Source of the DNA: Chloroflexota bacterium
GTDB lineage: Bacteria > Chloroflexota > Dehalococcoidia > DSTF01 > RBG-16-68-14
DNA: 64,000 nucleotides
Direction of reading: 5' to 3'
Assembly: GCA_003228685.1 (NCBI GenBank)
Contig: QIFC01000118.1
Span: 16,578 to 80,577, forward strand
In this document: positions 1-64,000 of the stretch, piece after piece
How the letters are laid out: every line of letters begins with the position of its first letter
How positions within the stretch are numbered: the stretch's first letter is position 1
Position numbers and translations under genes: made by a program
The notes under the pieces: generated by a model
Seen by the model: only the letters and a program-made list of their open reading frames with translations
What the model was told of the DNA's origin: nothing
Databases searched by the model: none

Positions 1-815
1 CGGGCTGGGAAGGGACACTCGAAGCGACCACGGCCGCCGGGCACGCCACCGAACTCGCCCGCGCCGCCGCCCAGCGTGGCATCGATGCCGTCGTCGCGTG
101 CGGCGGCGACGGCACGATGAACGAGGTCGCGAACGGCCTCGCGGGTTCGGACACGGCGATGGCTACGGTGCGAGGGGGGACGGCCAACGTCTGGGCCAAG
201 GAGATCGGCGCGCCGAAGGATGCCGGCGAGGCCGTGCGCGTGTTGGCAGACGGCGAACTGCGCAGCATGGACCTGGGGCTGGCTGGCGAGCGCCACTTCC
301 TGCTGATGGCGGGCATCGGCTTCGACGCGAGCATCGTGCGGCGCGTCTCGCCGCGGCTGAAGCGCTGGAGCGGCGCCGTCGCGTACGCGGTGCCGGCCGT
401 CCTGCGGGCGTTCGGGCACAGGTCGGTAGCCGCAGACCTGATCGTGGATGAGGAGGCGCTATCGACGCCCCTCTACTGGCTGCTGTTGGGGAACACGCGT
501 AACTACGGGGGCGTCCTCAACTTGACTCATCAGGCGAAAGCCGATGATGGCCTGCTCGATATCTGTCTGCTACAGCACGGCGGCTTGCCGCGTCTGGCCT
601 GGCTGGCCCTCTGGGCGCTACTTCGCCGCCACCAGAACCGCGCCGAGGTAGTCTATCGCACGGCCGGCTCGGTCGACGTCCGCACGCCGGGCCTTCCGGT
701 GCAACTTGACGGCGACTACTTCGGAGAGACGCCCATGACGTTTAGCGTGGCGCCCGGCGCGCTGCGCGTGCTGGTACCGCCCGGGCAGGCGAGCGCGCTA
801 TTCTCGCCAAAATAG
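1..815 (+). CDS. Diacylglycerol/lipid kinase family protein (YegS/BmrU-like), 5' end outside window
   Basis: Frame 3 is open from base 3. The translation ...GIDAVVACGGDGTMNEVANG... carries the GGDGT motif of DAGK-type lipid kinases and continues into listed ORF 117..815. Stop TAG at 813-815. Confidence 0.8.
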   Translation, partial: GWEGTLEATTAAGHATELARAAAQRGIDAVVACGGDGTMNEVANGLAGSDTAMATVRGGTANVWAKEIGAPKDAGEAVRVLADGELRSMDLGLAGERHFLLMAGIGFDASIVRRVSPRLKRWSGAVAYAVPAVLRAFGHRSVAADLIVDEEALSTPLYWLLLGNTRNYGGVLNLTHQAKADDGLLDICLLQHGGLPRLAWLALWALLRRHQNRAEVVYRTAGSVDVRTPGLPVQLDGDYFGETPMTFSVAPGALRVLVPPGQASALFSPK

Positions 816-881
816 GCTAGCCTCTTGCAACTGCCAGAGCGACAGGCGTGGCGGGCTGCCATCGGTAGTGGTTCAGTTTGC

Positions 882-1067
882 TCAGCGCCAGAGCAGGTAG
901 CCAACCAATGCAAGACTCCCGGAAATGATAAGCGCGGCTATTCCAAAGACGCCATCGTCATAGATATAGCCTTCCACGACTTGCCGGTCGATTTCAATGA
1001 ACGTCCCATAGGCAATGACGGCGAGAGCCAGCACGAATAGACCGACCGAGAGAAACTTCCTTATCAT
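882..1067 (-). CDS. Small hypothetical membrane protein (61 aa)
   Basis: Internal ATG of ORF 882..1313 gives MIRKFLSVGLFVLALAVIAYG...IAALIISGSLALVGYLLWR, with two hydrophobic helices. It lies in a lower-GC 402-bp segment bracketed by a duplicated gene end. Confidence 0.4.
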   Translation of the reverse strand: MIRKFLSVGLFVLALAVIAYGTFIEIDRQVVEGYIYDDGVFGIAALIISGSLALVGYLLWR

Positions 1068-1204
1068 ACGTTCAAGCTTAACCCTTGGCGTTCTTCGAGC
1101 AATTCCACCATCTCCTCGATGCCATCCATGAACTTGACAACGCACATGTGTGGCGCCCGGCGCGCTGCGGGTCCTTGTGTCGCGCGGGCAGGCGAGCGCG
1201 CTCT

Positions 1205-2374
1205 TTAGCTGACTGGGGCGATCACGCCCGCCGATACGCGAAACACAGCCTGCGGCGTGATGTCCTCGGTGAAGCGATCGGCGTCCGCGGACGTGATCAG
1301 CAGCTGGTCCCACTCGCCTAAGGACGTGAGTACGGCTCGACGCCGCTCCTCGTCTAGCTCCGAGAGCACGTCATCCAGCAGCAACACAGGAACGTCGCCC
1401 CTGGTATCCGCCATGAAACGCGCTTCCGCCAGCCGCAGCGCGAGCGCGGCAGTGCGCTGCTGGCCGCGTGACGCGAACGCCGCCGCCGAGACCCCATCCA
1501 GCTCGATTGACACGTCGTCGCGGTGCGGGCCCGTCAGCGTCATGCCAGCGCCGATATCACGCGGCCGGTTGCGCGCGAGCGCGCTCTGCATGGCCGGCTT
1601 CAGGCCGGCGGCCTCTTGGCGGCAACGCGAGGCGTCCCAGCCTTCCAGCCGTGGCAGATACTCGCAGGCCAGCTCCTCAAGGCCACCGCTAAGGTTGCGA
1701 TGGGCAGACGCGGCGTGCGATGCCAACGCCTGCATCGCAGTTGCGCGCATGTCGATCAGCGTCGCACCGTGGCCACTCAACTCCAAGTCCCAGAAGTCGA
1801 GTTCGTTCGCGCCGGCCTCGCCAGATTGGATCCGCTTAAGCAGCGCGTTCCGCTGTGTAACGACCTTCCCATAGCGTTGGAGCGCCTGTGTGTAGGCAGA
1901 ATCGATCTGGCTGAGCATGACGTCCAGGTAGCGCCGGCGCGTCGAAGGCGAACCGCTGATCAACTCCATGTCATCGGTGGTGAAGAGCACGGCCATCAGT
2001 TGGCCAACGACGTCCGCCTGGCGCTTGGCGACGCCGTTCACGCGCAACCGTTTGGAGGCGGGCACGCGCGCCCTCTCTCCGGGACGCGGCCTGCCCACCA
2101 GAACGATCTCCAGCTCCAGCGGGCCGTCGTTGCGCTCCACGTCCGCGGTCACGCGCGCGACGGGCTGCGCCTCGTCGAGCGCGTCCCAGTGGATCAGGCC
2201 GCCGTCGGTCGGTACGCGGTCGGAGCGGGTCGTGGCGAGAAGAAAGGCCGCCTCCAATAGATTGCTCTTGCCCTGGGCGTTATCGCCCAAGATGAGCGTG
2301 CATCCCCGCGGCAGCTCCAGTTCGAGCGATCGATAGTTGCGGAAGTGAGAGAGCGTTAACCGCCGAATCCACAT
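1205..2374 (-). CDS. recF: DNA replication and repair protein RecF
   Basis: N-terminus MWIRRLTLSHFRNYRSLELELPRGCTLILGDNAQGKSNLLEA (Walker A GxxGxGKS/N) and C-terminal LLLDDVLSELD signature typical of RecF. 389 aa. Confidence 0.93.
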   Translation of the reverse strand: MWIRRLTLSHFRNYRSLELELPRGCTLILGDNAQGKSNLLEAAFLLATTRSDRVPTDGGLIHWDALDEAQPVARVTADVERNDGPLELEIVLVGRPRPGERARVPASKRLRVNGVAKRQADVVGQLMAVLFTTDDMELISGSPSTRRRYLDVMLSQIDSAYTQALQRYGKVVTQRNALLKRIQSGEAGANELDFWDLELSGHGATLIDMRATAMQALASHAASAHRNLSGGLEELACEYLPRLEGWDASRCRQEAAGLKPAMQSALARNRPRDIGAGMTLTGPHRDDVSIELDGVSAAAFASRGQQRTAALALRLAEARFMADTRGDVPVLLLDDVLSELDEERRRAVLTSLGEWDQLLITSADADRFTEDITPQAVFRVSAGVIAPVS

Positions 2375-2408
2375 CCCGGGCGGCCATCCTTGCCGTTTCG
2401 TGCGGCGT

Positions 2409-3275
2409 TCACGCGGTAGCGCCGCTATCGGGTTCGACGAAGCGCAGGCGAAGCTTGTCCGCCTCCGGACGTGATTCCTCGATCAATAGCTGCTCGCCGG
2501 TCGCATCGCGAAGACCGTCGACGATCTGGCGAGCGGCCAAGGGCGCGTTCAGCACGACCTCCAGAGAGGCCTCGCCGTTCTTGTACGCGACAACCGAAGC
2601 GCCCTCAGTCTGGGGCAGCCCGCTCAGGGCCCGTTGGACGTCCATGAGGCCCTGGAAGCCCGGCACCGCGGCGAGGACAACGCCCATCGGCGACGCGCCA
2701 GGCCGGAACTGTGGCTCAACCGGGGTGGCCGGCGCTGGAGCAGGCGCAGCGTGCGCCGCAGCGGGCGCTGGCTGGACCGGCTGCGTACTCGCCTCGCGGA
2801 GCGCGCGAGTGATCTCGTTCATGCGGCCTTCGACGCGGCCCGCCGTTTCGGCGAGATCGGACGCGCCGTCAGAGAGCCGCTCTGCCTGCGTCGTGAGACG
2901 GTCCAGGGTACCCTCGAGGCGCTCGAACATCTCGTTGATCGTGCGCTTGAGATCGGCCACCTCCAGGGAGGCGTCGGCCCCGGACGCCACGTCCGCCTTG
3001 GCCGATTCCTGTACCTGGTTCTCAAGCGCCTCGAGCATTGACTCGAAGTGTTCCAGGGTCTGCTCAAGGTTCTCGGCCGCTTCGGCCGCGGAGTGGTCGG
3101 GCGCGGGCATCATCGATGTCGATGCCTGTCCTTCGTTCTTGGTCGTAGGCTTGGTAGTCACAACACTACCTCCGAATAACTGGCTGGCGACGCGCAGGAG
3201 TAGGCTACCGATCGAGCCACGCCGCCCGCGTGAACTCGAACGCGCCTCTACGTCCGAACCCGTCTTCTCCACCAT
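2409..3275 (-). CDS. Hypothetical protein, coiled-coil/acidic middle region
   Basis: 288-aa ORF with coding-like composition that fills the gap between recF and a divergent promoter. I recognise no family. Confidence 0.5.
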   Translation of the reverse strand: MVEKTGSDVEARSSSRGRRGSIGSLLLRVASQLFGGSVVTTKPTTKNEGQASTSMMPAPDHSAAEAAENLEQTLEHFESMLEALENQVQESAKADVASGADASLEVADLKRTINEMFERLEGTLDRLTTQAERLSDGASDLAETAGRVEGRMNEITRALREASTQPVQPAPAAAHAAPAPAPATPVEPQFRPGASPMGVVLAAVPGFQGLMDVQRALSGLPQTEGASVVAYKNGEASLEVVLNAPLAARQIVDGLRDATGEQLLIEESRPEADKLRLRFVEPDSGATA

Positions 3276-3468
3276 CGTGCATCAATCGTGGTCATGGGTG
3301 CGGAATCTCGTACGTCTAATGGAGTATCGGCAGCCACGCCACACCCCTATAACGAGACTGACTCGCCATTATAACAGAGCCCCGGCAACGGTAGCGCAGC
3401 TTGACACGCCCGACGCCCTTATCTACCATAGGCAACTCCAGTTCGTGTACAGAGAGGATCCACCGCCC

Positions 3469-3945
3469 ATGGACGAGCTAGCTAAGAAGACCGCGCTCCG
3501 AATGATCCCGTACGGGCTCTACGTTCTCGGCTCGAACGATGGCGACGGACTGAGTGCCGCGGCGATCAACTGGGTTACTCAGGCATCGTTCCAGCCGCCT
3601 CTGCTCGCCATGGGCGTCAAGGCCGATAGCACGATCTTCGAGCACCTGCGACCAAGGAGCGAATTCGCGCTGAGCGTCCTCGGCACCGGGCAGAAGGACA
3701 TTGCGTTTGCGTTTTTCAAGCCCACGGAACAGCACGGCAAGACCATCAACGGCTACGCGTACGAGACTCAAGAGAGCGGTGCGCCCATTCTCGCCGACGC
3801 GCCGGCCTGGGTAGAGGGGCGCGTGACCGACATCGTCGAGCGCGGCGATCACGCCGTGGTCGTCGCGGAGGTGTTCAACGCGGGAGTGCGGCGCGAATCC
3901 GCGGTCCTGACCTTGGCCGAGTGCGGGGTTAACTACGGCGGCTAG
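3469..3945 (+). CDS. Flavin reductase-like domain protein
   Basis: ATG at 3469 within ORF 2455..3945. MDELAKKTALRMIPYGLYVLGSNDGDGLSAAAINWVTQASFQPPLLAMGV... matches the flavin reductase (FMN-binding split barrel) pattern. The upstream part of the long ORF is antisense to gene 2409..3275. Confidence 0.8.
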   Translation: MDELAKKTALRMIPYGLYVLGSNDGDGLSAAAINWVTQASFQPPLLAMGVKADSTIFEHLRPRSEFALSVLGTGQKDIAFAFFKPTEQHGKTINGYAYETQESGAPILADAPAWVEGRVTDIVERGDHAVVVAEVFNAGVRRESAVLTLAECGVNYGG

Positions 3946-4072
3946 CGAGCCAGCAGTGCTAAGCCCAGACTAACAACCCTGCATGCCAAAGCCGGCTCGA
4001 TCCTCTATAATGCGTCGGGTTCACGAATCCAAAGAACGACGCTGTTAGCATTACCGAACCGAGGTCTGCCTT

Positions 4073-5053
4073 ATGCATCATCCACTCCACACGCCCATCT
4101 GCGACTACTTCGGCATTGAGTATCCGATCTTCCTGGCCGGCATGGGCGGCGTCTCCGCGTCCGCGCTGACGGCGGCAGTTTCGAATGCGGGCGGCCTCGG
4201 CATCCTGGGCGGCGCCACCATGGACGACGCGCTCCTCCGGGAAGAGATCAAGAAGACCAAGGAGCTGACGGACAAGCCGTTCGCCGTCGATCTGCTGGCG
4301 CCGATCCCTGACATGATCCGGTCCCAGATCGAGATCATCTTTGAAGAGGACATCCGCATCTTCGTCGCCGGGCTCGCCGTACCGGCCGAGTTCATCGAAG
4401 AGATGCACGCACGCGACATGAAGGTCGTCGTGATGTGCGGCAAGGTGCGCCACGCTGAGAAGTCGGAGGCAATGGGCGCGGACGTCGTCGCCGCGCAGGG
4501 CACGGAGGCGGGCGGCCACACCGGCGAGATTGGCGGGATGGCGCTGATCCCGCAGACGGTGGAGGCGGTCAACATCCCGGTGCTTGCGGCGGGCGGCTTG
4601 GTGAACGGCCGCGGGCTGATCGCCGCGCTCGCGCTGGGCGCGCAGGGCGCCATCTTCGGGACGCGTTTCATCGCGACTCCGGAGGCGCAGGCCGCGCCGG
4701 GCTACCAGGAAGCGCTCGTCGCCGCGAAGGACGACTCGACGGTACGTTCGCGCTCCTACACCGGCAAGCCGGCGCGCGCCCTCCGCACAGAGCGGACGGA
4801 TGAGTGGGAGGCGAAGGCCGACGAAATCCAAGCGTTCCCGATGCAGGCAGGCATCTCAGCCCGCGAAGGCGTGATGGACTACATGGGGCGCGGCGATCAC
4901 TTCGATCCGAACCGCATGTTCATGCCGTCCGGGCAAGGGGTAGGCCTGATCCACGAAATGAAGCCCGCCGCTGAGATCTTCGCCGACATCGTCAGTGAAG
5001 CAGAAGAGACGCTACTCAAGCTGACCAAGCTGGCCGCACCCGCGAAGGTGTAG
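4073..5053 (+). CDS. Nitronate monooxygenase / FabK-like FMN oxidoreductase
   Basis: ICDYFGIEYPIFLAGMGGVSASALTAAVSNAGGLGILGG and ...AQGTEAGGHTG... are NMO (2-nitropropane dioxygenase) family hallmarks. Confidence 0.85.
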   Translation: MHHPLHTPICDYFGIEYPIFLAGMGGVSASALTAAVSNAGGLGILGGATMDDALLREEIKKTKELTDKPFAVDLLAPIPDMIRSQIEIIFEEDIRIFVAGLAVPAEFIEEMHARDMKVVVMCGKVRHAEKSEAMGADVVAAQGTEAGGHTGEIGGMALIPQTVEAVNIPVLAAGGLVNGRGLIAALALGAQGAIFGTRFIATPEAQAAPGYQEALVAAKDDSTVRSRSYTGKPARALRTERTDEWEAKADEIQAFPMQAGISAREGVMDYMGRGDHFDPNRMFMPSGQGVGLIHEMKPAAEIFADIVSEAEETLLKLTKLAAPAKV

Positions 5054-5085
5054 CGAAGCGCAGTCTGACGAGAAGGACCGCGTCA

Positions 5086-5457
5086 GTGAAGTTTATGATC
5101 TCCTTCACGCATACCACCGGCGAGTGGGCGGACCGCGTGCCGCGCTGGGCAGAGCTTTCCGACGAAGAAAAGCAGGGCGTTGCCGGCCACCTCAAGGAAG
5201 CCATGGACGCGCTGGAGACCGAGCAGGGAACCACGATGGTCTTCTTCGATGCGCCCGAGAACGCGCGCACGGTGCGCATGCACAAGGACGGTTCGCTCGA
5301 TGTCGAGGAGAACGCGCTCATGAACGGTGCTGAGTTCGTGGGAGGCTACTTCATCATCGAGGTCGACTCCATGGACGAAGCGTTGGACTGGGCGAAGCGG
5401 ACCCGCTGGCTCGTGGGCTCAAACGAAGTCCGCGAGATCAAGGAGCTGCAGCTTTAG
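5086..5457 (+). CDS. YciI-like (YCII-related) domain protein
   Basis: 123 aa. The C-terminal ...GGYFIIEVDSMDEALDWAKR... is typical of the YCII family. GTG start. Confidence 0.65.
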   Translation: MKFMISFTHTTGEWADRVPRWAELSDEEKQGVAGHLKEAMDALETEQGTTMVFFDAPENARTVRMHKDGSLDVEENALMNGAEFVGGYFIIEVDSMDEALDWAKRTRWLVGSNEVREIKELQL

Positions 5458-5479
5458 AACCCGCGCTCGGGAGGCATAG

Positions 5480-6646
5480 ATGGACTTTTCTTTCAGCCCA
5501 GAGGACGAGGCGTTCCGCGAGGAGGTGCGCGCGTTCATCCGCGAGGAGCTGGGCGACCGCGACATCATCCGGGGCGGCAACCTCGATGCCTGGAAAGCGT
5601 ACCGGCAATTCATCCAGAAGCTTGCCGGCCGCGGCTGGCTAACGCTCGCGTGGCCGGAGGAGTGGGGCGGCCAGGGCGCCAGCCACATCAAGCAACTCGT
5701 ATACAACGAAGAGATGGCGCTGGCCGAAGCGCCCGCGACCGACTTGGGCAGCGACCGCGTGGGGCCGACGATCATGCTCTACGGGACCGACGATCAGAAG
5801 GAGAAGTTCCTACCGCCCATCGTGAAGGGCGAAGTGGTCTGGTGCCAGGGCTTCTCAGAGCCGGGCTCCGGCTCCGACCTCGCGTCGCTCCAGACCAAGG
5901 CGGCGCTGGACGGCGACGAGTTCGTGATCAACGGCAGCAAGATCTGGACCAGCCTGGCCCACTTCGCGGAGTGGATCATCCTGCTCGTGCGCACGGACCA
6001 GGACGCGCCGAAGCACAGGGGCATCTCCTACCTTCTCGTCGACATGAAGACGCCGGGCGTGGAAGTGCGGCCGCTGGTCGACATGCTGGGGCGCCATCAG
6101 TTCAACGAAGTCTTCTTCGACAACGTCCGTGTACCGCGCGACGCCCTCGTGGGCGAGATGAACCGCGGTTGGTACGTCGCCACCGCCACGCTCGATTTCG
6201 AGCGCTCGGGCATCGGGCGCGTGATCGGCAGCCGCAAGACATACGAACAGCTCGTCACGTACACGCGTGAGACGACGCGAGGCGGCACGGCGCTGATCGA
6301 GCACCCCCTGGTGCGAGCCAAACTGGCCGACTTGCGGATCGAGTTCGAGGTCGGCAAGAACCTCTCGTACCGCGTCGCGTGGATGCAGAACCAGAACCTG
6401 ATACCGAACTACGAGGCCTCCGTTTCGAAGATGTTCGGGTCGGAGCTATCGCAACGGCTCGCGAACGCCGGCATCGAGATCATGGGCCTGGGCGGCCAAC
6501 TCGCTCCGGGCTCCCCTTGGGCGCCGCTGGCCGGCAAGTTCGAGACGCTCTACCTCAACTCCGCCGCGCTTACCGTCGCGGCCGGCACGAGCGAGATCCA
6601 GCGCAACATCATCGCAGGCCGCGGGCTAGGCCTGCCGCGAGACTAG
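5480..6646 (+). CDS. Acyl-CoA dehydrogenase family protein
   Basis: 388 aa. WCQGFSEPGSGSDLASLQT..., ...INGSKIWTS... and C-terminal ...TSEIQRNIIA... are ACAD motifs. Confidence 0.9.
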   Translation: MDFSFSPEDEAFREEVRAFIREELGDRDIIRGGNLDAWKAYRQFIQKLAGRGWLTLAWPEEWGGQGASHIKQLVYNEEMALAEAPATDLGSDRVGPTIMLYGTDDQKEKFLPPIVKGEVVWCQGFSEPGSGSDLASLQTKAALDGDEFVINGSKIWTSLAHFAEWIILLVRTDQDAPKHRGISYLLVDMKTPGVEVRPLVDMLGRHQFNEVFFDNVRVPRDALVGEMNRGWYVATATLDFERSGIGRVIGSRKTYEQLVTYTRETTRGGTALIEHPLVRAKLADLRIEFEVGKNLSYRVAWMQNQNLIPNYEASVSKMFGSELSQRLANAGIEIMGLGGQLAPGSPWAPLAGKFETLYLNSAALTVAAGTSEIQRNIIAGRGLGLPRD

Positions 6647-6654
6647 GCCTACCA

Positions 6655-7206
6655 ACGAACGCCGACGCAGTCCGATACCGACTCGCGATCGCCTCTGACG
6701 CCCCAGCCATCGCGCACCTCCACGCCGAAAGCTGGCGCGTGGCGTACCGCGGGATGTTCCCTGACGACTTCTTCGACAACGACGCCGACGACGACCGCGC
6801 CAGGGTATGGCAGGAGCGATTCGCGGATCCGGACCGCGAGACGACAACGATCACCGTCCTCGCCGAGGGCGGTGGCGAGCTGGCCGGCTTCGCGCACTCG
6901 ATCATCGACGAGGACGCGACGCATGGGACGCTGCTCGATAACCTGCACGTGCGGCTAGACGCGCATCGGCTCGGCATTGGAAGGCGCCTGATGGCCGAGA
7001 CGGCGGAGCGCCTGGCCACACTCGGAAGGTCCACGCTGTACCTATGGGTGCTCGAAGACAACGCCACAGCGCGCGCATTCTACAAAGCCCTCCGCGGCGA
7101 GGAGTGCGGACGCGGGTCGGTCGCCGACGGACCTTCCAATCCATCGCTTCCAGCAGTTCCCAGCCTGCGGATCTGCTGGCCCTCGCTCGACCGCCTGGCT
7201 CTCTAG
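6655..7206 (+). CDS. GNAT family N-acetyltransferase (start codon not identifiable)
   Basis: VRYRLAIASDAPAIAHLHAESW...LHVRLDAHRLGIGRRLMAE...LWVLEDNATARAFYKALRG shows the GNAT fold pattern. There is no in-frame ATG/GTG/TTG between the ACAD stop (6644-6646) and the conserved N-terminal strand, so the 5' coordinate is approximate. Confidence 0.6.
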   Translation, partial: TNADAVRYRLAIASDAPAIAHLHAESWRVAYRGMFPDDFFDNDADDDRARVWQERFADPDRETTTITVLAEGGGELAGFAHSIIDEDATHGTLLDNLHVRLDAHRLGIGRRLMAETAERLATLGRSTLYLWVLEDNATARAFYKALRGEECGRGSVADGPSNPSLPAVPSLRICWPSLDRLAL

Positions 7207-7255
7207 CGCCGGCCTACTGGAGAAGTTGGTGCTATAGCAGGTATGCTCTTCGAAT

Positions 7256-8368
7256 ATGAGCCTTCCCGCCACCTCCCGGGCGATCGTCCAGACCGGCAAG
7301 CGAGCGCTGGAGCTGCGAGAGCTGCCGATCCCGAAGTCGATCGCGCCTGACGCGGGGTTGCTCCGGCTGGACGCCTGCGGCATCTGCGGCTCCGACTACG
7401 AGCAGTACCAGGGTGTCATGGGCGGCCTGCCGTTCCCGCTGATCCCCGGCCACGAGCCGGTCGGCACGATCATGGAGGCCGGCGACATCGCCGCCCAGCG
7501 CTGGGGCGTCCAGGCAGGCGACCGAGTCGCTGTCGAAACGCTGCTGCCGTGCGGCTTCTGCCGCCAGTGCAGGGGCGGCCAGTACCGGCTCTGCAGCGGC
7601 CGCCGCGGCCTCAACGGCTACGGTTATTTGGGCATCGATACGCCGCCCGGGCTATGGGGCGGGTTCGCCGAGTACATGCACCTGGACCCGCACACGATCC
7701 TCCACAAGTTGCCAGACCACGTGACACCGGAAATCGCGACGCTCTTCAACCCGCTGGGCGCGGGCATCCGCTGGGCCGTCCAGATCCCGGGCACGAAGAT
7801 CGGCGATACGGTGGTGATCCTCGGGCCCGGGCAGCGGGGCCTCGCGAGCGTGATCGCGACAACCGAGGCGGGAGCGGGATGCATCATCGTTACGGGCCTG
7901 AGCGCCGACGAGGGCAAGCTAAAGCTTGCTGAGGAGTTCGGCGCGCACCACACGATCGACGTCGAGCGCGAGGATGTCGTGCAGCGCGTCCGCGAGATCA
8001 CGGACGGCAGCATGGCAGACATCGCGATCGATGTCTCCGCGTACGCCACGGAGCCCGTGACGCAGGCGATCGACGTGGTGCGGCGAGGAGGCACCGTGGT
8101 GCTGGCCGGCATGAAGGGCCCGCGCCCCGTGGAGAACTTCTACAACGACAAGGTGATGGGCAAGGAGCTGACGATCCACGGGGCGTTCGGCGTCGATTTC
8201 CACGCGTATGAGCCGGCGATCCAGCTCATCGCGTCAGGCAAGTACCCGCTGGAGAAGATGCACACGCACACGCTGCCGCTGGATGAGGCGGAGCGAGCGA
8301 TCCAGATCCTGGCCAGAGAAGTGCCCGGAGAAGAAGCGATCCACATCGCCCTCGTGCCGCATGCCTGA
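7256..8368 (+). CDS. Zinc-dependent alcohol dehydrogenase (MDR family)
   Basis: CGICGSDYEQY..., GHEPVG, a structural-zinc Cys cluster CGFCRQCRGGQYRLC, and the GPGQRGL Rossmann motif. Confidence 0.85.
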   Translation: MSLPATSRAIVQTGKRALELRELPIPKSIAPDAGLLRLDACGICGSDYEQYQGVMGGLPFPLIPGHEPVGTIMEAGDIAAQRWGVQAGDRVAVETLLPCGFCRQCRGGQYRLCSGRRGLNGYGYLGIDTPPGLWGGFAEYMHLDPHTILHKLPDHVTPEIATLFNPLGAGIRWAVQIPGTKIGDTVVILGPGQRGLASVIATTEAGAGCIIVTGLSADEGKLKLAEEFGAHHTIDVEREDVVQRVREITDGSMADIAIDVSAYATEPVTQAIDVVRRGGTVVLAGMKGPRPVENFYNDKVMGKELTIHGAFGVDFHAYEPAIQLIASGKYPLEKMHTHTLPLDEAERAIQILAREVPGEEAIHIALVPHA

Positions 8369-8401
8369 GCATGATGCCTCGACAGGTTCGACCGGCGCAT
8401 G

Positions 8402-8449
8402 CTTCGACAAGCTCAGCATGGAGAGCAGGCCATCCTGAGCCTGTCGAAG
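8402..8449. repeat. Intergenic 20-bp-arm imperfect palindrome (REP-like)
   Basis: CTTCGACAAGCTCAGCATGG - 8 nt - CCATCCTGAGCCTGTCGAAG. 18 of 20 arm positions are complementary. It lies between the ADH and thioesterase genes. Confidence 0.7.
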
Positions 8450-8483
8450 GATGGGTCTACCAGCCACGTGACGGGAGGAGCCA

Positions 8484-8918
8484 ATGACGCTAACCGACGA
8501 GAACAAGGAGCGCATGACGAAGGTCATCGCGATGACGCCGTACATGGTGCACCTGGGGATGGAACTGGTCGACGCCAGCGACAGCTACGCGAAGCTGAAG
8601 CTGCGCTACCAAGATGAGAACTCGACGGCCGCGAAGGCGCTCCACGGCGGCGCGATCGCGTCGCTGATCGACACCACGGGCGCGATGGCTGCGTGGACAA
8701 CGGCTGAGATCGCTACGCCGAAGTACTTCGGTTCCACGGTGGGCGTCACCGTAAACTACCTCTCCGCCGTCATCGGTCAGGACTGCTTCGCCGAGGGCAC
8801 CGTGCTCAAGCGTGGCAAAGAGGTGATCTACGCCGAGGTGAAGGTCACCAACGCGGACGGAAAGCTCTGCGCGCAGGGGACCGTCATCTATCGGATAATC
8901 GAACGGGAGCCGCGCTGA
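8484..8918 (+). CDS. PaaI-family hotdog-fold thioesterase
   Basis: 144 aa. ...ALHGGAIASLIDTTGAMAAW... and ...GKEVIYAEVKVTNADGKLCAQGTVIY... are typical of PaaI/YbgC-like thioesterases. Confidence 0.8.
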   Translation: MTLTDENKERMTKVIAMTPYMVHLGMELVDASDSYAKLKLRYQDENSTAAKALHGGAIASLIDTTGAMAAWTTAEIATPKYFGSTVGVTVNYLSAVIGQDCFAEGTVLKRGKEVIYAEVKVTNADGKLCAQGTVIYRIIEREPR

Positions 8919-9476
8919 TGGCCGCCGTCACGCCTATCGAAACGCCGGACTCTCCAGAACTGCGCGAGTTCTACGATCGCATCGAGGGCACAAGCCAAGG
9001 CATGGGCGTCCTGAATGTGTTCAAGACCATGGCTCACACGCCAGACCTGATGCGATCGTGGTGCGGCATGATGGCCGTGCTCCTCGGCAGCCTCAAGCTG
9101 GAGCCCACGTTGCGCGAGCTGGCCATCCTGCGGCTCTTTCAGGTGAAACGCAGCGACTACGGCTTCGCCCACCATGTGCGCATCGCCAAGCTGATCGGGG
9201 TCAGCGACGAGCAGATCGCCGCGCTGAGCAGCCACGCGGACAGCGACCTGTTCTCCGATCTTCAGAAGGAGGTGCTGACGTACACGGACGCGGTGACGCG
9301 GCTGGAGGACGGCTCGAAGGCGCTCGCCACTCGGCCTCAGGGAGCATCTCTCCGAGCAGGAGCTGGTGGAGCTAACGTTCGTCATCGCGAACTGGAACCT
9401 GATGGCGCACTTGCTGCTGCCGCTCGAAATCGAACTAGAGGAGCCGGCGAAGGAGTTCCTGCCGGCGGACTGGTAG
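8918..9476 (+). pseudogene. Carboxymuconolactone decarboxylase (CMD/AhpD-like) family gene with a +1 frameshift
   Basis: The N-terminal 135 aa (..LRELAILRLFQVKRSDYGFAHHVRIA..YTDAVTRLEDGSKALATR) are CMD-like in frame 2. The conserved C-terminus LREHLSEQELVELTFVIANWNLMAHLLLPLEIELEEPAKEFLPADW* is in frame 0 (stop 9474-9476). The shift maps to 9297-9340. Confidence 0.7.
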
Positions 9477-9484
9477 GGCATATG

Positions 9485-9520
9485 GTCACTCTGAGTTCGC
9501 CGAAGGCGGACGAAGAGTCT
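9485..9520. repeat. GIY-YIG-associated repeat unit (long form)
   Basis: GTCACTCTGAGTTCGCCGAAGGCGGACGAAGAGTCT. It is near-identical to 10273..10308 and is the reverse complement of the 26-nt units, with 10 extra nt. Confidence 0.75.
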
Positions 9521-9536
9521 CTCTTGAGGCGATTAC

Positions 9537-9827
9537 ATGCGCGAGTTCTATGTGTACATCATGGCCAATCGCAGCAAGACGCTATACGTCGGCATGACGA
9601 ACAACCTGGAACGACGCGTGTCTGAGCACAGAGCAGGGCTATCGGCGTTCACCGCGAAGTATGCGATGAAGAAGCTTGTGTACCATGAGGCAACCAATGA
9701 TCCCCGGTCGGCGATTGCTCGCGAGAAGGAATTCAAAGGATGGCTTCGGAGCAAGAAGATCGCGTTGATCGAATCGGCCAATCCCGAGTGGGACGATCTG
9801 AGCGAGGCATGGGGACTTCGGCGATGA
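9537..9827 (+). CDS. GIY-YIG nuclease family protein (small, 96 aa)
   Basis: MREFYVYIMANRSKTLYVGMTNNLERRVSEHR... contains the GIY-(x10)-YVG motif and a conserved Arg/Glu. GC is lower than in the neighbouring genes. Confidence 0.85.
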   Translation: MREFYVYIMANRSKTLYVGMTNNLERRVSEHRAGLSAFTAKYAMKKLVYHEATNDPRSAIAREKEFKGWLRSKKIALIESANPEWDDLSEAWGLRR

Positions 9828-9918
9828 AGACTCTTCGCGGAGTTTATCCTAAGCGAAGACGAAGGGCTCAGAGTGCTAGCCAGACGCGGAGAAGACTCTT
9901 CGCTTCGCTCAGAGTGAC
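9828..9918. repeat. GIY-YIG-associated repeat units (two short-form copies, one interrupted)
   Basis: AGACTCTTCGCGG...GCGAAGACGAAGGGCTCAGAGTGC (9828-9876) and AGACTCTTCGCTTCGCTCAGAGTGAC (9893-9918). Confidence 0.65.
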
Positions 9919-9947
9919 GAGGCGGGAGTGAGGCGATCAGCACCGAC

Positions 9948-10202
9948 ATGCGTGAGTTCTATGTGTACGTCATGGCGAATCGCAGCAAGACGCTATACGT
10001 CGGCATGACGAACAGCCTGGAACGACGCGTGGCTGAGCACAGAGCAGGGCTATCGGCGTTCACCGCGAAGTATGCGATGAAGAAGCTTGTGTACCATCAG
10101 GCAACCAATAATCCCCGGTCGGCGATTGCTCGCGAGAAGGAATTCAAAGGATGGCTTCGGAGCAAGAAGATCGCGTTGATCGAATCGGCCAATCCCGAGT
10201 GA
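9948..10202 (+). CDS. GIY-YIG nuclease family protein, second tandem copy, shortened by a TGG->TGA change
   Basis: High nucleotide identity by eye (only scattered substitutions) to 9537..9827, at a 411-bp offset. It ends ...ESANPE* where copy 1 reads ...ESANPEWDDLSEAWGLRR. Confidence 0.75.
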   Translation: MREFYVYVMANRSKTLYVGMTNSLERRVAEHRAGLSAFTAKYAMKKLVYHQATNNPRSAIAREKEFKGWLRSKKIALIESANPE

Positions 10203-10237
10203 GACGATCTGAGCGAGACATGGCTGCTTGAGCAAAC

Positions 10238-10308
10238 AGACTCTTCGCTGCGCTCAGAGTGACAGTTCGATCGTCACTCTCAGTTCGCCAACGGTGAACG
10301 AAGAGTCT
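10238..10308. repeat. Inverted pair of GIY-YIG-associated repeat units (long hairpin)
   Basis: AGACTCTTCGCTGCGCTCAGAGTGAC (10238-10263), a 9-nt spacer, then GTCACTCTCAGTTCGCCAACGGTGAACGAAGAGTCT (10273-10308). Confidence 0.75.
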
Positions 10309-10363
10309 TCGTCCGCAAGAGCACCGGCCAGAGTGGCGAGGTGAGGCGAGGGTTATCTGAAGG

Positions 10364-10389
10364 AGACTCTTCGCTGCGCTCAGAGTGAC
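10364..10389. repeat. GIY-YIG-associated repeat unit (short form)
   Basis: AGACTCTTCGCTGCGCTCAGAGTGAC, identical to 10238-10263. Confidence 0.75.
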
Positions 10390-10428
10390 AGATCGTACTG
10401 ATCGGAGCTAGCTAGAAGGGAACACCGC

Positions 10429-11511
10429 ATGGAATTCGGACTGCTGTACGAAATCGAGAAGACCCAACCGTGGGACGAGAACAGCCAGCGCAATGTGTTC
10501 ATGGAGTCGCTGGAGCAGATCAAGCTGGCTGAAGAAGTCGGCTTCGATTACGTCTGGGAGGTCGAGCACCACTTTCTGGGCGAGTTCTCGATCTCGTCGG
10601 CGCCCGAGGTCTTCCTGTCAGCCGTCAGCCAGCACACCAAGACGATCCGCATCGGGCATGGCGTCGTCCTGCTGCCGTTCGGCTACAACCACCCGATCCG
10701 CGTCGCGGAGCGGGCGGCGACGCTCGATATTGTGAGCAACGGGCGGCTGGAGTTCGGCACGGGCCGCTCGGCGACAAACTTCGAGATGGAGCCGTTCGGC
10801 GTCGACCCGGAGTCGAACCGCGACGAGTGGGACGAGGCCGTGCGCATGATCCCGAAGATGTGGACGGAGGACGAGTTCTCGTGGGACAGCGAGAAGATGA
10901 AGATCCCGCCCCGCAACGTCTTCCCCAAGCCGCTGCAGAAGCCGCACCCGCCGATGTGGATGGCGGGCACGCAGCCGTCATCGGCGTTCCTCGCGGCCGA
11001 GCGCGGGCTGGGCTTTCTGCACTTCAGCTACACGGACCCCGAAGCGCTAGACGAGAAGATCACGAAGTACCGCGAGGGCATCGAGAAGAGCGAGCCCGTC
11101 GGCAGCTTCATCAACAACAAGTTCGCCGCCTTCACGCTGATGCACTGCGGACGCGACGACAAGGAGGCGCTGGCCACCGGCGGCCCCGGCGCGGAGTGGT
11201 ACGTGCGCGCGACGAACATGCTCTACTCGTTCTGGGCGCAGTCAGACACGCCGTCCTACAAGTGGTACGCGGAGCAGTTCGAGAAGGGCAAGGCAGGCGC
11301 GGACGTCAATGTGGAGCAGATGGTGGACGACTCGGTCCTCTGCATCGGCGGGCCGGAGCGCTGCGCTCAGATCGCGGGCCACTTCCGCGACCAGGGCGTC
11401 GACCAACTGATCTTCCTGGTGCAGCACGGCCCGACCAAGCACGAGGCGATCCTGGATTCGCTGCGCCGCTTCGGCGAAGAGGTGATCCCACAGTTCAAGA
11501 ACGGCGCGTAG
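10429..11511 (+). CDS. LLM-class (luciferase-like) flavin/F420-dependent oxidoreductase
   Basis: 360 aa. MEFGLLYEI..., ...AEEVGFDYVWEVEHHF..., ...IVSNGRLEFGTGRS... are luciferase-like monooxygenase family features. Confidence 0.85.
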   Translation: MEFGLLYEIEKTQPWDENSQRNVFMESLEQIKLAEEVGFDYVWEVEHHFLGEFSISSAPEVFLSAVSQHTKTIRIGHGVVLLPFGYNHPIRVAERAATLDIVSNGRLEFGTGRSATNFEMEPFGVDPESNRDEWDEAVRMIPKMWTEDEFSWDSEKMKIPPRNVFPKPLQKPHPPMWMAGTQPSSAFLAAERGLGFLHFSYTDPEALDEKITKYREGIEKSEPVGSFINNKFAAFTLMHCGRDDKEALATGGPGAEWYVRATNMLYSFWAQSDTPSYKWYAEQFEKGKAGADVNVEQMVDDSVLCIGGPERCAQIAGHFRDQGVDQLIFLVQHGPTKHEAILDSLRRFGEEVIPQFKNGA

Positions 11512-11513
11512 CG

Positions 11514-12344
11514 TTAGGCTCGCTGGGCCGTCAGCAGCGAGCGCCGCAGCAGGCCAGCCTTAATCGACGCGAGAATCACTTCGCCCTCTACGATCTTTCC
11601 CTTCAGTGTGTCCTCGCCCATCGCCTGCGCCAGCTCGTCGAAGCGGCGGCGCCTGCCTTCCAGCCAGCCTTGCGCGGTCATTCGATACTGCTTCGTCACG
11701 TCGGTCTCATGAACATCGGTGAAGCCTGCCGACTCCAGCATCTCCGACGGCGAGCGCCTGCGCGTTGTGGCGGACGGCCAGAACTTCAGAATGCGACGAT
11801 AATCGGCGTCGCTCAGGTCATGCGGCGCGTAGATCGTGTAGCAGGCGATGCGGCCTTCTGGCTTGAGAACTCGGTGACAGGCTCTCAGCACGGAGAGCTT
11901 CGCGGGCACTCAGCAGAGGACGTCGCTGTGCACCAGCGCATCGAACGAGCGCGGGCGGAACGGCAGGGTCGAGCCGCCCGCGGCGATACCTTCGCTCCTC
12001 TTGTGCACACGGTCCTTGCGCGAACGCCGCCCGGCCTCATCTAGCGCGACGAGCGGCAAGTCTGCGAGCACTACCTGGCAGCCGCTGCGCTTGGAGAGAT
12101 AGAGGCCGGGCCAACCTCGGCCGGCGCCGAGGTCGAGGAGCCGCTTACTCCGCGTCAGGTCCAGATGATCTACGAGCGCGTCCGCTTGTTCTCGCGTCGT
12201 ATAGCTGTTGGCGCCATAGTCGCCGCCAATCACTTCGCGTTCTAGGGCGACTGTCGCTCGGTTCTGACCAGTCCCGTAGCGTTCTTCGAAGCGCTGCTTG
12301 GCGTCAGCCGTTGAGCGAATATTGCTCTTGCGCGGCGACGCCAT
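11514..12344 (-). CDS. Class I SAM-dependent methyltransferase with in-frame TGA (candidate selenocysteine, Cys-Sec dyad)
   Basis: ORFs 11910..12344 and 11514..11909 share one frame and are separated only by TGA (11912..11910): ...LLDLGAGRGWPGL (motif I)...FDALVHSDVLC-TGA-VPAKLSVLRACHRVLKPEGRI (motif post-II/III). A hairpin starts 11 nt after the TGA. Confidence 0.55.
11879..11900 (-). promoter_or_regulatory. Candidate bacterial SECIS hairpin for the TGA at 11912..11910
   Basis: mRNA UGA GUGCCCGCGAA GCUCUC CGUGCU GAGAGC. A perfect 6-bp stem (11898-11893 pairs with 11886-11881) and a 6-nt loop containing GU. The loop G is about 21 nt from the U of UGA. Confidence 0.5.
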
Positions 12345-12348
12345 CCCG

Positions 12349-13131
12349 TCAGCCCTTCGTGGCGGCCAGTGTTACGCCGCGGGTGTCGAACTCCTTGGCG
12401 TCGGATTCATGCTTAGAGCCGGAAAACACGTCCACCTGCTTGCCCCAGCGAAGGCCTGTGAAGTTTGCGTGGCTCACAATCCACTCCCACTCTGCTTCCA
12501 GCAGAGCACCGGCTATTCAGCCGGACCAGAGATCGATGTCGTCTTTCGCGTCTTGGTCGACGGGCTTCTGAACGACGATGTCCGCGATCTGGAAGCGACC
12601 GCCCGGCTTGATGATGCGATAGACCTCTTGCATGACGGTCATCTTGTCCGGGGTGAGATTGATGACGCCGTTGCTGATCACGACGTCGATCGAACCATCA
12701 TCCGCGGGCAGTTCCTCCGCGTAGCCGAGCTTGGCGTCGATGTTGGTGAGGCCGAGCGTCTCAGCGCCCAGACGCGTCTTCTCCAGCATCGCCTCCGTCA
12801 TGTCGAGAGCGATCACGTGGCCCGTGGGACCGACCTGCTTCGCGGCTTGCAGCGTGTCGAAGCCTGCCCCGCAGCCGATGTCGAGCACTGCCTCGCCCTC
12901 ATGTAGCTTGCCCAAGAGGAACGGGTTGCCCGTGCCGGCGAACGATTCTATAGTCGACTCCGGCAGCGCATTCACGTCCGCCTCTGGATACTCCAGCATC
13001 GCTGCCAGCGGGCGGCCTGTGTGGAAATGAAAGCCTTGTTCGGGCTTCTTCGCCACGTCGCAGTATTTCGCCTCGATCTGGTCGCGCAGTTGTTCGCGGT
13101 CTACCTTCGATGCGACGACTTCTAACACCAT
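12349..13131 (-). CDS. ArsM-like SAM-dependent methyltransferase with in-frame TGA at the conserved C-terminal Cys position (candidate selenoprotein)
   Basis: Listed ORF 12517..13131 ends ...DDIDLWSG-TGA. The same frame continues IAGALLEAEWEWIVSHANFTGLRWGKQVDVFSGSKHESDAKEFDTRGVTLAATKG* (stop 12351..12349), 4 nt before the next gene's ATG. LDIGCGAGFD is motif I. LWxG[C/U]IAGA is the ArsM-type motif. Confidence 0.65.
12488..12508 (-). promoter_or_regulatory. Candidate bacterial SECIS hairpin for the TGA at 12519..12517
   Basis: mRNA UGA AUAGCCGG UG CUCUGCU GGA AGCAGAG UG. A 7-bp perfect stem (12506-12500 pairs with 12496-12490) plus two G.U pairs. The apical GG is about 20 nt from the U of UGA. 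Confidence 0.55.
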
Positions 13132-13151
13132 TCCTGTCTCCTTTCCTACTG

Positions 13152-14522
13152 TCAGACGGCCGGCGCGGACTCTTGCAGGTAGCCTGCTTCTTCCCAGACT
13201 CCGAACCCACCGTCCAGATTCACAAGCGTCTTGAACCCGGCACGCTCAAGGATCGAGACCCCGCTGGACGACCGCTCTCCATGTCCGCAGTATGCAACGA
13301 TGGGCCGGTCTCTCGGCAGCTCTTCGACTCGCGCCTCCAGTTGCCCGAGCGGAATGCTGATAGCCTCCGCGACGTGACCGGCCGCGAACTCATCAGGCTC
13401 GCGGACGTCGAGGGCAAGCGCGCCATCGAGCAGGGCCTTCCGCGCCTCCGTGGCACCGGCGAGCGGAATCGTCGCGAGAGGCTTGTCAGCCTTCGCCCAC
13501 GCTTCAATCCCACCCTCCAGCCAGCCCGCAAACGTTTCATAGCCCACCAGCAGCGACTCTTCCTCGATACGCTCGAGCGGTTCGTCATCACGGACGAACA
13601 GGAGCGGCGCCCCCTCGGGTGCAAGCCATCCCAGCCAGATGGCATAGCTATCGCGAAACTCGTTGCTCAGTGAGCCAGGAATGTGCCCGGCCGCGTACGC
13701 CTCGGTGGCCCGCACGTCGACAACAAACGCCGCTTGCCTGGCGTAATCGAACGCGACGGGCATGAGCGCCGGCGCCGGCGGAATCTCCTCGCGCAGTCGC
13801 GGACCAGCCTGGTTGATCGGGCGCATCCGAGAGAAGTAGGCCGGTATGGCTGGGAACGTGGTCGGGAACCAGCGCACAAACTCATGCTCGTCTTCAGTCT
13901 GCAGCGCGGCGTTGTGCTGGCGCTCGAGGCCCAGCGTGGAGGTGCGCTCGGCACCCGGCACCGCGGAACAGAACGAGCCGCCGCCGTGGGTCGGATAGAG
14001 CAGCGTCTCGTCCGGCAGCGACGAAAACGCCGTCTTCAGCGTGCGGAACAGCCAGTGTGTCTGGCGTTCGGTCATCTCGGGCGCTATCAGGTCGGTCCTT
14101 GCCGCGCCGCCGACGATGAGCGAGCCGCCGCTAAATAGTGCGGGAGGCTCCTGACCCGCGCGGAGAGCGTAGCTCATATGCTCAGGCGTATGACCGGGAG
14201 ACGCAACGGCTTCGACTTCGACGCCGCCCAGTCCGAACAGCTCACCGGCCACGACTGGCCTGTGCGGAAAGCGAACCGCTGCCTCCTTTGGAGAGTAGAT
14301 CTCCGCGCCCGAGACTTGCGCAACGTCGCGCGCGCCAGAGACGAAGTCGGCGTGCAGGTGCGTCTCCAGCACCGTCCCGATATGCCAGCCGCGATCTTCC
14401 GCGGCGCGCACATACTGGTCAACGCTCCGCAAAGGGTCGATGAGCACAGCTTCATTGGTCCCTACCACCATCAGGTAAGCGCTGTTGCCTAACCCTTCGT
14501 GGACAAAAGGAATCACATTCAT
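13152..14522 (-). CDS. MBL-fold metallo-hydrolase (persulfide-dioxygenase-like) fused to two rhodanese domains
   Basis: The N-terminal ...TVLETHLHADFVSGA... is the HxHxD(H) MBL motif. The C-terminal rhodanese has active-site loop IVAYCGHGERSS. The middle rhodanese-like domain lacks the Cys. Architecture resembles Blh/CstB. Confidence 0.85.
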   Translation of the reverse strand: MNVIPFVHEGLGNSAYLMVVGTNEAVLIDPLRSVDQYVRAAEDRGWHIGTVLETHLHADFVSGARDVAQVSGAEIYSPKEAAVRFPHRPVVAGELFGLGGVEVEAVASPGHTPEHMSYALRAGQEPPALFSGGSLIVGGAARTDLIAPEMTERQTHWLFRTLKTAFSSLPDETLLYPTHGGGSFCSAVPGAERTSTLGLERQHNAALQTEDEHEFVRWFPTTFPAIPAYFSRMRPINQAGPRLREEIPPAPALMPVAFDYARQAAFVVDVRATEAYAAGHIPGSLSNEFRDSYAIWLGWLAPEGAPLLFVRDDEPLERIEEESLLVGYETFAGWLEGGIEAWAKADKPLATIPLAGATEARKALLDGALALDVREPDEFAAGHVAEAISIPLGQLEARVEELPRDRPIVAYCGHGERSSSGVSILERAGFKTLVNLDGGFGVWEEAGYLQESAPAV

Positions 14523-15787
14523 GCCAATACCTCCTTCTGCATCGGCGCTGCTGCCGGGCGTGCCCGGCCCAGTGTCACCGTTGCTATGATAGCCGACGCG
14601 GCAGTCAGCGCCGCAACCGCATAGATCGCTTGCTCAAAGCCCAGCAGGTCGGCCACGGCTCCCGCGCCGAGCGCCCCGGCGACGAACCCACCATCACGCC
14701 AAAAGCGATAGACGCCGACGGACGCGGCGCGCTCTTCAGGGTGCACTTCATCGCCGATAGCGGCGATCAGCGTTGGGTAGACGAGCGCGGTCCCCACGCC
14801 GAGCAACACGACCGCCACCAGCCAGCTACCGAACGAGCCGGCGATCGCGACCATCGCGATGGCGACGGCCTGCAGCAGCAGGCCACCAACAATAGCAGGC
14901 TTTCGTCCCACAATGTCGCTCGCCCAGCCGGTACCGAGCTGCAGGACGCCCCAGACGAAGGGATACGCGGCTGCCAGGATGCCGATCTGACCGAGGTCCA
15001 GTCCGCGACTGAAGAAGAACAGCGGAAGGATCCCCCAAGCCAGCCCGTCGTTGAGGTTATTCACGAAGCCCCCTTGCGACGCGCCGAACAAGCGCGGGTT
15101 GCGCCATGTGACGTCGGCAAAGCTTCGCGCAAGCGAACGCGGAGGCGGCCCGGCCGCGTGTCCATCCGCCTCCAGTGCGACGAAGGGCCGCGTGTCGTGT
15201 GCCAGAGCCGTGAGCGCCAGCCCGCCCGCGACGAGAGCGATCCCCAGGTAGAACGGCTCTGGCCGCAGTCCGTACTGCTCCGCGATCACGCCGGTGAGAT
15301 AGGCAGCGGCAGCAACAGCGACATAGCCGGCCGCTTCGTTCAGCCCAACCACGAATCCACGCTGCCTGGGGCCGGCCAGGTCCATTTTCATATTGACGGT
15401 CATGGACCAGGCGAGGCCTTGGTTTACGCCAAGCAGCAAATTCGCGCCGATCACCCAGCCCCAATTCGGCGCCCAGATGAGCATCAGGGGAACAGGGGCG
15501 CCCACGAGCCATCCGGCAATCAGGACCTTGCGCCTGGTCAACTTATCGGAGAGGGTGCCGGCGAAGAGGTTGGTGATTGCCTTGGCGAGCCCGAACGTCG
15601 CGATGAACGAGACGACGGCCGTCGTCGACGAGATGCCGAACTCGGCCTTGCCCAAGAGCGGAACGACAGAGCGCTCCATGCCGATCATGCCGCCGACGAA
15701 GGCGTTGACCGCCACCAGCAGCGCGATCTGCCGCCAGTTTTCGCGCACGCCGAGGGCGATCGATTTGCCTGTCTGTCGCACGGCCAT
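14519..15787 (-). CDS. MFS transporter
   Basis: 422 aa, about 12 predicted hydrophobic helices, with an MFS loop motif ...GTLSDKLTRRKV.... Its stop overlaps the start of the downstream MBL-rhodanese gene (ATGA). Confidence 0.85.
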   Translation of the reverse strand: MAVRQTGKSIALGVRENWRQIALLVAVNAFVGGMIGMERSVVPLLGKAEFGISSTTAVVSFIATFGLAKAITNLFAGTLSDKLTRRKVLIAGWLVGAPVPLMLIWAPNWGWVIGANLLLGVNQGLAWSMTVNMKMDLAGPRQRGFVVGLNEAAGYVAVAAAAYLTGVIAEQYGLRPEPFYLGIALVAGGLALTALAHDTRPFVALEADGHAAGPPPRSLARSFADVTWRNPRLFGASQGGFVNNLNDGLAWGILPLFFFSRGLDLGQIGILAAAYPFVWGVLQLGTGWASDIVGRKPAIVGGLLLQAVAIAMVAIAGSFGSWLVAVVLLGVGTALVYPTLIAAIGDEVHPEERAASVGVYRFWRDGGFVAGALGAGAVADLLGFEQAIYAVAALTAASAIIATVTLGRARPAAAPMQKEVLA

Positions 15788-15802
15788 CAGCCCCGCCCTC
15801 TG

Positions 15803-16318
15803 TTAGGCGGCCTGCTCTTCGGCGGAACCGAACACCGTCCGGAGCGCCAGTTCGCGGTCACCGAAACAGTACTGGTAGATGAATGACGGGATGCAGAAGT
15901 GGGTGGTGCCAACAATGTATGCCACTGTCGTGAGCAGCGCCCCGAGCGCGTAACCCAGCGGAGCAACGCCCAGGTCGAACGACAACGCGATCGCGACTAC
16001 CCAGGGCGTTGCCAGCACACAAGCGAAGCGCGTAGGCGGACCGTTTAGCGGCAGTTTTCCCGTGCCGGTCAGGTGGCGCAGCCCATAGTTGTAGACGAGA
16101 TCGAGGGGATGGACCCTGAAGATCGCACCGGCTGCCGCTATCGGGACCATCGCCCAGAGCAGCGGTGTGAACGCGAATGCCGTCGCGATGCCGACGAGTG
16201 AACCGCAGAGAAGAAACGTCGTCCTGAACCAGGGCACCATCCTCAGGAATCCGGGATCGCTCGAAACGTTGTAACCCCGCACCTCCAGCCACGTTTGCAG
16301 TCTTGGTGAAAGAGCCAT
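15803..16318 (-). CDS. DUF4395-like membrane protein
   Basis: 171 aa, four hydrophobic segments. ...PTRFACVLATPWVVAI... and ...HFCIPSFIYQYCFG... resemble the DUF4395 family from memory. First gene of the minus-strand operon. Confidence 0.6.
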   Translation of the reverse strand: MALSPRLQTWLEVRGYNVSSDPGFLRMVPWFRTTFLLCGSLVGIATAFAFTPLLWAMVPIAAAGAIFRVHPLDLVYNYGLRHLTGTGKLPLNGPPTRFACVLATPWVVAIALSFDLGVAPLGYALGALLTTVAYIVGTTHFCIPSFIYQYCFGDRELALRTVFGSAEEQAA

Positions 16319-16336
16319 GATTCGGTCTCCTCTTTT

Positions 16337-16358
16337 TATTCAAGCGTTCTATTGAATA
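16337..16358. promoter_or_regulatory. Candidate ArsR operator in divergent promoter
   Basis: Perfect inverted repeat TATTCAA-N8-TTGAATA in the AT-rich 125-bp intergenic region. The half-site core TTCAAGCG recurs near 16396. Confidence 0.35.
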
Positions 16359-16443
16359 CGCCCATACTACTCCGTTGAGAGTGGCCTGTCAAATGTTCAA
16401 GCGATATCTTGCAGAATAATTTCCAAGGCTCTATACTGGCCGT

Positions 16444-17115
16444 ATGGCGCATCGAGAGTTCAAGCAGAAGATCTACGCGGAATTCGCCCGCATCGGGAAC
16501 GCGCTTGGCAGCGCGCGACGGCTGGAACTGCTGGACATCCTCGCCCAAGGACCGCGCCACGTAGAGGCGCTCGCTGCCGAGACCGATATGACGGTCGCGA
16601 ACGTCTCGCAGCATCTGCAGGTCTTGCGGCAGGCCCGCCTTGTAGAGGCGGAACGCGAGGGCACGAAGGCGCTCTACCGCCTCGCCGACAGGCACGTTCT
16701 CGATCTGTGGCTCACGCTGCGGTCGGTCGCGGAAGAACGCCTCGCCGACCTCGGCCAACTCCGGCGCGACGTCGACGTCTACGATGAGGAGTCGCCGGTG
16801 CCGAGGGACGAGCTAGAGCGACTGCTCTTGGACCGGGACGCGGTGCTGATCGACACTCGCCCGAGCCGTGAGTACGAGCACGGCCATCTTCCGGCGTCGA
16901 TCTCGATGCCCATGGAAGAGCTGCCAGAGCGGCTCCACGAGCTGCCGAGAGACCGGCCGATCATCGCCTACTGTCGTGGCGACTACTGTCTCTTCGCGGA
17001 CGAGGCCGTCACGCTCCTGCGCGAGAAGGGCTTCGAGGCCCACCGCCTAGACGGCGGCTGGCCGGAGTGGTGGGCGGAAGACCGGGCGGTCGTGGGTGAT
17101 CCCGAGATAACCTGA
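16444..17115 (+). CDS. ArsR/SmtB-family transcriptional regulator fused to a rhodanese domain
   Basis: The N-terminal ...LGSARRLELLDILAQGPRHVEALAAETDMTVANVSQHLQVLRQARLVEAEREG... is an ArsR wHTH. The C-terminal rhodanese has IIAYCRGDYCLFADEA. Confidence 0.85.
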   Translation: MAHREFKQKIYAEFARIGNALGSARRLELLDILAQGPRHVEALAAETDMTVANVSQHLQVLRQARLVEAEREGTKALYRLADRHVLDLWLTLRSVAEERLADLGQLRRDVDVYDEESPVPRDELERLLLDRDAVLIDTRPSREYEHGHLPASISMPMEELPERLHELPRDRPIIAYCRGDYCLFADEAVTLLREKGFEAHRLDGGWPEWWAEDRAVVGDPEIT

Positions 17116-17513
17116 TGGCAAAGTTCAGCATCATTACGATTGCAGCGGTGGTTGTGGCAGGCATCGTTGGCATGATCGTCTTGATGGCATTGATGATGGG
17201 CAGCATGATGGGGGGCGCCGGCAGCGATCCCTCGGGCGAGACGCCCGCCGTTGGCGTCACGGAGGTCCGGCTGGAGGACTTCGCCTTCGCGCCCGCGAAC
17301 ATCGTGATCGACGCCGGCACGACGGTCACCTGGACCAACAAGGATAACGTCGCCCACACAGTGACGAGCGACGACGGCGACGAACTCGAGAGCGAATACT
17401 TCGGCCGGGACGGCACGTTCCGCCATACGTTCGACACGCCGGGCGAATGCCGCTACAATTGCGAGCCACACCCGAACATGCACGGTCGCGTGACTGCGCG
17501 GCCTTTGTCGTAA
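17115..17513 (+). CDS. Cupredoxin (plastocyanin/amicyanin-like blue copper protein), membrane anchored
   Basis: N-terminal TM helix, then ...TVTWTNKDNVAHTVTSDDG...CEPHPNMHG with H...C..H....M type-1 Cu ligands. Its start overlaps the ArsR stop (TGATG). Confidence 0.8.
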   Translation: MAKFSIITIAAVVVAGIVGMIVLMALMMGSMMGGAGSDPSGETPAVGVTEVRLEDFAFAPANIVIDAGTTVTWTNKDNVAHTVTSDDGDELESEYFGRDGTFRHTFDTPGECRYNCEPHPNMHGRVTARPLS

Positions 17514-17608
17514 TCGCGCGCAGGAGTCAGTTTGACTCGGGCTTACGAACAGGAGTGGCCGGCCGAATGGGGGTAGTAATCCAAGCGCGATCACGGTAAC
17601 CTCCTCAT

Positions 17609-18400
17609 ATGGCGCAAGCATCACCAATCGAGTGGACCGAGGCGACCTGGAATCCGATTACCGGCTGCACCAAGGTCAGCCCGGGCTGTGCGCACTGTTA
17701 TGCGGAGACGTTCGCTGAGCGGTTTCGTGGCGTCCCCGGCCATCCCTATGAGCGGGGCTTCGATCTGCAGCTGCGGCCTGAACGGCTAGAGCAGCCACTC
17801 TCGTGGCGCAAGCCTCGGGTGATCTTCGTCAACTCGATGAGCGACCTCTTTCATGAGGACATCCCTGAGGCATACATCAGCTCAGTTTTCGACGTCATGG
17901 AGCGCGCGAGTTGGCACACGTTTCAGGTATTGACGAAGCGCTCCGAACGGCTCGCTGACATGGCTAGCCGGCTGGCTTGGCCGGACAACGTCTGGATGGG
18001 CGTCTCAGTCGAGAACCAACGCTGGACATCGAGGATCGATCACCTGCGACAGACGCCGGCCAGCGTACGCTTCCTATCTTGCGAGCCGCTGCTCGGACCG
18101 CTGGAGTTCGACCTAACCAGGATCGACTGGGTGATCGTCGGTGGCGAGAGCGGCCATCGAGCACGGCGAATGCGGCCTGAGTGGGTTCGCGCGATCCGCG
18201 CTCAGTGCCGGACACAGAATGTCGCATTCTTCTTTAAGCAATGGGGAGCTCACAACGAGGCCGGCAAGCGCGTGGGCAAAGGCAGAGCTGGGCGGGAGTT
18301 GGACGGTGGAACGTGGAATCAGAAGCCTATATCCCTAGCTCCTTCTGTCCTCCAGAAATCAGACCGAGGACGTAGCCGCGCTCGAACACATAGCGCATGA
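17609..18400 (+). CDS. Phage Gp37/Gp68 family protein (DUF5131)
   Basis: MAQASPIEWTEATWNPITGCTKVSPGCAHCYAE... (Cys-x6-Cys-x2-Cys), ...VFVNSMSDLFHE..., ...FLSCEPLLGPL..., ...VIVGGESG... and ...FFFKQWG... are all characteristic of this family. Confidence 0.8.
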   Translation: MAQASPIEWTEATWNPITGCTKVSPGCAHCYAETFAERFRGVPGHPYERGFDLQLRPERLEQPLSWRKPRVIFVNSMSDLFHEDIPEAYISSVFDVMERASWHTFQVLTKRSERLADMASRLAWPDNVWMGVSVENQRWTSRIDHLRQTPASVRFLSCEPLLGPLEFDLTRIDWVIVGGESGHRARRMRPEWVRAIRAQCRTQNVAFFFKQWGAHNEAGKRVGKGRAGRELDGGTWNQKPISLAPSVLQKSDRGRSRARTHSA

Positions 18401-19241
18401 TCTTGTCACCTGTATCGTCATCCGTGGCAAACACCAGGTGGTAGCGCTCCTGACGGCCTTGGGTCGGTGTGGGCGGCGCCAGGACGGGCTTGGTGAAAAC
18501 GTGACGGTATCCCAACTGATCTAGCCCATCCTTATACAGCTCCAGATAGTCACTCTTGGCTTCCGCCGGTGTCAGCTGACCACTAAGACGGCGTTCGTAG
18601 ATCGCTTGCCAGCGACTGTTGCCGAACGTTCGGTTGTGACGTTCCATCGCTCCCAGCTCCAGTGGCCCTCCAGTCGGGAACTGTCGAACAATGCTCATCT
18701 CCAGCGGGAACAGTATGAGAAGCTCAGGCTTCTTCCTACGCGCAGGGGTTCTTGCGATTTCAGAGATCGTGTTCCAGTGCAGTTCTGCTGCTTCAGGGTC
18801 AAGAAGACAGAAGCAGGGAGCCCTTTCAGGTACGGTCTCGCGAATTAGAGCCGGTAAGTCTCGATTAACATCGCCACGTCGGACAGTCACGCGATCCCCG
18901 AACGGCTCGGCCCTTTGTCGTAGAGTCGCCTCTTCTCGCTCCCCCATTTCCATGAAGACACGGTGCTGTAGGCCGGGCGTGTTCAGCGCGATTAGAGGCG
19001 AACCCAAGACAAACCGCGGCTCCACTTGCGCGTTTCTCACTTCGCACAAGCCGGGACCTGCCAGACCATCGACGTAAAAGCCGCCTCCAGCCTTCTTGCA
19101 TGCATCTGCGAAGCCACGGATGTAGAGAAGCAGCACCGCTAACTTCTCAAGCGTCCAGGGTCCTATCGATCTCGTGAGGAGACCATCGTCTTCGGCCCCT
19201 AGCTCCGCCAGTATCTCTTCTGAGGTAGTCCGCCGTGCCAA
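18327..19241 (-). CDS. Three-Cys-motif partner protein (TcmP-like)
   Basis: 304 aa. ...WTLEKLAVLLLYIRGF...GGGFYVDGLAGPGL...CFCLLDPEAAELHWNTI... resembles the TcmP family from memory. That family is habitually adjacent to Gp37/Gp68 genes. Confidence 0.6.
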   Translation of the reverse strand: MARRTTSEEILAELGAEDDGLLTRSIGPWTLEKLAVLLLYIRGFADACKKAGGGFYVDGLAGPGLCEVRNAQVEPRFVLGSPLIALNTPGLQHRVFMEMGEREEATLRQRAEPFGDRVTVRRGDVNRDLPALIRETVPERAPCFCLLDPEAAELHWNTISEIARTPARRKKPELLILFPLEMSIVRQFPTGGPLELGAMERHNRTFGNSRWQAIYERRLSGQLTPAEAKSDYLELYKDGLDQLGYRHVFTKPVLAPPTPTQGRQERYHLVFATDDDTGDKIMRYVFERGYVLGLISGGQKELGI

Positions 19242-19253
19242 AAAACTCCTAGC

Positions 19254-20396
19254 CTACCACTGCACCACCATGGGCATCAGCACGTGGACGAAGTCTTCTT
19301 CGCTGACGGGGCGGAGGACGCCCTGCCGGGAGGGGCCGCTCATCTCCAGCGAGACGCGGCCTCCCTCCAACACCTGCAGGTAGTCCTGCAAGTACTTGCT
19401 GTTGAACGCGATTTTGTCCGCTTCGCCTTCGATCGCGGCATCAATCTCACCGAGATTGTCGCCGATCTCCTCGGCACGGGCGGAGATGGTCATCTTGCCG
19501 GGCGCCACGTCCTCGCCCGGCGTGAACGTCAGGCGCACGATGCCACTGCCGTCGCGGGCGAAGATTGCTGCCGTGCGCGTCTCGCGCAGGAACTCGGCGA
19601 CGTCGATAACGGCCTTGCTCGTGTGGTCTTCCGGGATGATCTGGCTATAGTCCGGGAAGGTCCCCTGGATCAGTTGTGTCACCAATTCGACGTTCTTCAG
19701 CCGGAACAGCACCTGCGTCTTCGTGGAGTTGACTGAGAGTTGCACGGGATCCGACTCATCCGGCAGCAGCCTGCTCAGCTCGACGAGCGCGCGCGCCGGG
19801 ATGATGAGCTGGACCGCTTCGGAGACAGATTCCCCTAGCGTGAGGTGGCGGACCGACAAACGGAAGCCGTCCGTGGCGGCGAGCGTGAGCTGATCGCCCT
19901 CGATCGCGCAGTTCACGCCCACCAGCACAGGGCGCGAATCGTCGGTCGCGGCGGAGATCGCCACTTGTGAGATCGCCTTCTGCAGATCTTCCGGATCGAG
20001 CTGTAGCGACACACCATCTTCAACGCTCGGAATCGGGGGGAAGTCATCGGCGTCAACACCGCTCATCGTCGCCTGGCTGCGGCCGCAGACCAACTTGAGC
20101 TGGCGCGAACGCGGCGCCACCGTCATCTCGATCTTCTCGTTGGGCAGCGAGTTGACGAAGTCGGTCAGCAAGCGGGCTGGAACCGTAATGGCGCCCTCTT
20201 CTTCAACCTGAGCGCCGATCCAAGAGCTGAGGGCGATCTCCAGGTTCGTAGCCGCGAGCTTCAGGCGGCCATCTTCGGTGGAAAGGAGGACGTTTGCCGT
20301 AATCGGTAGCGTACTGCGAGCGGCAACGGCCCTGCCCACGATGCCGAGTCCTTTAGCGAGGTTTTCTTGCAGACAAGAGACGTTCATATTGTTCAC
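19254..20396 (-). CDS. dnaN: DNA polymerase III beta sliding clamp
   Basis: 380 aa. ...LQENLAKGLGIVGRAVAARSTLPITANVLLSTEDGRLKLAATNLEIA... and the C-terminal ...VLMPMVVQW are typical DnaN. Confidence 0.93.
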   Translation of the reverse strand: MNNMNVSCLQENLAKGLGIVGRAVAARSTLPITANVLLSTEDGRLKLAATNLEIALSSWIGAQVEEEGAITVPARLLTDFVNSLPNEKIEMTVAPRSRQLKLVCGRSQATMSGVDADDFPPIPSVEDGVSLQLDPEDLQKAISQVAISAATDDSRPVLVGVNCAIEGDQLTLAATDGFRLSVRHLTLGESVSEAVQLIIPARALVELSRLLPDESDPVQLSVNSTKTQVLFRLKNVELVTQLIQGTFPDYSQIIPEDHTSKAVIDVAEFLRETRTAAIFARDGSGIVRLTFTPGEDVAPGKMTISARAEEIGDNLGEIDAAIEGEADKIAFNSKYLQDYLQVLEGGRVSLEMSGPSRQGVLRPVSEEDFVHVLMPMVVQW

Positions 20397-20589
20397 CTAC
20401 GTATACGTTTAGCTGAATGGATGCAGAGCCGAGTATAACAGCACCCCCAGCGCAAGGCAACAGGCCTGTCGCACAAGGCGACGGGGCTTGCGCTAAGCTA
20501 GGAACCGTCACTCAAGAGCCATACGGGTGTCACAAGACGCGATCGCTGAACGTCTCCTCTATAGGGGTAGCACCAACAAGGAGGCCTTC

Positions 20590-21906
20590 ATGGACAGTAA
20601 CAACGGCTCACCGAGCGTCGACACGGTTGTCGTCGGAGGCGGAATGGCCGGACTCGCGGCGGCGGCCTACGTCGCCCGCGCCGGCAGGTCCGTGGTCGTG
20701 CTTGAGCGCTCGAGTCACGCCGGCGGGCGCGCGATCACCGAGGAGCGCAACGGCTACTACTTCAACCTCGGACCCCACGCTCTCTATAAGGAGGGCTCTG
20801 CGTCGCATGCCCTGAGCGAGCTTGGCGTGAACGTGAGCGGCGGCGAGCCGCCTACGTCCGGCAAAGCCGCGCTCAGCGGCGTACTGCACACCCTGCCTTC
20901 CAGCCCCATTGACGTGCTCACGACGAGCCTCCTCGGCCTCGGCGCGAAGCTGGAGATGGGCCGCATCTTCGCGACGTTCCGGCGGCAGGACGCCCAGGCC
21001 CAGGCAAATGTGAGCCTGGAGGAGTGGCTGGAATCCAAGGTCCGCCGGCCGGCAGTGCGCCAGCTGTTCGGCGCGCTCGTCCGCCTCGCCACGTACACGG
21101 ACGACCCCGCACGCATGAGCGCGGGCGTCGCTATCGGCCAGCTCCAGATGGCGCAACAGGGCGTCCTCTACCTGGACCGAGGCTGGCAGACGCTGGTCGA
21201 TGGTCTGCGAACGACGGCGGAGGAGGCCGGCGCGGTGATCCAGACGGGAGCGCCCGCCGTTGCTATCGAGGACCACGGCGCGACGAAGACGGTCCGGCTG
21301 GACGGCGGCGGCTCATACGAGGCGGCCAGCGTAATCGTCGCGACGCCGCCCAAGACCGCGGCGGAACTGCTGGGTAGGGCCGGCACCGGGCTGCTCGCCT
21401 GGTCTGAGTCGGCCGGCCCGGTACGGGCGGCCACGCTCGACATTGGCCTGAGCGAGCTGCCGCGCCCTGACGCCCGCTTCGTGCTGGGCATCGACCAGCC
21501 ACTCTACCTCTCGGTCCACTCCGGCGTCGGCGACCTCGCGCCGCCCGGCGGCACGATGCTGCACGTCGCCAAATATTTAGGCGACGACGCCTCCTCTGCG
21601 GAGGAGGTCGAGCACGAGCTTGAGGCCTTGCTCGATCTGGCCCAGCCGGGCTGGCGAGACCTGCTCGTCGAACGGCGCTTCCTGCCCAACCTGACTGTGG
21701 TGAACGCGCTGGCGACAGCGGAGGACGGCGGCCTTGAGGGCCGTCCCGATATCGCAACCGCCATGCCCGGCGTCTACCTCGCGGGCGACTGGGCGGGCTC
21801 AGAGGGCTGGCTGGCCGACGCGAGCCTGGCGAGCGCCAAGCGCGCCGCGAACGCCGCACTGGATTCGGTCAGCGCGCCAGCGTCCGTGTCGTCACTCAAT
21901 AGGTGA
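20590..21906 (+). CDS. FAD-dependent oxidoreductase (phytoene desaturase/amine oxidase superfamily)
   Basis: ATG at 20590 preceded by AAGGAGG. VVVGGGMAGLAAAAYVARAGRSVVVLERSSHAGGRA is a dinucleotide-binding motif. Confidence 0.8.
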   Translation: MDSNNGSPSVDTVVVGGGMAGLAAAAYVARAGRSVVVLERSSHAGGRAITEERNGYYFNLGPHALYKEGSASHALSELGVNVSGGEPPTSGKAALSGVLHTLPSSPIDVLTTSLLGLGAKLEMGRIFATFRRQDAQAQANVSLEEWLESKVRRPAVRQLFGALVRLATYTDDPARMSAGVAIGQLQMAQQGVLYLDRGWQTLVDGLRTTAEEAGAVIQTGAPAVAIEDHGATKTVRLDGGGSYEAASVIVATPPKTAAELLGRAGTGLLAWSESAGPVRAATLDIGLSELPRPDARFVLGIDQPLYLSVHSGVGDLAPPGGTMLHVAKYLGDDASSAEEVEHELEALLDLAQPGWRDLLVERRFLPNLTVVNALATAEDGGLEGRPDIATAMPGVYLAGDWAGSEGWLADASLASAKRAANAALDSVSAPASVSSLNR

Positions 21907-21920
21907 CCTAGGCAGGACGC

Positions 21921-21946
21921 CGTCGGGCTAAAGACCGACGCGCGAC
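21921..21946. repeat. Short post-gene hairpin repeat (family member 1)
   Basis: CGTCGGGCTAAAGACCGACGCGCGAC. Stem CGTCGG/CCGACG. Related to 24611 and 26935. Confidence 0.5.
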
Positions 21947-22023
21947 TTCGTTAAACATCGGTTAGTGTCATTCTCTTGTCACCTGGTTATCCTGGTTGAC
22001 ATGTACAAGAGATACGTTCGGCA

Positions 22024-22632
22024 ATGAGAAGGCTGCGCGCCATTAGCGAGGACGAAATGATCGCCGTCTTTCTGGCGTGTGAACTCGGCTCGTTCAGGTT
22101 TGGAGATCACTTGAGGCTGCTGCTGGAGAGGGATGGTGTTGAGTCGGCGGTGATCGAAGCGCCCGCCCTAGCGAGCGAGGAGCAGAACGGATACCGACGG
22201 CGACTCCTTGGCGAAGTGCGAGGCCTGGGTCACGATAGGGCGAACTTTCACGGCTTTCCTGATGACGTGACCTGGGAGCGATGTCTCCTGACGCCAAACG
22301 AGGTCAGCCGCATCGAGTACTGCAACTACAGCTACTGGTTGGAGCTATCGAATGGAACGCGGAAGCCCGCCGACGGAGCGGCCCGTATCAATCAGGGCGT
22401 GAAGCAGATCATGCGGCAGAGCACTGAGGGCTTCCGGCGAGGCGCCGCCGCCCTGAGAGCGGGTACAACGTTCCGAGAAATGATTCTCGCCACGCACGAT
22501 CGTAACCATCTGGTCGTCGTCGAGGGCCACCTACGGCTAACGGCCTACATGATGGAGCCGGATCTCGTACCAGACGAGCTCGAGGTACTATTGGGCTACT
22601 CCGACCGCATGACTGACTGGCGCCTTTACTGA
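22024..22632 (+). CDS. Hypothetical protein
   Basis: 202-aa ORF behind an AT-rich promoter-like region (TTGACA at about 21998). I recognise no family. Confidence 0.45.
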   Translation: MRRLRAISEDEMIAVFLACELGSFRFGDHLRLLLERDGVESAVIEAPALASEEQNGYRRRLLGEVRGLGHDRANFHGFPDDVTWERCLLTPNEVSRIEYCNYSYWLELSNGTRKPADGAARINQGVKQIMRQSTEGFRRGAAALRAGTTFREMILATHDRNHLVVVEGHLRLTAYMMEPDLVPDELEVLLGYSDRMTDWRLY

Positions 22633-22800
22633 AGGCGGCCCACGGCGACTCTACGGTCCCCCAATACGTCGTGACTCGCCATCTCCTGGTATCGTGGTGT
22701 GTAGTGACGGAGAAGGCGTGAGCACGTAGAGTACGAAACGTCATGTTGCGTCACGTGGTACTATACCGGCGTCGGTTGGGGAAGTTGGCCCGGAGGTCCC

Positions 22801-24006
22801 ATGTCGAGAACTCTGCTTGCACTGCTGGGTCCAGTCGCCGCTGCCGTAGCGCTTCTCACGCTAGTTGCGATTGGCTCAATTCTGGACAGCGAACAGGCGT
22901 CTGCTGCTGACGGCGGGCCCGAGATGGTTCTCTCAATCACGGAACCAGAGGGCGCGTGCATCGAGGGTGTCTGTGAACTGCCTGCGGGAGAGCCGTTTAC
23001 GCTGGCTGTCGAAATCGTGGAGGGCCCCGCGGAGGGTTACATCCTGGCCCAGTCGTTTATCGACTTTGGGCCTGTGCTCACGTATGAGCCCGGCGAGGAG
23101 GCGCTGGACGAGTTCGTCTGGCCTGATTGCAGGCCTGAGACGGCCGTGCGAGGGTCGCTGACCGAGCGGACATACGTCCACGGTTGCCTTACGGCACGGA
23201 TCCCGCCGCTGCCCAGCAGTTTCTACCAAGGCAATCTCATCGAGCTTTCGATGACGTGTTCGGAGGTACCCACCACCAGCCAGGTCCGGCTCCTTCCGTA
23301 CGGCGACCCGCTCGCCCGCACCAGTGGGGCGCTGTTTACCGCCGGACCTACACTTAACGTCGTGCCCAAAGTGACCGGCCTGACTGTTCACTGCCGGGCT
23401 GAGGCAGAGCACATCACTCCCGTTCCGATCCCCACGCCACGGCTGACATGGAGCGTCGAAATCGAGCCCGAGAAGCCGAGAGTTGGGGATCGCGTGAAGC
23501 TGACGTTGTTCGCGGAGGGTCCGGGCGCGATGCCACAGTATCTGCTCGTCCTAGACAGTGACGAAAGCGAGCCAGCACTTCGGTATGTCTCCGTGAATCA
23601 GCTCGGTGTTCCTGTGAGCTTTGGGCTGGACGCGGTAGCGATCGGCGAGATGAAGTTACAGCTCTCGGTGAACTACGAGGTCGTGAACTGCCCGGGCACT
23701 GGGGGCGAGGGTTGCGTGTTCTTCTTCGACACCGAACAAGGACCGGAGATCGTAGTCAGCGTAGCCGAGAGGCCGCCGGTGATTATTGCGCCGCTGCTTG
23801 GGGATGCTGACTGCAATGGCGTGGGAAACTCGAGCGATGTCGCCCTCATGTTGCAGCGAATCGCGCGGCTCGTGGACACAGTTGAGTGCGAGGACCTCGC
23901 GGACGTGAACGGCGACGGCACCCTTAATGCCATAGATGCCCTGTTGACCTTGCAGTTCATCGCTGGGTTCATCAACCTGCCGCTTGGGAGCAATCCTGGT
24001 CGGTGA
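22801..24006 (+). CDS. Secreted protein with C-terminal dockerin-type repeats
   Basis: Signal/anchor MSRTLLALLGPVAAAVALLTLVAIGS. The C-terminal GDADCNGVGNSSDVALMLQ...DVNGDGTLNAIDALLTLQ forms duplicated Ca-binding dockerin loops. Confidence 0.7.
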   Translation: MSRTLLALLGPVAAAVALLTLVAIGSILDSEQASAADGGPEMVLSITEPEGACIEGVCELPAGEPFTLAVEIVEGPAEGYILAQSFIDFGPVLTYEPGEEALDEFVWPDCRPETAVRGSLTERTYVHGCLTARIPPLPSSFYQGNLIELSMTCSEVPTTSQVRLLPYGDPLARTSGALFTAGPTLNVVPKVTGLTVHCRAEAEHITPVPIPTPRLTWSVEIEPEKPRVGDRVKLTLFAEGPGAMPQYLLVLDSDESEPALRYVSVNQLGVPVSFGLDAVAIGEMKLQLSVNYEVVNCPGTGGEGCVFFFDTEQGPEIVVSVAERPPVIIAPLLGDADCNGVGNSSDVALMLQRIARLVDTVECEDLADVNGDGTLNAIDALLTLQFIAGFINLPLGSNPGR

Positions 24007-24100
24007 CTTAGGTTGCGAGCCAGCGTGACGGGCTGGGTGATGAAGAACACACAAGCGGCTGACTAGCTGGACTATGGTGGAAGCAAGGAGGCCCAGCATT

Positions 24101-24601
24101 ATGGCAGTTACCAGCACCATCAACATCGACGCTCCGGCGGACAAGGTCTGGAGCGTGCTCGCCGATCTAGGCGGCATCTACAAGTGGAACCCCGGCGTGG
24201 CCCATTCGCATTCGACGTCCGAGCTGACGCAGGGCGAAGGAGCGACCCGGCACTGTGACTTGGACGACAAGAACTATCTGAAGGAGCGCGCCTTCGACTG
24301 GCGCGAGGGCGAGAGCTTCAAGATCGACGTCACCGAGAGCACGATGCCGCTCGAGAGCAACATCGTGACGTTCCACGTCGCACCAACTGGCGATGCCGCA
24401 CCTGATGATGCGGGCACTCGCGTGTCGGTGACGGCCGACTACAAGCTGAAGTTCGGCATTATTGGAACGCTGATGGACGTGCTCTTCGCGAAGCGCCAGG
24501 CTCAGCAGGGATTCGACGACATGATGGCGGGCCTCAAGCACTACGTCGAGACCGGCGAGGAGATCGGCGACTCGGTACGTAGGGCCGCCGTCATCGCCTA
24601 A
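24101..24601 (+). CDS. SRPBCC (START/polyketide-cyclase-like) family protein
   Basis: ATG at 24101 after AGGAGG. MAVTSTINIDAPADKVWSVLADLGGIYKWNPGV... is typical of SRPBCC. Confidence 0.75.
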   Translation: MAVTSTINIDAPADKVWSVLADLGGIYKWNPGVAHSHSTSELTQGEGATRHCDLDDKNYLKERAFDWREGESFKIDVTESTMPLESNIVTFHVAPTGDAAPDDAGTRVSVTADYKLKFGIIGTLMDVLFAKRQAQQGFDDMMAGLKHYVETGEEIGDSVRRAAVIA

Positions 24602-24610
24602 CAGTTCGCT

Positions 24611-24635
24611 GTCGGGCCGAAGCCCGACCCGCGAT
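24611..24635. repeat. Short post-gene hairpin repeat (family member 2)
   Basis: GTCGGGCCGAAGCCCGACCCGCGAT. A 7-bp stem GTCGGGC/GCCCGAC with loop CGAA, 10 nt after the SRPBCC stop. Confidence 0.55.
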
Positions 24636-24894
24636 TTCTACCGTGGGACCCGCCTGGGCAGGCCAGCACCTTGTCGAACTCTGGTACAGGCAGAACGTGC
24701 TCTTCCACGGTTCGATCGTGTCGGACGAGGTTCGCCTAGGATATTGTAGAATGGCGCCATGTCAGGGCAGGAACAGAGTTCGCGCGATTACTATCAAGGC
24801 CGGGCATGCTCGTACGACTGCCTTTCGGCAGTCGAGTTCTGCTCAAGATGCAGCCCGCCGACGGCCACCCACCGTTTGTGGATCGGCTGACGCC

Positions 24895-25551
24895 GTGCCC
24901 CGCAGGGTTTCCAGACAGACAACAAGAACCGCCTATCACCACGGCGACTTGAGGTCCGCAGCGATTTCCGGCGCGGTTGACATCATCAAGGAAGAGGGCT
25001 TGGACGCGGTTTCGATGCGGAACGTCGCCGGACGTGCCGGCGTCACGCACGGCGCGCTCTACCAGCACTTCGAGAACAAGAAGTTCCTCCTGTCGGCGGT
25101 GTCGGAACAAGGTTACGTGAGATTGGCTACCAGGATGCGTGCCGCCCAGAGGCGAGCCGGCGGCGAGCCGCTCGGAGGAATCCGGGCGTTGGCTGTCGCC
25201 TACGTCTTCTTCGCCGCGGACGAGCCGGCCCATTTTCGCGTCATGAGCGAGCTAGAACTCACGTGCGCAGAGGACGAGTATCCACCGCTCTGGGAGGCCC
25301 ACAACATCGTAGTTGGTTTGATCGTTCAGGCAGTCGAGGCGGCGCAGCGCAGCAAGACGCTACGAGCCGCCAACTCGAGGGACGTCGCGATGACGTTGTG
25401 GGCGTTCACCCACGGCTACGCGGAGACCAGCCGCACGCGGAGGGGCTTCTTCCACGAACTCGCCGATCCACCGAAGGGTAAGCCCGCCATCAAGCGCCAT
25501 TTCTTGTCCGTGCTCGAACCTGTGTTGGCCGGACTTCAGCGCGGCTCCTAA
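24895..25551 (+). CDS. TetR/AcrR family transcriptional regulator
   Basis: TAYHHGDLRSAAISGAVDIIKEEGLDAVSMRNVAGRAGVTHGALYQHFENKKFLL is a TetR HTH. The start is uncertain. I chose GTG at 24895, and the listed ORF begins at 24643. Confidence 0.7.
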   Translation: MPRRVSRQTTRTAYHHGDLRSAAISGAVDIIKEEGLDAVSMRNVAGRAGVTHGALYQHFENKKFLLSAVSEQGYVRLATRMRAAQRRAGGEPLGGIRALAVAYVFFAADEPAHFRVMSELELTCAEDEYPPLWEAHNIVVGLIVQAVEAAQRSKTLRAANSRDVAMTLWAFTHGYAETSRTRRGFFHELADPPKGKPAIKRHFLSVLEPVLAGLQRGS

Positions 25552-25585
25552 TCCCAGGCGGTTGCGCTGCTCACGCAACTATGCT

Positions 25586-25610
25586 TTAATCTGACCAGCG
25601 GTTAGATTAA
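25586..25610. promoter_or_regulatory. Candidate TetR operator
   Basis: TTAATCT-N11-AGATTAA inverted repeat abutting the start codon of the downstream PEP-mutase-family gene. Confidence 0.3.
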
Positions 25611-26431
25611 TGAAGCAAGAGAACCATGCGACCCACCACGCACATGAGCGTGCTGAGCGTTTCAGGACCCTGCATGAAGGGCCGGAAATCCTTCTACTGC
25701 CCGGTGTATGGGATGTCGTCAGCGCGCGCATTTTCGCTGCCGAGGGGTTTCCCGCCCTCGGCACGACCAGCGCAGGCATCTGCTGGAGCGTTGGACGAGA
25801 GCACGGCTGGCCGGCGTTCCTGGAGGCAAGCAAACGCATCGCGGACTCCGTGCCAATCCCGGTGTCCTTCGATATCGAGTCCGGGTTCTCAGACCAGCTT
25901 GAAGGTATCGTCGGACACGTATCGCAAGTGATCGACGCCGGTGCTTGCGGGATCAATATCGAAGACGGTTTCGCCGACGGCACCCTAGTTGATCCGCAAC
26001 GTCACGTCGAGAGGCTGGAAGCCATCCGAACTCTCTGCAAAGACCGGGACTATCCGCTCTTCATCAACGCGCGTACGGATGTGTTTCTCGGGGGGTCAGA
26101 AGACCTGGGCGAAGCGATCGATCGCTGCAATCGCTATGTCGATGCCGGCGCTGACGGCGTCTTTGTGCCAGGTCTCATGAACGGGTCAGACATCGCTGAG
26201 ATAGCGAAAGAGGTGGCAGTCCCTGTGAACATCTACGCGCTTCCCGGAGTGCCATCGCCAGCGATGCTTCTACAGATGGGCGCCAGACGCATCAGTCTAG
26301 GATGTGGGCCCCAGCAATCGGCGCTCGCTCACGTCCGCTCGCTCGCCCGGTCACTGAAGGATCATGGCGACTACCGAGCGTTCACTGATAACTGGATGTC
26401 CTATGAGGACGCGGAACAGCTTTGTAGCTGA
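25610..26431 (+). CDS. Isocitrate lyase/PEP mutase superfamily protein
   Basis: RFRTLHEGPEILLLPGVWDVVSARIFAAEGFPALGTTSAG... and ...GINIEDG... match the PEP mutase/2-methylisocitrate lyase-like pattern. Confidence 0.8.
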   Translation: MKQENHATHHAHERAERFRTLHEGPEILLLPGVWDVVSARIFAAEGFPALGTTSAGICWSVGREHGWPAFLEASKRIADSVPIPVSFDIESGFSDQLEGIVGHVSQVIDAGACGINIEDGFADGTLVDPQRHVERLEAIRTLCKDRDYPLFINARTDVFLGGSEDLGEAIDRCNRYVDAGADGVFVPGLMNGSDIAEIAKEVAVPVNIYALPGVPSPAMLLQMGARRISLGCGPQQSALAHVRSLARSLKDHGDYRAFTDNWMSYEDAEQLCS

Positions 26432-26446
26432 CGAGGAGCACCACCG

Positions 26447-26887
26447 ATGTCCACCCCAGAAGAGATCGAGCGGTTTCTGAAAACGTACACGAATTCTTGG
26501 ACTCGGAACCCTGACAGAACGACGCGGATCTTTCACGAGGGCGGCGGCGTGCAATACCCGGGTCTCCGAGAGCCGATTCAGCCGGATGTCCAGACATCCA
26601 TGACGGACCTCTTCCACGCAGCAGCGCCGGACACCAACGTCCGCCTACTCAACTGGGCGGAGCGAGACAATGTCCTATTCGCCGAGTGGGAACTGAGTTG
26701 TACGCTGGATGGCCGCCCGTTGAAGATCCACGGCGTAAACCGCTTTCATCTCGCAGGTGATCAGGCGGCCGACGCAAGTGGCTTCGTCGACAGGTTGGGG
26801 CTGCTGGAGTTCATTGAGCCGGGCGCCGAGTCGTTCGACTTGCGCGACAAGCTCCGGTCCCTCGCGAACAGAGACGAGGACGCCTGA
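26447..26887 (+). CDS. NTF2-like (SnoaL-type) family protein
   Basis: 146 aa. The size and pattern (..FHEGGGVQYPG..., ...HGVNRFHLAGDQ...) suggest a SnoaL-like fold. Weak assignment. Confidence 0.5.
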   Translation: MSTPEEIERFLKTYTNSWTRNPDRTTRIFHEGGGVQYPGLREPIQPDVQTSMTDLFHAAAPDTNVRLLNWAERDNVLFAEWELSCTLDGRPLKIHGVNRFHLAGDQAADASGFVDRLGLLEFIEPGAESFDLRDKLRSLANRDEDA

Positions 26888-26934
26888 TCCGCCGCTGCCG
26901 CACGGTAGCAGGTTCGCTCCCAGGCGGGTCGCCA

Positions 26935-26957
26935 TTGGGCTGAAGCCCGACCGCAAT
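26935..26957. repeat. Short post-gene hairpin repeat (family member 3)
   Basis: TTGGGCTGAAGCCCGACCGCAAT. Stem GGGC/GCCC with loop TGAA. It shares GAAGCCCGACC-GC-AT with 24611. Confidence 0.5.
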
Positions 26958-26960
26958 CCT

Positions 26961-27659
26961 TTAGGAGGACGTCAGATCGACGTCGCCGTTGCGCAGGTGG
27001 TGGGAGTCGTTCAGACGCTTCAGCATGCGCCGGTTCTCGAGCGAGGCGATCACGCTGATCGAGGTGTGGTCCGGCCCGAAGACGAAATCGTACGGCGACT
27101 TCACGACGTGGCTGACGTAGGCGTTGATCACGCCCGCGTGGCAAACGATGGCGATGCGCTCGGCGCGCTGCGTCCAGATCGCCTGCTCCACAGCGTTGAT
27201 CGCGCGGTTACGAAACTCGGCGCTGCCCTCTGAGTAGGGGTAGGCATCCGCCGTCTTCTCGCTGATCAGCCGCGATTGAAGCGCCCGCAGCAGTTCCCGC
27301 GTGATGTGCTTGTCCAGTGGCTGGTCGCCCGGCAGGTCGCGAAAGACCTCATGCTCGCGCAGGTCCTCGATGACTTGCGGCTCCAGGTCGTGATGCGACG
27401 TAAGGGCCAGCGCGGTATCGTGCGCGCGCTGGAGGTTGCTCGCGAACACAGCATCGAAGTGCACGCTGGCCAACGACTCACCCAACGCCTTCGCCTGCTG
27501 CCGCCCGCGCTCGCTGAGCGGCGGGTCGCGAAAGTCGGACGCGGTCTGCATGTCGCGGGTCTGCTCGCCGTGGCGAATTAGCAACACCTCCATGACCCCG
27601 TCGATCGCCAGATACATGCGGTCGAGCGGCGAAGGCCGTGGTCTCGGTTCTTCGGTCAT
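26961..27659 (-). CDS. Histidine phosphatase (phosphoglycerate mutase) family protein
   Basis: ...[10 protein letters not shown]... is the RHG catalytic motif, with a later H (..CHAGVINA..). ATG at 27659 overlaps the hemL stop (ATGA). Confidence 0.8.
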
Positions 27660-28951
27660 CTGCGCACCTCCTGGAACGCCTCCTCCGCGGCCGCGAGCGT
27701 CGTCTCGACGTCCGCATCGAGATGCGCGAACGACGTGAACCACGACTCGAACTGCGAAGGCGGCAGATAGACGCCGCGCTCGAGCATCGCGTTGAAAAAA
27801 CGCGCGTGGCGTTTCGTGTCGCAGCGCTTCGCGCTCGCGTAGTCAGTCACGGGGCTGTCGGTAAAGAAGAGTGTGAACATCGATCCCAGACGATTGATCT
27901 GCAGGTCGACCTCCGCGCGTTGCGCACGCTCGGCCAGGCCTTGGGCCAGCTTCTCCGTGAGGTCGTCGAGCGCGCGGTAGCCCGCGCCTTCCTTGAGGAT
28001 GCGCAGCGTGGCGATGCCGACGGCCATCGCCATCGGGTTGCCCGAGAGCGTTCCCGCCTGGTAGACGGGACCGGACGGGGCGATCTGCTCCATGATGTCC
28101 CGCCGCCCGCCGTAGGCGCCGACGGGCAGCCCTCCGCCGATGATCTTGCCGAGGCAGGTCAGATCCGGGCGCACGCCGTAGCGCTCCTGCGCGCCGCCCG
28201 GCCCGGCGCGGAAGCCCGTGACCACCTCATCGAAGATCAGGAGCGCGCCCGCCTCGCGCGTGATCTCGCGCAGGCCGGCGAGGAAGCTGTCCGCGGGCGG
28301 TACCACGCCCATGTTCGCGGCGACTGGTTCGACGATCAGGCAAGCGATCTCGTCCCGGTGCTGCTCGAAAACTGCGCGGACGGCATCGAGATCGTTGTAG
28401 GGAGCGAGCAGCGTCTGCTTGGCGTACGACGCCGGGACGCCGGGGCTGTCCGGCAGGCCGAGCGTCGCGACGCCGGAGCCTGCCTTCGCGAGCAGGCCGT
28501 CCGCGTGGCCGTGGTAGCCGCCTTCAAACTTCACGATCAGGTCGCGGCCTGTGAATCCGCGCGCCAGCCGCAACGCCGACATTGTCGCTTCCGTCCCTGA
28601 GTTGACGAACCGCACCATCTCGATCGATGGCACGGCGTCGACGACGAGCTGCGCCATCACAAGCTCCAGCTCGGTCGACGCGCCAAAGCTGGTGCCACGC
28701 TCGGCGGCTCGCTGGATGATCGCGATGATCGACGGATGCGCGTGGCCGAGGATCAGCGGCCCCCACGAGAGCATGTAGTCGATGTATTCGTTGCCATCGA
28801 CATCGAAGAGGCGCGCTCCCTTCCCATACGCGATGATGGGTGGCTCGCCGCCAACGGCCTGGAACGCCCGCACGGGGCTGTTCACGCCGCCCGGCATCAC
28901 TTCCTGCGCGGCGGCGAAGATCTTACGAGAGCGCGTACGATCGTCACTCAT
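27656..28951 (-). CDS. hemL: Glutamate-1-semialdehyde 2,1-aminomutase
   Basis: From ATG 28951: [38 protein letters not shown]...  matches the HemL N-terminus. Class III aminotransferase. The upstream 66 codons of the listed ORF look non-coding. Confidence 0.93.
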
Positions 28952-29007
28952 AGCTAGCACAGCTTCGCACAGATGGCGGCACGGCGCGAGGTGGAAGCTA
29001 GAGAAAT

Positions 29008-29724
29008 CTAGCCGACGAGCGAAACCAGATCGGTGAGCGACGTGATTGTGTGCTGTGGTGGCTCGATGTCGTCCGGCCAGGCCGCGTCGTGGCGATTGAT
29101 CCAGGCCTGGCCCATGCCGGCATTCCGTGAACCCTCGACGTCGGCCCACGGTGTGTCGCCGACATAGAGCGCCTCTGACGGCTGAATGCCCATGCGTTCG
29201 CAGGTCTCGCGAAAGATCGAGACGTGTGGCTTGTAGACGTTCAGTTCTTCGGAAGAAACCACGGTCTCGAACGTCAGGCCGTTCTTAGCGATACTGCCCT
29301 GCAAGAAGGCATCGTCTGCGTTTGAGAGGACGGCTAGCCGGCAGGAGCGGCCCAACTTCCGCAGCGTGTCGCGAACTTCGGGGTAGAGTTCCGCTTCGAT
29401 GTGGAGGGCGGTGTAGGCGTCTGCCCCTAGCTCACCTCCGGCTTCAACACCCCAGAATTGAAACAGTTCGCCGAATCGCTCACGCCAAGAGTCCCAGAAA
29501 GTGCGGAACTCGAACGGCTCGCCATCGGTTGCGGGTCTGGCGTTATGGCTGACGCCAAACCGTAGGTTCCAGTCACCCGACGTGTGCTCGATCCACTGCT
29601 GGTACGCCTCGCCGGGCGCTAGCTGATGACCAACATCGCGCGCGATACCGTCGAACATTCGCTGGCGCGGCGGCTCATGCAGCTGTGCCAACGTTTCGTA
29701 GTAGTCGAAGATGATGGCTCTCAT
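29008..29724 (-). CDS. HAD-superfamily hydrolase
   Basis: [12 protein letters not shown] (DxYxT variant of motif I)...VLSNAD...[12 protein letters not shown] (motif IV). Confidence 0.8.
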
Positions 29725-29730
29725 GGCGGC

Positions 29731-29770
29731 CACAGACGAACACAGATTGGCACAGATTGACGCAGATGAA
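29731..29770 (+). repeat. Four tandem decamers CACAGAYNNN (left island boundary)
   Basis: CACAGACGAA CACAGATTGG CACAGATTGA CGCAGATGAA. Confidence 0.85.
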
Positions 29771-29801
29771 TACTCCTTGAGGGAAGTGAAATTCTAGATA
29801 G

Positions 29802-30074
29802 CTACTCGACGAGCTTACTCGCCTCCCTGTAGATCGAACTCCTCGGGCCTACGAGTCGGACGACGAGTTCGTCCGGGTTGCCATCGTAAGTGTAGATTAT
29901 GCGATACCCGCCAATGCGCCTCTTGTAGAAGTCACCGAGATTCCCTTCAAGTGGATGATGAACAATTTCCGTGCGGTGCTTCCATATCCAGTCCGCCTTG
30001 TCCAAAATTCTCTTGACATCTTTGGAAGGAATGCCGCTTAGCGCGTCCTCGTGGATAAGCGGCTGTGTGCTCAT
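29802..30074 (-). CDS. RelE/ParE-family type II toxin
   Basis: ...HHPLEGNLGDFYKRRIGGYRIIYTYDGNPDELVVRLVGPRSSIY... is the canonical RelE/ParE C-terminal pattern. Its ATG overlaps the upstream gene's TGA (TGATG). Confidence 0.8.
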   Translation of the reverse strand: MSTQPLIHEDALSGIPSKDVKRILDKADWIWKHRTEIVHHPLEGNLGDFYKRRIGGYRIIYTYDGNPDELVVRLVGPRSSIYREASKLVE

Positions 30075-30799
30075 CAAGCAGTTGAATTCTTCCTGGCCTC
30101 ATCAAGAGACAAGAGCTTGCCTGTCTTCATTGACGCCTGAAGCCTCTCAGCAGTTTCTGGCCGAAGCTCCAAGTTCTCATCAGGGTCAGGCATCTTCTCT
30201 TCAAGTTCCTCGATGACGAGATGAAGCCTGTGCACCTCCTGCCGCAACGTAGGTATTTCTGCAAGACTGGTCGTTCTTGCTGACAGAATAAAGTCGTACT
30301 GATCCTTTGGAAAGTCATCCATCGCCTGGTAGCTGCCTTCGTATCCGACGGGTGCCGGCTCATCAAGCGACTGAAACTCAACAGTGAAGAACGGAGTGCC
30401 GAGGCTTAGGGTAATGGGTTCTGGCCCAACATTTAGCAGACTCAATGTGAGTCTGCCTTCGTAACCGGGATCAATTTGGGGGCCTCCGAAGGAGTTCATC
30501 CCCTTTCGAGCGAACTCTGAGCGAATCCCAATTTTGCCACAGATGCTCAATGGAAGTTGTACGCGTTCCTGAGAAATCGCAGCGACCATCTGGCCAGACT
30601 GCACCTTGTAGCTTGGGCTGTTGTCATTCAACTCAATCACAGCCCCGAGGATGTCTTGGCTTAGCGGACTTGCGAGAATTTTGGGGCCAAGAAGAAGATC
30701 GTAGCTGGCGGGCTGAACGAGGTCTTGGTCAAACGGCGACAGCACTAACTCGCCTGATTCGACCAAGCGGCGAATCTGCGAACCTGAGAGCATCCCCAT
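30074..30799 (-). CDS. dCTP deaminase/dUTPase-fold protein with about 80-aa coiled-coil/antitoxin-like C-terminal extension
   Basis: ATG at 30799 lies 6 nt after AAGGAGG. MGMLSGSQIRRLVESGELVLSPFDQDLVQPASYDLLLG...GIRSEFARKG...QIDPGYEGRLTLSLLNVGPEPITL...GSYQ align by eye with Dcd. The C-terminus reads ...LRQEVHRLHLVIEELEEKMPDPDENLELRPETAERLQASMKTGKLLSLDEARK. Confidence 0.75.
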   Translation of the reverse strand: MGMLSGSQIRRLVESGELVLSPFDQDLVQPASYDLLLGPKILASPLSQDILGAVIELNDNSPSYKVQSGQMVAAISQERVQLPLSICGKIGIRSEFARKGMNSFGGPQIDPGYEGRLTLSLLNVGPEPITLSLGTPFFTVEFQSLDEPAPVGYEGSYQAMDDFPKDQYDFILSARTTSLAEIPTLRQEVHRLHLVIEELEEKMPDPDENLELRPETAERLQASMKTGKLLSLDEARKNSTA

Positions 30800-30811
30800 C
30801 TCTAGCCTCCT

Positions 30812-30846
30812 TTGACAAAACAGCCCTAGGGCTGTACCCTGGTCAA
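30812..30846. promoter_or_regulatory. Nested palindrome upstream of the Dcd-like/RelE pair (candidate operator)
   Basis: TTGAC-AAA-ACAGCCCTAGGGCTGT-ACCCTG-GTCAA. The inner 16-bp perfect palindrome is at 30820-30835. It sits directly upstream of the RBS. Confidence 0.4.
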
Positions 30847-30945
30847 TGGAAACGACATAAATCCCCATTGGGTGCGGGGTAAAGCCCCAAGGCAGTGCCT
30901 ACCGGCCAGGGTAGGCATTTCGCTTTGTCTATCGGTAGTCTAACA

Positions 30946-31164
30946 CTAAGCAACCCGCCTGGTACAAGCTCTCAACGATTCGTAGTCTCCAACACGCATT
31001 TGCGCGAAGGCCTCCGCCTGCATCACCAGAACGCCAGTTAAGCAGAGCAACGAGATTTTCGCAAGCCCGCGACGGCAGCGCTGGCCGAGCTGATTGTGAA
31101 CTTCAAACGCTGAACCAACGATCTCACGAGTCAGCTCTTGATGTGGATACTTCTCCACCGCCAT
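30946..31164 (-). pseudogene. Degenerate GxxExxY-family (PD-(D/E)XK-like) gene remnant
   Basis: The N-terminus MAVEKYPHQELTREIVGSAFEVHNQLG matches the GxxExxY family start. After that, similarity jumps between frames (..CENLVALL.. in +2, ..VGDYESL.. in the original) and the ORF is only about 72 aa, against the ~125 aa I recall for the family. Confidence 0.5.
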
Positions 31165-31194
31165 ATTATCTGTGTCCATCTGTGAGAATCTGTG
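31165..31194 (-). repeat. Three tandem decamers CACAGATNNN (right island boundary, inverted relative to 29731..29770)
   Basis: The minus strand reads CACAGATTCT CACAGATGGA CACAGATAAT. Confidence 0.85.
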
Positions 31195-31206
31195 GCGAAG
31201 TTCAGC

Positions 31207-31440
31207 CTACGCTTCGAGGCCGAGGAATTCCTTCATCGCGCCGCGCAATTGCGCCCGATGCTCCGGCATGCCCAGGTTGAGGCCGTGGTGGTTGATGAGG
31301 TTGCCGGACATGGCGCGCCACTCGCCCCAGCAATCGGTGCAGATCGTCTCTACGATCTTCTCGCCGAGGGGGCCGCCCATCGGCGCTTCATCGATCTGCT
31401 CTTTGTCGTTGGCGCAGCGGTCACACTTGATAGTGGCCAT
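31207..31440 (-). CDS. yggX: Fe(II)-trafficking / oxidative-damage protection protein (YggX family)
   Basis: 77 aa. MATIKCDRCANDKEQIDEAPMGGPLGEKIVETICTDCWGEWRAMSGNLINHHGLNLGMPEHRAQL... parallels YggX (..W..W......LINE..LN......R..L). Confidence 0.7.
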   Translation of the reverse strand: MATIKCDRCANDKEQIDEAPMGGPLGEKIVETICTDCWGEWRAMSGNLINHHGLNLGMPEHRAQLRGAMKEFLGLEA

Positions 31441-31452
31441 GTAATCTCCTTC

Positions 31453-32466
31453 TTACGCGGAATGTTCCGCGGGATCGTCCGAAAGCCAGCGAGCGGCTTC
31501 CTTCGCGTGATAGGTGATGATGATGTCCGCGCCGGCGCGCTTGATCGACATGAGTATCTCCAGCACGACCCGGGATCCGTCCAGCCAGCCGTTACGCGCG
31601 GCCGCGTGGACCATGGAGTACTCGCCGCTGACGTTGTACGCGGCGAGCGGCAAGTCGAAGCTCTGACGCGCCCGCGAGAGCACGTCCAGGTACGCGAGCG
31701 CCGGCTTCACCATGACGATGTCCGCGCCCTCAGCGATGTCCGTCTCGATCTCCCGCAGCGCCTCGCGGACATTTGGCGGGTCCATCTGATAGCTGCGGCG
31801 GTCGCCGAACTGCGGCGCAGAATCGGCGGCCTCGCGGAACGGCCCATAGAACGCCGACGCGTACTTCGCGGAGTAGGCCATGATCGGCGTGCTGTCGAAG
31901 TTCCCGTCGTCTAGCGCGGAGCGGATGGCCGCGACGCGGCCGTCCATCATGTCCGACGGCGCGATGACGTCCGCGCCGGCTCGCGCGTGCGAGACCGCGG
32001 TGCGCGAGAGCAGGTCGAGCGAGCTGTCGTTGTCGATTTCGCCGTCGACGACCACGCCGCAGTGGCCGTAGGACGTGTACTCACAGAGGCAAACGTCCGT
32101 CATCACGACCAGGCCGCGGTCGGCGGCCTTCAGCGTGCGGACGGCCTCCTGGACGATGCCGCCGTCCGCGTAGGCCTCGCTGCCCTGTTCGTCCTTGGCG
32201 GCGGGGAGGCCGAACAGCAGGACGGCCGGCACGCCGAGTTCGCGTAGCTCCTCCGCCTCGCCGGCCAGCCGGTCGAGCGAGAGGTGGTACTGGCCGGGCA
32301 TCGATGGGATCTCTTCGCGCACGTTCTGCCCGTGCGTGACGAACAGCGGATAGACGAAGTCGTCCGGCCGCAGCGCCGTCTCGCGCACGAGCCGGCGCAA
32401 CCCTTCGCTGCCACGCAGGCGGCGGAAGCGCTCGATCGGAGGGTTCGTTGTGATGTCGACTGTCAT
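31453..32466 (-). CDS. hemB: Porphobilinogen synthase (delta-aminolevulinate dehydratase)
   Basis: 337 aa. ...[29 protein letters not shown]..., ...[14 protein letters not shown]... (Zn-Cys motif) and ...VKPA.... Confidence 0.93.
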
Positions 32467-32468
32467 GC

Positions 32469-33347
32469 CTATTCCTGCCGCTGCTGCCGGAGATACGCCT
32501 CCAGGTCACCCATCAGATCGCCGGCCGGCGGCAGGTCCGGCGTTCCAGCACCGATGACGCCACTGTCGATGCGCTGCTCCAGCTCGGTCAGGTACATGCG
32601 CATGTCGTCGTTTTCGACGAGCGCGTCGTCGACCTGCTTTACGAAATCGCGGCTGGCTTCTTCCGCCTTGGCAAGATCCGGCGCGAACGCAAACAGCTTG
32701 TCCAGTTCTTGCAGGAGCGCGAGCGCCCCTTGTGGGTTGACCGCTTCGCCCAGGTACGGCGGCAGCCCCACCCAGAGGCTCGCGGCGGCGAGGTCATTGC
32801 GACGCCAGGCATCGTGCAGCGCGCCAACGATACCTGTCGGGCCCTCGTACTTGGTCCGGCTGATGGTAAGGCCGTCCAACCGCTTCGCCAGCTCCTCTTC
32901 CGTGCTGAAGCCCGTCACCGGCGGCGGTCGTCGGTGTGTCGTCGCGGCGACGAGCGCGCCCAGCGTCAGCAGGCGGCTCCCATCCAGCCGCTCGTAGAGG
33001 CTGCGGACCGTGTCAGAGAACGTCCGCCACTTGAGGTGTGGCTCCGTGCCGATGAACAGCACAACGTCCTCACCGTCGCCGTCATGCTTGTGGTAGTAGA
33101 ACCGGTTCTTGGGCCAGCGGATGTCGCGCTGGCCCTCCTCGGTGAGGCGGATCTGCGGACGCGTCACCGTGAAGTCGAAGAACTCCTCCGGGTCGATCGA
33201 AGCGAAGAGCTTGGCGTCCCAACTCCTGACGAGGTGGCGTACGGCGGCCGTCGCCGCCCTGCCCGCGTCGTTCCAACCACGAAACGCGACGATGAACGTC
33301 GGCTTCCGCAGCTCCGGCAGGTCACCCTCTAGCTCTAGGTATTCCAT
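32469..33347 (-). CDS. PAC2 (proteasome assembly chaperone 2-like) family protein
   Basis: From ATG 33347: [40 protein letters not shown]..., as in bacterial PAC2-family proteins. It lies 2 nt upstream of hemB. Confidence 0.65.
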
Positions 33348-33378
33348 AGACTCATTATAAACGCCGGGCTTACCGGCG

Positions 33379-34914
33379 TCAGTCGCTTCCGCTATCAGCG
33401 AACGACTCCAGCGCTCGCACCAAGCCGGCAATCGTATGCTCTTCCGCTACCACGTCGGGCGGCCGTCCGAGCACCTCTTCCGCCGTAGCAGCCGTGATCG
33501 GCCCGATGCAGGCGATCCGGCAGCGCTTGAGCGCCTCGATATCGTCTCTGAGCAGGCCCGCGAGGTTTGTCACCGATGACGAGCTAGCGAACGTTGCGAT
33601 GTCGATGTCGCCGCTGCGCAGGCGGCGCAAGCCCTCGGCCAGCTCAGGCGACTGATCTTCGCCCGGTGGTTCGGCCACGTAGAGCGTCACTTCGTTAACG
33701 TCCGCGCCGCGTACTTTCAACTCGTCCGCGAGCACGGCTCGCGTCCCTTCCGCGCACGGCACGAGGACGCGCCGATCGCTCATGTCCGCGTCGAGCGCGT
33801 CTAGCAGCCCCTCCGCTGTGTAGCGCTCCGGAGAGACGTCGACGGCGATGCCGTGGCGCTTGAGCGCCTGCGCCGTCGCGGGGCCGATCGCGGCCACCGA
33901 CGCGCGAACGCTCCGAGCGTCCAGGCACTTCTTCTCCAGAACATCGAAGAAAATGTCGACGGCGTTTGTGCTCGTGAAGATGAGCCAGGTATAGGCGCCT
34001 GCATTGAGTGCATCTACTGCTGCTGACAACTGCGCTTCGTCGTAGCGCTCCTTGATCGCGATCGTCGGCAGTTCGATCGCCTCCGCGCCGGCCTCGTTGA
34101 GCGCCCGCGAAAGTTCGCTCGCTTGCTGCCGCGTGCGCGTGACGAGGACGCGCTGGCCGTAAAGCGGCCGCGACTCGAACCAGTTCAGCGTGTCGCGTAG
34201 AACGACAACGTCACCTACGACGATGAGCGCCGGAGAGCCGAGCCCAGCATCTGCAACCTTTGCCGCAATCGTGCTCAGCTTGGCGGTGATGGTGCGCTGG
34301 CGGGGGTGCGTCCCCCACTCGACGGCGGCAACGGGCGTGTTTCCGGGCCGGCCCGCGGCGATCAGGCGCTCCGCGATCCGATCGAGCTGCCCAACGCCCA
34401 TCATCAGCACAAGCGTATCGACGGCTGTGGCCAGCTTCTCCCAATCGACGTCCCGCTCGCCTTTCGCCGGGTCTTCGTGCCCGGTCACGAACGCGACCGA
34501 CGCCGCCAGGCCACGATGCGTGACGGGAATGCCCGCATAGGCCGCGGCCGCGATGGCAGACGTCACGCCCGGCACGACCTCGAAGCGCACGCCCGCCTCG
34601 ACGAGCGCCTGCGCCTCCTCGCCGCCGCGTCCGAACACGAACGGGTCGCCGCCTTTCAGACGGACAACGCTTCCTCCCTGTTTGGCGCGCGCGACGAGCA
34701 ACGCGTTGATCTCTTCTTGCTTCATCGTGTGCCGGCCGGGCTGTTTGCCAACGTAGACACGCTCCGCGTCCGCGGGAGCGAGGTCGAGCAGGCGCTCGTT
34801 CACGAGCCGGTCGTAGACCACAACGTCGGCCCGCGCCAACGCCCGCGTAGCGGCGACGGTAATCAGGCCGGGATCTCCCGGGCCCGCGCCCACCAGAAAC
34901 ACACGGCCGCTCAT
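33379..34914 (-). CDS. cobA/hemD: Bifunctional uroporphyrinogen-III C-methyltransferase / uroporphyrinogen-III synthase
   Basis: The N-terminal VFLVGAGPGDPGLITVAATRALARADVVVYD is a CobA/SUMT motif. The C-terminal half has the HemD-like two-lobed pattern. Its ATG overlaps the hemC stop. Confidence 0.9.
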   Translation of the reverse strand: MSGRVFLVGAGPGDPGLITVAATRALARADVVVYDRLVNERLLDLAPADAERVYVGKQPGRHTMKQEEINALLVARAKQGGSVVRLKGGDPFVFGRGGEEAQALVEAGVRFEVVPGVTSAIAAAAYAGIPVTHRGLAASVAFVTGHEDPAKGERDVDWEKLATAVDTLVLMMGVGQLDRIAERLIAAGRPGNTPVAAVEWGTHPRQRTITAKLSTIAAKVADAGLGSPALIVVGDVVVLRDTLNWFESRPLYGQRVLVTRTRQQASELSRALNEAGAEAIELPTIAIKERYDEAQLSAAVDALNAGAYTWLIFTSTNAVDIFFDVLEKKCLDARSVRASVAAIGPATAQALKRHGIAVDVSPERYTAEGLLDALDADMSDRRVLVPCAEGTRAVLADELKVRGADVNEVTLYVAEPPGEDQSPELAEGLRRLRSGDIDIATFASSSSVTNLAGLLRDDIEALKRCRIACIGPITAATAEEVLGRPPDVVAEEHTIAGLVRALESFADSGSD

Positions 34915-35843
34915 GAGGCCTCCGCGGCCGCCATGAACTCGGCCGCACCCTCGTTGAGCAGCCGCTCCGCGAGCTGGCGGCCAGCAGTCGCCGCCTCGTT
35001 CACTGGCACCCGCAGTTCGCCACGCAGGAAACGGTGGCCTTCATCATCGGCGACGAAGCCTCTGATCCTCAGGGAACCGCCTTCGACTTCAGCATAGGCG
35101 CCAAACGGCAACTGGCAACTGCCGCCCAGACGCGCCATGAACGCGCGCTCGGCCTCACAGGCAAGGCGCGTCGCGTCGTGGCTGATCGACTCCAACAGCG
35201 CGAGCACGTCCGCATCGCCCGCTCGGGCCTCGATGACGAGCGCTCCCTGGCCGACGGCCGGCAACAGCTCCCCGGCGTCGAACACCTGAGACGCGCGCTC
35301 CGCCAGGCCGAGCCGCTCAAGGCCGGCTTGGGCAAGCACGGCCGCAGCATATTCGCCTTCGTCCACCTTTCGAATTCGCGTATCAACGTTGCCGCGAATG
35401 TCTAAGGGCTCGATATCGTCACGGAGCGCGAGGAGTTGCACGGCCCTCCGGCGGCTGCCCATGCCGATCCGCGCCCCCGCGGGCAGCTCCGCGAGCGTCT
35501 TGCCATCGCGTGAGACGAGCGTGTCTCGAGGGTCGGCGCGTTCAGGAAATGCGGCGAGCGTGAGGCCTGCTGCGATCTCCGACGGCACGTCCTTCAGGCT
35601 GTGGACGGCCACGTCGATGTCGCCCGCCAGGATAGCCGCCTCCAACTCCTTGACGAACACGCCTTGGCCGCCGATCTTTGTCAGCGAAGCGCGCTGATCG
35701 CGGTCGCCCTGCGTCTTGATCTGCTTGATCTCGATCTGGACATCGGGATCCTGGGCGCGCAGCGAGGCCACAATGAGTTCCGTCTGGCGCAGGGCCAGCC
35801 GGCTTCCGCGCGTGCCGACAGTGATCGAGAGCCGAGAGCCCAT
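34911..35843 (-). CDS. hemC: Hydroxymethylbilane synthase (porphobilinogen deaminase)
   Basis: ...ITVGTRGSRLALRQTELI...IKTQGD... and ...GGCQLPFGAYAE... (cofactor Cys). Confidence 0.93.
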   Translation of the reverse strand: MGSRLSITVGTRGSRLALRQTELIVASLRAQDPDVQIEIKQIKTQGDRDQRASLTKIGGQGVFVKELEAAILAGDIDVAVHSLKDVPSEIAAGLTLAAFPERADPRDTLVSRDGKTLAELPAGARIGMGSRRRAVQLLALRDDIEPLDIRGNVDTRIRKVDEGEYAAAVLAQAGLERLGLAERASQVFDAGELLPAVGQGALVIEARAGDADVLALLESISHDATRLACEAERAFMARLGGSCQLPFGAYAEVEGGSLRIRGFVADDEGHRFLRGELRVPVNEAATAGRQLAERLLNEGAAEFMAAAEAS

Positions 35844-35855
35844 GCTATTTGTCGT

Positions 35856-37118
35856 CTAGTCGTCTGGGTGAGCGTCCTGGTCCTGCTCTTCGTCCAGGCT
35901 GAACAGCTCACGGATGGGGACGACGTAGCGTTCGCCGTCATCGCTCTTGAGGCGAACGATCAGCTCGTGGAGGAGCTTCTTGACAAGTGCGGAGGACATC
36001 GCCTCAATGCTGCGCCGCTGTTTCTCCGTGAGATCGCCGAGGCGTTGGAACGTCTTCTCCAACTCCGCCCGCCGCGCCGAGTCGGCGCGCTCTCGGAGTT
36101 CGGCCACGGTTGGCACGACGCCACGGTCCCGTACCCATGTCCGGAAGCGGTCGATCCCTTCCTCGACGATCCGTTCGACGTTGGCTACTTCCTGCTTGCG
36201 CGCGCTCCGCCCTTGCTCCACGAGCGCCTGGAGGTCGTCCATGTCGTAGAGTTCGACGTTGAACACGCCGCGGACCGCCGGGTCCACGTCGCGCGGCACG
36301 GCGATGTCGATCAGCAGCAGCGGCCGGCCGTTGCGGTTCGCCGTCGCCTCTTGCACTTCAGCCTGACCGATCAGGAAGTCCGGCGCGGCGCTGGACGTGA
36401 TCACGATGTCGGAGTTGGCCATGGTCGCGCCCAGTTTGTTGAACGGCACCGGCCTGCCTCCCAGGTCATTGGCCAGCTCTTTCGCGCGTGCCGGCGTCCG
36501 GCTCGTCACCAGCAGCTTCGTGACGCCACGCTCTGCCAGACTGCGTGCCGTGAGCTTGCCGGCCTCGCCTGCGCTCACCACCAACACGCTTCGTGAGGGC
36601 AGATCGCCCAGGGTCCGTTCAGCGAGCTTCGTCGCGGTGGAGCTGATGGACACGGCGTGGCGGCCGATGCCGGTCTCGCTGCGCGCCTTGCGGCCCACGC
36701 GGATCGCGGTGTGGAACAGTTGCGAAAGCACCGCATTGTGGGTATTCGCTGCCGTGGCGGCGGAGAACGCGGAGCGTACCTGCCCGAGGATTTCCGATTC
36801 ACCCAGCACCATGGATTCGATCCCGGCGGAGACGCGGAACAGGTGCCGGGCCGCATCAAGACCAGTCTTGTGATAGAAGACGTCGTCCGGCGCCTCCACG
36901 TCGCTCTTCAGGTCGCGAAGCACGGCGATCACTGGCCCTGGTGTGATCGCGTGGTGCGCGATCATATAGACCTCCGTGCGGTTGCACGTCGAGACGAGCA
37001 CGGCAGCGCCCCCGAACTTCGGCAGCGCCTCCGGCAGTTCGTCGGCAGCGAACGCGAAACGCTCGCGCACAGCTACAGGCGCCGTCTTGTGGCTGATGCC
37101 GACGAGCGTGATGTGCAT
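35856..37118 (-). CDS. hemA: Glutamyl-tRNA reductase
   Basis: From ATG 37118: MHITLVGISHKTAPVAVRERFAF...STCNRTEVY (catalytic Cys). The NADPH domain has VLVVSAGEAGK. Confidence 0.9.
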   Translation of the reverse strand: MHITLVGISHKTAPVAVRERFAFAADELPEALPKFGGAAVLVSTCNRTEVYMIAHHAITPGPVIAVLRDLKSDVEAPDDVFYHKTGLDAARHLFRVSAGIESMVLGESEILGQVRSAFSAATAANTHNAVLSQLFHTAIRVGRKARSETGIGRHAVSISSTATKLAERTLGDLPSRSVLVVSAGEAGKLTARSLAERGVTKLLVTSRTPARAKELANDLGGRPVPFNKLGATMANSDIVITSSAAPDFLIGQAEVQEATANRNGRPLLLIDIAVPRDVDPAVRGVFNVELYDMDDLQALVEQGRSARKQEVANVERIVEEGIDRFRTWVRDRGVVPTVAELRERADSARRAELEKTFQRLGDLTEKQRRSIEAMSSALVKKLLHELIVRLKSDDGERYVVPIRELFSLDEEQDQDAHPDD

Positions 37119-37122
37119 GGTC

Positions 37123-37794
37123 CTAGGCGCTCTCTCCATTCGAGGAGCCCACCAACTCCGGCACGAGTTCCTCCGCGCCGAGCGACGTCAGCAGCCGCAC
37201 CTTTGCCTGGCGGTACTTGCGCTGTGCCAGCAGTACGCGCAGGTCTTCGTCAATCGCCTGCTGCCAGCGTTCCGCTTCGGGCACGATGGCGCGCGAGCGG
37301 AGTTCACCGCGGACCTCCTTAAGTAGGTCCGCAAGCGCGGGCATCTCTTCGGTCAGGTAGGCTTCCAACTCCTCTCGCAGGCGGCGGGCCAGCGCCGGAC
37401 TGCCACCGCCGGTCGACGCGGCGAGCGTGATCGCGCCGCGGCGGATCACCGAGGGCAGGATGAAGTCACAATTCGGAATGTCGTCGGCGGCGTTGACCCA
37501 GATGCGCTTGCGCCGGCCCTCGGCGCTGATCTCGTCGTTCACGGCGCCATCGTCCGTCGCGACCATGACAATGTGAAAGTCGTCGATGTCGCCTTCTTCG
37601 TACTCGCGCTGAATGCAGTCGATCTCGCCGTCGGCCAGCATCTTCTGCAGCGGCTGCGTGAGCTTGGGCGCCACAACGGTCACCTTTGCCTCGCCGCCCA
37701 GCAGCCCTTCAGCTTTGCGCTGCGCCTCCCGCCCACCACCGACCACAAGGCAGGGACGGTCTCGCAACTCCACAAAAATCGGGTAATATGCCAT
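37123..37794 (-). CDS. Precorrin-2 dehydrogenase / sirohydrochlorin ferrochelatase (SirC/CysG N-terminal type)
   Basis: MAYYPIFVELRDRPCLVVGGGREAQRKAEGLL... is the typical sirohaem synthase N-terminal domain start. Confidence 0.8.
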   Translation of the reverse strand: MAYYPIFVELRDRPCLVVGGGREAQRKAEGLLGGEAKVTVVAPKLTQPLQKMLADGEIDCIQREYEEGDIDDFHIVMVATDDGAVNDEISAEGRRKRIWVNAADDIPNCDFILPSVIRRGAITLAASTGGGSPALARRLREELEAYLTEEMPALADLLKEVRGELRSRAIVPEAERWQQAIDEDLRVLLAQRKYRQAKVRLLTSLGAEELVPELVGSSNGESA

Positions 37795-37797
37795 CTA

Positions 37798-37983
37798 CTA
37801 TCGCTCCGTAATCATCCTGCGCGCCGCCTCCCGGCGAACAGCGCCCCTCTGCTCCGCGTCAGAAAGGTCTACCTCCGGTAGCTCCCCTTCCGGCTCTTTG
37901 CGCGATACGCGAAACATCCTGCGTACCGAGAACTCCAACTCTCGCAGCCGGATCGTCCAGCCGTTACCGCCGAGCCAATCCAT
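37798..37983 (-). CDS. Small hypothetical protein (61 aa), translationally coupled between the regulator and the sirC-like gene
   Basis: Its ATG overlaps the upstream TGA (TGATG) and its stop lies 3 nt before the sirC-like ATG. No family recognised. Confidence 0.4.
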   Translation of the reverse strand: MDWLGGNGWTIRLRELEFSVRRMFRVSRKEPEGELPEVDLSDAEQRGAVRREAARRMITER

Positions 37984-38648
37984 CAGCGCTTCACCTTCTT
38001 GCGGACCTTCGGCGGCTCTTCGTACGCTTCCGTCAGGCCGATGAGAACCTGGTCCGCAACAGCATTCACCTGCTCGCAGGCGCCCAGCGCCTCTCCGGCC
38101 GAAAGTCCGTGGCGCTGGCTGGCCTGCTTCGTCGAGTCGTCAAGGCTCCGGCGGAAGAAGATGAACGCCTCCACGGCCTGCGCGAGCGGCAGCCCACTCG
38201 CCGCCAGCTCGCGTCCGTAGTCCTTGCCCAGTTCCCGCGCCGTCTCCAGCAGTACGGTGCGCCGCGTGCGGCGGCCCAAGTAGTCGGCAGCAAGGCTCGC
38301 CAGTTGACGCCCGAGGGGCCGCAGGCGGCTTCGCATCTTTTCATCGACGGTCGCGTACCAGGGTGCCTCCTGGACGGGGCGCCGGTGTAGCTGCCGCCGG
38401 ATGCGCGTGACCGCCATGTCGCCCAGCTCTCGATAGCTATCGCCATCACGGTCGCGGCCCGAAACCAGCTCCTGGATGTCCGTCTCGACGAAGCGGCGAT
38501 GGCCGCCTGGCGTGCGAAACGCCCGAATGTGGCCGCTGTCCGCCCAGCGGCGCAGCGTCGATTCGTCGACGCCCAGCGCACGGCAGGCTTTGCCCAGCGT
38601 CAGCCAGCGGACATCTTCAGGTGCTGATGCGACCGTCTTTGCAGCCAT
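37983..38648 (-). CDS. Excisionase/MerR-type HTH DNA-binding protein with C-terminal helical domain
   Basis: ...RWLTLGKACRALGVDESTLRRWADSGHIRAFRTPGGHRRF... is an excisionase-family HTH. First gene of the hem operon. Confidence 0.7.
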   Translation of the reverse strand: MAAKTVASAPEDVRWLTLGKACRALGVDESTLRRWADSGHIRAFRTPGGHRRFVETDIQELVSGRDRDGDSYRELGDMAVTRIRRQLHRRPVQEAPWYATVDEKMRSRLRPLGRQLASLAADYLGRRTRRTVLLETARELGKDYGRELAASGLPLAQAVEAFIFFRRSLDDSTKQASQRHGLSAGEALGACEQVNAVADQVLIGLTEAYEEPPKVRKKVKR

Positions 38649-38723
38649 AGAATCTATATAAACCTAGGTAAGCTTCAGGCTTACCACCCCATACGTAGAT
38701 TCTATGAAGTGCCGCCGCCTATG

Positions 38724-39527
38724 TCAATGAGAGGAATTTTCTAAGCCAAAGAGCGTAGCCAGGCCGCGCACCAGCTCCTTGCGGTGGATCACTTCACGCG
38801 TCGCGAGCAGGACGCCGGGGATAAACGAATCGCGGCCCGTGGTGTCGTGTCTGATGGACAACGTCTGACCTTGGCCGCCGAAGAGCACTTCCTGATGCGC
38901 CACGAGCCCGGGCAGCCGTACGCTATGAACGGTGATGCCATCTTGCGCGGCAGCCCGGCTGCTGGCCAGGGTCTCTTTCTCCGGCACGTTGCGGTCGAAC
39001 GGCTTGCCGCGCGCGGCCAGCATCTCCCGCACCGTCATCATCGCCGTCCCGGAGGGAGCGTCGACCTTCTTGTCATGGTGCAGTTCGATGATCTCTGCCG
39101 AGTCGAAGAAGCGTCCAGCCAGCTTTGCCATGTGGATCATCAACACGGCGCCGATGGCGAAGTTTGGAGCGACGACGACGCCGACTCCACGCTCGCTGCA
39201 GCGCTTGCCAAGAATTTCGAGCCACTCCTCCGACAGACCAGTGGTGCCGATGACGAGCCGTACACCGCGTTCGAGCGCGGCGTCAGCCACGAGCGGCGTC
39301 CACTCCAGGTTGGAGAAATCGATGACGACGTCCGGCTTCGTCGCGTCCAACAACGCGCCGGGGTCGTCGCTCTGCGGGACGGCGCCCCCGCCGGGGAGAG
39401 CTGCCTCCTTCTCAGGGGACAGCTTCTCCAACACCCCCACCGGCACCATGTCCTCAGCCTGAACGACGCCGGCCAGGACCTCCCGTCCCATGTTTCCGGT
39501 GCCGCTCACCACTACGCGAATCGTCAT
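38724..39527 (-). CDS. dapB: 4-hydroxy-tetrahydrodipicolinate reductase
   Basis: MTIRVVVSGTGNMGREV..., ...VIDFS..., ...ELHHDKKVDAPSGTA... (DapB signature). Confidence 0.9.
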   Translation of the reverse strand: MTIRVVVSGTGNMGREVLAGVVQAEDMVPVGVLEKLSPEKEAALPGGGAVPQSDDPGALLDATKPDVVIDFSNLEWTPLVADAALERGVRLVIGTTGLSEEWLEILGKRCSERGVGVVVAPNFAIGAVLMIHMAKLAGRFFDSAEIIELHHDKKVDAPSGTAMMTVREMLAARGKPFDRNVPEKETLASSRAAAQDGITVHSVRLPGLVAHQEVLFGGQGQTLSIRHDTTGRDSFIPGVLLATREVIHRKELVRGLATLFGLENSSH

Positions 39528-39613
39528 CGTACGCCCAGCCTACACGTTTTCTTGGGAGAAATGAAAACGCCCCCGGTCTTCCGGGGGCGCATTCACGTTA
39601 TCTAGCTTGGGGC

Positions 39614-42031
39614 CTAGCTCTTGATCGGCCCTGGGCCGGTGCCCATCGTCGGCGGCCTGTTCGATGGCCCGCTTCCGTAGCCACCACTGCGCTGCCTTCG
39701 ACTACCTCCACCGCCGCCGCCGTTACCGCCGCCTCGCGGTCCACGTCCACCACCGCCACCACCGTAGCTTCCTCGGCCGCCGCGGTCACCACCGCCGCCA
39801 CCACCTCGGCGGGGGCCTCCACGGTCTCCGCCGCCTCGGCCACCACGGTCTCCGCCACCACCACCACGGCCTCCGAAGCCACCCCGGCCGCCGCCTTCAC
39901 GATCGCGTGGCGGGGGCGGCGGCGCGGCGGCCACGAGCGCGGTATCGGCCTCGTTCTCTTCGTCTGACAGCAGGATCTTCCGCGAGAGGTTAATGCGGCC
40001 CATCGAGTCGATCTCGAGGACCTTCACCTTTACCTCGTCGCCAACGTCGAGAATATCCTCGACGCGCCCAACATGCATGTTGGCCAATTCGCTGATGCGG
40101 ATCAGGCCATCCTTGCCACCGGGGATCTCGACGAAGGCGCCGAAGTCCATGAGGCGTACCACCTTGCCGGTGTACTCGGCCCCGACCTCCACGTCTTTCG
40201 TCAGGCCCTCGATGATCTCGATCGCCTTGTTCGCTCCTTCGGCGCTCGTGGAGCCGATGGTCACCGTGCCATCGTCCTCGACATCGATGCTGCAGCCCGT
40301 CTCCTCGATAATGGAGCGGATGATCCGTCCGCCGGGGCCGATCAGGCTGCCGATCTTCTCGACGGGGATTTGGACGCGCTGCATGCGCGGCGCCCATTGC
40401 GATAGCTCCGGGCGGTGCTCCGGCAGCGTTGCCTTTATGACGTCGAGAATCTCCAGCCGCGCTTCCTTCGCCTGGGCCAACGCTTCTTTCATGACATCGA
40501 TCGTGATGCCCTTGACCTTGATATCCATTTGGAGAGCCGTAATGCCTTCCGCCGTCCCAGCGACCTTGAAGTCCATGTCGCCCAGCGCATCTTCGACTCC
40601 CGCGATGTCTGTGAGGACCGCGTGCTTGCCATCCTCGCCCATGATCAGGCCCATCGCGATGCCGCCGACGGGCGCCTCGATCGGCACGCCTGCGTCCATC
40701 AACGCCAACGTGGTGCCACAAACGCTGGCCATGGACGTGCTGCCATTGCTGGAGAGCACTTCCGACACAACGCGCAGCGTATACGGGAAGTCATCGTCAT
40801 TGGGAAGGACGGCCTCAATGGCGCGTTCGGCCAACGCGCCATGTCCGGTCTCACGCCGAGACGTGCCTCGCAATGGGCGAGCCTCGCCGACGGAGAATGG
40901 CGGGAAGTTGTAGTGGTGCATGAACCGCCTGCGCTCTTCAGGCGAAAGGTTGTCCAACCGCTGCTGGTCGCCAAGGGAGCCGAGCGTTGCGATGCTGAGC
41001 ACTTGCGTCTCGCCTCGCTGGAACAGCCCTGAGCCGTGCGTGCGCGGCAAGATGCCAACCTTCGCGGAGAGCTGGCGGATCTCAGCCGGCTTGCGCCCAT
41101 CCGGACGGACGCCACGCTCCAAGATCGACTCGCGGACGGCTTCCTTCACGACCTCATCAAGCGCAGCTCCGACGTCCTTGTCGCCGAACTCGTCGGCGAA
41201 GCGCTCCAGCAACTCCTGCCGGCGCGCCTCCAGGCCGCCCTGCCGCTCGCTTCTTACTTCGGCAAGAATCGCTTCCAAATGGCCCTCGGTCGCCGCCTTG
41301 ACAGCGTCCTTCAATTGCGTGGGCAGGCCGGCCCTTTCGAATTCGATCTGAGGCACCCCGACCTTCGCGATGAGTTCGTCCTGCATATCCAGGATCTCCT
41401 GGTTGGCCTTCTGGCCGAACTCGATCGCTTGCAGCACCGTGTCTTCCGGCACCTGCAGGGCGCCCGCCTCCACCATCATGACCGCGTCGTGCGTGCCGGC
41501 GACGATCAGGTCCAACTCGCTCTCCTGGAGGTCGTCGTACGACGGATTGAGAACGAACTCCTCGCCTACGTATCCGACGCGAACGGAACTGACGGGCCCC
41601 GCGAACGGAGCGCCCGAGATGGACAGCGCCGCGGAGGCGCCAACCGTCCCGAGGACGTCTGGGATGTTCTGCCGGTCCGTGGAGAGCACCGTGATGATCA
41701 CCTGGACATCGTTCCGGAAGCCCTTCGGAAAGAGCGGCCGGATCGGCCTGTCCGTCAGCCGGCATGAGAGGATTGCGTCCGTGCCCGGGCGACCCTCTCG
41801 CCGGAAGAAGCTGCCCGGGATCTTGCCGATCGCGTACAGGCGCTCCTCAAAGTCCACTGTGAGCGGGAAGAAGTCCATCCCTTCACGCGGTTTATCGCTG
41901 ACGCAGGCCGTAGCCAGCAACACCGTATCTCCATATCGCACGGTGACGGCGCCGCTTGCTAGCCCCGCTAGCTCGCCAACCTCTAGGATCAGCGTTTCGT
42001 TTCCTACTTTGCGTTCAAATGATTCCGCCAT
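39614..42031 (-). CDS. pnp: Polyribonucleotide nucleotidyltransferase (PNPase) with Arg/Gly-rich C-terminal tail
   Basis: 805 aa with two RNase PH domains, KH and S1 (..GKVVRLMDFGAFVEI..). The last 120 aa or so follow the S1 domain and are dominated by RGG/GGG repeats. Confidence 0.95.
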   Translation of the reverse strand: MAESFERKVGNETLILEVGELAGLASGAVTVRYGDTVLLATACVSDKPREGMDFFPLTVDFEERLYAIGKIPGSFFRREGRPGTDAILSCRLTDRPIRPLFPKGFRNDVQVIITVLSTDRQNIPDVLGTVGASAALSISGAPFAGPVSSVRVGYVGEEFVLNPSYDDLQESELDLIVAGTHDAVMMVEAGALQVPEDTVLQAIEFGQKANQEILDMQDELIAKVGVPQIEFERAGLPTQLKDAVKAATEGHLEAILAEVRSERQGGLEARRQELLERFADEFGDKDVGAALDEVVKEAVRESILERGVRPDGRKPAEIRQLSAKVGILPRTHGSGLFQRGETQVLSIATLGSLGDQQRLDNLSPEERRRFMHHYNFPPFSVGEARPLRGTSRRETGHGALAERAIEAVLPNDDDFPYTLRVVSEVLSSNGSTSMASVCGTTLALMDAGVPIEAPVGGIAMGLIMGEDGKHAVLTDIAGVEDALGDMDFKVAGTAEGITALQMDIKVKGITIDVMKEALAQAKEARLEILDVIKATLPEHRPELSQWAPRMQRVQIPVEKIGSLIGPGGRIIRSIIEETGCSIDVEDDGTVTIGSTSAEGANKAIEIIEGLTKDVEVGAEYTGKVVRLMDFGAFVEIPGGKDGLIRISELANMHVGRVEDILDVGDEVKVKVLEIDSMGRINLSRKILLSDEENEADTALVAAAPPPPPRDREGGGRGGFGGRGGGGGDRGGRGGGDRGGPRRGGGGGGDRGGRGSYGGGGGGRGPRGGGNGGGGGGSRRQRSGGYGSGPSNRPPTMGTGPGPIKS

Positions 42032-42210
42032 GACATCTCCTATCTACTAATCGAATCGACGAGGCCTCGCGTACCCATACATAGGAAATACGGCGAGAGC
42101 GCTCGCGATGCCTATTGTTGCTACCCGTGGAATTGAATCGACCTGAGGATTGCCGTACTGGGCGCGGTCTCCGCCCTAATTCCTTCTACTCCTCCCCTAC
42201 ATCCTGCATA

Positions 42211-42240
42211 CAGAAAGGCCCCCGTTTACTTCCGGAGGCC
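42211..42240 (-). terminator. rpsO terminator/attenuator hairpin
   Basis: The minus strand reads GGCCUCCG-gaaguaaa-CGGGGGCC followed by UUUCUG. The rpsO stop codon lies in the loop. This is the classic position of the rpsO-pnp intergenic terminator. Confidence 0.5.
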
Positions 42241-42492
42241 AAGTTTGCTGATGATGTCACGGTATCGCTGGACGTCTGTCCTGTTTAGATAGGCCAGATG
42301 CCGGCGCCGCTGTCCCACCAGCTTGAGCAATCCACGCTCCGAGTGGTAGTCATGCTTGTGCTCACGCATGTGCACGGTGAGCTGGTTAATGCGCTCCGTC
42401 AGGATCGCAACCTGCACTTCAGAAGAGCCGGTATCGCCCGCTGAGCGGGCGTGCTCTTTGACAATGCTCTCTTTGATTTCCTTCGTTATCAT
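42226..42492 (-). CDS. rpsO: 30S ribosomal protein S15
   Basis: 88 aa. ...[51 protein letters not shown].... Confidence 0.95.
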
Positions 42493-42592
42493 GTAGTATC
42501 GGCCAGGAGGGATCCGATGCTTTCGTCCCTCGGCTCACACGGACACTGTATCACGCGACTAATTATTGGTGCAACCGGAGGGCGCACACGTC

Positions 42593-43450
42593 ATGAAGCG
42601 CGTCGCCATCATTACGGATAGCACCGCCTGCATTCCTCTGGAACTCGCAGCCACCTACGACATCCGGCTCATACCGCTCTTCCTTGAATTCGAAGACACC
42701 GTGTACGAGGACGGCATGGAGGGGAGCGCGGCGGCGTTCTATCAGACGCTGGCGGAGGCCAAGCAGCCACCCACCACGGCGGCGCCCGCGCCGGGCGTCT
42801 ACGCGGAAGCGATGCTCCGCGCGGGAGAACACGCATCCGCCGTCCTCGCGATCACGGTGTCGCGTCAGTTCAGCGCCATGTTCGACGCCGCCTCCCAGGG
42901 CATGGCGCTGGCCAAGGAGCAGGCGCCTAACCTGGACGTGCGCGTGCTGGATTCCGGAGCTGCGGCGATGGCGCAGGGGTTCGTCGTGCTGGAGGCCGCC
43001 CGGGCGGCTCGGGAGGGAAACGCCATCGATGGCGTGATCAGCCGGGCTGAAGCGCTCAGGCCTCGCGTCCAGCTTCTCGTAGCGCTGGACACGCTGACCT
43101 ACTTGGGACGCAGCGGGCGCGTGCCACGGCTGCTGGCCTGGGCGGCCTCGCCTCTACAGGTGAAACCCGTCGTCGCGTTCGAAAAGGGCAGCTACCGGCC
43201 AATCGGACTTGCGCGCTCCATGTCCGGCGCGTCCGCGCGGCTGTTTCAAGCGCTGAAGCAGCGGCGGACCGGGCCGCGAATGCATGTGGCCGTCCAGCAC
43301 ACGAACACGCCCGATGAGGCGGGCCGGCTTGCCGGCCTTGTCCGAAACGAACTGGACCCGGCGGAGCTGTTCGTCACGGAGTTCACGCAGGTGATGGGCG
43401 TCCACACCGGGCCCGGCCTGCTCGGGTTCGCGTTCTATAGCGAAGCCTAG
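42593..43450 (+). CDS. DegV family (fatty-acid-binding) protein
   Basis: MKRVAIITDSTACIP.ELAATYDIRLIPL... and ...VMGVHTGPGLLGFAFY are DegV hallmarks. Confidence 0.85.
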   Translation: MKRVAIITDSTACIPLELAATYDIRLIPLFLEFEDTVYEDGMEGSAAAFYQTLAEAKQPPTTAAPAPGVYAEAMLRAGEHASAVLAITVSRQFSAMFDAASQGMALAKEQAPNLDVRVLDSGAAAMAQGFVVLEAARAAREGNAIDGVISRAEALRPRVQLLVALDTLTYLGRSGRVPRLLAWAASPLQVKPVVAFEKGSYRPIGLARSMSGASARLFQALKQRRTGPRMHVAVQHTNTPDEAGRLAGLVRNELDPAELFVTEFTQVMGVHTGPGLLGFAFYSEA

Positions 43451-43526
43451 TCCAGCGTCTTGGTGCCTAGGAAGCCACTCGGTCTATACTTATGTTCGAT
43501 ACCAGCCCTGACGATCGGAAAATGGC

Positions 43527-44273
43527 ATGAGCAGAGAGCGCAGACGAAAAGGGAGTACACGTAAGCGGCGAAGGTCGGCCGCATTGTCCAGCGGGCGCGG
43601 CCGGTCGATTCCAACGGCGCCGGTCGTGGCCGCAGCCGGCGTGGTGGCAGTTGCAGCCCTTATCGGCTACCTGATTTGGCAAGTAACAAACGAGCCATTA
43701 AGCGGCCTCGTCAAAGCCGCGGAGGTCGAGCGCGACCCGGCACCCGACCTGCCCGGCGAGCATGTCAACCTGCCAGAACTCTACGCGGATGAACGCGGCC
43801 CGGCCACCTACCGCTCCAACGGCAGTGTCCCGAACACCGCCAAGCACGTCGCGGCAGACGTGGACTATGAAGCCGCTGGCAACTCTAACCCACCCGCTGG
43901 CGGCCCGATGTGGAGCGGCGACTGTGGGAGAGACGCAGAGTCTTCGCCTGATGTCTGCGGGCCGGCCCCCTGGGGCGTCTTCCGCACGCCTTGGAGGCCA
44001 GAGACGCTGAACCACAACATGGAGCACGGCGGGGTGGTTATCTGGTACAACACGGCCGACCAGGAGATCATCGACGACCTGGAGGACTTCGTCGAAGACC
44101 TCTTCCCGGTCGTCCTCACGCCGTATCCGGATATGGAAGACGAATACGTTGCCGTCACCACATGGGGACGCATCGACAAATTCCCGGTGAGCGAGTACAC
44201 CCGAGAGCGCCTTGAGGAGTTCAACGACGCGCACAACTGCCACTTCAGACCGGAGGGCATGTCGGACTGCTAG
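43527..44273 (+). CDS. DUF3105 domain membrane-anchored protein (paralogue 1)
   Basis: Arg/Lys-rich N-terminus, one TM helix, then ...HNMEHGGVVIWYNT... and conserved Cys pairs. Confidence 0.8.
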   Translation: MSRERRRKGSTRKRRRSAALSSGRGRSIPTAPVVAAAGVVAVAALIGYLIWQVTNEPLSGLVKAAEVERDPAPDLPGEHVNLPELYADERGPATYRSNGSVPNTAKHVAADVDYEAAGNSNPPAGGPMWSGDCGRDAESSPDVCGPAPWGVFRTPWRPETLNHNMEHGGVVIWYNTADQEIIDDLEDFVEDLFPVVLTPYPDMEDEYVAVTTWGRIDKFPVSEYTRERLEEFNDAHNCHFRPEGMSDC

Positions 44274-44297
44274 CCCGGCTTGCGACGAGCCGCGACT

Positions 44298-44435
44298 GCA
44301 CGTGGCCGTCCAGCACACGAACGCGGCCTTGTCCGAAACGAACTGAACCCGGCGGAGCTATTCGTCACGGAGTTCACGCAGGTGATGGGCGTCCACACCG
44401 GGCCCGGCCTGCTCGGGTTCGCGTTCTATAGCTAA
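44298..44435 (+). pseudogene. Duplicated 3' fragment of degV
   Basis: 44298-44435 repeats 43282-43450 nearly base for base, with a roughly 24-bp deletion. It ends ...FYS* where the parent reads ...FYSEA*. Confidence 0.75.
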
Positions 44436-44517
44436 GCCTAGTCCAGCGTCTTGGTGCCTAGGAAGCCACTCGGTCTATACTTATGTCGATACCCGTTAAT
44501 AACGATCAGGAGACGGC

Positions 44518-45255
44518 ATGAGCAGAGAGAAGAGACGGCGAGGCAGCACACGGAGCCGGCGGACGCCGGCCGCATCGCCCGGTGGGAGCGGCCCGTCGAT
44601 TCCGACCATACCTATCGTCATCGCGGTAGGCGTAATTGCCGTTGTCGCTCTGATTGGCTTTCTGATCTGGCAGAACGGCAAAGAGGCGAGTCCGGCCAAC
44701 GCGAGTGCTGCCGCGCACGAACGAGACCCGGCGCCTGATAAGGCTGGTGAGCACGTCAACTTGCCCGAGATCTACCAGGATGAACGCGGGCTGGCCAGTT
44801 ACTCAGGTGGCGATGTACCCAACACAGCACCACATGTCAACGAGGTCGTCGACTACAGCGACCAAGGGCTGCCGCCCGCAGGCGGGCCCCACTGGTCCGG
44901 CGGCTGTGGGGACGACCCCGTGGAGGCACCGCAGTTCTGCGGCCCGGCGCCCTGGGGCATTTACCGGGAGCCATGGGTAGCGTCCACGTTGATCCATAAT
45001 ATGGAGCATGGTGGCACGGTCATTTGGTACAACACGACCGATCAAGAGGTTATCGACGACCTCGAGGATTTCGTCAGCGGCAACAGCGACAAGTTGTTAG
45101 TGCTGGCTCCCTACCCGGAGATGGAAGAGGAACAGGTAGCGATCACCGTCTGGGCTCGCCGCGGCCTGATCCCTGCTGGCGAATACTCGCGAGAGTTTAT
45201 CGACGACTTCATGGATGACTGGTACTGCGAGTTCGACCCCGAGGGCTTCTGCTAA
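44518..45255 (+). CDS. DUF3105 domain membrane-anchored protein (paralogue 2)
   Basis: Same architecture as paralogue 1. ...HNMEHGGTVIWYNTTDQEVIDDLEDFV.... Confidence 0.8.
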   Translation: MSREKRRRGSTRSRRTPAASPGGSGPSIPTIPIVIAVGVIAVVALIGFLIWQNGKEASPANASAAAHERDPAPDKAGEHVNLPEIYQDERGLASYSGGDVPNTAPHVNEVVDYSDQGLPPAGGPHWSGGCGDDPVEAPQFCGPAPWGIYREPWVASTLIHNMEHGGTVIWYNTTDQEVIDDLEDFVSGNSDKLLVLAPYPEMEEEQVAITVWARRGLIPAGEYSREFIDDFMDDWYCEFDPEGFC

Positions 45256-45608
45256 CGCCGACCCGCGTAGCACTCGGCCCGGAGGGAATGTCGGACTGCC
45301 AGGCGGGCTTGGGGCGATGGAATCGCTGACAGGAACCCCGTTTGCGGATGCCGGGGATAAGGTCAGGGGCGGCGTCCAAGGATCAGCTAACCGGGACAGA
45401 GTGTTGCGTGTCAGGACACGTACGATATCCCGCGCAGGAGCAGGCACAAGTCAACGTAGGCGCGGCGCGCGGGCATCTGGTAGACTTCCTGCGGGATGAC
45501 TTCGAGGACGTTTTCACGCCGGTTATCCCCGGAAGACTGAGCGTACTGTTCGAGACCCGCTGACGCCGTTTCGCGCACAGCAGGCCCGAGCAAGAAGATC
45601 CAGGAGCA

Positions 45609-46313
45609 ATGGGCAGACGCAGACGCCGAACAGGAAGCGACTGGAGCAGCAAGGCGGGCGGCGGGCCGAGCATTCCGACGGTACCGTTGGTGATCGTCAT
45701 CGGCGTCGCCGTCGTCGCCGGCCTCGTGGCCTACTTGGTCTGGCAGCAGGGCCAGGGAGGAGGCGACGGTCCCGGCGACTACGCCCGCATCGAAGGAGAC
45801 ATGCCCACGGACAAGCCGGGGGAACATGTCGATCTACAAGGCATCTACGACGGCTTCTATGGCAACCGGAATGGCAACAACACGGAGCCTCACGTAACTG
45901 GCAAGGTGGACTTTTCTGAGCAAGGCCTGCCGCCGGCCGGCGGTCCCATGTGGGGCGGCGGCTGTGGGAGAGACGCAGAGTCTTCGCCTGCTGTCTGCGG
46001 GCCGGCCCCGTGGGGCATCTTCCGCACGCCTTGGAGGCCGGAGACGCTGAACCACAACATGGAGGCCGGCGGTACCGTCATCTGGTACAACACGACCGAT
46101 CAGGACGTCGTCGGCGACCTCGAGGATTTCGTCGGCGATAACAGCGATAAACTATTGGTGCTGGCTCCCTACCCGGAGATGGAAGAGGAACGAATAGCTA
46201 TCACCGTCTGGGCTCACCGCGACAAGTTTCCTGTGAGCGTGTACAGCCGGTCCCGGCTTGAAGACTTCATGGATGCCTTCTACTGCAAGTTCGATCCCGA
46301 AGGCAACTGTTAA
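45609..46313 (+). CDS. DUF3105 domain membrane-anchored protein (paralogue 3)
   Basis: Same architecture as paralogue 1. ...HNMEAGGTVIWYNTTDQDVVGDLEDFV.... Confidence 0.8.
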   Translation: MGRRRRRTGSDWSSKAGGGPSIPTVPLVIVIGVAVVAGLVAYLVWQQGQGGGDGPGDYARIEGDMPTDKPGEHVDLQGIYDGFYGNRNGNNTEPHVTGKVDFSEQGLPPAGGPMWGGGCGRDAESSPAVCGPAPWGIFRTPWRPETLNHNMEAGGTVIWYNTTDQDVVGDLEDFVGDNSDKLLVLAPYPEMEEERIAITVWAHRDKFPVSVYSRSRLEDFMDAFYCKFDPEGNC

Positions 46314-46352
46314 CCCGCGCGTAGCACTCAGCCCGGAGGGAATGTCGGACTG

Positions 46353-47222
46353 CTAGCCCGGCACGGGCGGCGCCAGCCGGTTGACCAACTTCTGGAAGCC
46401 GGCGTAGCCCCACCTCTGGAGCGCCATCGCGATCAGCAGCCCCATCAGCGCCACCACGACGCCGGCCATCGCGTCGATGATGTAGTGGTTGGCCGTAAAC
46501 AGGATCGCCGCGAACTGCGCGACCGGCAGGAACACGGCCAGCGCCCGGACCAGCGGGTTCTTCGTCGTCCAGAACAATACACCGCCAACCAGCACCGCCC
46601 ATCCGTAGTGCAAGCTGGGGACGGCCGCGTACGGGTTGACGAAGAACTCGGTCGATTGCGCCTGATACGCCAGGTTGTTGTACTCGCTCAGCGTATCGAC
46701 GAATCCGAACTCCGGCGGCAGCAGCCGCGGCGGGGCTACCGGGTAGACATAGTAGACGACGAGCGCGAGCGCGCCTGACGCGAGCAACGCATCGCGAGCG
46801 ACCGTGTACTGATGGCGGTGACCGAAGAAATACATCCAGAGGCCGATGCCGACGATGAGCGGGAAGTCCATCCAGAAGTAGATCGCGTTGAAGAGTTGGG
46901 TCAGGGCTCCGTAGTCCAGGATCGCCGCGTTGATTTCCGGCTCCCAGAAGAAGCCCAGCGTTCGCTGCAGATCGATGATGTCGGCGGCGTTGCGTTGGGC
47001 CGCCTCCTCGCGCTGGACGACACCGCCACGGACGATGAAATAGGCGAGGAACGCGATCGCCACCAGGGCGATCTCGTAGACGTGCCGGAAGATGGGCCTC
47101 CGTCCGACGGTGTCGATGAGCCTGCGGGACGCGTTCGCAATATCGACTGACACGATGACCTCTGTTGCGCACCATAGCCCATGCGGGCGCCATGCGCCCG
47201 TGCGAGATGACCGCGCGGCCAC
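46353..47222 (-). CDS. PAP2-superfamily membrane phosphatase/transferase
   Basis: Multi-pass membrane protein. ...[14 protein letters not shown]... and ...[12 protein letters not shown]... resemble the PAP2_C / sphingolipid-synthase-like motifs. The start is uncertain. Confidence 0.65.
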
Positions 47223-47265
47223 CTCGTTGCGTCTCTATCTGTTCGCGACGTATCATGGCCTCGCC

Positions 47266-47676
47266 ATGCCAACTCCCCCGCGGCGTCGGAACATCTCCAG
47301 CGCATCACCATACGAAGACGTGATCGGCTTCTCGCGTGCCGTGCGCATCGGCCCTCATATTCACGTCTCCGGCACGACGGCCATGGGCGACGACGGAGAG
47401 CTGATCGGCGTCCACGATGTGCATGGACAAGCTGTCCAAGTGCTGCGGAACATCGAGGTTGCGCTGCAGGAGGCAGGGGCATCGCTGGCCGACGTGGTCC
47501 GGACGCGCATCTACGTCCGTAACATCGAGCACTGGAAACGGGTGGCGGAAGCCCACAGCGAAGCGTTCGGCGACGTCCGGCCAGCCGCGACTTTGGTAGA
47601 AGTGAGCCGGTTCGTCGACCCGCGTATGCTGATCGAGATCGACGCCGACGCGTACGTCGGCACACCTGAAGCGTAG
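47266..47676 (+). CDS. RidA/YjgF family protein
   Basis: From ATG 47266. ...[15 protein letters not shown]..., ...RTRIYV... and ...LIEIDADA... match the RidA pattern. Confidence 0.8.
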
Positions 47677-47692
47677 ACCGAGAGGAGCGACC

Positions 47693-49195
47693 ATGGAGAT
47701 CCGTGCCGAGCAGGGAGACATCGTCCAGCAGAAGGTTGACGCCATCATCGTCAACCTGTTTGAAGGCGTCGAATCGCCGGGAGGCGCCACCGGTGCCGTG
47801 GATCAAGCCCTGGACGGCGCGATCTCCCAGGTAATCAAGGACGGTGGGTGTCGCGGCAAGGACGGCGAGTTCACGCTGATCCACACGCTCGGCAAGTTGC
47901 CGGCGCCCCGCGTCGTCGTCGCCGGCCTTGGCAAGCAGGAAGATTTCACGCTGGACAAGGTGCGCAACATCGCGGCCGGCGCGGCGCGCTTCTTGCGAAC
48001 CGCGCGCTGTGTATCTGGCGCGACCATCACCCACGGCGCCGGCATCGGGGGCTTGGATCCGCGCGATTGCGCACAGGCGCTGACGGAAGGCACGCTGCTG
48101 GGCCTCTATACGTTCGACCGGCACAAGAAGCCGAAGGACGACGCCGTCGAGCTCGAACAGCTCACGGTCGTCGAGTCCGACGATTCGCGGCTGGACGCCG
48201 TACGGCGGGGCGTCGACCGCGGGACCGTACTGGGCGAGGCGGCGAACTTCGCGCGAGACCTGGCTAACGAGCCGGGCAACAAGCTCACGCCGACCGACCT
48301 TGCCGAGCGCGCCCGGGCGATGGCCTCCGACGCCGGCCTCGAGTGCGAAGTGTACGACCAGCCCTGGATGGAGGAGCAGGGCATGGGCGCGCTGCTGAGC
48401 GTCGCGGCGGGCAGCCAGCAGCCGCCGAAGTTCATCGTGCTGCGCTATCACGGCGGCGGTTCTTCGCATCTCGGGTTCGTGGGGAAGGGGATCACGTTCG
48501 ACACCGGCGGCATCTCGATCAAGCCAGCGGCCGGCATGGAGCATATGAAGGGCGACATGTCCGGCGCGGCCGCCGTAATCGCCGCCATGGGCGCGATCGC
48601 GCGGCTGAAGCCGGAGATCGACGTCACCATGTGCGTCCCCGCGACCGAGAACATGCCGGGCGGCAACGCGACCAAGCCCGGCGACGTGGTCACCGCGATG
48701 ACGGGCAAGACGATCGAGGTGATCAACACGGACGCCGAAGGCCGCCTGATCCTATCGGACGGCCTGGGCTACGTGAATGCGCTGAAGCCTGATGCGCTGG
48801 TCGACGTGGCGACGCTGACGGGTGCGATCTCGATCGCGCTGGGCGACGTGGCGATGGGCGCGATGGGCAACAGCGACGCCCTCTACGACCGCCTCCAGCG
48901 CGCCGCCGAGGCCGCCGGGGAGAAGGTCTGGCAGCTCCCGATGTACGACGAGTACAAGGAGCAGATCAAGAGCAACGTCGCGGACATGAAGAACACGGGC
49001 GGCCGCAACGCCGGCTCCATCACAGCCGCCATGCTCCTGCAAGAGTTCGTCGACGACACGCCCTGGATCCACATCGACATGGCAGGCGTCGACGTCTACG
49101 ACAAGGTGAAGGGCACGACCGTGAAGGGCGCCAGCGGCATCCCCGTCCGCACGCTCGTCCACCTAGCCTTCATCCTGGCAGACGACCCGCTGTAG
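47693..49195 (+). CDS. pepA: Leucyl aminopeptidase (M17)
   Basis: 500 aa. ...VGKGITFDTGGISIKP... and ...NTDAEGRLILSD... are M17 signatures. Confidence 0.92.
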   Translation: MEIRAEQGDIVQQKVDAIIVNLFEGVESPGGATGAVDQALDGAISQVIKDGGCRGKDGEFTLIHTLGKLPAPRVVVAGLGKQEDFTLDKVRNIAAGAARFLRTARCVSGATITHGAGIGGLDPRDCAQALTEGTLLGLYTFDRHKKPKDDAVELEQLTVVESDDSRLDAVRRGVDRGTVLGEAANFARDLANEPGNKLTPTDLAERARAMASDAGLECEVYDQPWMEEQGMGALLSVAAGSQQPPKFIVLRYHGGGSSHLGFVGKGITFDTGGISIKPAAGMEHMKGDMSGAAAVIAAMGAIARLKPEIDVTMCVPATENMPGGNATKPGDVVTAMTGKTIEVINTDAEGRLILSDGLGYVNALKPDALVDVATLTGAISIALGDVAMGAMGNSDALYDRLQRAAEAAGEKVWQLPMYDEYKEQIKSNVADMKNTGGRNAGSITAAMLLQEFVDDTPWIHIDMAGVDVYDKVKGTTVKGASGIPVRTLVHLAFILADDPL

Positions 49196-49201
49196 CCAAA
49201 A

Positions 49202-49289
49202 CGATACCTAAGTTGCACACCGCACTTAGTTTCGATACTTTGCAATTGTAAAGTATCGAAGTACCATTCAGGTTGCTACTTAGGTATCG
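49202..49289. promoter_or_regulatory. 88-bp nested palindrome upstream of fic (candidate operator or cruciform)
   Basis: The outer 12-bp arms are CGATACCTAAGT (49202) and ACTTAGGTATCG (49278). The inner element is TCGATACTTT-GCAATTGT-AAAGTATCGA (49232-49259). Both are centred on CAATTG in an AT-rich stretch. Confidence 0.4.
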
Positions 49290-49298
49290 AACGGAGCG

Positions 49299-50477
49299 GT
49301 GATGGCAAGCAAGGCTAGTCCTGCTGGGCAGTGGGAGCGATCGCTAGAAGGTTACGAAACGTTCGTGCCGAACCCGCTGCCGCGCCAGCTAGAACTCGAT
49401 TCATCCCTCGTCTACCTACTTGACAACGCTTCCCGCTCCGTGTCGGTCCTAGCTGGTATCGGTGAGACATTGCCTAATCCCTACCTCCTCATCCGGCCAT
49501 TCATTCGCCGCGAAGCCGTGCTCTCTTCACGGATCGAAGGAACCCAAGCTTCACTGTCCGACTTGTTTAAGTACGAGATCTCAGACAAAGCACGAGACCC
49601 CACTAGCGACGTCCGCGAAGTCGCAAACTACGTCATCGCCCTTGAATACGGCCTGCAGCGTCTGGAAGAACTCCCGATTAGTGTTCGTCTCATGAACGAG
49701 CTACATGGGAAGCTTCTTGAGGGTGTGCGCGGTGAAGACAAGATGCCAGGCCAGCTGCGAAATCGCCAAGTATGGATCGGCGAAGAGGGAACGACCGTAG
49801 AAGAGGCTCGTTTTGTTCCACCCCCTGCGAACATGGTTCCGGACCTACTGGCTGATCTGGAGAGATTTCTGAACGAGGAGTTCGAAATGCCTCCTCTCAT
49901 AAGGGCGGCTCTCATGCACTACCAATTCGAGACGATTCATCCATATATGGATGGCAATGGCCGCATCGGGCGACTGCTAATGGTACTTTACCTCTGCGCT
50001 ACTGGTGTGCTTCCAACGCCCTTGCTTTACCTCAGCGCGTACCTTGAGCGACTTCGCGACGACTACTACGATCACCTCTTGCAAGTGAGCAACACGGGTG
50101 ACTGGCGAAACTGGTTGCGGTTCTTTCTACGCGGAGTGGACCTCCAAGCGCGGGACGGAGCGGTTCGCTCTCGTCGACTCCGAGCGCTTCTTGAGGACTA
50201 CCGGACTCGTCTGCAAGGCGTTCGATCTGCGAACGCACACACACTGCTGGACGAGGTATTAGCGTCGCCGTTCCTTACGGCTCAACGTGCAGCGACTGTT
50301 CTAGGCGTAACTCTCCGATCTGCGCGGAAGTTACTCGAACGGTTTGTGGGCCTGGGCATTCTTATAGAAGATCGAGCAGCACGTCCTCGCCTATACATTG
50401 CCAGCGAGCTTCTACTGGAGATTGAGCGGCCTATGGCGGCTGAGCAAGGAGATCAGTTGCCCTTGTTACGGACCTAG
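49299..50477 (+). CDS. Fic family protein (AMPylase-type) with N-terminal Fic_N and C-terminal wHTH
   Basis: HPYMDGNGRIGRLL is the HxFx(D/E)GNGRxxR Fic motif. The upstream SSRIEGT matches the (S/T)xxxE(G/N) inhibitory helix. Confidence 0.88.
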   Translation: MMASKASPAGQWERSLEGYETFVPNPLPRQLELDSSLVYLLDNASRSVSVLAGIGETLPNPYLLIRPFIRREAVLSSRIEGTQASLSDLFKYEISDKARDPTSDVREVANYVIALEYGLQRLEELPISVRLMNELHGKLLEGVRGEDKMPGQLRNRQVWIGEEGTTVEEARFVPPPANMVPDLLADLERFLNEEFEMPPLIRAALMHYQFETIHPYMDGNGRIGRLLMVLYLCATGVLPTPLLYLSAYLERLRDDYYDHLLQVSNTGDWRNWLRFFLRGVDLQARDGAVRSRRLRALLEDYRTRLQGVRSANAHTLLDEVLASPFLTAQRAATVLGVTLRSARKLLERFVGLGILIEDRAARPRLYIASELLLEIERPMAAEQGDQLPLLRT

Positions 50478-50524
50478 CTCAAGCAGAGCCGACCCGCTGT
50501 AGCTAGGAAGCATTGGCGAGCGAC

Positions 50525-50743
50525 TCAGGCCACCTGACGCCTGCCCCACCAGCGGCGCAGCGCGACAACAGACCAGATCGCCTCGATCGCCGCGAACGGC
50601 CAAGCCTCGATCAGGAAGCCGTAGGCCGCGGCGGCCGCGCTCGCGACCGCGAACCCGAGTACGAACCAGTGTGAGCGGTCCTCCAGCGCGTACATCACGA
50701 GCATCGCGCTGACAGCCACGATCCCGAACAGCAGCAACACCAT
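50525..50743 (-). CDS. Small hypothetical membrane protein
   Basis: MVLLLFGIVAVSAMLVMYALEDRSHWFVLGFAVASAAAAAYGFLIEAWPFAAIEAIWSVVALRRWW has two or three hydrophobic helices. The start is uncertain, and the listed ORF extends to 50851. Confidence 0.4.
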   Translation of the reverse strand: MVLLLFGIVAVSAMLVMYALEDRSHWFVLGFAVASAAAAAYGFLIEAWPFAAIEAIWSVVALRRWWGRRQVA

Positions 50744-50827
50744 GCTGCCCAGGATAGCCAATGCGCCGTAAAGCGGCGCACCTGTGCGCTGACCGAAGCC
50801 CCCTGTGCTAAAGTCCCCTCGTCTCAC

Positions 50828-52054
50828 ATGTTCAAGCTGGAGCCCTGGCAACGCACGCTGTACGCCGTCGCGATAGCTCAGTTCATCGCGCTGGGCGGCG
50901 GCAACCTCGTCTTCCCGTTCATCCCGTTCTATGTCGAAGACCTGGGCGTCACTGGGGAGAGTTCCATCGCACTCTGGTCCGGCCTGCTCACGACGGCCAC
51001 CGGTTCCATGCTGTTCATCTTTTCGCCCATCTGGGGCAACCTGGCCGACCGCTTCGGCCGCAAGCCGCTGCTGCTGCGCGCCTACGTTGGCGCGATGTTC
51101 ACCATGACGCTCCAGGGGCTCGCCCAGAACGTCTGGCAGTTCTTGGCGCTGCGGGCGCTCCAGGGCATGTTCGTCGGGACGATCCCCGCCGCGACGGCGC
51201 TCGTCGCCGCAAGCGTGCCGAAGGAGCGCGTCGCGTATGCGATGGGCGTGCTACAGATGGCGCTCTTCTCGTCGCAGTTCATCGGGCCGCTGGTCGGCGG
51301 CACGCTCGCGGCGTCGATCGGCATCCGGCCCACGTTCATCGGCGCCAGCGCGTTCTACCTGCTCGCGTTTCTGCTCGTGTTCTTCGCGGTTGAGGAGCAT
51401 TTCGAGCGCCCGACGGCCGAAGAGCGCGGCAGCTTGATCAGGAACATCAGGCTCGTGCTCGGCATCCGCCCGCTCGCCATCCTGATCGGCGTCGTCTTCT
51501 TCCTGAACGCGGGCCCGGCGTTCGTCCGGCCGATTATTCCCTTGTTGGTCGCTTCGTTCGACACGGCGGCGAGCGCCGAAGCGCTCTCGGGCGTCGCGTT
51601 CGCGGCCATGGCGATCACCAGCGCCGTCGCCGCGCTCTCCGCCGGCCGCATTGCCGATCGATTTGGCCGGCGCAACGCGCTCGCGCTCGTGACCTTCGGG
51701 GCGGGCGTCGCGTATCTGCCACTCGCGTTCGCGACGAACGCCCCGGTCGCGCTGCTGCTGTTCGCCGGGGTCGGCCTCTTCAGCGGCGCCATGCTGCCGA
51801 CTGCCAACGCCCTCATCGATCACCATGCACCGCCGGGCATGCAGGCGTCCGTATTTGGACTGGCCGGAAGCTCGTTTGCGCTGGCGATTGCGCTGGGCCC
51901 GCTCTCGGGCGGGGCCGTCGCGTCTGCCGCGGGGATACCGGCCAGCTTCCTCGTCATCGGCGCGGTGATGATCGGCGTAAGCATCGCCGTGCTCGCCCTC
52001 GTTCAGGAAGGGCCCGCGTTCGAGGCCCACAAAGAAACGACAGCGGAGGAGTAG
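50828..52054 (+). CDS. MFS transporter
   Basis: 408 aa with about 12 helices. ...GNLADRFGRKPLL... is the MFS loop 2-3 motif. Confidence 0.85.
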   Translation: MFKLEPWQRTLYAVAIAQFIALGGGNLVFPFIPFYVEDLGVTGESSIALWSGLLTTATGSMLFIFSPIWGNLADRFGRKPLLLRAYVGAMFTMTLQGLAQNVWQFLALRALQGMFVGTIPAATALVAASVPKERVAYAMGVLQMALFSSQFIGPLVGGTLAASIGIRPTFIGASAFYLLAFLLVFFAVEEHFERPTAEERGSLIRNIRLVLGIRPLAILIGVVFFLNAGPAFVRPIIPLLVASFDTAASAEALSGVAFAAMAITSAVAALSAGRIADRFGRRNALALVTFGAGVAYLPLAFATNAPVALLLFAGVGLFSGAMLPTANALIDHHAPPGMQASVFGLAGSSFALAIALGPLSGGAVASAAGIPASFLVIGAVMIGVSIAVLALVQEGPAFEAHKETTAEE

Positions 52055-52058
52055 GGGC

Positions 52059-52799
52059 TTGCGCATTGTGTCCTGGAACATCCGCGCGGGGGGCGGCCGG
52101 CGCGTCGAACAGATCGCCAGCCAGCTCAGGCGCTGGCGTCTCGATGTCGTGGCGCTCTCAGAGTTCCGCGGCACGCCGCCCAGCCAGCAGCTAGCATCGC
52201 GCCTACACACCTCAGGCCTCGTGCACCAACGCAACACAGCCGACCCGGCGCACGCGACCGCTAACCGCCTTCTCCTGGCCTCTCGCTGGCCTTTGCGCCG
52301 CGTCCGCGTACGCGGACGCGGGCCGGAGGCCGGGCGCTGGCTGCTCGCGCGCGTCGACGCGCCCCAGCGCGTTGCGCTCGGGACGCTGCATGTGCCGAAC
52401 ATGGTCTCCGGCCGCAAGTACCCGTTTCTCGCGGCCGTGCTGCGGATCTCCAAGCGCTGGAGCGCCGGGCCGGCGCTCTTCGCCGGCGACACGAACAGCG
52501 GCCGCACGGGCATCGACGAGGAGTCGCCCGCGTTCACTGCGCGTGAAGAGCGCTGGATCGATGAGATGGAGCATGCTGGTTGGCCTGACGCTTTCCGCCT
52601 GCTCCACCCCAGAGCGCGAGCCTACACCTGGTACTCTCCGAACGGGGGCAACGGCTTCCGCCTAGACCAAGCATTCGTCAACCCTGGGCTACTGCCGCGC
52701 CTGAGAGGTGTCCGCTACGTCTGGGGCACGACCGCGAATGCGGAGCGGAGAGACGCGCTGAGCGATCACGCCGCCATGATCGTGGACCTGAACGACTAG
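52059..52799 (+). CDS. Endonuclease/exonuclease/phosphatase (EEP) family protein
   Basis: MRIVSWNIRAGGG...ALSEF...GDTNSG...LSDHAAMIV are EEP motifs. Confidence 0.8.
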   Translation: MRIVSWNIRAGGGRRVEQIASQLRRWRLDVVALSEFRGTPPSQQLASRLHTSGLVHQRNTADPAHATANRLLLASRWPLRRVRVRGRGPEAGRWLLARVDAPQRVALGTLHVPNMVSGRKYPFLAAVLRISKRWSAGPALFAGDTNSGRTGIDEESPAFTAREERWIDEMEHAGWPDAFRLLHPRARAYTWYSPNGGNGFRLDQAFVNPGLLPRLRGVRYVWGTTANAERRDALSDHAAMIVDLND

Positions 52800-52958
52800 G
52801 CGGTGTGGCACATCACTCGAAATAGAAACCGGAACGTACGCGGCTTCAACCAAACCATTCGTGGCCAAGGGTGGTTGAAATATCTCGCCGGATACATTAT
52901 GTTTGATTGCTGCTCGGGCGACCGGGCCTTTTGGCGAAGGAGGAGCATTTTGCCAACT

Positions 52959-53552
52959 ATGTTGGCAGTTGCCGTTGGTGTCTTTGGTCTGACCGCTACG
53001 GCGGTTGGGCTGGCCGCCGCAGTCCAACAGCTTTGGGGCGTGTATCGGAAACGAGTTCCGGCCAAGATTTCCTGGCGCAAAATCGAGCAGGGCGTTGAAG
53101 AAATCATTAGGCAACTGCGCGCGGCCAACTACGTGCCGGACGTAATCATCGCGCTGGGCCGAAGCGGCGCAATTCTTGGCGGACTGATTGCGGGCAATAT
53201 GGGCAACCTCCCCCTCGCTCTGCTTGACCGGCAGTTTTCTTGGGACGAGCGTCGTCGCGAGCATATCCAGAGCAAGTTTACGGACGTCCATATCGGACCG
53301 GAGACTCAGCGTGTACTCCTGGTGGTCGGTGAGGTGTATACGGGCCAGACGCTGATCACGTCCTTGGCGAAACTCAAGGGAGCGCTTGCCGGCAAGCAGG
53401 TCCAGACTTGCTCCCTTGTGATAAGCAGGACAGCGCCGTTTCGGGTGGACTACTCTTTCCTCACGGTAGACAAGACTGTCCGGCCAGCTTGGGTGATAGC
53501 AGATGAGTACCTGCGGTTCGAGAGCCCCTTGGACAAGACCGGGGGTGTTTAG
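52959..53552 (+). CDS. Phosphoribosyltransferase-domain protein with N-terminal TM helix
   Basis: ATG at 52959 after GGAGGAG. ...VIIALGRSGAILGG... and ...VLLVVGEVYTGQTL... (PRPP-binding loop). Lower-GC 5' region. Confidence 0.6.
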   Translation: MLAVAVGVFGLTATAVGLAAAVQQLWGVYRKRVPAKISWRKIEQGVEEIIRQLRAANYVPDVIIALGRSGAILGGLIAGNMGNLPLALLDRQFSWDERRREHIQSKFTDVHIGPETQRVLLVVGEVYTGQTLITSLAKLKGALAGKQVQTCSLVISRTAPFRVDYSFLTVDKTVRPAWVIADEYLRFESPLDKTGGV

Positions 53553-54748
53553 GCGCTGCGGCGTTCGCGCAGGAGCGGAACGACCCGGTCGAGGATGCGG
53601 TGTGCCACTTCGTACTTGGGCAGCAGCGGAATTTGTTCGATCTCTCCGTCCGTGTCGATAATCGATACCTGGTTGGTGTCGGTCCCGAAGCCCACGCCCG
53701 GCAGCGTGACATCGTTCGCGGCGATCAGGTCCAGGTTCTTCGCCTGCAGCTTCATCTTCGCGTTCGCGAGCAGGTCGCCCGTTTCCGCGGCGAAGCCGAC
53801 CTTGACCAGCTTCCCTTCGATCTCGAGCAGGAAGTCATCGTTCTTCACCAACTCCAACGCCTTGCTCTGCGGCCCCTTCTTGACCTTCTCGCCCGCGCGC
53901 TGCGCCGGACGGTAGTCCGACACGGCGGCAGCCATAATCAGGGCGCTAGCGTCCTCACAGGCCTTGAGCACCGCTTCTCGCATGTCAGCCACGGTCTCCA
54001 CGCGCACCAGCTCGACGCCGTAGGGGCAGGGCAGCGCCGTCACCGTGGAGACGAGCGTCACATCGGCGCCGCGGTCGCGCGCGGCCTCCGCGAGCGCGTA
54101 CCCCATCTTGCCCGACGAGTAGTTGCTGATGAAGCGCACCGGGTCGATCGGCTCGCGGGTGCCGCCGGCGGAGATGATGACGCGCTCGCCGGCCAGGTCT
54201 CCCGTGCGGCCAATCGCCTGCTTGATCGCGCCCACCAGTGCGTCGGTCTCCACCAGACGCCCCAGGCCCATGCGGCCTGTCGCCAGCCGCCCTTCGGCAG
54301 GCCCCACGATGGTGAAGCCACGCTCCCGCAGCGTCTCAATGTTTGCTTGCGTGGCGGCGTCCTCATACATCTGGTTGTCCATCGCCGGCGCGATCAGCCG
54401 CGGCGCCTCGGTCGCCAGCATGGTGAGCGAAACGACATCGTCCGCGAGTCCCTGAGCGAGCCGCGCGATCGTCGTCGCGCTCGCGGGCGCTACGATCGCG
54501 ACATCCGCCCGCCTGGCAATCTCTACGTGCTCCTCGGCCATCTTGGAATCAGCATCGAACATGTCGAGGAACACGGGCCGGCCGGTCAGGCTGCGGAGCG
54601 TAAGCGGTGTGATGAACCGCGTCGCGCTGGCCGTCATCAGCACGTCGACGAGCGCGCCGCCTTGCGTCAGCTTGCTAGCGAGATCCGCGGCTTTGTATGC
54701 GGCAATGCTGCCCGTGATGCCGAGTGCGACGTGACGGTCCGTAAGCAT
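53549..54748 (-). CDS. coaBC: Bifunctional phosphopantothenoylcysteine decarboxylase / phosphopantothenate-cysteine ligase
   Basis: 399 aa. ...VALGITGSIAAYKAADLASKL... (flavoprotein) and ...ISNYSSGKMGYALAEAA... (CoaB). Confidence 0.93.
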   Translation of the reverse strand: MLTDRHVALGITGSIAAYKAADLASKLTQGGALVDVLMTASATRFITPLTLRSLTGRPVFLDMFDADSKMAEEHVEIARRADVAIVAPASATTIARLAQGLADDVVSLTMLATEAPRLIAPAMDNQMYEDAATQANIETLRERGFTIVGPAEGRLATGRMGLGRLVETDALVGAIKQAIGRTGDLAGERVIISAGGTREPIDPVRFISNYSSGKMGYALAEAARDRGADVTLVSTVTALPCPYGVELVRVETVADMREAVLKACEDASALIMAAAVSDYRPAQRAGEKVKKGPQSKALELVKNDDFLLEIEGKLVKVGFAAETGDLLANAKMKLQAKNLDLIAANDVTLPGVGFGTDTNQVSIIDTDGEIEQIPLLPKYEVAHRILDRVVPLLRERRSA

Positions 54749-54750
54749 GG

Positions 54751-55521
54751 CTACTCCCTGTTGGCCTCGTAGATCAGGCGCACCCCGTGGAGCGTCAGGT
54801 CCGGATCCACCTCATCGAACACGTCCGTCTCCCGCGCAATCATCTCCGCCCAGCCGCCTGTCCCAATCACGGTCGCGGCGCCGCCCAACTCCTCCTTGAA
54901 CCGGGCGACCATCCCCTCGATCAGGCCGATGTAGCCGAAAAGAAGCCCGGACTGGAGCGCGTTGACCGTGTTCTTACCGATCGCGCTTGGAGGCCTCGTG
55001 AGCTCAACCGGGTACAGCTTGGCGGCGCGCTCCGTCAGCGCTTCCGCCGCGATGTGGATCCCGGGCGCCAGCGCGCCGCCCAAGTAGTCGCCCTCTTTCG
55101 AGACAGCATCGAACACAAGCGCGGTGCCGAGATCGACGATAATCAGCGGTGGAGGCCCGTAGCGTTGGACGGCGGCGACCACATCCGCAATCCGGTCCGC
55201 GCCCACGTCTCTGGGGCTGTCGTAGAGAATGCGGACGCCGGTGCGCGTGCCTGTGCCGACGACGAGTGGGGAGACCTTCAGGTGCTCTTGGAACAGCGTT
55301 TCGAAGACCGGCACCAGGTCCGGCACCACGCTGACCAACGCGGCGTCATCAACCTCGCCGACCTCGATCCCGCGGACATTCAGCAGGCCCATCAGGATGA
55401 CCGCGTACTCGTCAGCCAGCCGTTCGTGGTCTGTGGCGATGCGCCAGGTAGCGCGCAACTCGTCGCCCTCAAAGAGACCGATCGTGATCGTTGTGTTGCC
55501 AACATCGATCACTAACAGCAT
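54751..55521 (-). CDS. coaX: Type III pantothenate kinase
   Basis: MLLVIDVGNTTITIGLF... and ...IIVDLGTA... match CoaX. Confidence 0.9.
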   Translation of the reverse strand: MLLVIDVGNTTITIGLFEGDELRATWRIATDHERLADEYAVILMGLLNVRGIEVGEVDDAALVSVVPDLVPVFETLFQEHLKVSPLVVGTGTRTGVRILYDSPRDVGADRIADVVAAVQRYGPPPLIIVDLGTALVFDAVSKEGDYLGGALAPGIHIAAEALTERAAKLYPVELTRPPSAIGKNTVNALQSGLLFGYIGLIEGMVARFKEELGGAATVIGTGGWAEMIARETDVFDEVDPDLTLHGVRLIYEANRE

Positions 55522-55536
55522 GCGCGGCCGGCCAGT

Positions 55537-55545
55537 TTATCCACA
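55537..55545 (+). promoter_or_regulatory. Perfect DnaA box TTATCCACA
   Basis: An exact 9-mer in the coaX-dnaA intergenic region. Weaker 2-mismatch copies lie at about 55655 (TGATCCCCA) and about 55769 (TTTTTCACA). Confidence 0.5.
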
Positions 55546-55744
55546 GCGAACTCAATTATAGGCGGCGCCCCGCGGGCGCTGCAACCGGGCTCATGTCGTT
55601 TAGGGAAGGCCAACTTTATTTTCGCGATTTCAGGCGAAGTCGTCATAAAAGGCTTGATCCCCACACTGTGTATCGTGCTATATTCACCTTCGCCTGGGGG
55701 CTTCTTGCGGAAGAGATAGGGGCGCACGAAACGCCGCTCCGCGA

Positions 55745-55773
55745 GCCCCAGCGGACAACCGCCGGGGCTTTTT
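55745..55773 (+). terminator. Orphan intrinsic terminator-like hairpin upstream of dnaA
   Basis: GCCCCAGCGG-ACAA-CCGCCGGGGC (9 of 10 bp paired) followed by TTTTT. There is no plus-strand gene upstream. Confidence 0.45.
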
Positions 55774-55902
55774 CACAGAGGCCCCGGGCACGTTCAATCT
55801 ACACTAGCGTGCAGTAGACGCATGCCTGACATAAGTCGGGGTGGCTTTTAGCACCCTCGGTTTCCGCCGACAAAGCATGCCTGCTGCTTGAGGAGACACC
55901 AG

Positions 55903-57240
55903 GTGCCGGACCGCACACCGCAAGCTCTCTGGGAGGCCGCTCTGGGCCAGCTGGAGCTTCAGGTCACCAGGCCCAACTTCGATACATGGCTCCGCGACAC
56001 GGTCGGCATTCGCGTCGACGAAGGCCAGTTTGTCGTCGGCGTGCCGTCGGACTTCGCCGTCGAGTGGCTGCGTTCTCGGATGAACGTCGTCATCGGCAAG
56101 ACCGTCTCACAGCTCCTGGGCGACCCTGTGTCCATCCAATTTCAAGTACTTGGTGCACCAGAGATACCGGCCACGCCAGCGGAGAGCGACCGCGCGCCGC
56201 TTCGGGCCACGCGACCGCCCGCCGACCTCGACCCCCACCTTACGTTCGAGTCGTTCACGGTTACCGACGGCAACCGGCTGGCGTACCGAGCAGCCACCAA
56301 GATCGCTGAGCGCGCGGCGACCTACAATCCGCTCGTTCTTTACGGCGCTCCCGGACTGGGCAAGACGCACTTGCTGCATGCCATCGGCCACCGCGCCGCA
56401 AAGGCCGGACGCAGAGTCCTCGCACTCACGGCCGAAGCGTTCGTTGACCGTTACGGGAGGGCCGTGCGCACGGGCAAGCCACACACCTTCCGGGACCCGT
56501 TTCGCCAGTGCGATCTGCTGCTGTTAGACGACCTCCGCTTCCTTGCAACCAGGTCCGCTTCGCAGGAGCAGTTCTTCCACATTTTCAACGGCCTCCACTC
56601 CAGCGGCGGACTGCTCGTCCTCACCGTGGACGCAAACCTGGATTCTCTCCCCGGCCTTTCGGAGCGCCTGCTGTCTAGGTTGGGCGCCGGCCTTGCACTC
56701 GAACTCGAAGCGCTCTCGGCAGAAGACCGCCGTAGCATCCTTGGGGCCAAGGCGGCCAAGCTCGACAACGCGCTGCCGCAGACCATCATCGACGTCATCG
56801 CGAAGCAGCCCTACGAAACCGTCCGCGACCTAGAGGGAGCGCTGAACCGCGCGACCGCGTTCGCGGACCTCTCTGAGAACGCCCTCTCCCCCGGCGCGGC
56901 ACTTAAGGCGCTGTACCCGCTTTCTCCTACATCCGACCTTGAACTATCGTCCGCCGCGGTTCTTGAGGCCGTCTGTCGCCAGTTCACCGTATCGCTCTCC
57001 CAAATCAAGGGATCATCCCGGGCACGCGATATCACATACGCTCGCCACATCGCGATGTACCTCCTGCGCCAGCATGGCTCGCGGTCACTCGTCGAAGTCG
57101 GCCAGCTCTTGGGCGGCCGCGACCATTCCACCGTGCTCCATGCCTGCCGCCGCATAACGAAGGAGCACAAGGCCCTACCGCAGACCCGAGCCGATGTCGA
57201 GCAGCTCATCGCCACACTCAAGACGTCCTCTGCCGCCTAG
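55903..57240 (+). CDS. dnaA: Chromosomal replication initiator protein DnaA
   Basis: GTG at 55903, 8 nt after GAGGAG (an in-frame TTG at 55888 is an alternative). ...LWEAALGQLELQVTRPNFDTWL..., Walker A GAPGLGKTHLL, and C-terminal ...ITYARHIAMYLLR...GGRDHSTVLHA. Confidence 0.93.
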   Translation: MPDRTPQALWEAALGQLELQVTRPNFDTWLRDTVGIRVDEGQFVVGVPSDFAVEWLRSRMNVVIGKTVSQLLGDPVSIQFQVLGAPEIPATPAESDRAPLRATRPPADLDPHLTFESFTVTDGNRLAYRAATKIAERAATYNPLVLYGAPGLGKTHLLHAIGHRAAKAGRRVLALTAEAFVDRYGRAVRTGKPHTFRDPFRQCDLLLLDDLRFLATRSASQEQFFHIFNGLHSSGGLLVLTVDANLDSLPGLSERLLSRLGAGLALELEALSAEDRRSILGAKAAKLDNALPQTIIDVIAKQPYETVRDLEGALNRATAFADLSENALSPGAALKALYPLSPTSDLELSSAAVLEAVCRQFTVSLSQIKGSSRARDITYARHIAMYLLRQHGSRSLVEVGQLLGGRDHSTVLHACRRITKEHKALPQTRADVEQLIATLKTSSAA

Positions 57241-57294
57241 CGGCACAATTTCTTTCCCTTTTTTCTCCCCAGTATCAACACACATCACAGACTG

Positions 57295-58581
57295 ATGAGT
57301 ATGATTAAGTCTGATCTAAATATGCTGGATGAAGTTTCTCTTATTGTCATCGCGGGCAACGGCGGCAACGGCGTTGTGAGTTTCCGCAGGGAACGCTTTG
57401 TCCCGAAGGGTGGGCCCGACGGCGGTGACGGTGGCAACGGCGGAAGCGTGTGGGTGCAGGCGACAACGGGCGTGCTCGTGCTCGATGACCTGCGTCGAAA
57501 ACGAACGGCGCGAGCAAAGAACGGCGTACCCGGTGGAAAGCAGAAGCGTCATGGGAAGAACGCGCAGGACATCGTGTTGGAGGTACCCGTGGGTACGATC
57601 ATCTGGGGTGACGGGGGTAGCCAGGCCGCGGACCTGAACGTAGCAGGCATGAGAAGGCGGGTCGTGAAGGGTGGCGCCGGAGGTAAAGGAAACGCTAGGT
57701 TCGCGACACCGACAAGAAAGGCGCCGCGTTTTGCCGAGCGTGGTCTGCCCGGGGAGACGAAACAACTACGGCTGGAGTTGCGACTTCTCGCGGAGGTAGG
57801 ACTAGTGGGGCTGCCAAATGCGGGGAAGTCGTCTCTGCTGCGGGCGATCTCGAAGGCGCGCCCGAAAGTTGGTGCATATCCATTCACAACGCTAGAGCCA
57901 AGCTTAGGCATAGCGGAATTGAACTACGAAACGATCGTGGTCGCGGACGTGCCGGGGCTAATTGAGGGCGCTCATGGGGGGGCCGGGCTAGGCACGCAAT
58001 TCCTCCAACACATCCGTAGAACAACAACACTCCTGCACGTTGTGGATATCTCCAGCGACGACCCAATCCGCGATATCGAGAGGGTGCGTAGCGAGCTAGA
58101 GGAGTTTGGCGAGGGCCTTATCGATAAGCGGTGGCTGGTGGCGCTGAACAAGATCGATCTTGAAGGGACCCAGGAGAGGTGTGCTGAAGTTGAGGCGGAG
58201 TTGGGGCGGCGGGGCCTCGAGACGTTCCCGATATCTGCGCTTGGTGGTGAGGGCGTGGATCAGCTGGTCAACGCCCTCTTTCGCGTCGTCGTGGAAGAGC
58301 GCGAGGCTGCGGCCGGCGAGAAGGCGGAGGACATCCCACCGCTCGTGCCTGTGGTGGTCGAACAGGCGATCCAGATCCGGAAACTGCGTGGGACATTCGT
58401 CGTCAGTGGCAAGCGGCCGGAGGAAGCCACGCTGCGTCTTGGTGTAGAATCGGAAGAGGTACGCGCGGAACTTGCCAGGAGGCTCGCAAGAATGGGCGTC
58501 AAGAGTGCGTTGAGGAAGGCCGGCATTGCGGACGGTGATAAGGTGCGCATTGCGGGCGAGGAGTTGCGGTGGCCGCTATGA
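57295..58581 (+). CDS. obg: GTPase Obg/CgtA
   Basis: ...IAGNGGNGVVSFRRERFVPKGGPDGGDGGNGGSV... (Obg fold) and G domain GLPNAGKSSLL...DVPGLIEGA...NKID. By homology the true start is probably ATG 57322. Confidence 0.92.
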   Translation: MSMIKSDLNMLDEVSLIVIAGNGGNGVVSFRRERFVPKGGPDGGDGGNGGSVWVQATTGVLVLDDLRRKRTARAKNGVPGGKQKRHGKNAQDIVLEVPVGTIIWGDGGSQAADLNVAGMRRRVVKGGAGGKGNARFATPTRKAPRFAERGLPGETKQLRLELRLLAEVGLVGLPNAGKSSLLRAISKARPKVGAYPFTTLEPSLGIAELNYETIVVADVPGLIEGAHGGAGLGTQFLQHIRRTTTLLHVVDISSDDPIRDIERVRSELEEFGEGLIDKRWLVALNKIDLEGTQERCAEVEAELGRRGLETFPISALGGEGVDQLVNALFRVVVEEREAAAGEKAEDIPPLVPVVVEQAIQIRKLRGTFVVSGKRPEEATLRLGVESEEVRAELARRLARMGVKSALRKAGIADGDKVRIAGEELRWPL

Positions 58582-59177
58582 AGCGTGGAATCCTTGGTGG
58601 CACGTTCGACCCCGTCCACAGGGCGCATGTGGAGTTGGCTGAATGCGCGCTGGAGCAGCTTGCTCTCGATGGCGTCGTGTGGATACCGGCCGGAGATCCG
58701 TGGAGAAAGAAAGGCCGTACGATCGCGGCTGCCGAGGATCGCCTCGCGATGGTGCGGCTGACTGTGGCGAATGAGCCGAGGTGGTCGGTGAGCACAGTCG
58801 AGTTGGAGCGGAAGGGCCCGACCTACACCGTGGATACGCTGGAGGAGTTGCGCGAGCAGTATGAAGACGACAGCTTTACACTCGTGCTTGGCCAGGACGC
58901 GCTAGAGGACCTGCCGAACTGGCACGAGCCGGAGCGATTGATCCGGCTCGCAGAGTTAGCCGTTGCCGAGCGCGGCGAAGGGAAGCAGACTAACCCCGAA
59001 CTGGAAGCGATCCTCCCGGGTCTGAGCAAGCGGGTCACCTGGCTGGACATGCCTCAACTGCCCTTCAGCGCGACGCAGGTCCGAACGCTGGCATCGAAAG
59101 GCACGCCACTAGTAGGGTTCGTGCCGCCTGGCGTGGAAGCCTACATCCGCGAACATCGCCTCTACGGGGCGCGCTAA
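58578..59177 (+). CDS. nadD: Nicotinate-nucleotide adenylyltransferase
   Basis: MKRGILGGTFDPVHRAH... is the (T/H)xGH motif. Its ATG overlaps the obg TGA (ATGA). Confidence 0.9.
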   Translation: MKRGILGGTFDPVHRAHVELAECALEQLALDGVVWIPAGDPWRKKGRTIAAAEDRLAMVRLTVANEPRWSVSTVELERKGPTYTVDTLEELREQYEDDSFTLVLGQDALEDLPNWHEPERLIRLAELAVAERGEGKQTNPELEAILPGLSKRVTWLDMPQLPFSATQVRTLASKGTPLVGFVPPGVEAYIREHRLYGAR

Positions 59178-59196
59178 CCGCCACGCGGCGGTTTTT
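59176..59196 (+). terminator. Intrinsic terminator after nadD
   Basis: AACCGCC-ACGC-GGCGGTT followed by TTT, immediately after the nadD stop. Confidence 0.6.
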
Positions 59197-59256
59197 CGAC
59201 TAGGCGGCAGGTGCTATCCTTGAACTTGCCCGGAGTTCGTTCACGCCACAGGGAGG

Positions 59257-60009
59257 ATGAAACTGCGATTCGTCGCACTGATTGTGCTCGCCGCCATGGT
59301 CGTTGGGGTGGTCGTTACTGCTGCCTTTGGCAGCGACGACCCCGGGCCCTCTGGCGTGAAGGTCGAATGGATCCCCAACGCCGCCGGAAGCGCGACCGCC
59401 ACCGCGACGAATTCGCCCGCTGATACTCCGGAACCGAGACCTCAGATAGACGTCACCGGCCTCGTGTTCCCGATCGAAGATGGCTGCCTCCCTGAGGATG
59501 ACAACCTGATGCCCGGCGCGCCGCGAGAATACCGGGATGGCACACATGAGGGTGTTGATATCTACGATTCAGACAACTGCGCGTTCGTTGGATGGAACAC
59601 GGAGGTGCTATCCGCGAAGGCGGGCACCGTGGTCAGGGCTGACTGGGAATATGAGGAGCTAACTCAGGTAACGCTAGCGGAGCTTGAGGCGATCATCGAA
59701 GAGAGCGGACCCTCGCCCACGGTAGAGGACACGTTCCGGGGCCGGCAGGTGTGGATAGAACACGCAGACGGGACCCTGACGAGATACGCGCACCTGGAGG
59801 ACATCGCGGAGGATGTGGACATAGGGTTAGAAGTTGCTCAAGGCGAGCTCATCGCCTATGTGGGCGAATCGGGGACGCCGGAGTCCGTGACGAACCCGGG
59901 CACGCAGGTGCACCTGCATTTCGAGATTCGAATCGGCGAAAGCTACCTCGGCGCCGGTCTCGATGCGGATGTGTCACGTGCCCTCTATCAGGCGGCGTTC
60001 TCGCCGTAG
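59257..60009 (+). CDS. M23 family metallopeptidase
   Basis: RBS AGGGAGG. N-terminal TM helix. ...HEGVDI... and ...VHLHFEIR... are M23 zinc motifs. Confidence 0.8.
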   Translation: MKLRFVALIVLAAMVVGVVVTAAFGSDDPGPSGVKVEWIPNAAGSATATATNSPADTPEPRPQIDVTGLVFPIEDGCLPEDDNLMPGAPREYRDGTHEGVDIYDSDNCAFVGWNTEVLSAKAGTVVRADWEYEELTQVTLAELEAIIEESGPSPTVEDTFRGRQVWIEHADGTLTRYAHLEDIAEDVDIGLEVAQGELIAYVGESGTPESVTNPGTQVHLHFEIRIGESYLGAGLDADVSRALYQAAFSP

Positions 60010-60012
60010 CGA

Positions 60013-60672
60013 ATGGACAACATGGAAGAAACCAACGGCGACGCGCCGGATGCGCGGTCGCGCTGGATCGGCGCGGCGCAGGGCCTCATCCTGCCGTTGG
60101 GCCTGCTCGCCGTGATCCTAGGTGGTTTGTGGTACTGGGACTCGCGTGGAGAGGGCGGCAGCGGGCCGAACAACGCCTACGGCGTCGTCGAACTGCCTGA
60201 GGCCAAGAACGCCACGGGCCGTTCACCCGCGCCTGAGGCCGGACGCGCCGGGCCGGACTTCTTGCTGGAGCGGCCGGAGGGCGGAACGCTCCGGCTGAGC
60301 GACATCCAAGGACAGCCGGTCGTCCTCAATTTCTGGGCCACGTGGTGCCCCCCTTGCCGCGCGGAGATGCCGGAGCTGGTGGCGGCGTATACGCGGTATC
60401 GTGGTCAAGGCCTCGAGATCGTGGGCGTGAACCTCCAGGAGACGAACGACCAAGTGCTCGATTTTGCGGAGGAGTTTGGCATCGAGTTCCCGCTGGTGAT
60501 CGACCGCGACGGCGAGTTGACCGGCGTCTGGCGCCTGGGTGGCCCTATCGACGGCATCCCAACGAGCTATTTTATCGATGAGGCTGGCGTGCTCCAGGAC
60601 ATTACCTATGGGCCGCTGACCGATGGAATGCTTACTGCGCGGATTGGGCCGCTCGTGGCAGGCACGGACTGA
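60013..60672 (+). CDS. TlpA/ResA-type thiol:disulfide oxidoreductase
   Basis: ...VVLNFWATWCPPCRAEMPEL... is a thioredoxin-fold CxxC motif. Membrane anchor present. Confidence 0.85.
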   Translation: MDNMEETNGDAPDARSRWIGAAQGLILPLGLLAVILGGLWYWDSRGEGGSGPNNAYGVVELPEAKNATGRSPAPEAGRAGPDFLLERPEGGTLRLSDIQGQPVVLNFWATWCPPCRAEMPELVAAYTRYRGQGLEIVGVNLQETNDQVLDFAEEFGIEFPLVIDRDGELTGVWRLGGPIDGIPTSYFIDEAGVLQDITYGPLTDGMLTARIGPLVAGTD

Positions 60673-62327
60673 TGGCGCAGGTGGAATCGGCCGAGCACGC
60701 CTCGCGGCCCGTCCGCGGCGCGGAGTTGCTCGTTCTGCTGTGGCGGCTGTTCGCGTCCGCGCAGTTCGCGATCACTGTGATCCTGTTCCTGGCTGTTGCT
60801 GGAACCCTGGCAGTCGTGTTGCCCCAGATCCCGCTCGCCATTCAGGGGAACCCGGCCGCCGTGGACGCGTGGCTCGAATCGGAGCGCGGGAATTTCGGCT
60901 TCATGACGGAGCCGATGCATCGCGTCGGGCTGTTCACCGTCGTGCGGTCATGGTGGTTCATTACTGTGCTGGGCTTGACGGCCGTGGCGATTGGCGTCTA
61001 TGTGATCGATCGCTTCCTTGATATTTGGCGCAACGTCACCAAGCCGCGCGAACAGCTCCCAGATAGCTTCTTCGAGCGGGCCGCGAACCGTGTCGCGTTT
61101 GTAGCGCCCGATGCCGCCGCCGCACCGATAGAGCGGCGCCTGGAGGCGCTGCTCAGCGCCAGGCGCTACAAGGTCCGGCGCACGGTGGAAGGCGAGACGA
61201 CGTACCTGTTCGCCGATCGGTTCGCCTGGGACATCGCGCTCGTCCTCTTCCTGGTCGGCGGCCTCATATCGCAGTTCGGGGGGTTCACGAATGGGCTGCT
61301 GATCGCCGAGGGCACCACCAAGGCGGTCTTCGCCGTCAGCGACCCGAACCAGATGCAGATCGAGGTGATCGATGCGGTAGGCCTCTTCAGTCAGGGTGGG
61401 CTGCCCACGGACTATCGGACGGAGATGGTGATCTACCAGGGTGGCGAGGAGGTGGCCCGAGGCTTTACGACGGTCAACGATCCCATGTCATACGGTGGCT
61501 ATCGATTTCATCAGTCAGGCTACTTCGGCGAAGGCGCCGCCTTGCGGATCAGTGACGCGGGGACGGGAAACACCACGTACAGCGAGGTGCTGGCGTTGAA
61601 CGAACTTACCCCCGGTCCGCTTATCGTCGTGCGCGACGAGGCAGGCGCTGTGTTGCTCAACGACGTCATCGTCCCGACAGACATCATCGAGGAGGCGAAC
61701 GGCACGCTTATCACGGTGCCGGGTACGGACCGCGATTTCTGGGTTGGCATTCTCCCAAACGCAGTGGACGAGACGTGGAGCCTGGCCGTCTTCGAACGCG
61801 ACGACAACGAGGCGAGTTTCATCGTACCGATGGGGGAGCCGCACCAGGCCGGCGGCCTGGAGTGGACGCTGGAGGCCGTAAACGGCCTGCCGTCTATCGT
61901 GTCGGAGGGCATCGCCGGCGAAGGCCGGGCGCTGACGGTGCTTTCGGAGACGCCGAAGGGCGAGCCCTACTTGACGATCGTAGGCGACTTCGGAGGCCAG
62001 GCGCTCACACTGCTGCCCGGCGAGCCCGCAACCATAGGCGATCGAGAGTACCTCTTTGAGGGCAAGCGCGAGTTCGCCGGCATCGAGGTCAGGAAAGACC
62101 CTGGCGCGAAGTTCATTTGGATCGCGTCGGGCTTGCTGCTCGTTGGCCTCTTGGCGACGTTTTACGTGCCGCGGCTGCGCCTTTGGGCGCGGATCAGGGG
62201 CGGCGAAGTAGTGCTTGCGAGCCTGGCGGAGCGTCGTGGAGTGTTCCAGTCCGAAATCAGACACTTGCTGGAAGCGCTGGATGCTGCGAGGATAGAGCCG
62301 GAGGGAGGTACGAAGAATAGTGATTAA
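60672..62327 (+). CDS. resB: Cytochrome c biogenesis protein ResB/Ccs1
   Basis: 551 aa. N-terminal ...LLWRLFASAQFAITVILFLAVAGTLAVVLPQ..., a large extracytoplasmic domain, and a C-terminal TM with ..VRKDPG.. typical of ResB. Its start overlaps the upstream stop. Confidence 0.85.
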   Translation: MAQVESAEHASRPVRGAELLVLLWRLFASAQFAITVILFLAVAGTLAVVLPQIPLAIQGNPAAVDAWLESERGNFGFMTEPMHRVGLFTVVRSWWFITVLGLTAVAIGVYVIDRFLDIWRNVTKPREQLPDSFFERAANRVAFVAPDAAAAPIERRLEALLSARRYKVRRTVEGETTYLFADRFAWDIALVLFLVGGLISQFGGFTNGLLIAEGTTKAVFAVSDPNQMQIEVIDAVGLFSQGGLPTDYRTEMVIYQGGEEVARGFTTVNDPMSYGGYRFHQSGYFGEGAALRISDAGTGNTTYSEVLALNELTPGPLIVVRDEAGAVLLNDVIVPTDIIEEANGTLITVPGTDRDFWVGILPNAVDETWSLAVFERDDNEASFIVPMGEPHQAGGLEWTLEAVNGLPSIVSEGIAGEGRALTVLSETPKGEPYLTIVGDFGGQALTLLPGEPATIGDREYLFEGKREFAGIEVRKDPGAKFIWIASGLLLVGLLATFYVPRLRLWARIRGGEVVLASLAERRGVFQSEIRHLLEALDAARIEPEGGTKNSD

Positions 62328-63228
62328 CACACTGGCGTTGCTTGCTATCGAGATCGATATCGACCCGGAGATCTGGGAGTTCGGCGATCTGCTACTGACC
62401 TGGCACGGCGTGTTCACCGCGTTGGGCATCGCCGGGGGCGTGTACGTGGCCGTGCTATTAGCGAGGCGGCTTGGCTTTATCGACGACGACGTCTACAGCG
62501 TTGCGCTGATCGCAATCCCGGCGGGCATCATCGGCGCGCGCGCCCTGTGGGCGGTCGAGCGCTGGGGCGATCCCGGTATCGATAGCGCGATCGACATCCT
62601 TCGCGTGAACGAGGGTGGCATCTCGATCTTTGGCGCCATCATCGGCGGGATCGTAGGCGGCCTCATCTACGGCTGGGTCCGCAAGTTCCCGATCCGCCGG
62701 GCACTGGATATCGCCGGCGCCGGGGCACTCGTCGGCATGGCGATCGGCCGCATCGGCGACCTGATCAACGGAGAGCACTTCGCTGAGGTGTCCAGCCTGC
62801 CGTGGGCCGTGAAGTACGTCAACGACAACAATCCGAGCTTCGCGAGCCACCCCCAGTGCTCTGTAGACCCGCTCCTGTTCAGCTTCGGCGATACCAGTGC
62901 GATCTGCGCCCAACACCCTGCCGTGGGCTACGAGCTGCTGGGCGACCTAGTGATCGTTGGTCTGATGCTGGGCGCGATCTTCCTCCTGCGTAAGGACGGA
63001 GTTGCGTTCTTCGGTGCCGTACTGCTGTACTCGCTGATGCGGCTCGGGCTCAGCGAGTTGCGAATCGACAGCAGAGAGATCATTTGGGGTCTCACAACGC
63101 CCCAGGTGACGGCGCTCTTCCTCATCCCCGTTGGCGTGCTTGGCCTCGTCTACGCGTTGCGTCAGCCGCGGCGCGAGCTAGAAGAGGAGGCGAGAGCGGC
63201 GCCGCCCACTGCGGAAGCTCCCGCCTGA
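62320..63228 (+). CDS. lgt: Prolipoprotein diacylglyceryl transferase
   Basis: ...LTWHGVFTALGIAGG..., ...GARALWAV..., ...GGISIFGAIIGG... and ...GRIGDLINGEHFA... are Lgt motifs. Confidence 0.85.
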   Translation: MINTLALLAIEIDIDPEIWEFGDLLLTWHGVFTALGIAGGVYVAVLLARRLGFIDDDVYSVALIAIPAGIIGARALWAVERWGDPGIDSAIDILRVNEGGISIFGAIIGGIVGGLIYGWVRKFPIRRALDIAGAGALVGMAIGRIGDLINGEHFAEVSSLPWAVKYVNDNNPSFASHPQCSVDPLLFSFGDTSAICAQHPAVGYELLGDLVIVGLMLGAIFLLRKDGVAFFGAVLLYSLMRLGLSELRIDSREIIWGLTTPQVTALFLIPVGVLGLVYALRQPRRELEEEARAAPPTAEAPA

Positions 63229-63251
63229 GGGAGCTAGCCTGAACGAAATCG

Positions 63252-63283
63252 AACGGCCGGTCGCAAGACCGGCCGTTTCGTTC
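63252..63283. terminator. Bidirectional terminator between convergent genes
   Basis: AACGGCCGGTC-GCAA-GACCGGCCGTT is an 11-bp perfect stem flanked by T-rich runs on both strands. Confidence 0.65.
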
Positions 63284-63301
63284 TGCTTGAGGGGATCGCG
63301 T

Positions 63302-64000
63302 CTACTGGATGATGGTGATGTCGCTGTAGACTCCGCCGATCATTGACTGCCAGGCCCAACCCTCGGCCGGGCTATAGAACCAGATATCGACCCAGGTCGC
63401 GGATATAGCGCCACGGTCCAGGCACGTGTAGACGGTGCGTGCGGGGTCGGCGTTCAGGAAAAAGCGCGTCCCAAAGGCCAGGTTCGTGCTGCAGGCGGCT
63501 GCCCCTGGGAAGACCTGCTGTCCGTTGGCCATGGCGCCGCAGAAGCCGCCTCCAGCGCAGGTGTAGAACGTGGCGCGAGCGCCTGGGATCACCGTGCCGG
63601 CTTCGATAACCGGCGGCTGGAAGGCGGCCAGATAGGTTGGTGTGGCTGCGATGGTAGCTTGCTGCTGGGCCACCGCCGACTGCCAGGCTTCGACGTTCCC
63701 CTTGATGATCGCGGTGCCGTTCAGGTACGGCAGCACCATCTGCAAGCCGACGTCCTGGATGTATTCGCCGACGCTCGCCTCGCGCGCGCGTACGACGAAG
63801 CGCTCGGGCGCGGATGTGATTCCTCCCGAGGCGCCCCCTGCCGTGGCGCCCAGCGCGCGTGACTGCTGTACGAATGGTATGCCGCCCAAGAACGTCGCGG
63901 CGCTCAGGTCCGCGACGCGCGTCCCAGCGGTTCCGGTAACGCCGGCGGAGCTGTGGACGGTGCCGAGCCGCGACGATGAGGCCTCAGGTTGAAACGCCGC
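63302..64000 (-). CDS. RlpA-like/3D-domain (double-psi beta-barrel) secreted protein, 5' end probably outside window
   Basis: The C-terminal ...ATFYTCAGGGFCGAMANGQQV...GTRFFLNADPARTVYTCLDRGAISATWVDIWF... is DPBB-like. The frame stays open to base 64000 upstream of the listed TTG start at 63889. Confidence 0.6.
   Translation of the reverse strand, partial: AAFQPEASSSRLGTVHSSAGVTGTAGTRVADLSAATFLGGIPFVQQSRALGATAGGASGGITSAPERFVVRAREASVGEYIQDVGLQMVLPYLNGTAIIKGNVEAWQSAVAQQQATIAATPTYLAAFQPPVIEAGTVIPGARATFYTCAGGGFCGAMANGQQVFPGAAACSTNLAFGTRFFLNADPARTVYTCLDRGAISATWVDIWFYSPAEGWAWQSMIGGVYSDITIIQ

What the first reader, a model, noticed from the sequence alone, without database searches (positions are those of the whole stretch)
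29731..31194. Lower-GC 1.4-kb island bounded by inverted arrays of CACAGAT decamers interrupts the haem biosynthesis cluster
Seen in sequence: four tandem decamers CACAGACGAA/CACAGATTGG/CACAGATTGA/CGCAGATGAA lie at 29731-29770 on the plus strand. Three decamers CACAGATTCT/CACAGATGGA/CACAGATAAT lie at 31194-31165 on the minus strand. They are in inverted orientation and bracket a segment that is visibly more AT-rich than its surroundings. The segment contains the RelE/Dcd-like pair and a decayed GxxExxY-family remnant (good N-terminus, then frame-hopping similarity, truncated). The island sits between yggX/hemB and the HAD-hemL genes, so it splits an otherwise continuous run of hem genes. Inference: this is a small mobile or recombination-prone cassette. 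The decamer arrays could be its termini or protein-binding iterons, and the TA-like pair may have inserted into and destroyed a GxxExxY element.
Basis: seen in the sequence. Interest (0 to 1): 0.6.

Follow-up and report, generated by a model that had tools for sequence, protein, structure and literature searches.

The report
Nuclease gene's inverted decamer-repeat ends
The two inverted arrays of CACAGAT decamers are the typical ends of a small nuclease-gene element (GxxExxY family) found in many prokaryotic phyla; here the nuclease gene was cut short by an incoming toxin-antitoxin-like gene pair, and no paper I could search describes this link between repeats and gene.

Summary
Four CACAGAT-type decamers lie at 29731-29770 (+) and three at 31165-31194 (-). 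They are far above chance and bracket a lower-GC segment.

The arrays are not special to this island. They are the standard flanks of GxxExxY (Pfam PDDEXK_3) nuclease genes. Of 70 such genes chosen by protein alone, 44 have inverted 9- or 10-bp-period arrays (core C-R-C-N-G-A-T) at both ends; 241 control windows have none. The exact CACAGAT version occurs in at least 15 phyla, mostly as gene-less palindromes.

Related Chloroflexota carry the same element in the same yggX-HAD spacer, in different states:
- an intact nuclease gene;
- a frameshifted nuclease gene;
- a dGTPase defence gene between the arrays;
- in a co-occurring strain, no island and one array.

In the window a separately mobile Dcd-like/RelE-like two-gene module (about 29819-30974) replaced the 3' two-thirds or more of the nuclease gene.

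Most likely mechanism, inferred and not shown: the arrays are phased binding sites for the nuclease on a selfish, foldback-like or REPIN-like element, and the space between them accepts toxin-antitoxin (TA) and defence cargo.

I found no description of this repeat-gene association in the searchable literature.

The parts
31165..31194 (-). Proximal (5') arm of the GxxExxY element: 3 decamers CACAGATTCT/CACAGATGGA/CACAGATAAT. Contains the ATG of the remnant ORF (reads MDTDNMAVEKY...).
   Evidence: Orthologous arrays lie in L121 (4281-4307) and L124 (555-581, 609-635) next to yggX.
31085..31179 (-). GxxExxY (PDDEXK_3) nuclease pseudogene. Only about the first 32-36 codons are recognisable. The GxxExxY motif and the D...ExK catalytic part are missing.
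   Evidence: tblastn against intact members gives E 4e-8, ending at EVHNQLG. blastn against L121/L124 ends near 31085. No Pfam hit for the 77-aa ORF. The intact orthologue in L124 matches PF13366 at 4e-42.
30975..31084 (-). Stretch of unclear origin between the nuclease remnant and the module: either decayed GxxExxY sequence or junction DNA.
   Evidence: Only weak, non-significant DNA likeness in alignment A1. No blastn or tblastn match.
30800..30974 (-). 5' leader of the Dcd/RelE module. Holds a 7-bp hairpin and a long-range inverted repeat, including the 16-bp palindrome ACAGCCCTAGGGCTGT at 30820-30835. An AGGAGG Shine-Dalgarno sequence precedes the ATG at 30799.
   Evidence: Homologous to the region upstream of the Dcd-like gene in L205/L206/L208. 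Compensatory changes are seen in a 4-sequence alignment. Present only in the closest subclade.
30074..30799 (-). Dcd-like protein, 241 aa: dCTP-deaminase/dUTPase fold plus a conserved C-terminal extension of about 60 aa. It may act as the antitoxin or sensor partner of the downstream toxin-like gene.
   Evidence: Pfam DCD 2.3e-20. TIGR02274 scores 85.3, below its cut-off of 92.8. More than 400 homologues of the same length. No PADLOC hit.
29802..30077 (-). RelE/ParE-like small protein, 91 aa. Overlaps the Dcd-like stop codon by 4 bp.
   Evidence: ParE_toxin E 2.9e-4, 21.8 bits against a cut-off of 23. TIGR02385 scores 22.1 against 27.9. A conserved partner of 83-95 aa follows Dcd-like genes in most of the other contexts examined, L205-L212.
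29731..29770 (+). Distal (3') arm of the element: 4 decamers, which read ATCTGCG-TCA-ATCTGTG-CCA-ATCTGTG-TTC-GTCTGTG on the gene strand. The last unit supplies a possible GTG start codon for HAD.
   Evidence: Orthologous to L121 4694-4720 (ATCTGTGCCAATCTGTGTTCATCTGTGGCC) and L122 5978-5994.
28958..28974 (+). Solo 2-unit array (CACAGCTTCGCACAGAT) in the HAD-hemL spacer, 6 bp upstream of the hemL ATG.
   Evidence: Solo arrays sit at the same place in L122 (7555-7571) and L123 (6755-6781).
29008..29733 (-). HAD-family hydrolase: flanking host gene, not part of the element.
   Evidence: Pfam Hydrolase 2.4e-21. Syntenic in L121-L124.
31207..31440 (-). yggX-like Fe(2+)-trafficking protein: flanking host gene, not part of the element.
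   Evidence: Pfam Iron_traffic 4e-15. Syntenic in L121-L124.

Best explanation
The two arrays are the inverted terminal arrays of a small GxxExxY (PDDEXK_3, PD-(D/E)XK nuclease) element. This element has long resided in the yggX-HAD spacer of this Chloroflexota lineage.

Shown:
- Such elements consist of an arm of 2-5 phased 9-10-bp units (conserved heptamer C-R-C-N-G-A-T, here CACAGAT, plus 2-3 free bases), a nuclease ORF of about 125 aa whose start codon lies in the arm, and the same arm inverted.
- Gene-less versions, two arms with a 3-150-bp spacer, are common in many phyla.
- In the window a separately mobile two-gene module (Dcd-like plus RelE/ParE-like, with its own leader, about 29819-30974, lower GC) replaced the 3' two-thirds or more of the nuclease gene. 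The result is arm - dead nuclease stub - module - arm.

Inferred mechanism:
- The heptamers are sequence-specific binding sites, one per helical turn, for GxxExxY nuclease oligomers. These may be the element's own protein or a paralogue acting in trans.
- Binding and cleavage at paired arms drives copying or maintenance of the element (homing-like or REPIN/foldback-like).
- Binding over the start codon would also auto-repress the nuclease.
- The space between the arms is a recombination-prone slot that accepts TA and defence cargo.
For: The arrays are real and non-random.

The exact 27-mer pattern has a chance expectation of 0.27 hits in the genome collection. It is found in at least 120 stretches from at least 15 phyla and in 46 viral contig stretches.

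89 inverted pairs show the geometry seen in the window. Pairs 361-466 bp apart each hold one intact GxxExxY gene that starts inside the array.

Unbiased converse test:
- 44 of 70 GxxExxY genes picked by protein have inverted period-9/10 arrays at both ends, and 8 more have a distant partner. Controls give 0 of 241.
- Database GxxExxY N-termini commonly read MDTD/MNTD, which is translated array.

Signs of sequence-specific recognition:
- The heptamer is conserved while the spacer triplets vary, including between the orthologous arrays of the window, L121 and L124.
- The arms of one element share the heptamer variant: 0.59 against 0.20 when shuffled.
- Protein identity is slightly higher within a heptamer class: 1 of 2000 permutations reaches the observed difference.
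- The catalytic residues D79, E89 and K91 are invariant or nearly so, and the model is a confident PD-(D/E)XK fold.

Site history:
- L124 has an intact element, L121 a frameshifted one, and L122 a dGTPase between remnant arms.
- A strain in the same sample lacks the 1445-bp island.

The module is independent. It is 75% identical over 1169 nt to L205. The contexts looked at by hand are unrelated, and none of the 80 metagenome loci carrying it has arrays.

Other cargo found between arms: DUF3368-PIN/UPF0175, a HicB-like protein and a Zeta-toxin-like protein, and an extra ORF in L151/L161.
Against: - No binding, cleavage or mobility has been shown. The link between protein and array is co-occurrence plus weak co-variation, which shared descent could also produce.
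- No target-site duplication is seen: the flanks are inverted complements, not direct repeats.
- The spacers of gene-less elements contain no nuclease-gene remnants, so they are not simple deletion derivatives.
- About 18 of 70 GxxExxY genes show no detectable arrays.
- Arrays persist here although the local nuclease gene is dead, and solo arrays sit conserved upstream of hemL in three genomes. A host function cannot be excluded.
- The empty allele rests on one low-depth contig at about 89% identity, with 36 letters on one side of the joint.
Confidence: 0.6

Rival explanations
1. The arrays act as RNA. The two arms pair in the transcript to form a long stem that sequesters the nuclease start codon, or that gives an RNase III processing site or terminator which insulates the operon. 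This would resemble rRNA intervening sequences that carry an ORF in the loop.
For: - The arms are inverted, and the variable positions plus about 5 bp of outer flank are complementary more often than chance: 0.59-0.63 against 0.43-0.48.
- The start codon lies in the arm.
- In L014 two palindromic elements bracket a tmRNA gene.
Against: - The sequence of the heptamer is conserved across phyla far more strongly than the complementarity between arms. A pure stem would need only complementarity.
- There is no A/G asymmetry between the 5' and 3' arms, so no G-U wobble signature on the sense strand.
- No Rfam family matches.
- In the window the arms are 1.4 kb apart and their triplets are not complementary.
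- A phase of 9-10 bp fits binding to one face of B-DNA.
Confidence: 0.15
2. The arrays are host regulatory sites (operators or iterons) for a transcription factor that controls HAD, hemL and neighbouring genes. The GxxExxY genes merely insert near them.
For: - Solo arrays lie directly upstream of the HAD and hemL start codons and are kept in relatives.
- The HAD start may be the GTG inside the last unit.
Against: - The same arrays flank GxxExxY genes next to unrelated genes in at least 15 phyla and in viral contigs. No single host regulator is shared by all of these.
- The heptamer variant goes with the element, not with the neighbouring gene.
- No sigma-70-type promoter signal lies in the arrays on the gene strand.
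Confidence: 0.08
3. The whole 1.46-kb island, arrays included, is one composite mobile cassette that inserted as a unit. The arrays would be the termini of the RelE/Dcd cassette.
For: - The segment between the arrays is lower in GC than the flanks.
- A strain in the same sample lacks the whole island.
Against: - Relatives carry the orthologous arrays at the same site without the module (L121, L124).
- The module occurs in more than 80 other loci without arrays.
- Homology to other copies of the module stops at 29819 and 30974, inside the arrays.
Confidence: 0.07
4. The paired arms are attC-like recombination sites used by a tyrosine recombinase, and the genes between them are integron-type cassettes.
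For: - The elements are imperfect palindromes of 60-200 bp with conserved ends (AAC|C...G|GTT) and variable centres.
- The cargo is rich in TA modules, as in integron cassettes.
Against: - Cargo lies inside a palindrome, not between successive sites.
- attC sites do not consist of phased tandem decamers.
- The loci show single elements scattered in operon spacers, not cassette arrays.
- No integrase was sought or seen next to them.
Confidence: 0.04

Closest known systems
REPINs and RAYT genes (REP doublets forming hairpins; REP-associated tyrosine transposase flanked by REPs), PMC3116915
   Same: - A short repeat occurs as inverted doublets with a variable spacer, in extragenic space and in many copies.
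- The presumed mobilising gene is itself flanked by the repeats in inverted orientation.
- Singlets occur as decay products.
   Different: - The associated protein is a PD-(D/E)XK nuclease of about 125 aa that occurs in many copies, not a single-copy HUH/Y1 transposase.
- Each arm is a phased tandem array of 9-10-bp units, not one 20-40-bp palindrome.
- There is no GTAG/CGTC tag.
- The core heptamer is shared across phyla.
- The arms can enclose cargo genes.
Eukaryotic Foldback elements (Drosophila FB; from established knowledge, not tested here)
   Same: - The terminal inverted repeats are built from tandem short subrepeats.
- Most copies have little or no loop; some carry coding sequence in the loop.
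- They are prone to rearrangement.
   Different: - The elements here are prokaryotic and far smaller.
- The associated protein is a minimal PD-(D/E)XK nuclease, not a P- or MULE-type transposase.
- No target-site duplication was seen.
Free-standing homing endonuclease genes, including PD-(D/E)XK types such as I-Ssp6803I (from established knowledge)
   Same: - A small nuclease gene sits in the middle of a palindromic site and splits it.
- Unoccupied, gene-less sites exist.
- Alleles with and without the gene exist at the same locus.
   Different: - The putative site is a repeated, dispersed array rather than a unique conserved host gene.
- No intron or intein is involved.
- Cleavage is untested.
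Bacterial MITEs (for example Correia elements)
   Same: Short non-coding elements with terminal inverted repeats lie in intergenic spacers. Families within one genome share an internal sequence, for example L003/L097 and L007/L067/L080.
   Different: - No target-site duplication.
- No parent insertion sequence (IS) with a DDE transposase.
- The spacers hold no remnant of the associated gene.
Type II RelE/ParE toxin-antitoxin modules (for the cargo)
   Same: Two small overlapping genes, with the downstream one showing RelE/ParE-like sequence features. The pair is found in variable genomic contexts.
   Different: - The upstream partner is a 241-aa dCTP-deaminase-fold protein, not a known antitoxin.
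- The toxin scores are below the family cut-offs.
- No PADLOC or TA model matches the pair.

Membership tests
GxxExxY / PDDEXK_3 (PF13366, TIGR04256) gene | Significant match to the family profile | tested here: not met
   The 77-aa remnant ORF has no Pfam or NCBIfam hit. Only residues 1-36 align with intact members (E 4e-8). The orthologue in L124 scores 4e-42. The window copy is therefore a pseudogene of the family.
GxxExxY / PDDEXK_3 (PF13366, TIGR04256) gene | GxxExxY motif and catalytic D...ExK residues | tested here: not met
   Similarity ends just before the motif: the window reads ...NQLGQRCRRG where intact members read ...LGGGFLEKVYE. D79, E89 and K91 are invariant or nearly so in intact members.
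GxxExxY element as defined here (nuclease ORF between inverted 9-10-bp-period arrays) | Inverted arrays with core C-R-C-N-G-A-T, and the ORF start inside the proximal arm | tested here: met
   Arrays at 31165-31194 and 29731-29770, with the remnant's ATG inside the array. The same architecture is seen in 44 of 70 family members.
RelE/ParE type II toxin | Score above the curated cut-off of PF05016 or TIGR02385 | tested here: inconclusive
   21.8 bits against 23, and 22.1 bits against 27.9. Both are below the cut-off, but the match covers the conserved C-terminal core.
RelE/ParE type II toxin | Adjacent cognate antitoxin with a DNA-binding fold | not tested
   The upstream gene is Dcd-like with a conserved C-terminal extension. 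Its antitoxin role is only inferred from gene order, the 4-bp overlap and the conserved pairing.
dCTP deaminase (Dcd, TIGR02274) | Equivalog score above the cut-off | tested here: not met
   85.3 bits against a cut-off of 92.8. The Pfam DCD fold domain is met, 73.7 against 27. It has the fold but is not the housekeeping enzyme.
Nucleotide-depletion defence (PADLOC dCTP deaminase / dGTPase) | Match to a PADLOC model | tested here: not met
   No PADLOC hit for the window's two proteins. The gene in the same slot in L122 matches PADLOC dGTPase at 1.6e-100.
MITE / IS-type transposon | Direct target-site duplication flanking the inverted repeats | tested here: not met
   The flanks next to the arms are inverted complements (AAC|...|GTT), not direct repeats.
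REPIN/RAYT system | HUH/Y1 RAYT transposase, and REPs carrying a GTAG or CGTC tag | tested here: not met
   The associated protein has a PD-(D/E)XK fold. The arm consensus is wwTknAAC-CACAGAT..., without the tag.
Integron cassette / attC | Linked IntI integrase and tandem gene-attC arrays | not tested
   No search for an integrase was run. The layout (cargo inside one palindrome, single scattered elements) does not fit.
Known structured RNA (Rfam 15) | Covariance-model match | tested here: not met
   No family matches the arrays in the window (E up to 1) or in 12 loci carrying elements.

The most novel reading that the evidence does not exclude
GxxExxY nucleases together with their inverted decamer arrays form an unrecognised, pan-prokaryotic class of selfish DNA. 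It would be a foldback/REPIN-like system in which a minimal PD-(D/E)XK nuclease recognises a phased heptamer code (C-R-C-N-G-A-T variants). The nuclease would spread or maintain thousands of gene-less palindromes, and its inter-arm slot would serve as a landing pad for toxin-antitoxin and anti-phage genes such as the Dcd/RelE pair here and the dGTPase in a relative.
Probability: 0.35. Interest if true: 0.8.

Novelty: new variant of a known kind. Interest (0 to 1): 0.62.

Why it matters
GxxExxY/PDDEXK_3 is a very large family. One search returned more than 3500 protein clusters. It has no assigned function and no solved structure.

Tying the family to a conserved, phased DNA repeat gives it a concrete substrate that can be tested. 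It also explains three things:
- a class of widespread intergenic palindromes;
- why GxxExxY genes so often sit on very short contigs, possibly because assemblies break at the repeats (inferred);
- why their annotated N-termini read MNTD/MDTD.

If the nuclease reads a heptamer code with lineage-specific variants, it could be a new family of sequence-specific DNA-binding nucleases and a new type of bacterial mobile element. The inter-arm slot would be one more place to look for TA and defence genes.

For this window alone the result is modest: a decayed element with a captured two-gene module inside an otherwise ordinary haem-gene neighbourhood.

Tried and rejected
- **Rfam.** Scans of the window region and of 12 loci carrying elements gave no family for the arrays.
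- **Literature.** Searches for the repeat strings, GxxExxY, PDDEXK_3/PF13366/TIGR04256, IVS or four-helix-bundle proteins, MITE/PDDEXK, prokaryotic foldback and small dispersed repeats turned up nothing describing the arrays.
- **PDB sequence search.** No structure is solved for the family.
- **Foldseek.** It returns only generic PD-(D/E)XK neighbours (lambda exonuclease, Cas4, MGME1, tRNA-splicing endonuclease, Hjc) at TM about 0.5, so no specific functional lead.
- **Arrays as ends of the Dcd/RelE module.** Rejected: none of 8 contexts read by hand or 80 metagenome loci has arrays.
- **Gene-less elements as deletion derivatives of the gene.** No coding remnants were found.
- **G-U wobble asymmetry** as a signature of an RNA stem: none.
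- **Sigma-70 promoter and terminator scan** of the region: nothing above the shuffled background.
- **RNA evidence.** Only a DNA metagenome run holds the window, and an RNA run found for a Methanoperedens copy holds only 7% of the sampled words, so transcription could not be examined.
- **PADLOC** on the window's two proteins: no hit.
- **Two of the 'far partner' cases** (L152, L196) look like chance matches across host metabolic genes.
Full report
**1. Observation**

Reading 29400-31500 confirms four tandem decamers, CACAGACGAA/CACAGATTGG/CACAGATTGA/CGCAGATGAA, at 29731-29770 on the + strand. Three more, CACAGATTCT/CACAGATGGA/CACAGATAAT, lie at 31194-31165 on the - strand.

The phased pattern CACAGATNNNCACAGAT (up to 2 mismatches) occurs 6 times against 0.20 expected, and none of 100 shuffles reaches that. 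The lone heptamer is not enriched. Tandem Repeats Finder reports the left array with period 10. A generic scan for period-9/10 arrays finds no other array of this kind in the 64 kb. One extra item is a 2-unit array at 28958-28974, 6 bp upstream of the hemL start codon.

GC is 0.50-0.55 between the arrays and 0.61-0.72 outside.

All genes are on the - strand, in this order:
- hemB
- yggX (31207-31440)
- [array]
- GxxExxY stub
- Dcd-like (30074-30799; I place the start at the ATG preceded by AGGAGG)
- RelE/ParE-like (29802-30077)
- [array]
- HAD hydrolase (29008-29733)
- [mini-array]
- hemL

**2. What the arrays are**

About 0.27 hits would be expected by chance for 21 specified bases in 1.2e12 positions.

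The hits come from Bacteroidota, Cyanobacteriota, Planctomycetota, Acidobacteriota, Chloroflexota, Verrucomicrobiota, Spirochaetota, Desulfobacterota and other Deltaproteobacteria, Gammaproteobacteria, NC10, Nitrospinota, Gemmatimonadota, Patescibacteria, a Nanoarchaeota MAG and others. A further 46 stretches are in viral contigs.

In these loci I found 89 pairs with the window's geometry, that is CACAGAT arrays followed by ATCTGTG arrays. Most have only 3-150 bp between them. The consensus arm is wwTkn-AAC|CACAGAT-GAA-CACAGAT-rAA-CACAGAT.

The five pairs 361-466 bp apart each enclose one intact GxxExxY gene. Its start codon is inside the array: CACAG ATG AAC ACA GAT reads MNTD. The window's stub starts the same way (MDTDNMAVEKY...). 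Two wider pairs enclose TA-type genes. One holds DUF3368-PIN, UPF0175, an HSDR_N nuclease-like protein and a HicB-like protein. The other holds a Zeta-toxin-like protein.

**3. Unbiased converse test**

I fetched 80 GxxExxY loci by protein similarity alone.
- With the strict CACAGAT motif, 33 of 72 have a correctly oriented array within 150 bp. The background is 0.054 arrays per kb.
- The apparent negatives mostly carry the same architecture with other heptamers: CGCGGAT, CGCAGAT, CACGGAT, CGCTGAT, CACGAAT, CAGGAT (9-bp period), CACAGAC, CGCAAAT.
- With a heptamer-agnostic detector, 44 of 70 genes have inverted arrays at both ends within 160 bp (28 with period 10, 16 with period 9), and 8 more have a distant partner. 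Shifted control windows in the same loci give 0 of 241. Periods 8, 11 and 12 give 0-1.
- The arms of one element share the heptamer variant: 0.59 against 0.20 +/- 0.05 when arms are shuffled between elements.
- Protein cores are slightly more alike within a heptamer class: 0.565 against 0.540, reached by 1 of 2000 permutations.
- Among 120 database GxxExxY proteins, 35 have an array-derived xTD motif within the first 30 residues. MDTD (16), MNTD (10) and MSTD (4) are among the commonest opening tetrapeptides.

Inverted phased arrays are therefore a family-wide hallmark of GxxExxY genes.

**4. The protein**

The L124 orthologue matches PF13366 at 4e-42. More than 3500 clusters were returned, mostly on very short contigs. 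In a 50-sequence alignment D79 and E89 are invariant and K91 nearly so, which is the PD-(D/E)XK catalytic triad.

The AlphaFold model is confident (pLDDT 91.3). Its nearest solved folds are generic PD-(D/E)XK nucleases: lambda exonuclease, Cas4 SSO0001, MGME1, tRNA-splicing endonuclease and Hjc, at TM about 0.5. No structure is solved for the family itself.

**5. History of this site**

Four related Chloroflexota/Dehalococcoidia MAGs share the PAC2-hemB-yggX-...-HAD-hemL synteny. The yggX-HAD spacer differs between them:
- L124: a duplicated left array, an intact GxxExxY gene and a right array.
- L121: array, GxxExxY with frameshifts, array. Its right arm, ATCTGTGCCAATCTGTGTTCATCTGTGGCC, is clearly orthologous to the window's.
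- L122: a decayed 2-unit left array, a 100-aa ORF, a 442-aa dGTPase (PADLOC 1.6e-100) and a right array.
- L123: only a vestige of the left array and other genes.

Solo arrays also sit in the HAD-hemL spacer of the window, L122 and L123.

The window comes from a hydrothermal-vent metagenome. In the same run a contig from a strain about 89% identical (depth 4.8 against 14.4) joins 29759 directly to 31205. That allele lacks the 1445-bp island and keeps one array. Another strain's contig has its own array, ATCTGTGACTATCTGTGTGAATGTGTGGCC, abutting 31199 with unlike DNA inside.

The slot between yggX and HAD is therefore long occupied by this element and is polymorphic in content.

**6. The cargo**

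The Dcd-like protein has more than 400 homologues of constant length. In eight contexts it is followed, in nearly all, by a small gene of 83-95 aa. The neighbourhoods are unrelated: next to CTP synthase, an IS, TrmO, or a TA-rich island. No decamer arrays are present there, nor in any of 80 metagenome loci.

blastn shows that window 29819-30974 is 75% identical over 1169 nt to the L205 module, including about 175 nt of leader. Similarity of the stub to L121/L124 ends near 31085, and protein similarity ends at residue 36.

The RelE/ParE assignment is weak (below cut-offs). The Dcd-like protein is not the housekeeping enzyme (below the TIGR02274 cut-off). Neither protein matches PADLOC.

**7. 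Mechanism**

Shown: architecture, distribution, association, polymorphism.

Inferred: the heptamers are protein-binding sites. Five observations point that way.
- The heptamer is conserved across phyla and between orthologous arrays, while the 3-nt spacers drift.
- The period is 9-10 bp, about one site per helical turn.
- The arms are symmetric.
- The heptamer variant is concordant between the arms of one element and weakly linked to protein clade.
- The catalytic site is conserved.

Gene-less doublets, nested elements (L057, L080) and families within one genome that share a spacer (L003/L097; L007/L067/L080) indicate dispersal.

The best analogies are REPINs with their RAYT genes (PMC3116915), foldback elements, and homing endonuclease genes that split a palindromic site.

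An RNA-stem role is the main rival. Arm complementarity at variable positions is above chance (0.59-0.63 against 0.43-0.48). However, it is much weaker than heptamer conservation, no G-U asymmetry is seen and no Rfam model matches.

Open problems for a transposon model are the absence of target-site duplications and the absence of gene remnants in gene-less elements.

**8. Novelty**

Nine literature searches and two targeted reads found no description of these arrays or of their link to GxxExxY genes. The 2012 survey of the superfamily lists PDDEXK_3 as of unknown function. The searchable library is incomplete, so prior description elsewhere cannot be excluded.

I rate the window's feature as a decayed member of an undescribed variant of a known kind: selfish or REP-like palindromic DNA with an associated nuclease.

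**9. Verdict**

- Confidence is about 0.9 in the descriptive account and about 0.4 in the binding and mobility mechanism.
- Interest is 0.62. The local case is a dead element, but it exposes a general, testable rule for a very large family of unknown function.

Noticed in passing
window 28958-28974; L122 7555-7571; L123 6755-6781: A solo 2-3-unit array of the same decamers lies in the HAD-hemL spacer just upstream of the hemL start. It is kept in three genomes whose HAD proteins are only 53-68% identical. It may be a remnant of a second element or may have been taken over for expression of hemL.
   Followed up: partly
window 29731-29733 (GTG); L121 about 4718; L122 about 5992: The longest HAD ORF starts at the GTG inside the last array unit (..TCTGTGGCC..). 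The CTGTGGCC junction is conserved in L121 and L122, where no ATG is available. The host gene may therefore draw its start codon from the repeat.
   Followed up: partly
window 30800-30974 (- strand); L205 about 2590-2754; L206 and L208 about 2840-3000: The Dcd-like gene has a conserved leader with a 7-bp hairpin and a long-range inverted repeat that shows compensatory changes. It includes the palindrome ACAGCCCTAGGGCTGT at 30820-30835. It is present only in the closest subclade, about 13 of 64 leaders. Other clades have a plain TTGCGA...TATAAT promoter instead. It could be an RNA element or an operator.
   Followed up: partly
window 29802-30799; L205-L212, L259-L338: Dcd-fold protein (241-245 aa, with an invariant C-terminal extension) plus a RelE/ParE-like protein of 83-95 aa is a widespread, conserved two-gene module in unrelated contexts. 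It matches no PADLOC or TA model. It may be an uncharacterised TA or defence pair with a nucleotide-binding partner.
   Followed up: partly
L122 4202-5868: In a relative, the same inter-array slot holds a 100-aa ORF and a dGTPase that matches the PADLOC anti-phage dGTPase model (1.6e-100). Two related genomes thus carry different nucleotide-metabolism or defence-type genes in the same slot.
   Followed up: partly
L014 4576-5164 (Patescibacteria MAG): A tmRNA gene (4667-5070) is bracketed tightly by two gene-less palindromic decamer elements (4576-4654 and 5076-5164).
   Followed up: no
L124 555-660: A 54-bp tandem duplication includes the whole left array and the first codons of the GxxExxY ORF.
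   Followed up: no
L057 7661-7823; L080 4216-4397; L088 1781-1883: Elements are nested: a second palindromic array pair, sometimes of another heptamer class (CGCGGAT/CACGGAT), sits in the spacer of a CACAGAT element. This suggests that the centre of an element is itself an insertion site.
   Followed up: no
L151 582-1950; L161 4001-5100: Architecture: array - GxxExxY - second array - ORF of 316 or 227 aa of unknown function that starts inside that array (MNTNKHK...) - closing array. A second gene is using an array as its start region.
   Followed up: no
L217 128-154 and 3343-3369; L253 about 11311-11337; L222: In IMG/VR viral contigs, solo arrays directly precede unrelated ORFs whose first codons are array-encoded (MNTDK..., MNTDSG..., MDTDKRK...).
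   Followed up: no
run X1 laid on window 29853-30057 and 31199-31296: The same vent metagenome holds a second, 83%-identical copy of the RelE-like gene on a short contig. It also holds at least two further strain variants of the yggX-proximal array region.
   Followed up: no
proteins P0121-P0240: Most GxxExxY proteins in the big protein collection come from contigs of only 0.5-2 kb. This would fit assemblies breaking at these repeats, which is an inference; if so, the family and its arrays are probably under-represented in binned genomes.
   Followed up: no
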